DNA from: a virus
Taxonomy: Duplodnaviria > Caudoviricetes
Length of the DNA stretch: 45,911 nt
Reading direction: 5' to 3' (one strand)
IMG/VR virus record: IMGVR_UViG_3300037760_000067
Coordinates: 1-45,911 of that record
The notes below the pieces were generated by a model, which saw only the letters and a list, made by a program, of their open reading frames with translations, ran no database searches and had not been told where the DNA came from. Both the position numbers and the translations under genes were made by a program. Each line of letters begins with the position of its first letter. Position 1 is the stretch's first letter. Of the stretch, positions 1 through 45,911 are shown one piece after another.

Positions 1-127
1 TCGGATTATGAGACCGTTGTACTATCACGCCTTTTACCTCCACACTAGGGCGTTACCGTCCACGAACGCGCCGTATTGCTCCGGATCACGACCGAACCGC
101 GCCCGAAGTTCCCCACTTGGCCACCAC
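1..127 (+). repeat. 127-nt terminal direct repeat, identical to 45785-45911 (circular assembly overlap)
   Basis: Exact identity TCGGATTATGAGACC...TTGGCCACCAC at both ends. Confidence 0.95.
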
Positions 128-153
128 GATCATTACGAGCGCCTAACGTAGTG

Positions 154-666
154 CTAGTGGAACGCTACGGCGCCGCCGTCAGCCGCCATCTGGAATGCCG
201 CGCGCCACTTACCGTAGAGTTCGCGGAACCACTCGTCCGGGTGCGCGTCCGCCTTCGATTGGTACTCAGCGAAATCCTTTGCCAGCTTCGCGCTGGTTGA
301 CGTTCCGATGGTCCCTTCGCAGTCGGAGAAGTTGATCAACTCCACAAACGGCCCCGGCTTCGGATTGGCCCAAACAGCAGCCGCTGCGCTCGGTCCGTAT
401 TTGCCTTCGATGGGCCACCAGCCCACCAGCTCGGCCAACTGGTCGCGAAACCGCATGTGTCCTCCGTATCCCACGCTCACCGCGTGGATGGCTTCCTCCG
501 CGCGGTAGGCGTACCCATCCTTGATGTCGTCCGCTCGACCGGGGAAATCGCCGTTGACGTAGAGCTGCCGCCAACCTTTGTCCCACTCCAAATCCCCGGT
601 TTCGTCGAACGCCTCGTTGCCAACCGCAAGCGTGAGGCGGCGATAGGCGGTAATGTCAAGCCCCAT
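154..666 (-). CDS. Hypothetical phage protein (170 aa)
   Basis: Natural-looking ORF (MGLDITAY...GPFVELINFSDCEG) overlapping the integrase stop. Confidence 0.8.
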   Translation of the reverse strand: MGLDITAYRRLTLAVGNEAFDETGDLEWDKGWRQLYVNGDFPGRADDIKDGYAYRAEEAIHAVSVGYGGHMRFRDQLAELVGWWPIEGKYGPSAAAAVWANPKPGPFVELINFSDCEGTIGTSTSAKLAKDFAEYQSKADAHPDEWFRELYGKWRAAFQMAADGGAVAFH

Positions 667-1762
667 GTTCCGCGCTCCCCCGTTGTGTGCGTCTGCCCGC
701 CTTGCGCGGCGGGAACACCTTACCTAACGCGGACGCGACCCGCTCCGTGCTCTCGTTCACCGTGTACCGCCGCGTCATCGCAGCCGTCCGGTGCCGCAAC
801 GCCGTCTGGATGTCCCGCTCGTCCGCGCCCGCGTCTTTCGCCCACTGGCCCATGCAGTGCCGGAGATCGTGCAGCGTCACCCCGGACACGCCCTCGGCCG
901 CGCAGCCACGGTGCCAGTGCTCGCGCAACCACTTCGCTTGCAGCCGCGACGGCACGCCCGACACGATCCAGCCCCACAGGTGCGCGGGCACACTCACCCA
1001 GCCGTCGGCGTCCTCGGTCTTCGTCCCAGGCACGTGCACGCGGCATGTATCGTCGTCCAGGTCCGCGCGGGTGCAGCGCAGGTACTCGCCCAGCCGCATG
1101 CCGGTGAGCACCAGCACCCAGTAGCTGGCCTGCGCGTGCTCCGGCGTGTGCTCGACCACGGCCGCGAACCGTTCAGGCGCGAGGTTCGGTTTCCGCTCTT
1201 TCTCGCGCTTGGTGGGGATCAGCACCATCACCCGCCGGCGGTACGGATGCCACTTGTCGCCGAGCATCACGGTCAACGTGTGCGAGACCGCGCGCCTGAC
1301 GTGCATCCAGTCGCTGCCAGAGCCGCCCCACGACGCTTTGAGCGCCTCCCAGTCCACGCGGGCCAAGTCGGCCACCTTCGCGGCCTCTGGGAGCGCGGTA
1401 GACGCCTTTCGCCTGAGCGCCTGCCACGACGTGACGTAGCGACCACGGGTCGGGCCCGGCTTCATCTTCCGGAGCGCCGCGTTGACGGCGGCCCAGAGCG
1501 GGGCGCGCAGCTTGAGGTCGTCTAGCGTCGCCAGGCTCTTGTCGTTGCGGTCCGCTTCGACCAGTTGCTCGATCGTGAGCTCGCCGTCCCGGAAGGCGCG
1601 CAGGATCTCGAGCTGCGAGTTCTCGTAGAGCTTGAGGATCACGGCATCGCGCCGCAGGTACTCGCGCCACGTCTTCGCGCGCGTGGGCTGGCGGATACGG
1701 CCGACGCTCGGGAAGATGCGGTCGAACCGCGCGGGCGGTGTGCCACTGCGCTTGGGGGTCAA
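656..1762 (-). CDS. int: Tyrosine recombinase / phage integrase
   Basis: Catalytic motifs LTGMRLGE (R), GTKT (K), HDLRH (HxxR), LRH...MTRRY (H, Y); likely TTG start at 1762 overlapping the upstream stop, after GAGGG. Confidence 0.92.
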   Translation of the reverse strand: MTPKRSGTPPARFDRIFPSVGRIRQPTRAKTWREYLRRDAVILKLYENSQLEILRAFRDGELTIEQLVEADRNDKSLATLDDLKLRAPLWAAVNAALRKMKPGPTRGRYVTSWQALRRKASTALPEAAKVADLARVDWEALKASWGGSGSDWMHVRRAVSHTLTVMLGDKWHPYRRRVMVLIPTKREKERKPNLAPERFAAVVEHTPEHAQASYWVLVLTGMRLGEYLRCTRADLDDDTCRVHVPGTKTEDADGWVSVPAHLWGWIVSGVPSRLQAKWLREHWHRGCAAEGVSGVTLHDLRHCMGQWAKDAGADERDIQTALRHRTAAMTRRYTVNESTERVASALGKVFPPRKAGRRTQRGSAEHGA

Positions 1763-2028
1763 GCCGCACCCTCGCGCGATGCCGCCCATGTCTCGGTCCA
1801 CCGCACGATCGCCGAGCGGCGCCAGAGCACCTTGCGGCCCAGCTTCTTGCGGTCGTCGGGCGCGACGTGCGCCAAAATCCACTTCACGCTCGCGTGCCGG
1901 TACGGCAGGTCGGGGTCCGCCTGGATGTCGGCGGCTGAGACCCACGGCCCTAACGCAGCGTCAGGTGCCTGCGCGGTCGTGCGCGCGCTCGCGGCCACGA
2001 GCTGCACCGGGCGATCCCGGCGCGTCAT
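1759..2028 (-). CDS. Putative excisionase-like DNA-binding protein
   Basis: Small basic ORF coupled upstream of int; KKLGRKVLWRRSAIVRW resembles the Xis/MerR-type wing motif. Confidence 0.55.
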   Translation of the reverse strand: MTRRDRPVQLVAASARTTAQAPDAALGPWVSAADIQADPDLPYRHASVKWILAHVAPDDRKKLGRKVLWRRSAIVRWTETWAASREGAA

Positions 2029-2237
2029 GCGGCACCGTCCGTCGGCTCGTCGTCCATTGTCTCCACCCAGCCGCCGAAGCCCGCCCAGATGATCTCCGCG
2101 CGGCGCGGCGCGCCCGTGTTCGCATCGCGCACCGAGACAGCCCACGCACCGTCGATCTCGGCATGCACAGCGACGATGTCCTCGTAGCCCTGTGGGCCGT
2201 ACCAGACGACGTGACCTACCTTCGGGGTCTCAGCCAC
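2025..2237 (-). CDS. Hypothetical protein
   Basis: Translationally coupled ORF in early operon. Confidence 0.6.
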   Translation of the reverse strand: MAETPKVGHVVWYGPQGYEDIVAVHAEIDGAWAVSVRDANTGAPRRAEIIWAGFGGWVETMDDEPTDGAA

Positions 2238-2568
2238 GGCTCTGCACCTCCGGACCGCCTGCGCTCGCGACCGCGTAGTCGATCGCCGCAGCCGTCAGCC
2301 CGTTCTCCGCCGCTCGGAACTGCTCGTCTGACCCGTGGTGGGCGAGCGCAGCGTAGGCGATGGCGGCCTGTTCCAGCGGCTCCGCGCGCTTGGCCCGCTG
2401 CTCGGCAGCGGCGAGTGCGGCGGCCAAGGCATCACCAGCGGCATATAGCGGCTTTGCGTCTTCCGTCTCGCCGTAGATGTCGCAGTAGTCATTGCACGCC
2501 AGCAGCCACTGTTGCAGCATATCCCGCACGTCAGGCGCGGGCGCAGTCGCCTCGTTGGGCGCGGTCAC
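2230..2568 (-). CDS. Hypothetical protein
   Basis: GTG start overlapping upstream stop; coupled. Confidence 0.55.
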   Translation of the reverse strand: MTAPNEATAPAPDVRDMLQQWLLACNDYCDIYGETEDAKPLYAAGDALAAALAAAEQRAKRAEPLEQAAIAYAALAHHGSDEQFRAAENGLTAAAIDYAVASAGGPEVQSRG

Positions 2569-2801
2569 GGGCTGGACTCCGGCAGCCTGACGAGCACGTA
2601 GCCGAGCCGCCCACGTACCTGCATCTGCGGCATGTTTGTGTCGTACCACGCCCGGTCAGCGCGCTGCTCTCTACGGATCTGAGCCAACGACGGAACCAGC
2701 GTCACGACATGCCGACCCACGGCGAAACAAAGCGTATCATCGGCAAACAGAGCCGGTTTTCCATCGATCGTGTGCATGTACCACGTGCGCTGCTTCGTCA
2801 T
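2565..2801 (-). CDS. Hypothetical protein
   Basis: ATGA overlap with upstream gene, GGAGG RBS. Confidence 0.6.
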   Translation of the reverse strand: MTKQRTWYMHTIDGKPALFADDTLCFAVGRHVVTLVPSLAQIRREQRADRAWYDTNMPQMQVRGRLGYVLVRLPESSP

Positions 2802-3154
2802 GCCCCCTCCTCCTGCTTGTGTTTGCCCGCCTTGCGAGGCGGAGCATCGTATGGCGATGGCTCACGCGCTGCGGCCGCTACCCATGCCGCCGGTGGCTCG
2901 AGCGGCCCGCACACGCGGACCGGGATCGCGTCCCTCGGGTGCGGTACCGCTGGCTCGTAGCCTTCCGGCTCGGCGCACATAGGCCGTCGCACGACCTTGG
3001 CCGGGCAGTGACCGAACGCTTTCTTCATCCGCTTCTGGCGTTGCAGCTCGGCATGCTCCTCGGGCGTAAGGCAACCGTGGTGCTTCGGCGGCGGCGTGCC
3101 CTTGGCTCGACGTTTGGGCTGTCTGCGTTCGCATTTGCGCTGCCTGGCGTTCAT
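2798..3154 (-). CDS. Hypothetical protein
   Basis: Coupled ORF filling the operon gap. Confidence 0.45.
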   Translation of the reverse strand: MNARQRKCERRQPKRRAKGTPPPKHHGCLTPEEHAELQRQKRMKKAFGHCPAKVVRRPMCAEPEGYEPAVPHPRDAIPVRVCGPLEPPAAWVAAAAREPSPYDAPPRKAGKHKQEEGA

Positions 3155-3573
3155 CGCAGGCCCGCTTCAACACTGTATGCGCGAAGCGACAGCTCACGAT
3201 TGCGGATGCGTTCGTTGATCTCGGTGATGCGGTTCTCCAGCCGAACCCACGCGATCTTGTCTTTCTCGGCGCGTTCCAGGAATGCACGGTACTCGTCATC
3301 GGCGTAGGCGTACTGCTCGACTGCCGCCTCGGTGACCTTGTCGCCGTGCTCCGTCAGGCGTGCGCGCGATGCGACTTTCGCCAATTCCACGCGCTGCTTG
3401 CGGATGTTGTCCCACAAACCGAACGAGCCGTAGAGCGCGGCCAGTTGCGCACCGCTGTCGATCAGCTCGCGCCGCTGCTGCTGCAACTCCTCCAGCGATT
3501 CGATGTCAGCGCGTGACTCCAGCGCGCGCATAGCATCCATCGCAGGATCGCGAGCCACCAGTGTCTCAGTCAT
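3151..3573 (-). CDS. Helical/coiled-coil protein, possibly a UvsY-like recombination accessory
   Basis: All-helical composition; KVTEAAVEQYAYADDEY segment; near SSB-like gene; family assignment weak. Confidence 0.5.
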   Translation of the reverse strand: MTETLVARDPAMDAMRALESRADIESLEELQQQRRELIDSGAQLAALYGSFGLWDNIRKQRVELAKVASRARLTEHGDKVTEAAVEQYAYADDEYRAFLERAEKDKIAWVRLENRITEINERIRNRELSLRAYSVEAGLR

Positions 3574-3992
3574 GCCACGTCTCTCCTTTCCATTCGATGC
3601 CGCTCTTTGTGATGTTTGCGGCATAGCCACACCACAACAAGCGCTCGACTGTAGTCTTCATGGTGTGCCTCGACCTTTGCCACGCCGCACACTTCGCATG
3701 GCAGCCGCTTCAGCTTTCCGCGTCGCACTGCGTTATGTACGGCAATACGAGCCTTCCAGTGTTCGGGGTGCTTCATCTTCTGACTCCGGAGCAACGCCAG
3801 CCGGTGTGGCTGTCCAGATCGCGAGCGCTCATACGCCAGGTACGCGTCTCGACGCCTCACGTAGTTCTCCTGCACGTCTCGGCGGGTGCACACGGCACAC
3901 TTGTTCAGGTGGCCGTCGGCCATCCGGGGGTGTGTGTAGAACCTGGTCAGAGTTTTCGTCTGGCCGCACTTGAAGCATTTCTTGCGTCGCAT
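3570..3992 (-). CDS. Zinc-binding HNH-like nuclease protein
   Basis: CFKC, CAVC, CEVC, EAHHEDY...WLCRKHH motifs. Confidence 0.7.
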   Translation of the reverse strand: MRRKKCFKCGQTKTLTRFYTHPRMADGHLNKCAVCTRRDVQENYVRRRDAYLAYERSRSGQPHRLALLRSQKMKHPEHWKARIAVHNAVRRGKLKRLPCEVCGVAKVEAHHEDYSRALVVVWLCRKHHKERHRMERRDVA

Positions 3993-4001
3993 AGCGCCTA
4001 A

Positions 4002-4577
4002 CTAAAATGGTAACTCGTCTTCGTCCGCTTCCAACTCCTCGATACTCGCGAACTCGGTCGGCGGCGCGTGCTGCTGCTCGGGCGCTGCACCGTTCGTGTC
4101 CTTCGCCCGGTCCTTGACGCGCTTGAAGTTGGACGAGACGGCCAGCGCCTTCATGTCCTTTGGCAGCTTGCCTAGCGACGCGATCACGGCCTTCGTCCCG
4201 CCGTTCTGCTTCTGCTTGCTCATGAAGTTGGCATAGGCGGTCCGGCCAACCAGCTTCATGATGTCGACGCCGTTCTCGACCTGCTCATCCGTCAGCGACT
4301 TGCCGCTCCATGCTTCCAGGCGCTTGCGGAGATTCGCTTTTTCGGACAGCGACAGGGTGAACCACTCACTGTGTTCGAGCGGCTCGCCAGTTTCCTCGTT
4401 GAGCACTTCGGATTGCCAGACGAAGCGCACTTCGCGCCGCTTTCCCTTGTTGCCCATGTACTCGTACTCGCGCATGCCCTCGTCGTGGATGTCGGCGAGA
4501 ATGATCCGCGCCCACCCGTCGGGATGCGGCTTGTACGTGGTGCCGCCGTCGCCCTTGGCGATCAGTGACTCAGTCAT
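4002..4577 (-). CDS. Putative single-stranded DNA-binding protein (NGO0469-like)
   Basis: FTLSLSEKANLRKRLEAWSG motif; acidic C-terminal tail ending DEDELPF typical of SSBs. Confidence 0.7.
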   Translation of the reverse strand: MTESLIAKGDGGTTYKPHPDGWARIILADIHDEGMREYEYMGNKGKRREVRFVWQSEVLNEETGEPLEHSEWFTLSLSEKANLRKRLEAWSGKSLTDEQVENGVDIMKLVGRTAYANFMSKQKQNGGTKAVIASLGKLPKDMKALAVSSNFKRVKDRAKDTNGAAPEQQHAPPTEFASIEELEADEDELPF

Positions 4578-4579
4578 CG

Positions 4580-4870
4580 TTATGCCTCTACCGTAGAAGT
4601 GTCAGCGCGTGCGCCGATCCGACCGGCCACGCAGCCTTTGACCAGCTCGGATACCATCGTTTGCGGCGCCACCTGATTCAGCTTGCTCATCAACTCGATG
4701 ATCGCGTCCGACTGCCGACCGATCTTTTCCCGCTGGTCCGCGATGCGGTCGTTTGCGGCTCGCAGCTGTTCGCGTAGCGTGTCGTTCTCCGCGGCCATGA
4801 CGCGCAGTGACTCGGCGCAGTGTTCGTTCTCGCACCGCCGCAGCAGTGTCAGGCCAACCGGGGCGCTCAT
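4580..4870 (-). CDS. Hypothetical coiled-coil protein
   Basis: Coupled ORF with heptad pattern. Confidence 0.55.
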   Translation of the reverse strand: MSAPVGLTLLRRCENEHCAESLRVMAAENDTLREQLRAANDRIADQREKIGRQSDAIIELMSKLNQVAPQTMVSELVKGCVAGRIGARADTSTVEA

Positions 4871-5034
4871 GTGCCGGACTCCGGCGTGGTCGCTCGCGCT
4901 GCTAACCGCCGCAATACCGTGCACGTGGCTAACACTGTCACGAGGTCGTCGGCCGATAACTGGCTATCGAACGTCAGCGCTTGGAGCGCATCTGCCAGCG
5001 CCGCCACGTCAGGCGTCTCGTTGGGCGCGCTCAT
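4867..5034 (-). CDS. Hypothetical protein (55 aa, not in the ORF track)
   Basis: MSAPNETPDVAAL...PESGT; ATGA overlaps at both ends. Confidence 0.55.
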   Translation of the reverse strand: MSAPNETPDVAALADALQALTFDSQLSADDLVTVLATCTVLRRLAARATTPESGT

Positions 5035-5345
5035 TTCAACAGCCTTCCGCGGCCCGCATCGATCATCGCCGCGCGATAGCTCGGCGATTCGGATTCCGGG
5101 CCGAACGTGCCCACGTGGCTACCGCCGTCGGGCGGCGACCCGTACCACTCGATCACCTTCGCGAACAGGGCGCCCAGGTCCGTGCTCTCGAACGTCGCCG
5201 ACTCCTCGAAGTAGTCCGTGACGGTCGCGCTGTAGTACAGGTTGCCGTCGCGCTTGGGCTGCGCCGGGTGCAGCTCGAGCTTGCAGCCGTCAGGCGCGAG
5301 CAGGGCCGCCAAGTCGATCAGTAATGCCGTGTTCGGGGTACTCAT
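5031..5345 (-). CDS. Hypothetical protein
   Basis: GAGG RBS, coupled to downstream ORF. Confidence 0.6.
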   Translation of the reverse strand: MSTPNTALLIDLAALLAPDGCKLELHPAQPKRDGNLYYSATVTDYFEESATFESTDLGALFAKVIEWYGSPPDGGSHVGTFGPESESPSYRAAMIDAGRGRLLK

Positions 5346-5854
5346 TGCGTCCTCGTTGCGACTGCGTGTACGTTTCCAGGGTCAAGGCGAGTTCGCGTCG
5401 CATGTGGCTCGTCCTGACCAAGCCCCGGCTGGCCTCCACCAGTGCGGGGCACTTCACATCTGCCTACCTGCTGCCGCGGTCCTGCGAGGCGGGAGCGCGC
5501 TCCGTGTGCCCGGCATTCGGGTCACCCCTGGTCCTCGCCTTACGACGTAAACTCCGGAGCCTGGCATCCCACACGTTTGAGAGGTACGAGCCAGGACGGC
5601 GCCCAGACAACCGGACAGCAGGCACCTACCAATTCCGCGGGTCGCGCGCCGCGATAAACCAGAGCCCCGCTAGGCTCACCGCGCCGATCGCGCACGCGAT
5701 GAGCAGGATCGAGATGGCGCTCTGCACGCCGTCGTGCGCCCACATCACAACCTCCATCCCCGCGTGATCCAGCGTCCGCCCGCGAACACGAGCACGAAAC
5801 ACACGACCCACGTCAGGACGATCGCCCGCATCGGCGCCTCCGTTGTGTTAGGGA

Positions 5855-6049
5855 TCATGGCCGCATGACCCACCCGATTCCCCATGCCAGCATCAGCGCA
5901 CCAGCCACGAGCATCAGCACGCTGCCCCAGCGGACTTCGCGATACGTGCCGCAGACGTGCGGCTCGGGCAGGTCCAGTCGCAGCGGTTCTCCGCAAATTC
6001 GGCACGTCGGGCCGTTAGGCTGGGGGTCACCCCACGCCAGATCAGACAT
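5855..6049 (-). CDS. Small zinc-binding membrane protein
   Basis: CRIC...HVC followed by a hydrophobic helix; GGAGG RBS. Confidence 0.5.
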   Translation of the reverse strand: MSDLAWGDPQPNGPTCRICGEPLRLDLPEPHVCGTYREVRWGSVLMLVAGALMLAWGIGWVMRP

Positions 6050-6425
6050 TGGGTACCTCCGCCGCCGTCGCGCTGGCAGCATCAGGGTCCAGCCGGTCGT
6101 AGGGGAACCAGCCGGTCGGGTCGCTCCTATGGCACTCCTGTCGTAATGCGCGGCCCGTCGTGCAGCCCGTCCACGAGAAATCACTGCACTCGCCGCAAGT
6201 CGCGAGATGCGCGGCGAACATCAGCCAGAGAGCACGCCCGCGCTCAGCGAGCGAAACCCGCTCCTCGGCGGCGGCCAGCGCGGTACGGGCATCACGGAGT
6301 GGCACAACCAGCGATCGAAGGCTGGCGATATCGGAGCAGTCGCACTCGCCGCCGAGAAACGATTCGATGCGCAATAGTTCCGAGATCAGTGCCGCTACGT
6401 CAGGCGTCTTCGCGTCAGCGCTCAT
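6042..6425 (-). CDS. Hypothetical Cys-rich protein
   Basis: ATGA-coupled; CDC and CGEC motifs. Confidence 0.5.
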   Translation of the reverse strand: MSADAKTPDVAALISELLRIESFLGGECDCSDIASLRSLVVPLRDARTALAAAEERVSLAERGRALWLMFAAHLATCGECSDFSWTGCTTGRALRQECHRSDPTGWFPYDRLDPDAASATAAEVPNV

Positions 6426-6955
6426 CGGGTCGCCACCAGCGAGTGACGGGCCTGACGACGGCCGGCCGCGCGACGGCCTTCCTCGATCGTGCACGCCCTG
6501 ACGATCGCGTTCAGCTTCGTGATGTGCGCACGTGCAGCCGTCCGGATCGCGACCAGGTCGCTATCGCTCAGACTCCCGCTCTGCGCCGCGGCGACCAGCA
6601 CATCGCACGTGCCCTGCGCCCGCGTCTCCTCGACGAACAGCCGGGGGAACTCGACCACCGGCAGCTCGTCCGCGTAGAACGACCGCGTGATGGCGAGCCC
6701 GCAATGCCACGGCGCTTCGGCACGGTGCTGTGACACACCGGCGAGCTTGGCGCGCCAGGTCATCCGGGTCAGCATGTTGCCGGGCTTGTTGTTGCCGGGC
6801 CGTTCGTGGTTGCCCAACTGCTTCCACCAGTGCGGGTGCGGGTGGCCGGACAACTCCGCGATCATGTAGCGGAGGGAGTCGGCGATCCTGACGTTGCATT
6901 CGTCCAGCATCGGCAGGTCAGGGCCAACCAAAGCGAGGGATAGGTTGTGTCGCAT
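6422..6955 (-). CDS. Hypothetical protein in a CII-like position
   Basis: 177-aa ORF early in the repressor-divergent operon. Confidence 0.6.
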   Translation of the reverse strand: MRHNLSLALVGPDLPMLDECNVRIADSLRYMIAELSGHPHPHWWKQLGNHERPGNNKPGNMLTRMTWRAKLAGVSQHRAEAPWHCGLAITRSFYADELPVVEFPRLFVEETRAQGTCDVLVAAAQSGSLSDSDLVAIRTAARAHITKLNAIVRACTIEEGRRAAGRRQARHSLVATR

Positions 6956-7029
6956 GTGGGGGTATTGGGTTGAGGTTGTTGGTATGATCAGGATTGCTAC
7001 TCATGCTCGGGCGCCACCACGCACCCAGC

Positions 7030-7524
7030 TCATCCAGCTTTGCGGACAATGTCCTGTGATCGTTCTCGCCTCAGTTTGTCGCGCTCCCTCTTACAGACAC
7101 GACACTCTCGCCCTCGCTTGTGAGGCATGATGTTGTCGTCCGTGAACGGGTGCCCACGGACGCAGTGCGGCCACGGGCCTTTGTGCCCTACTACCATGCG
7201 AGGTGTAGTCCCCCTGACGCGCCCACGGCCCTTGCGCACCATGTCACGCACGTTGTCCGACGGGCTGCCGAGGCGGAGGTGCGCCGGATTGACGCAAATG
7301 GGCACATCGCAGCTATGCATTACATATTCTGTTCTGTCAGGCATGTGGCCCGTTGCTAGGTAATAGGCGAAACGGTGCGCCTTCATGATCTTTCGCCCAG
7401 AGATCGAGGAAGGAGGCCGGAATTTTCCATAGCCGTCCTTCGCTATGGCAGCCTGCCAGATCCAGCAGCGATCCCCATCCTTCCGAACCTTTTCCCAAAA
7501 CCTTTGAGCCACCGACTTCCTCAC
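7030..7524 (-). CDS. HNH endonuclease with C-terminal zinc finger
   Basis: RFWEKV..CWIW..GYGKF..AHRFAY..VMHSCDVPICVNPAHLRLG..DN; HCVRGH..CRVC; GTG start overlapping upstream stop. Confidence 0.9.
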   Translation of the reverse strand: MRKSVAQRFWEKVRKDGDRCWIWQAAIAKDGYGKFRPPSSISGRKIMKAHRFAYYLATGHMPDRTEYVMHSCDVPICVNPAHLRLGSPSDNVRDMVRKGRGRVRGTTPRMVVGHKGPWPHCVRGHPFTDDNIMPHKRGRECRVCKRERDKLRRERSQDIVRKAG

Positions 7525-7703
7525 GCTGCTGCCCGCTTCTTGAGCTTTCGCCACAGCTCGATCCCGACGATGACGTGGCGATCGTATCCAGCGACCGTGA
7601 TCGTGACCGGCTCTGCTTCCGCGCGGCGCAGCCACGCCCGGAGATTGTCACGGAAGTCCCGCGTCCCAACGCGCGGCTTGCTCTCGACATCGCTCTCGCG
7701 CAT
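7521..7703 (-). CDS. Phd/YefM-fold small DNA-binding protein in the Cro position
   Basis: VGTRDFRDNLRAWLRRAEAEPVTITVAG fits the Phd/YefM N-terminal consensus pattern. Confidence 0.65.
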   Translation of the reverse strand: MRESDVESKPRVGTRDFRDNLRAWLRRAEAEPVTITVAGYDRHVIVGIELWRKLKKRAAA

Positions 7704-7845
7704 ATTCGTAAGTCGTTGGAGGGAAATGACTTATATGTCCGCGGCACATATCCTCATGTGCTGCAGGCATAGGATAAGGCGGAACGCGCATGTACGCAAG
7801 CGTTCAGCCCGTAATCGTTACAATTCAGTTGAGGCCAGGCCGCGC
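7704..7845. promoter_or_regulatory. Divergent immunity-switch intergenic region with inverted repeats
   Basis: AT-richer gap between divergent genes; TAAGTC..GACTTA and GCGGCACAT..ATGTGCTGC inverted repeats. Confidence 0.55.
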
Positions 7846-8202
7846 ATGGCGATAGGGAGGGACCTGACGACGGTGGGAGGGAGAATCCGCGAGGCGCGGG
7901 AGCTATGGAGTTGGAATCACCGCGACTCCCCGGCGATGACCCAAGCGCGCCTCGGGGAGCTCGTAGGCGTGCATCAGACGACCGTGTCCGAATGGGAGGC
8001 GAACGAGCGTCCCCTGGCCGTTGACACGGTCGCTCTGATCGCAACCATTCTGGAGGTGCCCGCCGAGTGGATTGCGTTCAGGCAGGGCGAGCCACGCGCA
8101 CAACCCACCGGCACGCTGCACCCGCTGACGGGCACACGTGGTGAGAATGCCGAGCCAGTCGATCCGTCTACGGGGCGATCGCGCCGCAGGCGAGAGTCCT
8201 AG
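7846..8202 (+). CDS. XRE-family HTH repressor (CI-like)
   Basis: GGRIREARE..MTQARLGELVGVHQTTVSEWEANER..IATILEVPAEWI; divergent from the early operon. Confidence 0.88.
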   Translation: MAIGRDLTTVGGRIREARELWSWNHRDSPAMTQARLGELVGVHQTTVSEWEANERPLAVDTVALIATILEVPAEWIAFRQGEPRAQPTGTLHPLTGTRGENAEPVDPSTGRSRRRRES

Positions 8203-8205
8203 CGG

Positions 8206-8463
8206 CTAGACGCGCACAAGGTGGGGGCGGGGCGGCGCTCCACTGATCGCCGTCTGCGCAACACACCGATCCGACATCGCAAATACCTCCGCCTCGAACT
8301 CTGGCGTCACAGCACCAAGCTCGACCTTGATTTCCATGGTCCTGCCGTTGGCGATCGGCAGGAAGTAGTGAATCTCATTCGGGACGACGATGTCGCATTC
8401 CTTCCGAACACTCCGGACAGGGAGCGGGTCAAACTGCGACACTCGGGGCGGCTGGACAGGCAT
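8206..8463 (-). CDS. Hypothetical protein
   Basis: 85-aa ORF convergent with the repressor. Confidence 0.4.
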   Translation of the reverse strand: MPVQPPRVSQFDPLPVRSVRKECDIVVPNEIHYFLPIANGRTMEIKVELGAVTPEFEAEVFAMSDRCVAQTAISGAPPRPHLVRV

Positions 8464-8629
8464 CGGTGACGCGGTCTCCGTGGGGGGCTGGGAGCGGATC
8501 GGGTTCGCACTCTGTTCGGGGGTTGCTACAACTTAGCGAACCTGTTTGCGGAGGGCCAGAATAGGCGATGTGATGCACATCACGCAATAACGAATTTCGT
8601 TAGGAAAATCTAATCATCGGAGGCATCCC

Positions 8630-9094
8630 ATGCGACGTATAGTTGTGCTCGGCTTCGCGCTATCTGCGCTCGGGTGCGCTACCGTGCCGCCCGCGCTCGG
8701 GCCCGGTGACTCCATACCGATGGTCATCCGATCGCCGCTCTCGGTCGAGCAGGCGACCGCTGGGGTGCAGCGCGCGGCGGTCGACTCGGGGTTCATCGTG
8801 AGCGGCGTGGACCTCGGCGTCGTAACGGTCGGACCGTACAAGATCCCGAACCACCCTGACGTGACGGTGATGCTCCGGGCGAACATCGTCGCGGGCGATA
8901 GCGGCAGCGTCGTGCAAGTGACCGGGGTCGCGACGGACCTTGCCGAAATCGCGCTGTCGCGGGCACTCGTCGGCGCCGAATGGCAGGGCATGAGCGAAGG
9001 CGTCCCCATCGACAACAAGCGCCGCGGCCGCTACGCGTGGCGGTATGCGGAAGTGCAGCGCTTCGCCACCGCGATCCGTGCGCGCATCGAATGA
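8630..9094 (+). CDS. Lipoprotein, possible superinfection-exclusion protein
   Basis: MRRIVVLGFALSALG-C lipobox; GGAGG RBS; lysogeny-strand orientation. Confidence 0.75.
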   Translation: MRRIVVLGFALSALGCATVPPALGPGDSIPMVIRSPLSVEQATAGVQRAAVDSGFIVSGVDLGVVTVGPYKIPNHPDVTVMLRANIVAGDSGSVVQVTGVATDLAEIALSRALVGAEWQGMSEGVPIDNKRRGRYAWRYAEVQRFATAIRARIE

Positions 9095-9448
9095 CTAATC
9101 CCCGCCGCGCCTCGGGTCGATCACCTCCAGCGTCTCCACCCACGACAGGGGCGAGCTTGCGCCGTCGTCGCCGTTGACCAGCACCTCGTACCGGAGCGTC
9201 GGGTCGACGGTGAGGCTCGCGTTCAAGTAGCCCCAGAACACGCCGTCGGAGCCGGAGCGGTAGGCGAGCGCAAACGGCCACGTCTCGCCGACGACCACGG
9301 CGCCATTGTTCCGGCGCCTGACGGTGATGCGGACGGTGGCGGCGGAATCGAGGAATTCGAACGTGCCGGTCGCGCCGTCTTCGGCTTTGAGTTCGAACAC
9401 CTCGATGATCCATCGGTTGTCGGGCGAGTACCGAAGTCGCGCGCTCAT
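9095..9448 (-). CDS. Putative beta-sandwich virion accessory protein
   Basis: Beta-rich 117 aa; GAGG RBS. Confidence 0.55.
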   Translation of the reverse strand: MSARLRYSPDNRWIIEVFELKAEDGATGTFEFLDSAATVRITVRRRNNGAVVVGETWPFALAYRSGSDGVFWGYLNASLTVDPTLRYEVLVNGDDGASSPLSWVETLEVIDPRRGGD

Positions 9449-9469
9449 GGCGTCCTCACGGGGGAGAGA

Positions 9470-9718
9470 ATGGGACAGATCGTGGTGCCGGACACGGACG
9501 AGCGGGTACGGTGGACGGTCGGTGACGCGGCGAGCGTGGTGGTAGCGCGCCAAGCGTTCGACCGGCTGCGCGCGGAAGGCCGGACCGCGACGGTGGGCGA
9601 AGTGGAGGTTGTGGAGTTCGACCCATCGGCTGCGCGTATCCTGTTCTCGGTGCACCCAACCGTGCGGGACGCGATGCGCGAGATCGTGGACGAGTTCCGT
9701 GATGTGGACGATTCATAG
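9470..9718 (+). CDS. Hypothetical protein
   Basis: GGGGAG RBS; natural composition. Confidence 0.55.
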   Translation: MGQIVVPDTDERVRWTVGDAASVVVARQAFDRLRAEGRTATVGEVEVVEFDPSAARILFSVHPTVRDAMREIVDEFRDVDDS

Positions 9719-10039
9719 CGAGCGATCCCGGCCGGTGCCTTGAGCGGCTTGCCCCGGCTGCGCATTCGGTGACAGCACGAACCACGACCGGACGGCCGCG
9801 GGCGTGTGGCCGCGTGCGATGGCTACCGCGTCGAGTGCTTGGTCAGGGATCGGCTGCACGCCAGGTCCAGGCGGAATCGGCTGGTCGTCAGGCACGGCGA
9901 CGAGATAGGTACCGTCCGTGAACGGATGTCCGACCCAGCGCTGTGCGGGTTGGGTTACCGGAACACTGGCCCTGACCGGATCGTCTATAGTGGCGTCGCT
10001 GACGCCGCTGCCTATCAGCGGCACGCTGTAATGTCGCAT
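9713..10039 (-). CDS. Hypothetical protein
   Basis: MRHYSVPLIGSG... after a GGGGTG RBS. Confidence 0.55.
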   Translation of the reverse strand: MRHYSVPLIGSGVSDATIDDPVRASVPVTQPAQRWVGHPFTDGTYLVAVPDDQPIPPGPGVQPIPDQALDAVAIARGHTPAAVRSWFVLSPNAQPGQAAQGTGRDRSL

Positions 10040-10058
10040 CGTCTTCACCCCTGACCCA

Positions 10059-10301
10059 ATGTTCTCATTCCTGCGTCGTTGGCGAGAGCGCCGAATCGCC
10101 GCGCAGATGTACCGCGACCTCTCAGACGAGTATTTCGCCGCGTACCTCCGGTGGCGCGACGTGGCGTTGACCTGCGAGCGCGCACTCAATGCCCATCCGT
10201 ATGCACCGGACGCCGATGCCTTGCGGGACGCCGCCGAGCAGGCGCTCCGCGACGCGCGTTTGCACAGTGCGTTCGGCGCGGACGATGACATGCCAGCATA
10301 G
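10059..10301 (+). CDS. Hypothetical protein
   Basis: 80-aa ORF exactly filling the gap between minus-strand genes. Confidence 0.4.
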   Translation: MFSFLRRWRERRIAAQMYRDLSDEYFAAYLRWRDVALTCERALNAHPYAPDADALRDAAEQALRDARLHSAFGADDDMPA

Positions 10302-10302
10302 G

Positions 10303-12174
10303 CTAGGGTGGCGTGAATGACACATCGTCGAACCGCGACAGGATGCCCGCGGAATCAAATACACCGATCCCCTGCAGCGTCGCCGTCTGGTTGAATGCGT
10401 GCGTCGTCGAGAACACCGACACCTCATTGCGGAAAATCTCAATCGATGTACCTGCCAAATGGACGCGGATCACATCACCAGTTACGGACGCCCCGATGTT
10501 CCCGAGCACCGTGGTTCCACCCTCCCGCTTGATAACATTGCCGGTGGAGTTCAGGAAGAACAGGTGAGTGCCATCGGTAGCACGCCACGCCACGCGTGCA
10601 GTCTCGGTCGTCACCAGAGAGAGAGTGACCTCGAAATCCCCGTCGCTTGCACCGACATCCCAGGCCAGGAACGAGTTGACCGCGGCGACAGGCCGATAGC
10701 ACTGACCGCCGCTCCGGCCCCACGTCCCGCCGTTGAACACGGTTGCGGTGTGCCCGCTGTCGGATACGCCTACCGTGGTCGCGTTGTCTCCGCCGCTGAA
10801 GGTGTGCAGCAGCGGCGTGATGCTCGCTGTGACCTCTCCATCCGCTGCGAACGACCCCGTGCCTGACGCGGCGAACGCGGCCACCCGCACCCGGTGCGGC
10901 ACCAGCGTGAGCAATCCCGTGCCTGACCACACCAGGCCCGCTGTCCCCTCGACGACCGCGCCGTCCGCGGCGAACGCGCCCGCGCCCGACACGGCCAGCG
11001 CGCCGGACCACACGTCGCCAGCCAGCGGGTAGCCGAACCGTGCCGTGCGCACCTTGCCCCTGACCACCGGGCGCATGGTGACCTTGCCGCTCACCACCGG
11101 ATACGAGCGCACGCGGCCCGTGACCACCGGCCGGATGCGCACCTTGCCGGTGATGTGGCGGAACCGGCTGGGCAGCGCGCCCGCGATGAGCAGCGCGCCC
11201 GCACCCGACAACACCAAGCTCCCCTGCCGGACCATGCTCGCCGCCGCCGCAAACAGCCCCGCGCCTGACAGCGCCGCGGCCCCACCGCGCGTAACCGTAG
11301 CCGCGCCCGCGAACGTACCAGTGCCGCTCAGCGCCGCCGCGCCTGTACCCGCGATCACGCCCGCGCTCGTAAACGTGCCCGTCCCGCTCACCACAGCCGC
11401 ACCAGCGCGCGAACGCGTGGCCGTCAAGGCCAGCGCACCCGTGCCGCTCACCGCGGCCGTAGCAGCCTTCTCCAGCACGCCGGACGCGGCAAAGCTCCCG
11501 TCACCGTCCAGGGCCGCCGCGCCGTCGTGCGCGGTGCCGGACGTGGCCGCTTCCTCGAGCTGCAGCGCGCCGACGCGGCCGTTCGATGTGCCGGACGAGT
11601 CGAAGGTAAACGTCGCCGATCCCGCCGTCGCCGGACCCGCGCCCAGAATGATCCGCTGCCCGTCGAACACCACGCCATTGTCGATCGAGAGGAGTGGCGT
11701 ACCAGCAGGCTCCGCGTCCATCGTCCGGTCCTCGACCCGGAGACAGAACAGCAGAACCGGCACGCTGTCGATCGTGGTGTCGAACGTGACCGGATGCGTG
11801 GTGCCCGCGGCACCGCTCGCGCACGCGGCGGGTGGGATCACGCCTAGCTGCTCGGCGCCCGAAAACTCGGCAACGAGTACGCCCTGGTTCGTGCGGTTCC
11901 CACCGAACGTCAGGACGAGGTCGTGATCGCTCGTGTCGGTCGGAAGAAAGGCGTCCTCGGCCACCCAGAGGCGGCAGAACGGCGAGGGATTGGTCGCCGC
12001 CGCCGACAGGCTGATGCCGTTGTACGTCGCGGTCGCTACATCGCCGCCGTGGAAGAACACGAGATAGCGACCCGTGCCCGCGCTGGCGTTCCCCATCGCG
12101 TACTGCAGCGTGATGGGGTTAGTCGCCGCGCCGTTATAGACGAGGTATTGCTGCTTGACCGGGGTGAGAGCCAC
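10303..12174 (-). CDS. Gly/Ala/Thr-rich tail fibre-like protein
   Basis: About 20-aa repeats AAxSGTGxF; beta-rich terminal domains. Confidence 0.7.
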   Translation of the reverse strand: MALTPVKQQYLVYNGAATNPITLQYAMGNASAGTGRYLVFFHGGDVATATYNGISLSAAATNPSPFCRLWVAEDAFLPTDTSDHDLVLTFGGNRTNQGVLVAEFSGAEQLGVIPPAACASGAAGTTHPVTFDTTIDSVPVLLFCLRVEDRTMDAEPAGTPLLSIDNGVVFDGQRIILGAGPATAGSATFTFDSSGTSNGRVGALQLEEAATSGTAHDGAAALDGDGSFAASGVLEKAATAAVSGTGALALTATRSRAGAAVVSGTGTFTSAGVIAGTGAAALSGTGTFAGAATVTRGGAAALSGAGLFAAAASMVRQGSLVLSGAGALLIAGALPSRFRHITGKVRIRPVVTGRVRSYPVVSGKVTMRPVVRGKVRTARFGYPLAGDVWSGALAVSGAGAFAADGAVVEGTAGLVWSGTGLLTLVPHRVRVAAFAASGTGSFAADGEVTASITPLLHTFSGGDNATTVGVSDSGHTATVFNGGTWGRSGGQCYRPVAAVNSFLAWDVGASDGDFEVTLSLVTTETARVAWRATDGTHLFFLNSTGNVIKREGGTTVLGNIGASVTGDVIRVHLAGTSIEIFRNEVSVFSTTHAFNQTATLQGIGVFDSAGILSRFDDVSFTPP

Positions 12175-12183
12175 AACGACGAC

Positions 12184-12576
12184 CTACTCTTCGCTGACAT
12201 CGACCTCGCCCGTCGCGAAGACGAGCGTATCGGTGTCCTCGACCAATCGCGAGCTGGTGAGCGGGCCGTAGTAGATGATGTCGGCAACATCGCGCGTCCC
12301 GGCACGGCAGATCCCCGCGTGCGTGACCGTGCCGAACCCCGCGCCTGACGCGGGACCGAACGTGACATCGGCGCTGTTGGCGCTTGCCCCGCTCGCAGCA
12401 TCGCCGAACGTGATCGCTTGTCGCGTGTAGCCGACCGCGGCGACGACCTCGTTGGTCACGGAGCCCGCCTCACCGGGATCGCCCGTGAACAGGGCCAGGA
12501 AACACCCGACGTCCCGGTCCTGGAGCAGCCAGTCGAGTACGTCGTTCTCGGCTTGGGTCGTTTTGTTGTTCGCCAT
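12184..12576 (-). CDS. Small tail-fibre-associated structural protein
   Basis: ENDVLDWL..LALFTGDPGEAG..EV..GYTRQAITF..NSADVTF..GTVTHAGI pattern common in phage tail modules. Confidence 0.75.
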   Translation of the reverse strand: MANNKTTQAENDVLDWLLQDRDVGCFLALFTGDPGEAGSVTNEVVAAVGYTRQAITFGDAASGASANSADVTFGPASGAGFGTVTHAGICRAGTRDVADIIYYGPLTSSRLVEDTDTLVFATGEVDVSEE

Positions 12577-12587
12577 CGGTTAGGCCC

Positions 12588-13186
12588 TCATCGAAAGTTG
12601 AACGTGACGCCGCATAGCGCCCCAGGTCCTGCACGCACCTCACCGGCCGATACCAGCGCCGCGTAGCCTGCCGCACAGCCGAACCCGAACCGCGACGGCT
12701 CACGCGGGATCGGCAACTGCTCTAACGCCAACGCCAGCGAGTCGCCGCGAATCCTCCATTCCAGCCCGACCCGCCGCTCCTCCACGATCACCAGCGAGTC
12801 GGCGCGCTGCTTGTCCGCGCACGTATCGCGGAACGCCGAGCAGCTTCGCCTGAGCGTGTCAAAGTCCAAGCGGCGCACCCACTCCGTCGCAACGGGCACC
12901 CCGTCCACCGTGTCGACCACTGTCCGCACGCGCGGCGGCAACCCTAACACCGAATCGAGCGACGCCTTGGCTTGGTGGAACAGCGCCGTGGCCGTCGCCG
13001 CCCGTGCTACCACTGAATCCCGTTCCGCTTCAACCTCTGCGATCCGCTGGACCGACAGCGAGTCCCGCCGCAACGCCTCGTCGCGCGCTTGCCGTAGTTC
13101 CGCATTCCCATCCCCACGTCCGAACACCAGCCACGCGGCCAGCGCGCCGACTACGAACCCGGCGAAAAAGCCCGCGACGATGCGGT

Positions 13187-13190
<4 letters not shown>
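12588..13190 (-). CDS. Spanin-like membrane-anchored protein
   Basis: N-terminal TM helix, coiled-coil, C-terminal alternating beta strands ending VTFNFR; in lysis region. Confidence 0.55.
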
Positions 13191-14478
<1,288 letters not shown>

Positions 14479-14482
<4 letters not shown>

Positions 14483-14826
14483 ACGTTCACCACGGGTGCG
14501 AGGTAGACCAGCGCCACAGCGAGCAGTATCCCGGCTCCGTTCGCGGCCACGTCCATCCAATCCAGATACCGCTGGGTAAACTCCCAGCCGAGCAGCACAA
14601 CGAACACGGCAACGGCTGCGATGATCGTCGGGATACCGACGGCGAACATCGCGACCAGCATCAGCGCGAACGCTTGCAAGGCGTGGAGATAGGACTTGGG
14701 ATAGGCGGCTTGGGCCTTCCACTCGCGCTGTGGCGTGCCCTCGGGCCGCGAGTCCACGTCGAAACGCAGGAACCAGTTAGCGGCCAGCACAGCGAGCATC
14801 AGCACCGCAAAGATGACGTAGCGCAT
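14479..14826 (-). CDS. VanZ-like membrane protein
   Basis: Several TM helices; HAL..WEFTQ..DWMDVAANGAGI. Confidence 0.6.
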
Positions 14827-15018
14827 CTACTTGCCTCCACCACGGGGGGTCCGACGGAAATACCAGACGATCGCGCCGACGATCAGCAGCCCGAACGCGG
14901 GGAACCACAGGTCGCGGAGATCGCTGTCGCTCCACCGCTCGACGTGTCCCGTTAGGATGAGCGCCGTCGTGATCACCACGACCGCCAGCAGCACCATTAT
15001 CCAGCCCTTGCCGCTCAT
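14827..15018 (-). CDS. Small two-TM membrane protein (holin/antiholin candidate)
   Basis: Two hydrophobic helices, basic tail, GGGAGG RBS. Confidence 0.6.
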   Translation of the reverse strand: MSGKGWIMVLLAVVVITTALILTGHVERWSDSDLRDLWFPAFGLLIVGAIVWYFRRTPRGGGK

Positions 15019-15032
15019 CTAGACCTCCCCGC

Positions 15033-15185
15033 TTAGAGAACCCTGCGCCCGCGGACGAACCGCAGAAGAATCAGCAGCAGGACGACGAACAGCAGGACGT
15101 GGACGAGGCTCCCCACGGGGAACGCGAACGCGCCAAGCAGCCACGCGATCAGCAGGATCACGATGAGCAGTTCAAGCAGTCCCAT
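15033..15185 (-). CDS. Small membrane protein (lmo0937/DUF5670-like)
   Basis: MGLLELLIVILLIAWLLG..GSLVHVLL..LLRFVRGRR; GGAGG RBS. Confidence 0.7.
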   Translation of the reverse strand: MGLLELLIVILLIAWLLGAFAFPVGSLVHVLLFVVLLLILLRFVRGRRVL

Positions 15186-15186
15186 G

Positions 15187-15771
15187 TTACGCCTCCACCG
15201 TTGAGAGCAATCGCCGCCAGTGCGCCATATCGAGGATGCGCGGCAGCGGGTCCGTCTTCCGCCCCGGTGAGACCTCGCAGTGCCCAACGTTGCCGCCCGG
15301 AGGCACAGCGTAGAGCGACATCAACGTCCGGCCTAACCATAGCCCTGACTCGACTTGCGCTTTCGTCAGCGGGTCATCGTCGGGGTTGTCGTCCGTGCCG
15401 TCGTCGTTCGCGAATGACACCCCGAGCGTGCGGCTATTGAGCGAGCCGCGCATCCCGATCGACGTGCCGTTGTTCGGCCACTGCGACACGCCCGCGTGAT
15501 AGGCGACGAGGTCGGGATGTAGGAATCGGTAGACCGTGCCGTCCTTGTCGATCAGGTAGTGATAGGACGCCGTGGCGTGCGGGGAGTTCATCCACTCCAT
15601 CGCAGAGTCCGCACGATCGCCAGCTGTCGCGTGCCAGACGATCAGCTCTGTCGTCAGGCGCTTGCCACCGTGGTCCTCAGCATTGTCCAGCCGCGTGACG
15701 CGCGACTGCAACGACACGGGATTCGCCATCCAGTCGCAGGCGAGCGCGGTGATGTACTCACTCAGGCTCAC
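15187..15771 (-). CDS. Endolysin, N-acetylmuramoyl-L-alanine amidase (Amidase_2)
   Basis: IVWHATAG, ASYHYLIDKDG, AYHAGVS, GHCEVSPGRKTDP. Confidence 0.92.
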   Translation of the reverse strand: MSLSEYITALACDWMANPVSLQSRVTRLDNAEDHGGKRLTTELIVWHATAGDRADSAMEWMNSPHATASYHYLIDKDGTVYRFLHPDLVAYHAGVSQWPNNGTSIGMRGSLNSRTLGVSFANDDGTDDNPDDDPLTKAQVESGLWLGRTLMSLYAVPPGGNVGHCEVSPGRKTDPLPRILDMAHWRRLLSTVEA

Positions 15772-16166
15772 GGCACATCACCCCGCAACGGCGCGGCATC
15801 AGGCACCACGGGGACCGCGCCCGACTTCCGAAGCACGGCCGTCGCCTCAGCCTTCGCGATTTCCTTCTTCGCCTCAGCGTTCGCCTCGGCCTCGACAACG
15901 GCAGGCTTGGTCACAGCGCGCCGTCCGATCTGCGCCGCCTGCGAGACACCAGCCCACACCGCGGTCGCGATCAGGATGGAGTCCAAAATGTCCTGCCAGC
16001 CTTCGGGCACGACGACCACGCGAGCGGACCACATGTAGACCGAGAACGCGATCAGGCTCATGGACCCGACGAGCAGCAACGTCAGCGCGAAGCCGGTGGC
16101 GCCCAAGAGCGCGTTCGTTTTTGCAGCATCGGTGGCGTTGACCCACGTTAGGAAGCGGCGCATCAC
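15768..16166 (-). CDS. Holin-like membrane protein
   Basis: Two TM segments immediately upstream of the endolysin. Confidence 0.55.
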   Translation of the reverse strand: MMRRFLTWVNATDAAKTNALLGATGFALTLLLVGSMSLIAFSVYMWSARVVVVPEGWQDILDSILIATAVWAGVSQAAQIGRRAVTKPAVVEAEANAEAKKEIAKAEATAVLRKSGAVPVVPDAAPLRGDVP

Positions 16167-16429
16167 TTTCTCGACTCCCGCGGCACGGCGCCCTCGCTCG
16201 TCTCGCCAACCGGCAGCCGATGGTCGATGTACTTGCGTAACTCCTTGATCTCGTCCAGCGCCTCCGTCAGGCGGGAGTTGACGAGCACGTGAATCTCGCG
16301 CAGCGCTTGGTCGGTATCGGCCTTGTCGACGTCCCGCTCCTTCTTTTGGTTCCTGCGCGCCATCACGACGGCGAGGACCGGCGCCACCGCCGCGATCATC
16401 GAGACCACGACCAGATCACTAGGCCACAT
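16163..16429 (-). CDS. Membrane-anchored small protein (lysis module)
   Basis: N-terminal TM, then EIHVLVNSRL coiled-coil. Confidence 0.6.
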   Translation of the reverse strand: MWPSDLVVVSMIAAVAPVLAVVMARRNQKKERDVDKADTDQALREIHVLVNSRLTEALDEIKELRKYIDHRLPVGETSEGAVPRESRK

Positions 16430-16459
16430 GGTGCCCTCCCGGTGTCGTCGTCTCGGTCG

Positions 16460-16969
16460 TCATGGCGAGTCTCCGAACATCTGCTGCCGCAGCGCTTTCC
16501 GGACTTCCTCCGGGCCAGCGTCCAGCGCGATCAGGGTGTGCACCGAGCGCGCGACCTGCTGGACCGCGTCGCGCATCTCGTCGATCGCCTGACGCGTCTC
16601 GCGCATGGCCGTGTCGTGCCGCACGCCCATCACGGTAAGATCCTGCCGCATCTCGTGGCGCTCACTGCGCATCTCCCGCTCAAGCACTCTCATGGCGTCC
16701 TCCAGCTTGACCACGCGGTCCTCGAGCTGGCCGAGCAGCCGCCGCGTTTCAAGCAGTTCAGGGAGGAGTCCGATGAGCGAGTCATGAGCGACCTTGGAAT
16801 CGGATCTGATGAGCGCCAGAATCCCGCGCTGCATGAGCCAGGTGACGAACGTGGCGAGTTGCCGCCCGATCCATTTGAGGTTCTTGAGTACCGTGAACAC
16901 GGCGACCGCGATGCCCAGCCACAGGGCAAGCAGATCCCCACGGATGTCCGGTCCCACGGGCTCTTGCAT
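16460..16969 (-). CDS. Membrane-anchored coiled-coil protein (lysis module)
   Basis: N-terminal hydrophobic helix and long heptad region. Confidence 0.6.
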   Translation of the reverse strand: MQEPVGPDIRGDLLALWLGIAVAVFTVLKNLKWIGRQLATFVTWLMQRGILALIRSDSKVAHDSLIGLLPELLETRRLLGQLEDRVVKLEDAMRVLEREMRSERHEMRQDLTVMGVRHDTAMRETRQAIDEMRDAVQQVARSVHTLIALDAGPEEVRKALRQQMFGDSP

Positions 16970-17011
16970 GGCGTCGCATCGTCACGAGTCCTGAAGCGAT
17001 TGATCCCGGCG

Positions 17012-17066
17012 AAAAACAAAAGCGGCGGCCCAAATCTCCCCGTGAGGAGATTCAAGCCGCCGCGTT
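17012..17066 (-). terminator. Long hairpin with T-tract upstream of the lysis genes
   Basis: Minus strand GCGGCGGC..AATCTCC..GGAGATT..GCCGCCGC-TTTTGTTTTT. Confidence 0.7.
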
Positions 17067-17119
17067 GGCAGACGGTACTCTCGATTGTCGTCCTACATCC
17101 TGCTGCTACGGACTAACGC

Positions 17120-17326
17120 TCAGCCTTCTGGCGGCGGATCGTCCCCGTAGTCGACTTCCACGTGGTTCACGAACACGCGAATGCTCTCGCCGTCCATTAG
17201 CACCTTCACGTACGACTCGCCGACGAGCGGCCCGTGGTGCCGCTCCAGCCAATCGAGCGTGATCACCCTGCCGGGTGTGACCGAAAACAACGGGCGCCAC
17301 GGTGCGGGCCACGAGTGCAGTTCCAT
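17120..17326 (-). CDS. Hypothetical protein ending PPPEG
   Basis: 68-aa ORF sharing start and stop contexts with the 38.5-39.5 kb small genes. Confidence 0.55.
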   Translation of the reverse strand: MELHSWPAPWRPLFSVTPGRVITLDWLERHHGPLVGESYVKVLMDGESIRVFVNHVEVDYGDDPPPEG

Positions 17327-17365
17327 GCTCTACAAGATACGGTTAGCGCCTAGCGTGCGCCAGAC

Positions 17366-17554
17366 TCAACCCAGAAGCCAGGCCCGCGTCACCGATTGGT
17401 TCACGTTCGGGGTCAGGATCTCGATCCCCGATTGCGTGACCCGGACCGCACTCCCGCCCTCGACGGCGGCCTCGACCCCGGATTGCGTGACCCGGACCGT
17501 GGAATCGCCCTCCTGCGCGACCTCGATCCCAGACTGCGTGACCCGGACCGGCAT
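17366..17554 (-). CDS. 62-aa protein made of three VRVTQSG(I/V)E repeats
   Basis: Three repeats at 17-aa spacing; paralogous to the N-terminus of the 1137-aa tail protein. Confidence 0.75.
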   Translation of the reverse strand: MPVRVTQSGIEVAQEGDSTVRVTQSGVEAAVEGGSAVRVTQSGIEILTPNVNQSVTRAWLLG

Positions 17555-18552
17555 CAGCTAATCAGCTCGACCCCGACCTCGATCGGGAAGTCCGCGGGTG
17601 CCCACGCGGCCGCGGTGTCGGGGTTCTCGTCCCAGACTTCGGTCTTCGTGTCGTAGCTGGCGTTGACGGAGACCGTCGCGCCGGTATCCGTGGTCGTGCC
17701 CGCCCGCAGCTTGGCCGCCACCGTGTGCGATCCCGCATCGTCTTCGCGCACGCGATTGATCGCCTGCACCGCGAACACCGTGGTCGGCGAGCCCGTGAGA
17801 TCGGCGGTCTCATACAGGTCGATGGCGCCGGCCAGGGTGGCGGAGTTGTAGGTGGTGTCTTCGTCGGGTGCGGCGTCGTCGACGTTCTGAAAGTTGGAGC
17901 CCGCCAGCGGGGTCCAGTCGGTCGAGTTCCCGGCCCCGGTGGGCGCCCGGTACTGCACCCGCACGTCGCCTAGGAAATCATCGTTCACGCCACCCGCGGT
18001 ATCGCAGATGTAGATGTCATCCCAGTCGAAATTGCCACCGCCGGTCACGAACTTGGTGAACCGGATGTTGTCGAACGTGGCGGTGCCAGCGTTTTGGGTG
18101 TCGACGTTCGTGAGGGTCAGCACGGCGACGCCGTTGATGCGGACGGTGACCGCGCCGGTGGAGTCGTGGATCGTGGCCCGCACCTCGATGTAGGCGTACA
18201 CGTTACCCACGATCAGTGCCGGTGCGCTCGTGCCGAGCGTGCCGCCCGGCCCCACCACAGCGAGCGCGCCATTCGTCAGGCTATTAATGGAAACGTGGAC
18301 CGCCGACCCTTCCCGGATCTGGAGGATGGCGGAATCGAGCGTCAGATCGGTGCGCTTGAACGCGAACCCGATGACCCCGGTCGCGATCGCCGCGGTCAGG
18401 TTCTTCTGGAGTGTGGCCCCGTTTGTCGGCGTACGCAGACACGCCGTCGAGTTCCGGCCGTTCCCCGCGGAGACCGTAAAGGAATTGTTGGAGCTCCACT
18501 TGTGCGCGGGATCGGTGTAGTGGTCCGCCGAGTCCATGAACAGCACCGCCAT
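17554..18552 (-). CDS. Tail-associated beta-sandwich protein
   Basis: MAVLFMDSADHY start; DDIYICD..NDDFLGDVRV pattern; position after the large tail gene. Confidence 0.7.
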   Translation of the reverse strand: MAVLFMDSADHYTDPAHKWSSNNSFTVSAGNGRNSTACLRTPTNGATLQKNLTAAIATGVIGFAFKRTDLTLDSAILQIREGSAVHVSINSLTNGALAVVGPGGTLGTSAPALIVGNVYAYIEVRATIHDSTGAVTVRINGVAVLTLTNVDTQNAGTATFDNIRFTKFVTGGGNFDWDDIYICDTAGGVNDDFLGDVRVQYRAPTGAGNSTDWTPLAGSNFQNVDDAAPDEDTTYNSATLAGAIDLYETADLTGSPTTVFAVQAINRVREDDAGSHTVAAKLRAGTTTDTGATVSVNASYDTKTEVWDENPDTAAAWAPADFPIEVGVELIS

Positions 18553-21500
18553 TAGGCTATCCTCCGGCGGCATTTGAGCGCCACCATAACGAGTTTGCAC
18601 GTCGTCAGCGATTGTAACTGGAAGTCGAGCAGGTCGTCGGCGTCAAGCTCCAACCCGGACGCGCCGTCCGCGGTCCACGTCGTGAGCGCCAGATCCTGCG
18701 CCACGATCTGCGCAGCGAGCGTCGGCAGTTCCGTCCCGGCGATCGAGACGAAGCCCGTCGAGCCGATCGTCGCTACCGTCGCACGCCTGACATCGACCTC
18801 AGCCGCGCCCGACGCGTCCGCCCAGATCGTCCAGCCTAACACGTCGAGATCGAACGGGAGCATGCAGCCCGCGCGCGCATTGATGTTTGGTTGCGCCACG
18901 CCGTCCCCGAACTGCGCCAGCGCAACGATCGTACGGCCCGCGTCCGAGACGTAGAACGTGACTTGCCCCGGCGTCGCGAAGTCCGCCGCGACATCGCCAT
19001 CGACCACCACGCGTGCGTTCGGGAACGCGGACGACACCGCACGCGTAAGCACTTCCGCGTCCGTCGGCGCGCCCGGTGAGCTCACGGACCACGGATCGAC
19101 CGTCACGGTCGACGTGTACGCCGAGGCGATGCTCCCTGCGCGCACGTGCCGCGCGCGTAGCGCACGGCGCAGTCCGTCGTTCGCGGCGTTCGCTTGGAAC
19201 CGCGTGACGGAACCGCTCACGCTGTCGATCGTTCCGGCGAGCGTGAAGCTGCCATAGGTGCCCGATCCGATCGCCGTTTCCGTGGCGACGTCGAACTCCA
19301 CTTTTGACGGCAGTACCGACGCGATGACATCCATGCCGAACGTGCCATCGACCACGCGCACACCGGCCGCATCCACGCGACCGGCCCACGCGACGGGCGA
19401 CGTCGGCGCGGTGAGCGTCGGCGCCGTGCCGCTCGGATTCAAGTTGACGGTGACGATCGCACCCAGGCCGAAGAGCGGCGCACCCTCCCGGTAGCGCACG
19501 CCGGCCACGTAGGCGACGCCAGTCGTCAGGCCCGTGATCCGGAACTGTGTCGAGCCGGGCGGGAGGAGAAAGAACGGCAACCGCCGCGTCGCCGCCGAAA
19601 AGTCCGGCTCGCTCGCCAGGCGTAGCAGGATCTCCACCGTGACATCGGTTTCCGTATTGGTCCAGCTCAGATCGTAGCTTTGCGCATCGACCGCGACCGC
19701 CGCGAGCCCCGTCGGCGCCGCCAGCCCGGTGAGCGTGACGGACTGCCAACCGCTCCATGCGCCGGGCACCTGGCTCGCCAGCTCGACCCGCATCCGCGCC
19801 GAGACGATCGTACCAGCCGCGGATTGCGGTGTCGAGACGGTCGTCTCCCCCGCATCGATGTCGAGCAACGCGAGCAAGGTCCCGCTCGTAATGCTGGCAC
19901 CGACCGCCCATTCCACGCGCACGATCGCACCGGCGGGGAGTGATCCGGCGTTGGTGACGGCCAGGTCCGCGACGTGGCGCGGGTCCAGGCTCGAGGCGAC
20001 GATCGTAAACGTCGGGACCGTGGCCGGCTGGAGGTTCACGCCGAGCGCGATGATTTTCGCGTCGATCCCGTCCGGAAACACCGTCGCTTGCGTCACCTGG
20101 ACGATTTTCTGCCCGCCCCGCACGTTCCCGCTGGGCACGTAATCCAGGTCCAGCATGAGCACGTCGCCGATCTGCACATGCTCGCCGCGCAGCAGCTCGA
20201 GGATCCCCTCATCGGCCCCGCGCCCGTACCGGGCGAACATATCGCGTCCTAACGTCGTGACCCAGGCGTCGAACTTGGCGCCCTGGATCGGATCGCCGCT
20301 CTGCGTGATGAGCTGCCCCGGACTCCGGGTCTCGATGCGGCCCTCGAGCTGGTACTCGACGGGATGCTCACCGTGGACCGCAGTCTCGCCGTTGTCCGTG
20401 GTCACCGATTCGGCGATCACCTTCACGTTGTCGAACGGCCGTTCACCCGCGTCCGAGTCGATCCAGGCGTCGAAGAGCTGATGGCGGACCGTCACGACAT
20501 TGACGATCGTTGATTCCTCGAGCGCGAACGGCTCGCCCTCGCCGCGCAGACACGCCTTGCTAATCGTCGTCGTCGGCGCCGTCAGGCCCGCGCGCGTCGG
20601 CAGAAACTCATACTCGCCATCGGTGCCGAACCGCGTGGTAAACCCGTACAGCCCGCCGAGCATATCCGTGAACGCGGCGACGCTCATGCTTCGGGTCAGG
20701 CGCAGCGAGACGAACGCATCGTCACCGATGGCGGACTTCGTGAGCGCGTGCGCCGCGGCATCGTACGTGATGCCGGCCAGCGTAAACGCTTGCGCGACCA
20801 GATCGACTGGATGCCCGGTCAGGTGGAGGGGATTCCGCTCGTCGATGTCGATCGGGTTGATCCAGACGAACACCTCATCGCCCGGCGTCGGCTGGCTCAC
20901 CGTCCAGTCGAGATACATCCGGCGATGCACGTCCAGCATCCCCACCGTCGGGAGGATGCTCCCGACCGCGTGGTCAACGACCATGAACGGGGTGAACGAG
21001 CCCAGCGTCGTGCCGTCGGCTTGCTCGACGTGCGCCGTTAGGCGCGGATAGCTACCGACCAGCCCATCGAAGTTGCTCGGATCGGTCCGCACGCCGTACG
21101 CGTTCGCGCTTTCGTTCACGTAGAGCCGGATCGGGTCAGCGAGCTGGCCGAACGTATGGCCGAACAGTCCGGTACCCGTGCCAACCGGCCGCGACTGTTG
21201 CGGGTCGTAGGTCCAGCCCTCGAGGAACTCGAGCTCGACGAACGTCGCCTGCACGTCCGTCACCGAAAATTTCCACCCGCCGAAGTCCGGCATCGGACCG
21301 AACCCGCCCCGGATCGGCGTGCCGATGATGTTGCTCACGCGGTCGAACGGGGATTCCACCTGCACGAACAGTTTCCGCTCTTTCTCGGCCCGCCGCGCTT
21401 CGCCGATCGTGAACTCGTACGTGAGCGCGTTGCCGAGCGCACAGCGGTTGACGTAGCCGGCAACGAGTACGGTCCAGCTCCCGCCGTCGTCGTCAGATTC

Positions 21501-21965
21501 CTCGATGAACGCGCGGCGCGACAGCAATTGATACCGGCCGCTGGCATCGGCCAGGACTTCCGTGACGACACGATCGGTGCCCGTGGTGATGGCGTCGATC
21601 ACCTGGCAGGTATAGGCGCCGATGTCGGAGTGCCCGGTCAGCGGATCGAACGCTTGCCCATCGCCGTCAGGCGCTTTCAGGATGTAGGGGTTCGGCCCGC
21701 CGGCCAGCGACGTAATGACCAGCTCGTCGGCGTCGTCGGCGGCGTTGCGGACGCGGAGCCGGTAGCCGAGGGTGCCGGACGCGACGGCGCAGGTCCCGGC
21801 AGCCCCAGGCGGCGGCGCCTCGGTCAGGACCTCGATGCCGGACTGGGTAACACGCATCGCGCTGCCGCCTTGGAGCGCGGCCTCGATGCCGGACTGGGTC
21901 TCACGGACGGTCGCGCCGCCTTGGACCGCGGCCTCAGCGCCGGACTGAGTGTTCCGGACCGGCAT
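18552..21965 (-). CDS. Large tail tip/hub protein with fibronectin type III-like domain
   Basis: 1137 aa two genes after tape measure; LAAPTGLAAV..LSWT..ITGLTTGVAY FN3 pattern. Confidence 0.75.
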   Translation of the reverse strand: MPVRNTQSGAEAAVQGGATVRETQSGIEAALQGGSAMRVTQSGIEVLTEAPPPGAAGTCAVASGTLGYRLRVRNAADDADELVITSLAGGPNPYILKAPDGDGQAFDPLTGHSDIGAYTCQVIDAITTGTDRVVTEVLADASGRYQLLSRRAFIEESDDDGGSWTVLVAGYVNRCALGNALTYEFTIGEARRAEKERKLFVQVESPFDRVSNIIGTPIRGGFGPMPDFGGWKFSVTDVQATFVELEFLEGWTYDPQQSRPVGTGTGLFGHTFGQLADPIRLYVNESANAYGVRTDPSNFDGLVGSYPRLTAHVEQADGTTLGSFTPFMVVDHAVGSILPTVGMLDVHRRMYLDWTVSQPTPGDEVFVWINPIDIDERNPLHLTGHPVDLVAQAFTLAGITYDAAAHALTKSAIGDDAFVSLRLTRSMSVAAFTDMLGGLYGFTTRFGTDGEYEFLPTRAGLTAPTTTISKACLRGEGEPFALEESTIVNVVTVRHQLFDAWIDSDAGERPFDNVKVIAESVTTDNGETAVHGEHPVEYQLEGRIETRSPGQLITQSGDPIQGAKFDAWVTTLGRDMFARYGRGADEGILELLRGEHVQIGDVLMLDLDYVPSGNVRGGQKIVQVTQATVFPDGIDAKIIALGVNLQPATVPTFTIVASSLDPRHVADLAVTNAGSLPAGAIVRVEWAVGASITSGTLLALLDIDAGETTVSTPQSAAGTIVSARMRVELASQVPGAWSGWQSVTLTGLAAPTGLAAVAVDAQSYDLSWTNTETDVTVEILLRLASEPDFSAATRRLPFFLLPPGSTQFRITGLTTGVAYVAGVRYREGAPLFGLGAIVTVNLNPSGTAPTLTAPTSPVAWAGRVDAAGVRVVDGTFGMDVIASVLPSKVEFDVATETAIGSGTYGSFTLAGTIDSVSGSVTRFQANAANDGLRRALRARHVRAGSIASAYTSTVTVDPWSVSSPGAPTDAEVLTRAVSSAFPNARVVVDGDVAADFATPGQVTFYVSDAGRTIVALAQFGDGVAQPNINARAGCMLPFDLDVLGWTIWADASGAAEVDVRRATVATIGSTGFVSIAGTELPTLAAQIVAQDLALTTWTADGASGLELDADDLLDFQLQSLTTCKLVMVALKCRRRIA

Positions 21966-21968
21966 CGG

Positions 21969-22403
21969 CTACGGGTAGACGCAGAGCATTTGCGCCGCGC
22001 CGAGATTGATGAGGCTCAGCGACAGCGTGTACTCGATCGTCTTCGGGTCGCTCATGCTGAGCGCGCCGCCGAGATCCGCGTCAGGTGCCAGCCCGCACGT
22101 CGTGTACGTCCGCGCGCTCGCGTCGCCGGTGTTGACGGTGCACGTGCCCCCGTTCTCGAGGTGGGCGATCAGCCGCATGGCGACGTCGAGCGAGGAATTG
22201 GGGATGTGCCGCAGCTCGAACCGCGCGCCGTAGTCGGTGCGATGCGTCCAGCGGTAGAGCTGGCCGGTGGCGAGCGAGTTGGCTTTGGGACCGACCGGCA
22301 TCTGCCACGGCGTCCAGCTACCGAACCGGTCAGGCCCGTCGGCTTTGCTATTGGAGAGCGTGGCCGAGCCGATGGAGTCGGTGAAGTCGATCGAGGTGGC
22401 CAT
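21969..22403 (-). CDS. Distal tail protein-like
   Basis: 144 aa immediately after tape measure (positional call). Confidence 0.55.
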   Translation of the reverse strand: MATSIDFTDSIGSATLSNSKADGPDRFGSWTPWQMPVGPKANSLATGQLYRWTHRTDYGARFELRHIPNSSLDVAMRLIAHLENGGTCTVNTGDASARTYTTCGLAPDADLGGALSMSDPKTIEYTLSLSLINLGAAQMLCVYP

Positions 22404-25291
22404 TATCGACGCCTCCCGATGCCACGCGCGCCCGCGTTGTCCACGATGTTCATGATCGCCCGCTGTGCGCGCGGATCGTTCTCCCCGATCACCGTGAAGT
22501 TGAATGTTTGATGCGGCTGCGGCGTCGGCGCATTGCCCTGTATCCCATTTGGGATGGTGCGCGAGATGCCGCGCTCGCGTTCGTCGCGGGTGAAGCCCGC
22601 CGAGCCTGCGGGGACTCCCCTGCCATCCGTCACGGCGAAGCCAGAGCCTCGAGAGCCCCCGCCCGCGATACTCCCGCCGACCCCTTGCAGCACGCCACCA
22701 AACGCAATGAGCCCTAACGCAGCGATGATCCCGGCGCCTGGCAGGAACGCGATAATCGAGGCTTTGATTTTTTCCATGAACGCGAGTCCCAGTAGCATGT
22801 TCTTGCCGATCGTGATGAACATGCCGCCGACGGCAGACAGGAATCCGCCGGTGATCGCTTTGAACCCGTCGCCGATGTTGCCTTGCGAGAACGCGGCGAA
22901 GCCTTGGCTGATGCCCGTCGTGATGGCATCGGTGAGCGATCCTGCGATCGTCTGCTCCAACTCCGCCGCGCCGCGCTCGAACGCCGACGCCGTGCGCTCC
23001 ATGAACTCGTCGATCGACTGCTCAGGGAGCACGCCAAGCAAGAACTCCTCATCGACCCCAGCACGCTCGGCACGGATGTTTACAAGCGTACCCGGCGCCA
23101 ATGCGAGCCCGGACTCGCGCAGTGCGGCGATCTGCTTCTCCAGCTCCACCCGCTGCGCGCGCGTGTTGTTGCCGTCCGCCAACTCGCCGGTCAGGGTGCG
23201 CTCGAGCTCCAGCGCGCGCGCGATGTCGTCGCGGTTGAGCGCGCTCAGCGCAGCCAAGCTCGTCAACGCCGACACTTCATCGCCCAGCGCTTTGATCCGG
23301 TCGTCGCGTGTCTGCTTGCCCTTCGGGTCGTCCTCGCCCGTACCGCCCGCTGACGCTGGGACTGCACGCAGGATTTCGATCTTCTGGCGAAGCAGCTTAA
23401 TCTCGGCGGTGAGCGCACGCTGGCGTGCCATGTCCGCGGCGGGGTCACCACGGTCCTCGAGATGCGCCGTCTCCGACGTGCCCGGCCCGCGTGACGCGAG
23501 CCGCGCTTTCACCGCAGCCATTTCGGCATCGGCGAGCGCGAGTTGCGCAGCCAGGTCGATCATCTGGAACTTGCGCATCTCGTCGGAGAGCAGCCCCGCC
23601 TCGTCGCGGAACTTCGCCATCTCCATCCGCGCATCGAGCCAGCGTTTCGTCAGCAGGAACACGATCCCGCCGAGCGCGATCAGGCCCGCGGTCAGGACAG
23701 GGTTGACCAGCATCGACGCCCAGAGCGCAGCCCACCGGATCGCCATCAGCCCGCGCGCGGCGAACACGATCGCCGTCACCCCGCCCGCGACCGCGAGCAA
23801 CGCCGTCACGAACGTCGCGTGCTTCCCGATGAACGCCGTCGTGCCCGTCAGCAGCTCGAGGAAAAACCGCCGCACCGGGTCGATCGCCTTCCCGAACGCT
23901 TCCGCCGACTTCGTGACTTCCGTCGCCTGCTGCGCCGAGAGCCCCGCCGTGGTCTGGAGCCACTTCTGGAACTGACCCTGGACCTTGCCGCCATCCTCGA
24001 TCGCGGCGTTCAGGATCGCCTGCGCTTTCTGCTGGTCGGTGAGCTTGCCGACCGAGACCCCGATCGCGTCCGCGTAGCGCTTGTAGAGCACGCTGGGGTT
24101 GGCGTTGAACAGCTTGTCGGTGCCCTCGTCGATGCCGAGGATGGCCTGCCGGACGGCGAGCAGCGTCTTTTCCGCGTCCAACCCGCGTGCGGCGCCGAGA
24201 TCGAGGAACGCGCGGAGCGCTGGCGTGGCTTGGCTGATGTCGCCCGCCTTTGCGGCCAGCTTCGCCATCTCGATCGAGAGGTTGTTCGCCTGCGACGCCG
24301 ACAGGTTGAACTCCTTCTGCCCCACGCCCGCGGTCGCGACCAACCCCTCCAGCGCCGTGCCGGTGATCTTGGCCGTAGCACGCAGCCGTTCCTGGCTATT
24401 CCGCAACTCGTCGGTGGCGTCGGTGATGGCGCTGTAGCCCCGGACCAACGCTGTGATGCTGAGCAACGCCCCGAGCCCACCGACGATCCCCAGCCCGCTG
24501 CCCGTGGCCGCCACCTGACGACCGGCCAGCGCCGCGCGGGTACGCGAGAGCTCCCGCTCGAGCCGGATGCGCTGCGCGAACGTCGTGTTGCCGAATTGCA
24601 ACGTGCGCGTGAGTTGCGCTTCCGCCGCCGTCAACCGAATGATCGCTACCGAACGGGTACCCGCCATGCCGAGTTGCGTCGACAGCAGCGCGATGCGCCG
24701 ACTGATCGCATCGATTCCCGTGGATGCGGTGATCGCGGCTGACCGGATCGCGCGCGCGGCGCTCCCGATCCCCGTCGCGGCGGTCGTACTGGCCCGAGCT
24801 GCGCCGCCCATTGCACCAGCCGCTGCCGTCGCGCCTTTGGCTGCTGTTGCACCCGCAGCCCCGACGCCACCCAGCGCCGCCGCTGCCGCCGTGCCTGCCG
24901 TCCCGAGCGCACCCATCGCGCCCGCAGCCTGGGCGGTCGCTTGGGTCGTCTGCTGCGTGATCCCGAGCGAGCGCGCGTGCAGCGCTGTCCATTTCCCGAC
25001 GACGCTCGAGGACGCGCCCACCGACCGAGCGTACTCGACCTGCTGGCCGATCAGGTTCTGGAGCTGCGGCGACACCCCACCCTGTACCGCGCTCATCTCT
25101 GTGACCGCGCGGCTCAGCTCTTTGTACCGCTGGCTCAGCAGTCGGAGCGACGAGACGGGCGCGCCAGCGGCGGCCTTGGCGGTCGCGGCCGCTTTGGCAC
25201 CGGCGGCATCGATCGCCCGAAACGCGCCGAACACCTGGTCGGCGCCCAGCGCGCGGAATACGACATCGAGTGCGCCTAACTCAGTCGCCAC
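22403..25291 (-). CDS. Tape measure protein
   Basis: 962 aa, Ala/Gly-rich helical with hydrophobic segments; YADAIG..LTDQQKAQAILNA motif; follows the chaperones. Confidence 0.88.
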   Translation of the reverse strand: MATELGALDVVFRALGADQVFGAFRAIDAAGAKAAATAKAAAGAPVSSLRLLSQRYKELSRAVTEMSAVQGGVSPQLQNLIGQQVEYARSVGASSSVVGKWTALHARSLGITQQTTQATAQAAGAMGALGTAGTAAAAALGGVGAAGATAAKGATAAAGAMGGAARASTTAATGIGSAARAIRSAAITASTGIDAISRRIALLSTQLGMAGTRSVAIIRLTAAEAQLTRTLQFGNTTFAQRIRLERELSRTRAALAGRQVAATGSGLGIVGGLGALLSITALVRGYSAITDATDELRNSQERLRATAKITGTALEGLVATAGVGQKEFNLSASQANNLSIEMAKLAAKAGDISQATPALRAFLDLGAARGLDAEKTLLAVRQAILGIDEGTDKLFNANPSVLYKRYADAIGVSVGKLTDQQKAQAILNAAIEDGGKVQGQFQKWLQTTAGLSAQQATEVTKSAEAFGKAIDPVRRFFLELLTGTTAFIGKHATFVTALLAVAGGVTAIVFAARGLMAIRWAALWASMLVNPVLTAGLIALGGIVFLLTKRWLDARMEMAKFRDEAGLLSDEMRKFQMIDLAAQLALADAEMAAVKARLASRGPGTSETAHLEDRGDPAADMARQRALTAEIKLLRQKIEILRAVPASAGGTGEDDPKGKQTRDDRIKALGDEVSALTSLAALSALNRDDIARALELERTLTGELADGNNTRAQRVELEKQIAALRESGLALAPGTLVNIRAERAGVDEEFLLGVLPEQSIDEFMERTASAFERGAAELEQTIAGSLTDAITTGISQGFAAFSQGNIGDGFKAITGGFLSAVGGMFITIGKNMLLGLAFMEKIKASIIAFLPGAGIIAALGLIAFGGVLQGVGGSIAGGGSRGSGFAVTDGRGVPAGSAGFTRDERERGISRTIPNGIQGNAPTPQPHQTFNFTVIGENDPRAQRAIMNIVDNAGARGIGRRR

Positions 25292-25990
25292 GAATCACCC
25301 GTTTGGCCTGGTACTTGTTGACCTCGTCGATGATCTGCTGCACGCGGTCGGTGGACACGCCGCCGAAGATCGCCGACCGGACCCGCTGCTCATCGACCCA
25401 GAGTTGTTTCGGATCGTTGAACGCCCGCGCCGTGTTCTGTGCCTCACGAACGGTGGCCAGTTCCTTGAGCGGTGCGTCCAACCGTTCCGCATCACAGATC
25501 GCCATGTAGGCGTAGAGCACCCACGCGAACGAGCCGTGGGCCAGGGATTCGATGCTCTGATGGTGGACCTCGGCTACCCGTTGGAGCGTGTACTCGATCT
25601 CGTCGTGCGGCGTGAGGATGATGGTTTGGGAACTCGCGTCGCCGCTTTTGGCGAGTTCCGTCCTTGTTCCAGGACGGTTTCGACAGCTTCGACGTGCCCC
25701 ATACTGATCGCCACGACCGACTCCATCATCGGGATGGTGAGCGAGGCGTATTCTTCCTCGGTCGCGTCAGGCAACAGCGCCCGCGTCGCCGTGCAGAGAT
25801 CATCGTAATGGTGCTCCTCCTCCTGCACGCTGCCCGCGATCAGCCGTTGGACTTCCCGCCAGAACTGCACGACGAACGCGGGCGCGGCCCGCACATCGGC
25901 CTCACGCCCATTCGGCAGTTCCACCGTACCCGCCGGCCCGCTGATCTCAACGAGCCGGACGGCGGTCCGCTTCCCGTTCCCGGTGCTCAT
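25281..25990 (-). CDS. Tail assembly chaperone pair (G 25574-25990; GT by probable -1 frameshift to 25281)
   Basis: Between major tail and tape measure genes; the -1 frame is open from CCA AAA G to the stop at 25281. Confidence 0.65.
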
Positions 25991-26544
25991 CAGCTGGTGA
26001 CGTCGGAGCCGGTCATCTCGATGTAGTACGGGATCAGATCGTCACCCTGCACCGAGGTGCGGACGCCCATGAGCGTGATCGCGACGCCGGACTCGTTCTT
26101 GTCCTGTCCCGTGTGCTCGTACGTGGTGCAGATCGCCCGCGGGAGCACGTAGGCATACGTGCCGCCGTTCGCGCGCTGGTAGACCAGCCGCGCATAGGCG
26201 ACATGGTCCGCGTCGGCGAAGATCAGGCGTGCGCTCTTCGGGGTGAACCGCTTGGTCGCGGCCTGAAACGTGTCGGTGACGCCGGGCTCCAGCACGCCTA
26301 CCATGTTCTCGCTCAGCTCGATGAACGTGCCGGTGATCTGCGGGCTCGTTCCCACCATGCGCGTGGTGCCGATCCCTGGACTCGTCAGGCCGTCGTATTC
26401 GATCGTCCGGAACTCGCGGCCGGGGCTGAACGTCAGCCCACCGCGTGAGGCTCCGATCGGGGTGGACGTGCCGCCGATGTCCACGTAGAGCACCGCAGTG
26501 TCGTAGAGGACGTCGTTGGCCAGATCCTGTGCGCCGCTAGGCAT
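25990..26544 (-). CDS. Major tail tube protein
   Basis: IGASRGGLTF..FRTIEYDG..DKNESGVAIT pattern; position. Confidence 0.8.
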   Translation of the reverse strand: MPSGAQDLANDVLYDTAVLYVDIGGTSTPIGASRGGLTFSPGREFRTIEYDGLTSPGIGTTRMVGTSPQITGTFIELSENMVGVLEPGVTDTFQAATKRFTPKSARLIFADADHVAYARLVYQRANGGTYAYVLPRAICTTYEHTGQDKNESGVAITLMGVRTSVQGDDLIPYYIEMTGSDVTS

Positions 26545-26569
26545 GGTCCGTTTCTCCTAATCCGAGGGG

Positions 26570-27040
26570 TTACGTCGCGCTGTGCTGCAGGAGGAAGTGC
26601 GGCCATACCACCAACGAGATGAGATGCCGCTCTCCGCTCACCTCGCTATCGGCCGGCGCTGACGCTGGCGGCAAGGGCTGCCGCAGCCGCGTCCGGGTAA
26701 AGATCAGTCCGTCGCCACTGTCGTTATGCCGCCAGCGCAGGAACGCCTGCTCGATCAGATCGCCGACGGCCTTGACTCTGAGCCGCTGCGCGTCCGTGCG
26801 GCCGTAGACCTGGATCTCCAGTTCCGCCTGGATGCGCTCTTCCGACATGTCAGGGTCCTGGAACGTCGGCAGGTAGCGCATGACCGCGTGCGGGAACGTC
26901 ACCGTCGCGGGCGGCGCGTCGATGTAGAGCCGCGTGCCGATGTAGTCGCCGACAACGGCGCCCAACGGGTCCGCGAACGCGAGCACGCGCGCGCGGATCG
27001 CGTCCTCGATGGCGGCGGTGGAGACGGTCGTCGTCGCCAT
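26570..27040 (-). CDS. Tail terminator/completion protein
   Basis: LYIDAPP..FPH..EIQVYG; directly before the tail tube gene. Confidence 0.65.
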   Translation of the reverse strand: MATTTVSTAAIEDAIRARVLAFADPLGAVVGDYIGTRLYIDAPPATVTFPHAVMRYLPTFQDPDMSEERIQAELEIQVYGRTDAQRLRVKAVGDLIEQAFLRWRHNDSGDGLIFTRTRLRQPLPPASAPADSEVSGERHLISLVVWPHFLLQHSAT

Positions 27041-27447
27041 TAGTCCGCGGCCTCGAAGTCGAAGGCGGCGCCATCGCCGAAGATGCGGGCGAACACGCGC
27101 GCGAACGCGGCGCGCTGCGCGGCGGCCGTCTCGCTCATCTTCGGAAACCAGATCTCCACCCGCTCGTAGCGACGCGAGAAGATGTTGTAGTGGCCTAACT
27201 CCCAGAACACGGCGTACATGACGTTGGTGCCGACACGGATCGCGCGGGCCAGCCCTTCCCATCGCGGATCGGTCCGGGTCACGGAGTTGAGCAGGTTGCC
27301 GGTGACAAAATCGCCTGACGTGAACCCGCCAGCCAACTCACGCTTGACCGCGTTCTGGTAAACGGTAGCCTGCGCGATGAGCCCGCCATCGGTAGCGTCC
27401 AAGAACCGGCGCCGGACCTCCGTCGAGCGCGAGCGGTAGGTACTCAT
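27040..27447 (-). CDS. HK97 gp10-like neck protein
   Basis: TGNLLNSV..VGTNVMYAVFWELG motif. Confidence 0.75.
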   Translation of the reverse strand: MSTYRSRSTEVRRRFLDATDGGLIAQATVYQNAVKRELAGGFTSGDFVTGNLLNSVTRTDPRWEGLARAIRVGTNVMYAVFWELGHYNIFSRRYERVEIWFPKMSETAAAQRAAFARVFARIFGDGAAFDFEAAD

Positions 27448-28586
27448 GCCCACCCCCGCGCGACGGCTTCGGCGTAGAGATCGGCGTGCCACGACGCGGG
27501 CATGACGCCGCGCGCGATGACGATCAGGTGCCCCGCCTTGAAATTGCGGGACGAGTCGGTATCACCAGCCAGGCGCACAGGGCCGGTCGTCACCAACGGG
27601 CCGTCCGTACCGACCACGGTATCCACGCCAGGGATCGCGACGCCGTCGATCCAGGCGCTCCCACGCGCGCCCCGCGTCGCGGACCAGTCGTAATGCGCGC
27701 CGAAGACGTGGCCGCCCTCCAACTGTCCAACCTGCGGGTCCGCGATCGGCGCCGACGTGTTGCCGTTGATGCGGTCGTAGTCCGTGAATCCGGTCGTGCC
27801 GTTATGCTTAATCTGGAGGACGACGTTGGTCTGATCGGTATTGCCCGGAGAAAACCGGCCAGCGGCCACATAGAAGTTGAGGCCGTTCTCTGTGGGAAAT
27901 GCCGCTTTGCTCACCAGCGACATCGACGCCGGAAACCCGGTAATGAAGTCCGGCATCTCGACCGCAGCCGCCACCGTGAACCCGCTGGGATCGTTCAACA
28001 CGCTCAGCAACGCATCGCCGAAGCTCAGCCCAATGTCCGGCGTCTCCCCGAATACCCAGCGGTCCGGATCGCTCGCATACGTCGGGTCGTTCACCGCGTC
28101 GAGCGGCGTGTCGCCTAACCACCCGTCCGGACCGATCGTGGACCGCACGATCTGCTGCGTCGTGTCCTGGCCGCGCGCCTCGGAGAGCAGCACGATGTTG
28201 CTATTGTCCCGCCAGCCCGCGACGAAGTCGTCCAGTTGGTAGTCCGCCTCGTCCACCCGCTGCCCGTGCACCTGCAACTCGTCCCGGCCCATGTCGCGCG
28301 CCATGACCGCGGTCACCTTGAACAAGTGCCCGGTGCGGCGGTCCTGCACGACGCCGGTCTCGGTCACAGGCGAGCCCGCAGCCAGCCCGATCACCGCGTC
28401 CACTTGGTAGCCCTTGTTCGCGGCGACTTCGACTTCGCGCCCGGACGGTACCACCAATGAGCCCCACCAATCGCCATCGGAGACCGTAGACGCCTGCTTC
28501 ACGAACGTCTGCACGCGGCGGCCTGACGAGCCGGTGTCAGAGTACGAGTACAGGCCCATGCGGCGGTTCCGGTGGCTGATCGGCAT
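27444..28586 (-). CDS. Head-closure (gp16-like) protein fused to a C-terminal LamG/lectin-like domain
   Basis: N-terminal ~110 aa with head-closure size and position; C-terminal FTVAA..LVSK..AWIDG..VRLAG beta-sandwich. Confidence 0.55.
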   Translation of the reverse strand: MPISHRNRRMGLYSYSDTGSSGRRVQTFVKQASTVSDGDWWGSLVVPSGREVEVAANKGYQVDAVIGLAAGSPVTETGVVQDRRTGHLFKVTAVMARDMGRDELQVHGQRVDEADYQLDDFVAGWRDNSNIVLLSEARGQDTTQQIVRSTIGPDGWLGDTPLDAVNDPTYASDPDRWVFGETPDIGLSFGDALLSVLNDPSGFTVAAAVEMPDFITGFPASMSLVSKAAFPTENGLNFYVAAGRFSPGNTDQTNVVLQIKHNGTTGFTDYDRINGNTSAPIADPQVGQLEGGHVFGAHYDWSATRGARGSAWIDGVAIPGVDTVVGTDGPLVTTGPVRLAGDTDSSRNFKAGHLIVIARGVMPASWHADLYAEAVARGWA

Positions 28587-28587
28587 G

Positions 28588-29166
28588 TCAGACCACCCCC
28601 ACGCGCCGGAACGCGTCCAGCTTGCGCGCGGTGCGCTCGGGAATCCCGATCGCCTGCCACTGCGTGTACACGCCGCCGCCCGAGCCTTCGGCCTGCGCCG
28701 TGGGGTTCCGCCGCTGGTGCGCGTCGGCGAGGATGTCGAGCATGGCGCCGCGCAGCACGGGCAGACACGCCAGCTCGAAGTCGTCGCGATGCTCCAGCCC
28801 GACATCGGCCGTGAGCGCGTACGGCGGGGACGGGAAGGTGTAGCCCTCGCTCGCGCGCACGATCCCGGTCTCAAGATCGACGGTGTAGGTCGTATCGTCG
28901 ACCGTGGCGGCTTCGGCATCGGCGATCACAACCGAGCCTGACGCGACTGGCGTGACGGGGATCTGCAACGTGGTGCGCACGCCATAGGCGCGCACGGTGT
29001 CGCCGTGGTCGGTGACGGTGATGGCACGGTTCCAGATCGGGCGCCGGAGATAGGCGACGATCTCGGCTTCCGCGGACTCGATGAGCACGTCGAGCAGCTC
29101 GTCCTGCACCGTGTTCTCGATGCGGAGATAGGCTTTGACGGTATCGAGTGTGACGAGATCACTCAT
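28588..29166 (-). CDS. Head-tail connector (gp6-like)
   Basis: LVTLDTVKAYLRI..DELLDVLIESA..LDAFR. Confidence 0.85.
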   Translation of the reverse strand: MSDLVTLDTVKAYLRIENTVQDELLDVLIESAEAEIVAYLRRPIWNRAITVTDHGDTVRAYGVRTTLQIPVTPVASGSVVIADAEAATVDDTTYTVDLETGIVRASEGYTFPSPPYALTADVGLEHRDDFELACLPVLRGAMLDILADAHQRRNPTAQAEGSGGGVYTQWQAIGIPERTARKLDAFRRVGVV

Positions 29167-29803
29167 CGTCAGGCCACTCCCACGGATGTGGCATATGCCG
29201 AGCAGCCAGCGCCACAAAGCGGCCAAACTCATCACGGGTCTCTGGCCGGGGTTGTACTGCCAGGCCCGCATCAAGTAGCCTCGTCGTCATCGTCGGGGCG
29301 TAGGGAGCGATCTGCCAATCGTCCAGCAGCATCAGCCCGTCAGCCTCGGCAAGCCACCCGACAAGTTTGTCCGCGAGTGCGCGGCGGAAGGGCGTGTTGT
29401 CGATGTCAACGGTGATGAAGTCGTACCGCTCCTTCGCCAGTTCCGATGCTTCGAACGTGCCGTGCATGAAGCAGTCGGCATCGGAGAGCCCATCGCGGCG
29501 CAGTTCCAGAATCGTCCTGAGCAGCCAGCCGTGCGAGGTGTCCGTGGTGACCACGTGCATACCTGGGATCTCGCGCGCGAGTTCGCGCAACACGATGCTC
29601 GTCAAGCCGGAACCGAGATCGAGCACGCGTTGCGGGCGAGTCGCGCGCACAATCTCCCCGATAAGCTGTACGGCGGGCCAGCCCAGCGACGTGACCTTGC
29701 GACGGTAGCGCCATGCCTTGTCCGCGTCCTGCGTCGGCGGGGCACCGAGCGCGAAGAAACGGTCGTAGACCTCGCGCAGATCGACTTCGCGATGCGTCGT
29801 CAT
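29159..29803 (-). CDS. Class I SAM-dependent methyltransferase
   Basis: VLDLGSGLTS, YDFITVD, GLMLLDD motifs. Confidence 0.8.
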   Translation of the reverse strand: MTTHREVDLREVYDRFFALGAPPTQDADKAWRYRRKVTSLGWPAVQLIGEIVRATRPQRVLDLGSGLTSIVLRELAREIPGMHVVTTDTSHGWLLRTILELRRDGLSDADCFMHGTFEASELAKERYDFITVDIDNTPFRRALADKLVGWLAEADGLMLLDDWQIAPYAPTMTTRLLDAGLAVQPRPETRDEFGRFVALAARHMPHPWEWPDDE

Positions 29804-31788
29804 GCGGTCCGCTGCTCCGGTTCGGGGGTTGGCTGGCGTTCCACGGGTTGCGGCTGCTGGCGTTTCGGCTTCCGCCGCTTCGGTGTCTCCGGCTTGGGCG
29901 GCGTGTGCGTCTCCGGCTTCGGTGCGTCGGTCCGCATCGCCTGGCGCCAGCCGAAGGCATGGTCGAGCAGGTCGAGATAGCGCAGCGCGACGGCGGCCTC
30001 GTCGTGGTACGTGGTGACGTAGTCGAGCACGTGCTCCGCTGCCCGCTCGTACATCACGGGCCGTGTGGCCAATATTTCGATGGCTTCGGCGAGTGCGTCC
30101 TCGTCGTTCGCGTACGTGTAGGGCACATCGCCGAGCAATTCCTCGTACTGCCGCATGACAAACGGATCGCCCGCAATCACCGGCATCCCCATCGCTGCCG
30201 CTTCCAGACCCGAGCACTGGATGCCTAACTCGAACGAGTCGAAGCACGCGTCGCACGTCGCTTTGAGCGCGAGCCCCTCGCCGTGCCGCACGCCTTCGAT
30301 GAGCACCGCCTCGACGGGGATGCCTTTCGCGCGCACCCGTTCCACGGCTGAAAGAAACGCCTCCGTTCCTTTCCGCTGGCGCTTCGACGGACTGTGCGCG
30401 ATGCGGAACGTCGCCGGGAACGTCTCGCCTCGGCGGGCAGCTCGGAGGCGCTGGTAACGGGCAACCGGGACCGGATTGGGTAGCCAGTGAAGGTCCGTGC
30501 CGTACCGAAGCAGCTCCAAGTTGCTCACCAGCTTCAACCCCGCACCGTTCGCGACATCCCACGCGTTACCCGACTGCGCGTCGCGGCGGTACATCGTGCC
30601 GTGGTGGTGGATCACCACGCGGCGCCCGGCCAGCGCTACGCCTAACTTGCCGGGCACCGAGTAGCCGAGGTTGCAGTGGATCACATCCGCGCGCTCCAGC
30701 GCCCATTTTATCGTCGGCTCGTCCCGCTCCACCGAGAACTGCACCGGCCCGTGGTACGGGTTCTTTGGTGCGCCCGGGTCAGGCGCCGCGAACAGCGACG
30801 CGTGCGGTGTCGTCGTGTTGAGCGCCGTATGCAGCCGGAAGCCCACCATCCCCGCGTCGTAGACCCCGACCTGCAGGATGCGGAGCGATTCCCTGGACCC
30901 GATCGCGGCGTCGCTCTTGGCCCCGCCTACGCTCACCGTCTGCCGTTCCTGCGCGACCTGCACCTGCAGATGCTGCCGTTTGGCGGCGGCACGCTGCGGC
31001 GTGTGGCCTAACCCGCGCGCGTTGAACATCGAGACGCGCGCCAGCCGGTGCTCGAAGCCCGCGCCGCCGTACTGGTGCGTCGCGAGCAACCGATCACCGA
31101 CGTACAGCCAGTGATGTCGGCCATCGTAGCGAAGCCCTGGCTGCGCACGCACGAGCCGCGGCTGGCCGTAGCTCCGCTGGTAGAGCGGGGACTCCATGCG
31201 CACCCACGCGACATCGCCGTAGGGCGTGCTCTTGAGATTCTCGGCGCCCGTCACGAACTCGTCGGCGTCGACGATGAACAGCAGGTCGCCGGGCGTGGCG
31301 CGCTCGAGATACGCGTTCCGCTTGTCCAACTGGCCCGGCCATGCCGTCCCGCGCGTCACCAGCTCCACGCTGGGGAGATCGGCGAGCAATTCCGGCAACC
31401 CGTCCGTCGACACCGGCTCACGCGCGCCAGCAGCCACGTACGGCCCGTCGACCACAATCACGTGATCGACATGCGGCAGCCACGTCGGCATCGTCTGCGC
31501 GAGTGCCGCGTGGTCGTTCCAGATGTTCACGCACGCCACTACGCGCGGCCACGCGGGGTCCGTGATCGGCTCGTCCCGGAGCTCGCGCCCCGTGAACTCA
31601 TGCCAGTCCGGCTCATCGTCCACGCGTTTCGCGAGCTTGCACTTGAGCAAGTGCTTCGCCGTGTCCGGGGAGACCATGTAGCGGTCCCCGGTGCGGCGCG
31701 ACTTGCTTTCAGCGCGGTGCGGAACGAGTGCTTCCAGAAACATGCGTGCAGCAGGTGAAAGGGTGTGGTGGCCGGGACGCCACGTCAC
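29800..31788 (-). CDS. Two-domain glycosyltransferase (GT-A/GT2-like plus GT-B-like)
   Basis: VIVVDG..FIVDADE (DxD); second domain IAHSPS..KGT..GLEAAAMGMPVI. Confidence 0.85.
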   Translation of the reverse strand: MTWRPGHHTLSPAARMFLEALVPHRAESKSRRTGDRYMVSPDTAKHLLKCKLAKRVDDEPDWHEFTGRELRDEPITDPAWPRVVACVNIWNDHAALAQTMPTWLPHVDHVIVVDGPYVAAGAREPVSTDGLPELLADLPSVELVTRGTAWPGQLDKRNAYLERATPGDLLFIVDADEFVTGAENLKSTPYGDVAWVRMESPLYQRSYGQPRLVRAQPGLRYDGRHHWLYVGDRLLATHQYGGAGFEHRLARVSMFNARGLGHTPQRAAAKRQHLQVQVAQERQTVSVGGAKSDAAIGSRESLRILQVGVYDAGMVGFRLHTALNTTTPHASLFAAPDPGAPKNPYHGPVQFSVERDEPTIKWALERADVIHCNLGYSVPGKLGVALAGRRVVIHHHGTMYRRDAQSGNAWDVANGAGLKLVSNLELLRYGTDLHWLPNPVPVARYQRLRAARRGETFPATFRIAHSPSKRQRKGTEAFLSAVERVRAKGIPVEAVLIEGVRHGEGLALKATCDACFDSFELGIQCSGLEAAAMGMPVIAGDPFVMRQYEELLGDVPYTYANDEDALAEAIEILATRPVMYERAAEHVLDYVTTYHDEAAVALRYLDLLDHAFGWRQAMRTDAPKPETHTPPKPETPKRRKPKRQQPQPVERQPTPEPEQRTA

Positions 31789-31812
31789 GTCCCGGCCCCT
31801 GTCATGCCTGAC

Positions 31813-33171
31813 TTAGCTGTCGATCGCGTCGCTCAGCGCCACGAACGGCGAGACCGGGTAATCCTTGTTCCCGACCGTCGCCTTGTAGCTGTAGAAGCCC
31901 AGCGGGATCGGGATGCCGCCCGCGCGCGCGAAGAAGCGATACGCGGTGATGTCGTTCCGGAACTTGTAGTGGATCGAGGACTCCACGGTGAGCGCCTGAC
32001 GCATGGCGACCGCGTAGAACTCGGGGTTGATGAGCGCCAGGTCGCCGACGCCGGAGAGCGGCGGCCCCAGGTGCGTGAACACGATCGGCTTGCCGAGCAG
32101 CATCGGCACGGGCCGGTCGCGCAGGTTGGAAATCCACGTCACCATCGAGGACGCGGCCAACTGCATCCCGAACAGCTTCGGCTTGACCGACGGGTGCGCG
32201 ATCCAGAACGAGCCCGGCCCTTCGACGTGCCGCGCGTCCATCTCGAAGATGTCGTTCACCGTCACCGTGCTCGTGGTCTCGCGCGCCACCGTGTAGAGCG
32301 CGGGGTTGTTCGCGTGCAGTGCCGCCAACGGCTCGCCCGTGCCGTCGCCGTCGAACGTCACGAACCCGTTGATCTCGTTCATGACCTGCCCGCCGACCGC
32401 GCGTTGCAGCGTCGGCGCCAACGAGCCCGTCATGTCGTCGGCGAGCACTTCGTCGCCGATCTCGGAGTACGCCGCCCACTTGTAGACCGTGAGTAACCGC
32501 TGCAGGAACTTTGGCTCACGAATGGGCTTCTCCGCGCCTTCGCCGACGATCGTGATTGCGGCGATGCTCGCCATCGGCCGCGTGTTCGCGTCGTTGGACT
32601 GGTCCAGCATCGGAATGCGGAGCGTGCGACCGCTGACGGCGAACCGCCGCGCGCGCTCCAACAGGCCGGGCTGCGTCAGGTCCGCGACGAAAATGGACTC
32701 CTCCTGCTGCAGTGGGAGCAACCACTCGCCACCTGACGCGTCGCTCTCGTCGCCGATGATGACGCGCTTGTGGAACGCCTGCGCACGGGCATGCGCCTCC
32801 AACTGCCGCGCACTCATCGGCGTGTCCCGGCGGCGCGCCATCGCGAGCAGGTACCCGTTCGGTCCACCAAACGCCTTCCGGATGTCCTGCACGATCTCGT
32901 CGTACGTCGACTCGTCGGCCGCGCCGTCGCCGTTACCGTTGGGGCCGGGCTTCCGGACCAACTCCTCGCCGCCCTGCCGCACGATCTCGGCATCGGCGGT
33001 GAACTCGGCGGCAATGGCCGCGCGCGACTCGAACGCCTTGATCTCGTCGAGCTTGGCGTCGACTTCTTCCCTGGTGAACGATTTGGTCTCGTCCGCCAGT
33101 TCGTCACGCAACGCCTGCGCCTTGGCGCGGAACTCGTTGGCCTGACGATTCTTCGTGACTGTCGGGGGCAT
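31813..33171 (-). CDS. Major capsid protein (HK97 fold) with N-terminal delta/scaffold region
   Basis: GGEWLLP, VGEGAEKP, GDGTGEP, LLGKPIV, FRNDITAYR motifs. Confidence 0.93.
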   Translation of the reverse strand: MPPTVTKNRQANEFRAKAQALRDELADETKSFTREEVDAKLDEIKAFESRAAIAAEFTADAEIVRQGGEELVRKPGPNGNGDGAADESTYDEIVQDIRKAFGGPNGYLLAMARRRDTPMSARQLEAHARAQAFHKRVIIGDESDASGGEWLLPLQQEESIFVADLTQPGLLERARRFAVSGRTLRIPMLDQSNDANTRPMASIAAITIVGEGAEKPIREPKFLQRLLTVYKWAAYSEIGDEVLADDMTGSLAPTLQRAVGGQVMNEINGFVTFDGDGTGEPLAALHANNPALYTVARETTSTVTVNDIFEMDARHVEGPGSFWIAHPSVKPKLFGMQLAASSMVTWISNLRDRPVPMLLGKPIVFTHLGPPLSGVGDLALINPEFYAVAMRQALTVESSIHYKFRNDITAYRFFARAGGIPIPLGFYSYKATVGNKDYPVSPFVALSDAIDS

Positions 33172-33179
33172 CGTGTGCC

Positions 33180-33944
33180 TCACAGATAGGATCGACGGTA
33201 GGCGAGCAGTCGCTCATCCATCGTCGCGGTTGCTGGTGCGCCGCTATCCGTGCGCGAGTGGGCGTCGCTATCCTCAGGCGAGGCGTCGCTATCCTGTGTC
33301 GGCGGTGGCGTTGCTGGCGGTGCGCTGTCGGGATCGACGTCCCGGACCACAGCGCGGAACTTCTCCACCCCTAACGTGGTCAGTGCACCACGAAAGAGGC
33401 TGGTGTACCCGTCGTCGCTCGCGTCCGAGCGTACGCCGGTGACTTGCGCGCCCGGAACCGCAGGACGCGGGGTCAGACTGATTTCCTCGAGCTCGATCTC
33501 GTTGAACTGGTAGACGCGGTCGCCGTCGGCTCGGTCCACCCATTCCGTCTCGCGCGACCAGAACCCGATCGAGAGCCCGGTCTGCGCCGACGCGTCGAGC
33601 ACGGCGGCGATGTACTCTTTCGCCTCGCGACCGTCCTCGGTGTCGAACAACTGCGCGGTCATGACCTCGGCGTCGCCGATCGTCTCCAGCGCGCGCACGA
33701 TGCCGATGTGCGTCGAGACGCCGTACTCATGGTCACGGAACAGCGCGACCTTGCCCGCAGCCAGCTTCTCTCGCTTCGTGCGGTCCAAGCAGCCGGGCTT
33801 GAACATGGTGTCGTAATGATCGGTGACGCCGTAGACCAGGGCGACGCCTTGGACGATGCCGCAGACACCTTTCGGCAGGTCCGTGGCGCGCAGCTCCAGC
33901 TTGGTTACATGGCGGACCTGTCCGCGATCGCGCATCGTCTTCAC
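33180..33944 (-). CDS. HK97-family prohead protease
   Basis: LFRDH, GLSIGF, LEEISLTPRPAVPGA. Confidence 0.9.
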   Translation of the reverse strand: MKTMRDRGQVRHVTKLELRATDLPKGVCGIVQGVALVYGVTDHYDTMFKPGCLDRTKREKLAAGKVALFRDHEYGVSTHIGIVRALETIGDAEVMTAQLFDTEDGREAKEYIAAVLDASAQTGLSIGFWSRETEWVDRADGDRVYQFNEIELEEISLTPRPAVPGAQVTGVRSDASDDGYTSLFRGALTTLGVEKFRAVVRDVDPDSAPPATPPPTQDSDASPEDSDAHSRTDSGAPATATMDERLLAYRRSYL

Positions 33945-34267
33945 GCTGGCGCCTCCTCGTGTACGGTATCGGCGAGGGCGGCGCGTGCGCGCTCTCCGCC
34001 ATCGTCGATCGCCGCCGGGCGAATAGGGTCATACTGCGCTGCAAAGCCTGTCGATGGCGTACGCCAGTTCTCGGCGTTGGCGTAGAACTCCAGCGCCTCA
34101 CGCACCCGCTCGGCATGTTCGGCCGCGCACGCGAAGTGCAGAGCCAATGCGCGCCAGAACTCGAAGGTCTCCGGCCGAGGGCGGTCGTGCACCGCGTAGG
34201 CGCGCTTCCGGAACATTGCAGCGGTGTCTCGCAAGAACTGGCACCACGCTACCCATTGGCCTCTCAT
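33941..34267 (-). CDS. Hypothetical inserted gene
   Basis: MRGQWVAW..ALEFYA..EEAPA; flanked by imperfect direct repeats. Confidence 0.6.
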   Translation of the reverse strand: MRGQWVAWCQFLRDTAAMFRKRAYAVHDRPRPETFEFWRALALHFACAAEHAERVREALEFYANAENWRTPSTGFAAQYDPIRPAAIDDGGERARAALADTVHEEAPA

Positions 34268-36468
34268 GCTGGTGCCTCCTCGTCGTAAAAAAGGCACGCA
34301 CACCTGCACTGAATTACTTCGGCGGCTGGCGCGCCTTCCGCGTGCGGGTGTTGCAGCCCGTTCCCGAACGCGGAACCGATATCGACCCGCTGGCCGTTGA
34401 TCGCGGCGTGCGTGTCCCGAACACGCCCGTCGCCCTGCGTCAGCCACTCTTTCGACCGGAGCACCCTGGACTGCACCGCTGCCTCGAATTCGCCTGCGTT
34501 GAGACTTCCAACGCTCTCGGTACGTGCGATCGTGGTGGCACGTGAGCCCGTGATCTCGCCGAACGTGGTCTCGTCGATCAGGGACGCGATGTCGCGGATG
34601 CCCATGCCCGCAGCGCGGCCTGACTCGACCGCTGCCCGGATCGCCTGACGCGTGGTCTCGGTGACGTTCTTGACCAAGTTTGCGGCGCGGCGTCTGATCA
34701 CGGCCCGCACGCGCGGGTTGGTGAGCGTGAAGTCGACGCCCAGCATGGCCGCGATCTCGCCGCCTGCGATCGCGACTGTTTCCCCGATCAGCGCCAGGTA
34801 CCGCTCCAGCCACGCCTCGTGATAGGCGCCGTCGGGCCGGTAGTTCGCCTCGATCCGGCGCAGCGCTTCCAGCACGAACGGGTCGTCAGGCGATTCGCGG
34901 GTGGTACCGTTCCCGTTCCCGCCGTAGCCCGCGCCGATCAGCGCCCGTGCGCGTCCGGGGGTCATGACCGCGTCGAAGATCGCGGCGACGCCCGCCTTCT
35001 CGTTGGCGAACAGCATCAGCGCCGTGCGCTCGTAGCTCGTTTCGAGCTTGGTGGCGCGGACGTCGAACAGCGACCACAGCGTGTCGCGCTGCGCTTGGGA
35101 GAGCGCCACCCCGCGGCGGATCACGCGTGCGTGCGGGACCGGGCCCGCCCGCTCCGCCGGGGATGACGGTTCGTCGTCAGGTTTGTCGTCGTCCGGCGGC
35201 TCCGGTGGCGCAGTCTGCGTCTCCGTCTTCTGCACCGCCATCGCGACCGGGTACTCCAGCCGGGAGATGCTTCCGACGAGCGTATGCGTCGGGTCCATCT
35301 CTTCGGGCCGGCCCGTCTCGGCGCGGAACTCCTCGCGCGTGATCCCGCCAGCGACCAGATCCTCGCGCGCGCGCTTGTGGTTCGCCTCTTTGTCCTCGGT
35401 CAGCTCCGCGATCTTCATGGGGCTGAACCGGCAGTAGACGAGCCCATATTCCGGCGTGAAGCTCAGATCGACCCCCGCCTCGATCGAGGTCCGGATCGGC
35501 TTGCACGTCTGGTGCTCCAGCCGACGCCGCGCCTCCTCGTACTGCACGCCTGACAGCCCGCCATCGGAGCCCGCAGAGCCTGCGCCGACCATGCGGGGAT
35601 CGACCAAGAACGCGGCGCAGATGTCCTCGCGTGAGATGCGGCGCAGGTCAGGGAACTCAAGCTGCTGGAGGTTGAAGCCGAGCACCTTGATGTCCTTCAC
35701 GCCTTGCATGAACGCCGTACGGCCGCGATGGCCGCGCACAGCGAACTTGTTATGCCACGATTCTTCCGCCTCACGGATCGACTCGGGCGAGTAGTTGTTC
35801 GCCTCGGTGAGCACGGCCAGCCCCGGCGCGCCGCTATTCTTCACCATCTGCCGCACGTACTCGCTCGCTTCGTGGTCGGTCGAGATGTCCAACAGCGCCG
35901 ACGCCGCCCGCGGAAAGCCGAATATCCCGTCTTCGCTCGCGTCCAGGTCGGCCAAGTGGATCATGTCCTCCCACGGCGTCGAGTGCGTGCGCCCGTTGGT
36001 ATCGGTCCAATCGTACTGCAGCACGCGATCGGTGCTGGCGTCGATATGCACGTACTGGATGCGCTCGGGGTGGATCGTCCGGAGCCCGACAGGCCGCGAG
36101 CGTCCCCCGCGCTGGATCTCCGTAAACGCGTTGCCGTAGAGCACGAAGTGCATCGCCCAGCGCGCGCGCAGTCGATAGGCGCTGAGCATCGGCGACGGCT
36201 GCTCCAGCACGTCGAGCGCGGGATGCATGGGCAGCGCTTCCGTCTCGCCGTCCGATTCGAGCTTGTAGATCTCCAGCGGCACGGCCGCGATCTGGTCGGT
36301 GATCACGCGTGCGCACGCGTTGACGATCGGGTGCTTCTCCCAACCCTGGAGCCGCACCGTGCGGCCGGTGGCTTTGTACTCGGTGGGCTGCGAGCCGTTG
36401 ATGATCGACCAGCCGCCAGGCCGCTGCCAGTCGGCGAGGCGCTGGAGGAACCGGCTGACGGCGCCCAT
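34264..36468 (-). CDS. Portal protein fused to Mu gpF/SPP1 gp7-like minor head domain
   Basis: HK97-type portal motifs (VLYGNAF, ICAAFLVDP, GITREEFR); C-terminal IARTE..KEWLT..RVRDTH..QCRC. Confidence 0.9.
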   Translation of the reverse strand: MGAVSRFLQRLADWQRPGGWSIINGSQPTEYKATGRTVRLQGWEKHPIVNACARVITDQIAAVPLEIYKLESDGETEALPMHPALDVLEQPSPMLSAYRLRARWAMHFVLYGNAFTEIQRGGRSRPVGLRTIHPERIQYVHIDASTDRVLQYDWTDTNGRTHSTPWEDMIHLADLDASEDGIFGFPRAASALLDISTDHEASEYVRQMVKNSGAPGLAVLTEANNYSPESIREAEESWHNKFAVRGHRGRTAFMQGVKDIKVLGFNLQQLEFPDLRRISREDICAAFLVDPRMVGAGSAGSDGGLSGVQYEEARRRLEHQTCKPIRTSIEAGVDLSFTPEYGLVYCRFSPMKIAELTEDKEANHKRAREDLVAGGITREEFRAETGRPEEMDPTHTLVGSISRLEYPVAMAVQKTETQTAPPEPPDDDKPDDEPSSPAERAGPVPHARVIRRGVALSQAQRDTLWSLFDVRATKLETSYERTALMLFANEKAGVAAIFDAVMTPGRARALIGAGYGGNGNGTTRESPDDPFVLEALRRIEANYRPDGAYHEAWLERYLALIGETVAIAGGEIAAMLGVDFTLTNPRVRAVIRRRAANLVKNVTETTRQAIRAAVESGRAAGMGIRDIASLIDETTFGEITGSRATTIARTESVGSLNAGEFEAAVQSRVLRSKEWLTQGDGRVRDTHAAINGQRVDIGSAFGNGLQHPHAEGAPAAEVIQCRCACLFYDEEAPA

Positions 36469-36469
36469 G

Positions 36470-37930
36470 TTAGGCCACCAACAGTTGCGGACGCAACGCT
36501 AGCTCGTTGCACGCGCCCGCGGCTGCGTCGACCTGGTCCTTGAACTTCCCGTGCGGGAACGCCTCGCACTCCTGCAGGAACGGCTTGACCCACGCACCTA
36601 ACGCCCATGTGCCAGACGCGCCCTGCTGTCGGACGATGCGCACGTTGCCCGCCTGCCACTGCGCCGCGAACGGGTCGGCGCGGATCACCTTGTCGCCCGT
36701 GACCCGGTCGACCGAGACCGCGAACCCGGCCAGCAGCTTTACATCGTCCTCGGCCGATTCTTTCCCGCCTGACCCCGGCTCCTGCTCGACCTTGACGCGC
36801 ACGGACTGCCCGTCCGACTCGGCGGTGTTCCGCATCTCGCGTTTCCGCTGGTCCGCGCCCCAGTGGCCGCGCCTAACGTCCGAGATGTAGAACGTGCCAT
36901 CGGCGTACCCCATGCGCACGCCCGCCGTGGCGCAGCCGCCGCCTTCGGTCGCGGCCTTGTCCCAATAGCGGCACCACCGGACGTTGGCGGGCACCGCGTC
37001 CACGTACGTGACCTTGCCGGGCGGGAACATGATGCCGTCGCGCGGGCGCGGCCGCTGCTGGTACTGGGCCGAGAAGTAATACTCGCCCTCCTGCTGCCGG
37101 ATCTTCCGCAGCTCGTGCGCGGGGAGCCGTTCGGGGCAGAGCAGGTCGCCTGCCTGACGCCAGTCCGGCTCGATCGTGCACGTCGACGGGATCTCGTCCC
37201 ACGCGCTCGGGTCGTGTTCCGCGTCCAGCGGCACCACGTGCCAGCGCTCGGGGTTCTCGCCCGCCTCCAGCTCGTACAGGTACGAGACCAGATCAGCGAC
37301 ACCGGGCCAGCGCTGGAGAATGATCACGATCGCGCCGCCGGGCTCGACACGGTTCCGGAACGTGGACGCCCAGAAGTCCTTGTTGCGCTCGGCGATCGTT
37401 TCCGACGCCGCTTCCGCGGAGTTCTTGAGCGGATCGTCGACGAGCATCAGGTGGCCGCCCTTGCCCAGGATCGTGCCGCCGAAGCCAGCGGCCCACATAC
37501 CACCGCCCTGCATCGTCTCCCAGTGGTCGACGGCCGCGACGGACAGCTCCTTGCCTAGCCGCTGGTAGTACTCCCGCGCCTTGCGCGACATGCCGCGTGC
37601 GAGGTTGGCGCCGTAGCTCGTCAGGCCCACCCACTGCTCGGGGTTGCGATAGAGCCAGTAGCCGGGGAACAGGCGGCTAATGGGCTCGGACTTGCCGGTC
37701 CGCGGCGGGGCGAGGAAGATGACGCGGGTGAGTTCACCGTCCGCGACGCGCTGGAGCACGCCAGCGATCTGCTCGGCGTGGCGGTACCAGATATACTCGG
37801 GCTTGACGCGGTCGACGTATTCCCGGAACGAGAGTACCGCGGTTGCGTCCGGTGCGAGGAGGTCATCGACCGCCGCCAACTCGTCAGGCGAGAGGTGGGA
37901 CAGGTCAGGCAGCGCCAGCGTCGCGGTCAA
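36470..37930 (-). CDS. terL: Terminase large subunit
   Basis: Walker A PPRTGKS, Walker B LVDDP, nuclease YWDKA and DQVDA. Confidence 0.93.
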   Translation of the reverse strand: MTATLALPDLSHLSPDELAAVDDLLAPDATAVLSFREYVDRVKPEYIWYRHAEQIAGVLQRVADGELTRVIFLAPPRTGKSEPISRLFPGYWLYRNPEQWVGLTSYGANLARGMSRKAREYYQRLGKELSVAAVDHWETMQGGGMWAAGFGGTILGKGGHLMLVDDPLKNSAEAASETIAERNKDFWASTFRNRVEPGGAIVIILQRWPGVADLVSYLYELEAGENPERWHVVPLDAEHDPSAWDEIPSTCTIEPDWRQAGDLLCPERLPAHELRKIRQQEGEYYFSAQYQQRPRPRDGIMFPPGKVTYVDAVPANVRWCRYWDKAATEGGGCATAGVRMGYADGTFYISDVRRGHWGADQRKREMRNTAESDGQSVRVKVEQEPGSGGKESAEDDVKLLAGFAVSVDRVTGDKVIRADPFAAQWQAGNVRIVRQQGASGTWALGAWVKPFLQECEAFPHGKFKDQVDAAAGACNELALRPQLLVA

Positions 37931-38382
37931 TTCCGCTGCCCGGCCAGGATCGCCGCCAGCCGGTTCCGACGCTCGTCCTCGGTCAGCGGCACCCGCGCGT
38001 CGTAATGGTCGTGCCGGTGCTGGTGGTCGTGCTGCACCGTACCCGCGACCTTGTCGCTGAACATGCCGATCATCTTGCCCAGCAGCTCAACGGCCTTGTT
38101 GACCACGTGCCCGTCCCGGTCGTCTGCGGCGCGCTGGATGTTCTCCCGCAGCCGGTCGATCAGCTCGTCCTGCGTCACCTCGTTGCGCTTCACGATCGCT
38201 GACCGCAGCTCGGCGATCCGGGCCTGGACCCGCGGGTCCTTGAGCAGCACAGGGGCGCGCTGTCGGGAGCCGGCGACAGGGTGACCGCGAGCGCGAGCGT
38301 ACGCGGCCGACGCACCGCCCGTGGGATTGGTGACGTACTCCTGACAAAACCGTTCGCGGAGCGCGGTGAGGTTCTTGGCCAT
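37927..38382 (-). CDS. terS: Terminase small subunit
   Basis: LTALRERFCQEY..ASAAY..LLKDPRVQARI..KAVELLGKMIGMF. Confidence 0.85.
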   Translation of the reverse strand: MAKNLTALRERFCQEYVTNPTGGASAAYARARGHPVAGSRQRAPVLLKDPRVQARIAELRSAIVKRNEVTQDELIDRLRENIQRAADDRDGHVVNKAVELLGKMIGMFSDKVAGTVQHDHQHRHDHYDARVPLTEDERRNRLAAILAGQRN

Positions 38383-38394
38383 GGTCCTGGGATG

Positions 38395-38476
38395 ACAAAA
38401 CGCGGCGGCCACGAATCCCCCCGGGTTGGGGAGATCATGACCGCCACGTTGATGACGGTGTTCTCGGTTGTGTCCT
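38395..38476 (-). promoter_or_regulatory. Structured leader/attenuator upstream of terS, homologous to 17016-17094
   Basis: Long hairpin plus TTTTGT; aligns by eye with the element before the lysis genes. Confidence 0.6.
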
Positions 38477-38531
38477 GCGACAGCTACAACATGCGTTGTC
38501 GGCTCAGATCGCGCAACGGGTCAGGTGCGCC

Positions 38532-38801
38532 TCAGCCCTCCGGTGGCAGGTCCACCACGACCGCCTCGATTCTCCGGATCGCCGCTTCCATCAGCCGGAC
38601 CTGTGCTACCGCTGCGTCGTGGTTGCACTCGCCTCCCTCGTCTCGGAAGCTGATCGCGAACTCACGCACTACCTGCAGTGCCGCATGGGCGTCCTGCAGC
38701 GCCTCCTGTGCGGCCATCAGTCGCTCGCCGCACTCGCGCAGCGCCGCGGTCGGTCCTGTCTCGACGTGGCCCCGGTAGACCTGCTGGTCCCGCGTGTCCA
38801 T
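38532..38801 (-). CDS. Hypothetical protein ending PPEG
   Basis: Starts in the shared junction motif. Confidence 0.6.
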   Translation of the reverse strand: MDTRDQQVYRGHVETGPTAALRECGERLMAAQEALQDAHAALQVVREFAISFRDEGGECNHDAAVAQVRLMEAAIRRIEAVVVDLPPEG

Positions 38802-38803
38802 GC

Positions 38804-39019
38804 TCAGCCCTCCGGTGGGAGCCGTAGCGGTGGCACCCACGCAAGCTCCACGACTTCGGTGAGGTCGCGAATCAGGTTCGCCGTATCCACGTCCGAGAAC
38901 ATGCGCTTCGCCGCCGCCTCGGGATCGCCTCCCCGCACGAGCGCGCCGATCTCCCGTTGCCATTGGCGGGCACGTAGTACGAGATCGCGGACCTCTGCGT
39001 CGCTACCCCAGCGTCCCAT
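38804..39019 (-). CDS. Hypothetical protein ending PPEG
   Basis: Bounded by junction motifs. Confidence 0.6.
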   Translation of the reverse strand: MGRWGSDAEVRDLVLRARQWQREIGALVRGGDPEAAAKRMFSDVDTANLIRDLTEVVELAWVPPLRLPPEG

Positions 39020-39021
39020 GC

Positions 39022-39279
39022 TCAGCCCTCCGGTGGCGCAAGGTGCGACGTGAGGCTGCGGAACGTGGCAATTATCTCGTCGAGCATTCCCACGTCAGCT
39101 AGCGCCTCCACCGGCCATGAAAACTCTGCCCACACCTTGCCGTCGGTGACGCGGTAGCAGTTCATCTGGCCTTCGACCTTCCACAGCCATCCCCGCACAT
39201 CACCGCGCCGGAACGCAAGCTGATCAGGTTCGGTCGTGGTCGCGAGTTCATCGAAGTCGAGATCGGCGGGCAGTTCCAT
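39022..39279 (-). CDS. Hypothetical protein ending PPEG
   Basis: Bounded by junction motifs. Confidence 0.6.
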   Translation of the reverse strand: MELPADLDFDELATTTEPDQLAFRRGDVRGWLWKVEGQMNCYRVTDGKVWAEFSWPVEALADVGMLDEIIATFRSLTSHLAPPEG

Positions 39280-39281
39280 GC

Positions 39282-39539
39282 TCAGCCCTCCGGGAAATCG
39301 TCTGCATCCACATCGACCGCATTTGTACGGGTCCACTCGTTGGGGTTGTCGTTGCTGATGGTCTGCCCCAGCAACGTGCCGCACTCGCCCTCCACTTCGT
39401 ACGCGTACAGCACGGTACGGCCTTCGTGCAGTCGAGAGCGATAGTCGGCGAACAGGAAACGCGCGGACCCGTCGAACTCAGTCGCCAGCACCCGCGTCTC
39501 GCCATCCAGCGGCCCGCCGTAGAACCGGATCGTTCTCAT
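39282..39539 (-). CDS. Hypothetical protein ending FPEG
   Basis: FYGGPLDG N-terminal motif; GAGG RBS. Confidence 0.65.
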   Translation of the reverse strand: MRTIRFYGGPLDGETRVLATEFDGSARFLFADYRSRLHEGRTVLYAYEVEGECGTLLGQTISNDNPNEWTRTNAVDVDADDFPEG

Positions 39540-39546
39540 CGCATCC

Positions 39547-39852
39547 TCACGCGGTTGGCCACAGTTCCAAGTACTCTAGCACCTGCGTCGGCGTCAAGCG
39601 TTGCTCCTCGATCACATGATACTCCGCTGGGCTGATTTCCGCCAGAAACACCCGCTGGTCGCGCAACACCCACATCGCCAAGATCGCCGGGCACTTCGTG
39701 CACCGCACGGTCAGGAAATCGTTCGACCGCGCGGCGACGCGGACGTGGTGCCCGTGGGGGCAGACGACCCGCCCGCGGTCGACGATCCGGAGCCAGCGGA
39801 CGCGTGCCCCTGGCGGCTCGAGGCGAACGAGCGCGTCAGCGCGACGCGGCAT
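39547..39852 (-). CDS. Putative zinc-binding protein (possible late regulator)
   Basis: CPHGHH...CTKC; directly downstream of the RAMP-like gene. Confidence 0.55.
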   Translation of the reverse strand: MPRRADALVRLEPPGARVRWLRIVDRGRVVCPHGHHVRVAARSNDFLTVRCTKCPAILAMWVLRDQRVFLAEISPAEYHVIEEQRLTPTQVLEYLELWPTA

Positions 39853-39858
39853 TTAGGG

Positions 39859-40500
39859 CTAGGCCGCGGCGGCGCGCACGGCGGACACCTCCACCCGCTG
39901 GAAGCGTCCCCAGCCCAGCGCGCTGCTACGCTCAGGGCGCCCCTCGCAGATGCCCACACCCCACCCGGCTTGGTCGACCAACGCCAGCAACTGCTCCTCG
40001 CTGACCAGTCGCGAGTTGAATTCGATGGACACGCGCAATTGCCACTCGTCGTACTGCGGGCGATAGGCCAGCCCACGCGTGTTGATGCCAATCGTGACCG
40101 CGTCCTCTCGCATCGTCGGGGTCGCGCTGCTGCCATCGTGCCGCTCGATCGGGACCAGCGCGGCGCTCTCGTCGTCCGTGAACGAGACGAACAGCGCTTG
40201 ACGCAACCCGACCTTGGTCAGGTCGTCAAATGCTGTCGCCGCTGAGACGAGCGCCTTTTTGAGAGCGGTGACGGGCACGCAATCCCGATCCTCTGCGTCG
40301 ATGTAACGCGCCGCGTTGAACTCCTCCAACGGTCGCCGCTCGGCCTTGGCCTCCCGCTTCTTCTTCGCCTGCTTGTCGCGAATCTCCTGCTTGGCCTTCT
40401 CCGCGAACGCGTGCACCACAAGCAGTGCGCCAGGCCGGTTCCTGAGCACTACGTCGATCTTCTGGATCACCGGGGGGTTGTCCGTCGATTTCGTGGCCAT
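39859..40500 (-). CDS. Stand-alone RAMP/Cas7-like RNA-binding protein (Vipr-like), 213 aa
   Basis: N-terminal strand ending LLVVH, VPVTALKKALVSAA helix motif, C-terminal Gly-rich loop GWGVGICEGRPERSSALGWGRF; GGAG RBS before ATG at 40500. Confidence 0.75.
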   Translation of the reverse strand: MATKSTDNPPVIQKIDVVLRNRPGALLVVHAFAEKAKQEIRDKQAKKKREAKAERRPLEEFNAARYIDAEDRDCVPVTALKKALVSAATAFDDLTKVGLRQALFVSFTDDESAALVPIERHDGSSATPTMREDAVTIGINTRGLAYRPQYDEWQLRVSIEFNSRLVSEEQLLALVDQAGWGVGICEGRPERSSALGWGRFQRVEVSAVRAAAA

Positions 40501-40533
40501 CGTTATGTGTCTCCATGTGTGAGTTGTGCCACT

Positions 40534-40799
40534 CCTGCCATGCCATGCCCAGCCGCATCGCGCCCGGCCTTGCCGCACCAAGCCCGGCCTGCCTCGCCAC
40601 GCCTAACCGGGCCGTACCGCGCCTAGCCTCGCCTGCCTCGCCTTACCTGGCCTAACCCGACCATGCCTCGCCCCACCCGGCCAGACCGCGCCTGCCGTGC
40701 TAAGCATCGCCTCGCCCAACTTTGCCTCACCCGACCATGCCAGACCTGCCGTGCCCAACCAGATCGCGCAGCACCGGGCCCAACCGGGCCTCGCCTGCC
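40534..40799 (-). ncRNA. GGY-NN pentamer array: five candidate guide RNA units separated by GGCAGG
   Basis: 48 pentamers, 42 with exact GGY; boundary hexamers (CCTGCC on plus) start at 40534, 40588, 40632, 40691, 40745, 40794; RNA function inferred. Confidence 0.8.
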
Positions 40800-40812
40800 G
40801 TGTGTTAGCTCA

Positions 40813-40983
40813 TCACACCTCCGTGGGTTGTAGTGCCAGCTGACGGCCTGCGAAGGGTTGGGGCTGCCTCCCCCCTTGCCTCGGGTACGATCGTTCGTCC
40901 TGCGTGACGCAGGACCCCTCTGCGTCGATTCTGGCGGCCAGGTCCAACCGCTGGCCGGGATACACGACGTGAAAGCGACTCAC
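40813..40983 (-). CDS. Hypothetical protein
   Basis: GTGA-coupled 56-aa ORF ending just before the array. Confidence 0.4.
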   Translation of the reverse strand: MSRFHVVYPGQRLDLAARIDAEGSCVTQDERSYPRQGGRQPQPFAGRQLALQPTEV

Positions 40984-41411
40984 GGCGCCACCAGCGGGGT
41001 GATCGTGAGCACGATCCGGTACGACACGCCGCGCTTGACGACCTGCTCGGGGAGTCCTGCCCACTCGATGTTCCGCTTCCGGTCGTCGGCGATGTACTTG
41101 GCGTGTCGCAGCCAATCGAGCAAAAATTTGTGCCTAGCGAGTGCGTTGTCGTCGTCCATGTGCGCGCCGAGGTGCATGACGCTGGCGATGCGGACCCGCT
41201 CGTAGGGCGATTCTGGCCGGCGAGGCAGCGCGCCGCTCACGTACAGCCCGTTGAGCACCTTCCAGTAGGCTTTCTTGCGGCCTTCGGCTGCCCGCCAGTG
41301 CCGCGACTCGCGAGTGTTGGTCAAGTTCGGCGGCATGGGTAGCGTGATCTCGATGACACCGGCGAGCCTGTTCGCGGCCTGGCGTAGCGGATCGGGGGCG
41401 ATCTGGCTCAT
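40980..41411 (-). CDS. RusA-like Holliday junction resolvase
   Basis: ITLPMPPNLTN..HW..MDDDN..LLDWL..IADD acidic catalytic pattern. Confidence 0.7.
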   Translation of the reverse strand: MSQIAPDPLRQAANRLAGVIEITLPMPPNLTNTRESRHWRAAEGRKKAYWKVLNGLYVSGALPRRPESPYERVRIASVMHLGAHMDDDNALARHKFLLDWLRHAKYIADDRKRNIEWAGLPEQVVKRGVSYRIVLTITPLVAP

Positions 41412-41617
41412 GTGCCCACCGCCGCGTAGCACGTACGGCATTCACGACGGTCGCCGCTGTTCCACGCGCCGCAGCCTGGGCTACCGCACCGCCACAATGG
41501 CCGGCTGGAGCTCGGCGGGTAGTCGTGCGGTGGCGCGAAGTCGGCCTGGAACTCGAGCTGACGGCGCGTGTCGCCGTGGATCAGTTCGCGCCGCTGCCAA
41601 TTTGGGTGGCGGGTCAT
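41408..41617 (-). CDS. Small zinc-finger protein
   Basis: WRCGSPGCGAWN..RRECRTC (RanBP2-like pattern). Confidence 0.5.
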   Translation of the reverse strand: MTRHPNWQRRELIHGDTRRQLEFQADFAPPHDYPPSSSRPLWRCGSPGCGAWNSGDRRECRTCYAAVGT

Positions 41618-41801
41618 GCGCACACCCCGATCGCGAACAGCGCCGCGAGAATGAGCACGGCCAGTGCGGGCGAGACGCCATGCTCGTTGGGGCGGAAGAA
41701 CGCGTCGAGCCAATCCCGCCAATTTGTCATGTGTTCTGCCATTATGTCACCTCGCAGCAACGGTTTGCCACGCAAAGGGGTTTGCGGTGGTTCGGGCTGG
41801 G

Positions 41802-42902
41802 TCAGGCTGCCGCGGTCCTGATGCCGTGCAGTGCAGCGTCGAGGTCGCGGCGACGGTCCAGCGGTAACTCCACCGTGCGGCCCTTGTCCCAGCCGAGATA
41901 AACCTTCCGGCCTTCACGGGACCCGTAGTGACGCAGCTTCATCATGAGCACGCCGGAAACATTCGGTTCCAGCACGGTTTGCGGCTCGGCGATGTTGTCG
42001 CGGGCCGCCTTGACCGCCGCCGAGTACTCTTTCGACGTTTCGTTCGGGAGTAGACCGCGGACGGGTCGGAACAGCCCGATCATGCCGGTCGCGATCTTGC
42101 GCTTTTCCGAGCCCATGTAGACGGCGGAATCCATGAGCGGGCCGTACTTGGCCAGGTGGTCGCGGGTCTTCCGCAGCATCTCCTGGTTTGCCTGGCTCAT
42201 CAGCACGAGGCAGAGGTCGAAGTGCTTCGCCAGCGCGAGGGCGGCGCGGTTGACGGCCAGGGACGCGGTCCATTCGCTGCCGCCCTCGCTGGGCTGCAGG
42301 TGATCGACGTGGTCCACGATCACAAGCTGCGCGCCGCGGTGTTTGGCCTCATCGCACGCGGTGTGGAGCGTGTCGACGGTGATCACCGAGGTCGCGTGGA
42401 TGCGGACACGGGCACCGAATTGGCCGTCTTGCATTTGCTGCATCTGGCGCCGCACCTCGTCGCGCATGGACGAGGCGGACGGGTAGCCGTGCTGGCGATA
42501 CGAGTGGTGGAAATCGCCAGAGAACATGAGCCCTGGGTCGATCCCGACGTCCTGACAGGCGAGATAGGCGCGAAACGCTTCGGCTTTCTGCTCGAGCGGG
42601 AGCACATCGAGCGAGACACCAGCCTTGACCCATTCGCGAATCGCCGACGCGATGAACGTGGTCTTCCCGAGCCCCGAGAACCCGACGACGTAGTGCACCT
42701 GGGCCGGCCCCATGCCGCCGTAGACCTGGTCGAGCGACGGCCAGGGCCAGCGCACGTAGGCATCGGCAGGCCGGTCCAGCGCGATGGTGGCGTCATCGAT
42801 CTGCGACTCGGCTTCGCTCGACATCGCGTAGCAGGTCATGCACTGCTGATCGCGATAGAGGCTCTTAGTCTGGCCGCAGACGCGGCAGTCGCCGAACGCC
42901 AT
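41802..42902 (-). CDS. DnaB-like (SF4) replicative helicase with N-terminal Cys4 motif
   Basis: GFSGLGKT Walker A, VIVDHVDHL, LMSQAN, KLRHYG. Confidence 0.85.
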   Translation of the reverse strand: MAFGDCRVCGQTKSLYRDQQCMTCYAMSSEAESQIDDATIALDRPADAYVRWPWPSLDQVYGGMGPAQVHYVVGFSGLGKTTFIASAIREWVKAGVSLDVLPLEQKAEAFRAYLACQDVGIDPGLMFSGDFHHSYRQHGYPSASSMRDEVRRQMQQMQDGQFGARVRIHATSVITVDTLHTACDEAKHRGAQLVIVDHVDHLQPSEGGSEWTASLAVNRAALALAKHFDLCLVLMSQANQEMLRKTRDHLAKYGPLMDSAVYMGSEKRKIATGMIGLFRPVRGLLPNETSKEYSAAVKAARDNIAEPQTVLEPNVSGVLMMKLRHYGSREGRKVYLGWDKGRTVELPLDRRRDLDAALHGIRTAAA

Positions 42903-43840
42903 TAGCTGGGCCTCGTGATGCGCTCGAGTTCAGCCGACATCCAGCCGTCGACCACCCCGACGAAGTCCGGCCGACTCCGGTCGGTCGTGTTGTAATCCTC
43001 GGCCGCATCGGTCCAGGAGTCATGTGTTTCCGCAAAGCGGTGGAGGGATGCGTATTTGGCGTCGGTCGCCTCGAGATAGCGATCGAGCCGGTCACGCTCC
43101 TCCTCGGGTGGTCGGCCCTTGAATGGGCAAAGCGCCTTAGCAGCCTTGCCGAACGGGAACGATCCAGCGCCGAACCGCTTCTCCCACGGCCCGACGTACG
43201 GCGTGAGCCAGGTGAACCGCTCGGGCTTCGGTTCAGCCGGCAGGTCCGGTGCATCGGGCTGCTCAGGACCAGCAACAGGCCGAGCATCGATGCACTCATC
43301 GAGGGTAGCCGGGAGGGCGGATTGCGGTGCTTTGGCTTTTCGAGAGGCGCGCTTTTGCCTTTCGACGCGCGGCGCAGCCGCATCTTCTTTAACATCCATT
43401 CCACTCCCATTCCCCTCCTCCTCCCCTCCCATCCCATCCCCCGTACACTGCTCACCGAACGTTCGTCGAACGTTCTCCGAATGGTCGCGACTATTCCCCG
43501 AACGATCGGGCGGGGCAGGCAAGGTACTCGGCTGTGGCTTGTCTATCTTCTGGTGTCGCTTGAAGTTATCCACTGCCAGGTAATGCTGTCCATGATCCTC
43601 GTACAGCTGCACGCGCTCGGCTCGTGCCAGCAACACGAGCATCGCCTCCACTTCCGGGACCGTAAACTCGTCGTACGGGAAAACGGACGCGCGGATCAAT
43701 TTCGGGTTGGCTCGCGCCCGGCCTTCGTCATCACAAAGGGCTGAGATGATGCCGATGTAGAGCAGGCGAACATCTCGAGGCAGGTTGCCTAGTTTCTCGT
43801 CAGTCCAGAATGACGGCTTGATGGAACGGATTCGAGCCAT
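42902..43840 (-). CDS. Phage replication initiator protein
   Basis: MARIRSIKPSFWTDEK..RLLYIG..DDEGR..NFKRHQKI N-terminal domain; coupled to the helicase. Confidence 0.8.
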   Translation of the reverse strand: MARIRSIKPSFWTDEKLGNLPRDVRLLYIGIISALCDDEGRARANPKLIRASVFPYDEFTVPEVEAMLVLLARAERVQLYEDHGQHYLAVDNFKRHQKIDKPQPSTLPAPPDRSGNSRDHSENVRRTFGEQCTGDGMGGEEEGNGSGMDVKEDAAAPRVERQKRASRKAKAPQSALPATLDECIDARPVAGPEQPDAPDLPAEPKPERFTWLTPYVGPWEKRFGAGSFPFGKAAKALCPFKGRPPEEERDRLDRYLEATDAKYASLHRFAETHDSWTDAAEDYNTTDRSRPDFVGVVDGWMSAELERITRPS

Positions 43841-44031
43841 TAGGCGTCTCCCGTCTGGCGGGCTCTGCCGCCGAACCATTTGTCCATGATGTAGGGGGGC
43901 GGGGGCGGCGGAGGCGGGTCAGCGGTGCCGTCCAACAGGTCGGCGAGCCTGCGCAGACTTTCCGGGCGCAGCGTTTGCGCCCCCAGGTCAGCGTACCGGC
44001 GAAGCAGGTCAGCGTACTGTTTCGGATCCAT
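43840..44031 (-). CDS. Hypothetical protein
   Basis: Coupled ORF, GGAG RBS. Confidence 0.5.
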   Translation of the reverse strand: MDPKQYADLLRRYADLGAQTLRPESLRRLADLLDGTADPPPPPPPPYIMDKWFGGRARQTGDA

Positions 44032-44201
44032 CAGTCAGCTCCTTCGTGTCGTGGTTGGGTCGCGTGCACGTGCCCCTCCCGGATCTCGTCGGCAATGCGT
44101 TCGCACTGGTCGGGCGTGAGCGTGAGCCCGGCCACGGTGCGCGCGGCCGCGCGGAACCACGCCTCGAGGAGGGTCAGGGAGCCAGCGTTCGGCGCGCTCA
44201 T
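44031..44201 (-). CDS. Hypothetical protein
   Basis: Coupled ORF. Confidence 0.45.
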   Translation of the reverse strand: MSAPNAGSLTLLEAWFRAAARTVAGLTLTPDQCERIADEIREGHVHATQPRHEGAD

Positions 44202-45019
44202 GCTGCGGTCCCCCCGCGGTCCGGGTCCGCGCTGGTGGCAGGCGGGCGCTTCGTAAGCGCGTGACTCCGGAGCCACAGGTCCGCGTCAATGAGCGCGTTG
44301 CGCGTGTTGTCCGACTGGTACAGCTCGTGGTCGCTCTCTTCGTCGATCGCCCGCTTGAGACGGCGGATCAACCCTGCCGCGTCATCGGCGAATTGGTCGT
44401 GCACCCGCACCGCGCGCGCTTTCCACTGCTGGGCATCAGCCTCCGCCGCCTGGCGTCGCTGCTGCTCCTCGGCGAGCAGGTGGTGCGCGGCCGTCTCGCG
44501 CTCGCACGCGGATTCCCACTCGCGTTTGTACTCGTCCCGACGCTCTATGGTGACGCGCAACGCGGCAACGAGGGTCACGGATACGGCGATGAATGCGTTG
44601 GCCGCATCTTGCACGTCGTCATCGTAGTCGGTGCTGCACACTCGGTCGTATTCCGCCAACGCCTGACTCGGGAAGTCGTGCGCGATGGCCGCCTCCACGT
44701 CGCCGTCGCGCGCGGGCACCGTGTCAGGCGCGGAGCGTCGCGGGCCGTGGCTGAGTCGCCGGTGCGACGCCATCGCAGCCGGGTAGCCGGTAAAGGCGCA
44801 GTCCTCGCGCCCGCACCGGGTGACACCCTCGCTCTCGTCAGGGGCGGCGCTGTCGGGCGCGAGGTACGAATGCCAGCGTTCGCGCCAACGTTCGGCCGCC
44901 TGTCTCCACTCGTCGGGCTGCTCGTCCCAGTCACCGCCGCTGACGTTCGCGATCACGACCCACGCCTCGTACAACATGTCGTCGCCGCTGCTCGGCGCGT
45001 TCGTTCGTTCGTCACTCAT
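44198..45019 (-). CDS. Hypothetical mosaic protein with C2H2-like motif and coiled-coil
   Basis: 273 aa; CGREDC..H..H; GAGGAG RBS. Confidence 0.6.
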   Translation of the reverse strand: MSDERTNAPSSGDDMLYEAWVVIANVSGGDWDEQPDEWRQAAERWRERWHSYLAPDSAAPDESEGVTRCGREDCAFTGYPAAMASHRRLSHGPRRSAPDTVPARDGDVEAAIAHDFPSQALAEYDRVCSTDYDDDVQDAANAFIAVSVTLVAALRVTIERRDEYKREWESACERETAAHHLLAEEQQRRQAAEADAQQWKARAVRVHDQFADDAAGLIRRLKRAIDEESDHELYQSDNTRNALIDADLWLRSHALTKRPPATSADPDRGGTAA

Positions 45020-45212
45020 GGTCGGTGCTCCTCGGTTCGTCGGACGCTTCGCGCGTGGCGATCGGCGTCAGGCGCACAAGACGTTTGTCGAGACGTCGCC
45101 GCCACCGAGAATCGCATCGCAGACAGCGAAAAGTGCCGTCGTGATAGGGTTCCAGGACGAAGCAGGGGCATACGTCGTCAGGCGCTGGCGTGCGCTCGGG
45201 CTGCGCGGTCAC
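45012..45212 (-). CDS. Small Cys-containing hypothetical protein
   Basis: CPC..CLRC; coupled. Confidence 0.45.
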   Translation of the reverse strand: MTAQPERTPAPDDVCPCFVLEPYHDGTFRCLRCDSRWRRRLDKRLVRLTPIATREASDEPRSTDHE

Positions 45213-45445
45213 GGGGCGGCTCCGGCGTCAGGCAGAAAAGGCTTGGGCAGCGGTACGCGCTTGCCGCACGCGAGGCAGCGGCCGGTTTTGGGCCAGCGAC
45301 CACGGATCAATGAATCGTCGGCGAGCCGGTGATCGCCGACATCGCCGTAGAAGTGGTATCGCTCCCACCCGCTCACGCGCCGCGCGTATTCCAGCCCGTG
45401 ATCTTCGCCGCAGCGGGGGCAGTTCCACGCCGAGTTTGCGCTCAT
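45209..45445 (-). CDS. Small zinc-ribbon protein
   Basis: CPRC...CLAC; coupled. Confidence 0.55.
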   Translation of the reverse strand: MSANSAWNCPRCGEDHGLEYARRVSGWERYHFYGDVGDHRLADDSLIRGRWPKTGRCLACGKRVPLPKPFLPDAGAAP

Positions 45446-45732
45446 CGGGTCCCCCGCGACTCGGCGCTGCTCGGCGGGGCGGCGGCGATGGTGCTACGGG
45501 TATGTACCCTGACAGCGGCCACGGCTGCGGCGAGGAACGCGTCGCCCGCCTGCGGGAAGGCGTACTCGCGCACGGCTTCGGGCGTCAGGACCGGTGGCTG
45601 ACTCCAATTGCACGGGCCTCGTCCACGCACGTGCCACCAACCAGACGACAGGCGACGGATGCTGATGGTGTGGAAGTCACGCGCGCTCACGGGGACCTCC
45701 AGGAAGGGGGAGGTCCACCACTTCGCCACCAC
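45442..45732 (-). CDS. Hypothetical protein
   Basis: GWWHVRGRGPCNWSQPP; first ORF after attP; start uncertain. Confidence 0.5.
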   Translation of the reverse strand: MVAKWWTSPFLEVPVSARDFHTISIRRLSSGWWHVRGRGPCNWSQPPVLTPEAVREYAFPQAGDAFLAAAVAAVRVHTRSTIAAAPPSSAESRGTR

Positions 45733-45754
45733 AGGCCTTTTGGGAAAAGCCCAG

Positions 45755-45796
45755 TGGGCCCTGCAGGAATCGAACCTGCGACCGTCGGATTATGAG
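45755..45796 (-). other. attP core: 3' half of a CAU-anticodon tRNA (probably tRNA-Ile2, possibly Met)
   Basis: Minus strand CTCATAA-TCCGA-CGGTC-GCAGG-TTCGATT-CCTGC-AGGGCCC-A; no 5' half upstream; near int on the circle. Confidence 0.85.
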
Positions 45797-45911
45797 ACCG
45801 TTGTACTATCACGCCTTTTACCTCCACACTAGGGCGTTACCGTCCACGAACGCGCCGTATTGCTCCGGATCACGACCGAACCGCGCCCGAAGTTCCCCAC
45901 TTGGCCACCAC

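Follow-up and report, generated by a model that had tools for sequence, protein, structure and literature searches.

The window, the whole 45,911-nt stretch of DNA that we analyzed, is a 45.9-kb virus record with terminal repeats. It encodes an integrase, repressor, replication initiator, DnaB, RusA, terminase, portal, capsid and endolysin, and the phage carrying the locus is temperate. Between the RusA and terminase genes, on the minus strand, lies a 266-nt array of GGY triplets alternating with variable dinucleotides (NN), followed in the same orientation, after a 33-nt gap, by the ATG (position 40500) of a 213-aa gene (Table 1). We call this gene vipr, after the VIPR systems, whose first description dates from 2026 (10.64898/2026.04.26.720920). 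A separately assembled contig of 8,178 nt, which may stem from the source sample, covers 39300-41474 without differences.

Table 1. Features of the vipr locus, with positions in the window.
Feature	Positions	Strand	Basis
Upstream 56-codon ORF overlapping the RusA stop, then coupled ATG-AGC-TAA mini-ORF	40805..40983	-	sequence reading
Staggered vrRNA-type array, five units with GGCA/GG slips	40534..40799	-	period-5 count; same junction in relatives
Unit 1: 9 pentamers + GGCA, 7/9 GGY	40747..40795	-	
Unit 2: 10 pentamers + GGCA, 7/10 GGY	40693..40746	-	
Unit 3: 11 pentamers + GGCA, 11/11 GGY	40634..40692	-	
Unit 4: 8 pentamers + GGCA, 8/8 GGY	40590..40633	-	
Unit 5: 10 pentamers + GGCA, 9/10 GGY	40536..40589	-	
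Two trailing pentamer-like steps past the last junction; putative truncated sixth unit	40526..40535	-	sequence reading
Shine-Dalgarno-like GGAGA of vipr (GGAG ten bases before ATG)	40510..40514	-	sequence reading
vipr gene; 213-aa product, a RAMP with one RRM, a thumb and a glycine-rich loop	39859..40500	-	ORF, homology, fold

We quantified the periodicity of the array by counting exact 5-nt steps from one GGY to the next. Within 270 nt at the array there are 38 such pairs; the runner-up region of the window, a Gly/Ala-rich coding stretch near 11148, has 10, the plus strand has at most 3, and the maximum in 20 third-order Markov simulations is 6. Each of the five units ends in GGCA and the next starts 4 nt on: six GGCA/GG junctions, each a 4-nt step that amounts to a one-base register slip, bound the units, and all five keep an exact 5n+4 register. 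GGY begins 42 of the 48 full pentamers (6/48 non-canonical), and the 8-pentamer unit sits just below the VIPR-typical range of 9-16 repeats per guide. Stops are present in all six frames over 40501-40830, so the array is non-coding. Shuffled sequences fold as well as the whole array RNA (z = -0.77), the 3′ flank contains no structured tail (folding z = -0.33), and the units follow one another with no sequence between them. Within the window, Rfam gave no match at gathering score and no ribozyme was found.

The 213-aa protein has a predicted RAMP fold, with its best matches to Csm3/Cmr. Its family profile matches the Vipr protein of phage SUSP1 with E = 3.7e-14 over 177 positions (single-sequence match, E = 0.0017), and HHalign against the Felixounavirus ESCO50 homologue gives 98.4%. 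The ORF is intact and is 68-80% identical to its 119 best-listed homologues. Equivalents of the SUSP1 contact residues H17, R138, D177 and R179 are kept, the position of SUSP1 W178 is Gly187 (a glycine invariant in 46 close homologues), and K82, essential in SUSP1 Vipr, aligns to Thr89 in a low-confidence stretch of the alignment. PADLOC assigned no family. The search for Cas1 found no match in the record, versus matches in 7 of 14 control genomes; none of the 35 tandem-repeat entries for the window is a CRISPR-like array, and neither partner cas genes nor a repeat-spacer array was found in the window. These results confirm the original prediction of a 266-nt, five-unit GGY/NN array on the minus strand before a 213-aa gene (38 pairs against at most 6 simulated), along with the non-coding nature of the array and the RAMP/Cas7-like character of the protein. 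The stated lack of cas1 and of a CRISPR array also held, and the suspected likeness to phage VIPR is borne out by the profile match to SUSP1 Vipr and by a staggered layout that is as published.

The mini-ORF upstream of the array (40805-40813, minus strand) has two codons, is coupled to the preceding stop (TGATG) and ends 5 nt before the array; at the related locus L001, the same AGCTAACAC word stands right before its upstream array. No sigma-70 promoter or terminator was detected in 39300-41600. Together with upstream ORFs whose translation ends 5 nt short of the array, this makes joint transcription of the array with the early replication operon likely; the upstream ORFs themselves are likely early-operon context and no component of the VIPR system. 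Downstream of vipr, a 101-aa Cys/His ORF (39547..39852, minus strand), to which no family was assigned, was considered as a vap gene but gained no support: only 1 of 27 related viral records matches it, weakly (E = 0.006) and about 25 kb from that record's vipr gene.

The likely host of the phage, judged from sequence relationships, belongs to the Gemmatimonadota: all three integrase homologues that bear an organism name come from this phylum, at 41-43% identity. Near the integrase across the terminal repeat, positions 45754-45796 (minus strand) read as the 3′ portion of a tRNA whose anticodon is CAT, a likely attP core; ARAGORN finds no whole tRNA, and genome contigs contained no exact match. 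Elsewhere in the window, two 51-bp tandem repeats (2.3-2.6 copies) lie in virion structural genes, at 17420-17550 and 21830-21947, and two HNH/endonuclease-like genes lie in the early region, at 3570-3992 and 7030-7635.

The pairing of gene and array extends to the relatives of the locus. We examined 48 viral loci, 29 of which, at 58-78% identity, form the close set, and scored an array as at least 9 period-5 GGY pairs no more than 800 nt away on the strand of the gene. A check of homologues for adjacent arrays, proposed with the original prediction, came out positive throughout: all 29 close viral relatives carry one on the same strand, solely downstream of the gene in 21, solely upstream in 4 and flanking it on both sides in another 4, with at most 6 pairs on the opposite strand. 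Four-base steps inside the clade arrays are GGCA in 162 of 181 cases, junction spacings are 5n+4 in 105 of 128, with a mode of 9-10 pentamers, and 82% of pentamers clade-wide are GGY, so non-GGY pentamers are normal there. Inspection of the 3′ flanks of the clade arrays found no shared motif, and, array translations aside, no neighbor protein family is common to more than 6 of 30 loci. No vap gene is evident, because neighbor families reach 6/30 loci at most and the 101-aa ORF is unlinked in the 27 records. Duplicated and chimeric units occur in the arrays of L005 (1309-1879), L020 (3610-3915) and L029 (4600-5223), a pattern suggesting that guides turn over through slippage or recombination inside the array. 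Loci L030-L048 form a second Vipr clade at ~32% identity, in which the Trp is kept; 17 of the 19 have GGCA-staggered arrays on the downstream side of the gene, at a distance of roughly 1-1.5 kb, which leaves space for an accessory gene.

We consider it very probable that the locus is a VIPR of a temperate phage, made up of vipr and a staggered five-unit array, in which Vipr likely coats the units as guides; the predicted outcome is silencing of the genes that a guide matches, most likely genes of competing phages. Vipr would coat each GGY-NN unit as a guide RNA with one protomer per pentamer, hiding GGY and displaying NN, by extension from SUSP1 and P. fulva. By analogy with published relatives, NN would then pair with double-stranded DNA, every third target base being skipped, and the bound filament would block transcription, silencing competing elements. 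The one-base slip at GGCA/G would end one filament and mark the guide boundary, as the anatomy suggests, and the transcript would be divided at the slips into tail-less guides of about 44-59 nt. Binding of one GGY by each subunit and repression through DNA targets have been demonstrated with the VIPR systems of SUSP1 and P. fulva (10.64898/2026.04.26.720927; 10.64898/2026.10.15.759431); at the window locus both are predicted by analogy.

In the main competing account, the array stays uncut: one long transcript would carry five Vipr filaments in series, and the GGCA/G slip would only break filament register. In keeping with this, the locus holds no Cas6-like nuclease, ribozyme or structured tail that would account for processing, and the small-RNA confirmation in the text of 10.64898/2026.04.26.720920 covers ribozyme-interspersed and single-vrRNA systems, not staggered arrays. 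However, the legend of fig. S18 in the same paper names staggered units "individual processed vrRNAs", clade unit lengths center on 9-10 pentamers, as in free vrRNAs, and the junction word is fixed as GGCA, though any 4-base step would break register. We therefore regard the uncut array as unlikely. The available text of the three VIPR preprints does not explain the route from a tail-less staggered array to separate guides, and the word "staggered" does not occur in that of 10.64898/2026.04.26.720927 and 10.64898/2026.10.15.759431. A one-gene, five-guide cassette of less than 1 kb is about the simplest construct for asking how staggered guides separate.

To relate the variable dinucleotides to the published code, we compared them with codon composition. 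In VIPR systems, NN is reported to pair with DNA while one target base in three, most often the wobble base, is left out of the pairing (10.64898/2026.04.26.720920); if this 1-nt-skip rule applies, NN should resemble codon positions 1-2. The pool drew on 26 loci and contained 868 dinucleotides in 90 unique units, and the results therefore describe the clade rather than the five guides of the window. NN composition correlates with sense codon positions 1-2 with a Spearman coefficient of 0.70 for the window genes and 0.62 for clade ORFs, versus 0.00 and -0.20 for antisense positions 1-2, -0.10 for a frameless control, and 0.47 and 0.51 for the runner-up model, antisense positions 2-3. Sense is favored over antisense in 67 of the 90 units, and when the loci are bootstrapped, sense 1-2 outperforms the other five models in all 1000 replicates (rho 0.49-0.80). 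Pooled NN composition thus lends indirect support to the skip rule, although composition could also have another cause, and suggests that most clade guides copy sense-strand codon positions 1-2. Guides of this kind would base-pair with template-strand DNA, and synonymous changes in a target gene would be tolerated. In addition, one block of four dinucleotides is common to unit 1 and to guides of L004 and L012 (a three-locus block arises in 3% of shuffles), and the downstream/upstream arrays of L004 and L012 share six dinucleotides, versus a shuffle mean of 0.01. A guide block common to independent loci hints at a shared conserved target, although a search for it yielded none. The codon signature provides a target-free check of the skip rule and of strand bias where clade targets are unsampled.

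The search for targets gave no exact full-length match in viral contigs for units 1, 2, 3 and 5, none in metagenomes for unit 3, no 20/20 match among 106 partial matches of unit 2, and no match within 3 mismatches of unit 3 in the 27 related viral records. Unit 4, the shortest, has two exact matches that represent one 41%-GC sequence with the skips off the wobble position, a chance-like result, and the best self-match of the guides within their own record is 75%. This empty search is weak evidence, because the large collections were scanned for exact matches only and the likely host lineage is sparsely represented. The earlier proposal that the spaced dinucleotides specify a gapped target agrees with the published rule and with the pooled-clade codon signature; no target of the five guides was found.

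The partial matches of unit 2 raise the question of whether some guides are directed against host genes, unit 2 repressing the host S-adenosylhomocysteine hydrolase gene (ahcY). Two GC-rich metagenome matches lie in ahcY, with 18 of 20 bases matching and the skips on the wobble position; when unit 2 is read as a peptide, 9 of its 10 residues are matched by 10 of 120 proteins; the named relatives of the matched AhcY subtype include Krumholzibacteria and two Gemmatimonadota; and the three named integrase relatives are Gemmatimonadota. But the match was chosen post hoc from 22 distinct sequence groups, none of the 106 unit 2 matches reaches 20/20, chance alone should produce a 19/20 match somewhere in a phylum, agreement is just 6 and 8 of 10 residues for the two AhcY proteins named as Gemmatimonadota, and none of 10 looked-up carriers bears a phylum label. 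Published natural VIPR targets, moreover, are mostly phage or satellite genes (10.64898/2026.04.26.720920), and host targeting of this kind is highly improbable.

We likewise give very little credence to the idea that the cassette is a VIPR system in decay or silenced, which worked in the past but no longer has expressed guides or live targets. The unsuccessful target search, the non-canonical pentamers and the lack of a detected promoter could be read in this way, but the conserved, intact ORF keeps a ribosome-binding site, all five units hold exact register, non-GGY pentamers are normal in the clade, and the likely host lineage is poorly covered by the collections. Finally, that the repeats act without RNA guidance, as DNA (protein-binding iterons or G-rich structure) or as a low-complexity coding tract, is strongly disfavored: the tract is G-rich and near replication genes, but in 29 of 29 relatives the array goes with vipr rather than the replication module, always on the strand of the gene, its variable positions carry the codon signature, and stops interrupt all six frames.

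Returning to a functional VIPR with separate guides, the points that count against it are the unsuccessful search for a natural target, Gly187 in place of W178, the apparent change of K82 to Thr89, three non-GGY pentamers in each of units 1 and 2, and the lack of a tail, ribozyme or nuclease that could account for processing. A more specific version is that the locus is the most reduced VIPR form, with one 213-aa protein and no accessory gene, tail or ribozyme, in which Vipr itself would read the GGCA/G slip to measure and release guides aimed chiefly at the template strand of protein-coding genes. On this doubtful and tentative proposal, the distinct tight clade, with Gly for the G-loop Trp and a spread through phages of ~41-70% GC, may be an unnamed VIPR subtype. 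The locus likely places VIPR in Gemmatimonadota phages.

Compared with known systems, the locus is a further member of VIPR and no new class, which bears out the caution expressed at the outset; the class, its code and the five-unit staggered layout are already published, and the supplementary tables of the bioRxiv VIPR papers may already list clade members and their type (I-VII). It combines a RAMP outside a CRISPR locus, homology to Vipr, adjacent YNNGG repeats that co-occur with the gene, a viral location and no self-target. A published survey recovered 99 period-5 array clusters, and, in the available text, staggered arrays are mentioned only in 10.64898/2026.04.26.720920, the methods of which also mention stand-alone vipr genes; the legend of fig. 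S18 describes units from one-base-overlapping positions, such that each unit's end marks where its neighbor starts. Judged from that legend and the main text, staggered VIPR has the same phage-borne Vipr RAMP, GGY/NN pentamers and one-base-overlap units, likewise without a CRISPR array or self-targeting; the window locus has no recognizable vap gene, and no other difference is visible in the published text.

Type II VIPR (Escherichia phage SUSP1, P. fulva prophage; PDB 36pp), as described in the available text, has a homologous protein with the H, R, D/E and R contacts kept and the same repeat. In contrast to the window locus, where the units adjoin directly and both tail and vap are absent, SUSP1-type guides are separate, each carrying a conserved, structured tail at its 3′ end (as in ESCO50), and vap1 lies beside vipr; the protein differs from SUSP1 Vipr in W178 to Gly and, apparently, K82 to Thr. 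In a quick tree, the ESCO50 protein is on a very long branch far from the clade of the window. The Cas7/Csm3 backbone subunits of Class 1 CRISPR systems share just 5-18% sequence identity with the protein, and the repeat-spacer array, Cas1 and partner cas genes of those systems are absent from the window. Mycobacterium phage Saal (L283, gp51-52), a cultured mycobacteriophage that falls outside the clade, has a staggered array with GGCA/GG junctions (1030-1310) upstream of its vipr-like gp51. The Saal protein is 33% identical, keeps Trp in the G-loop and is followed directly by a 151-aa gene, a candidate vap. Matches to the protein occur in 27 Mycobacterium and 5 Gordonia phage records, and Saal offers a tractable natural model for staggered arrays.
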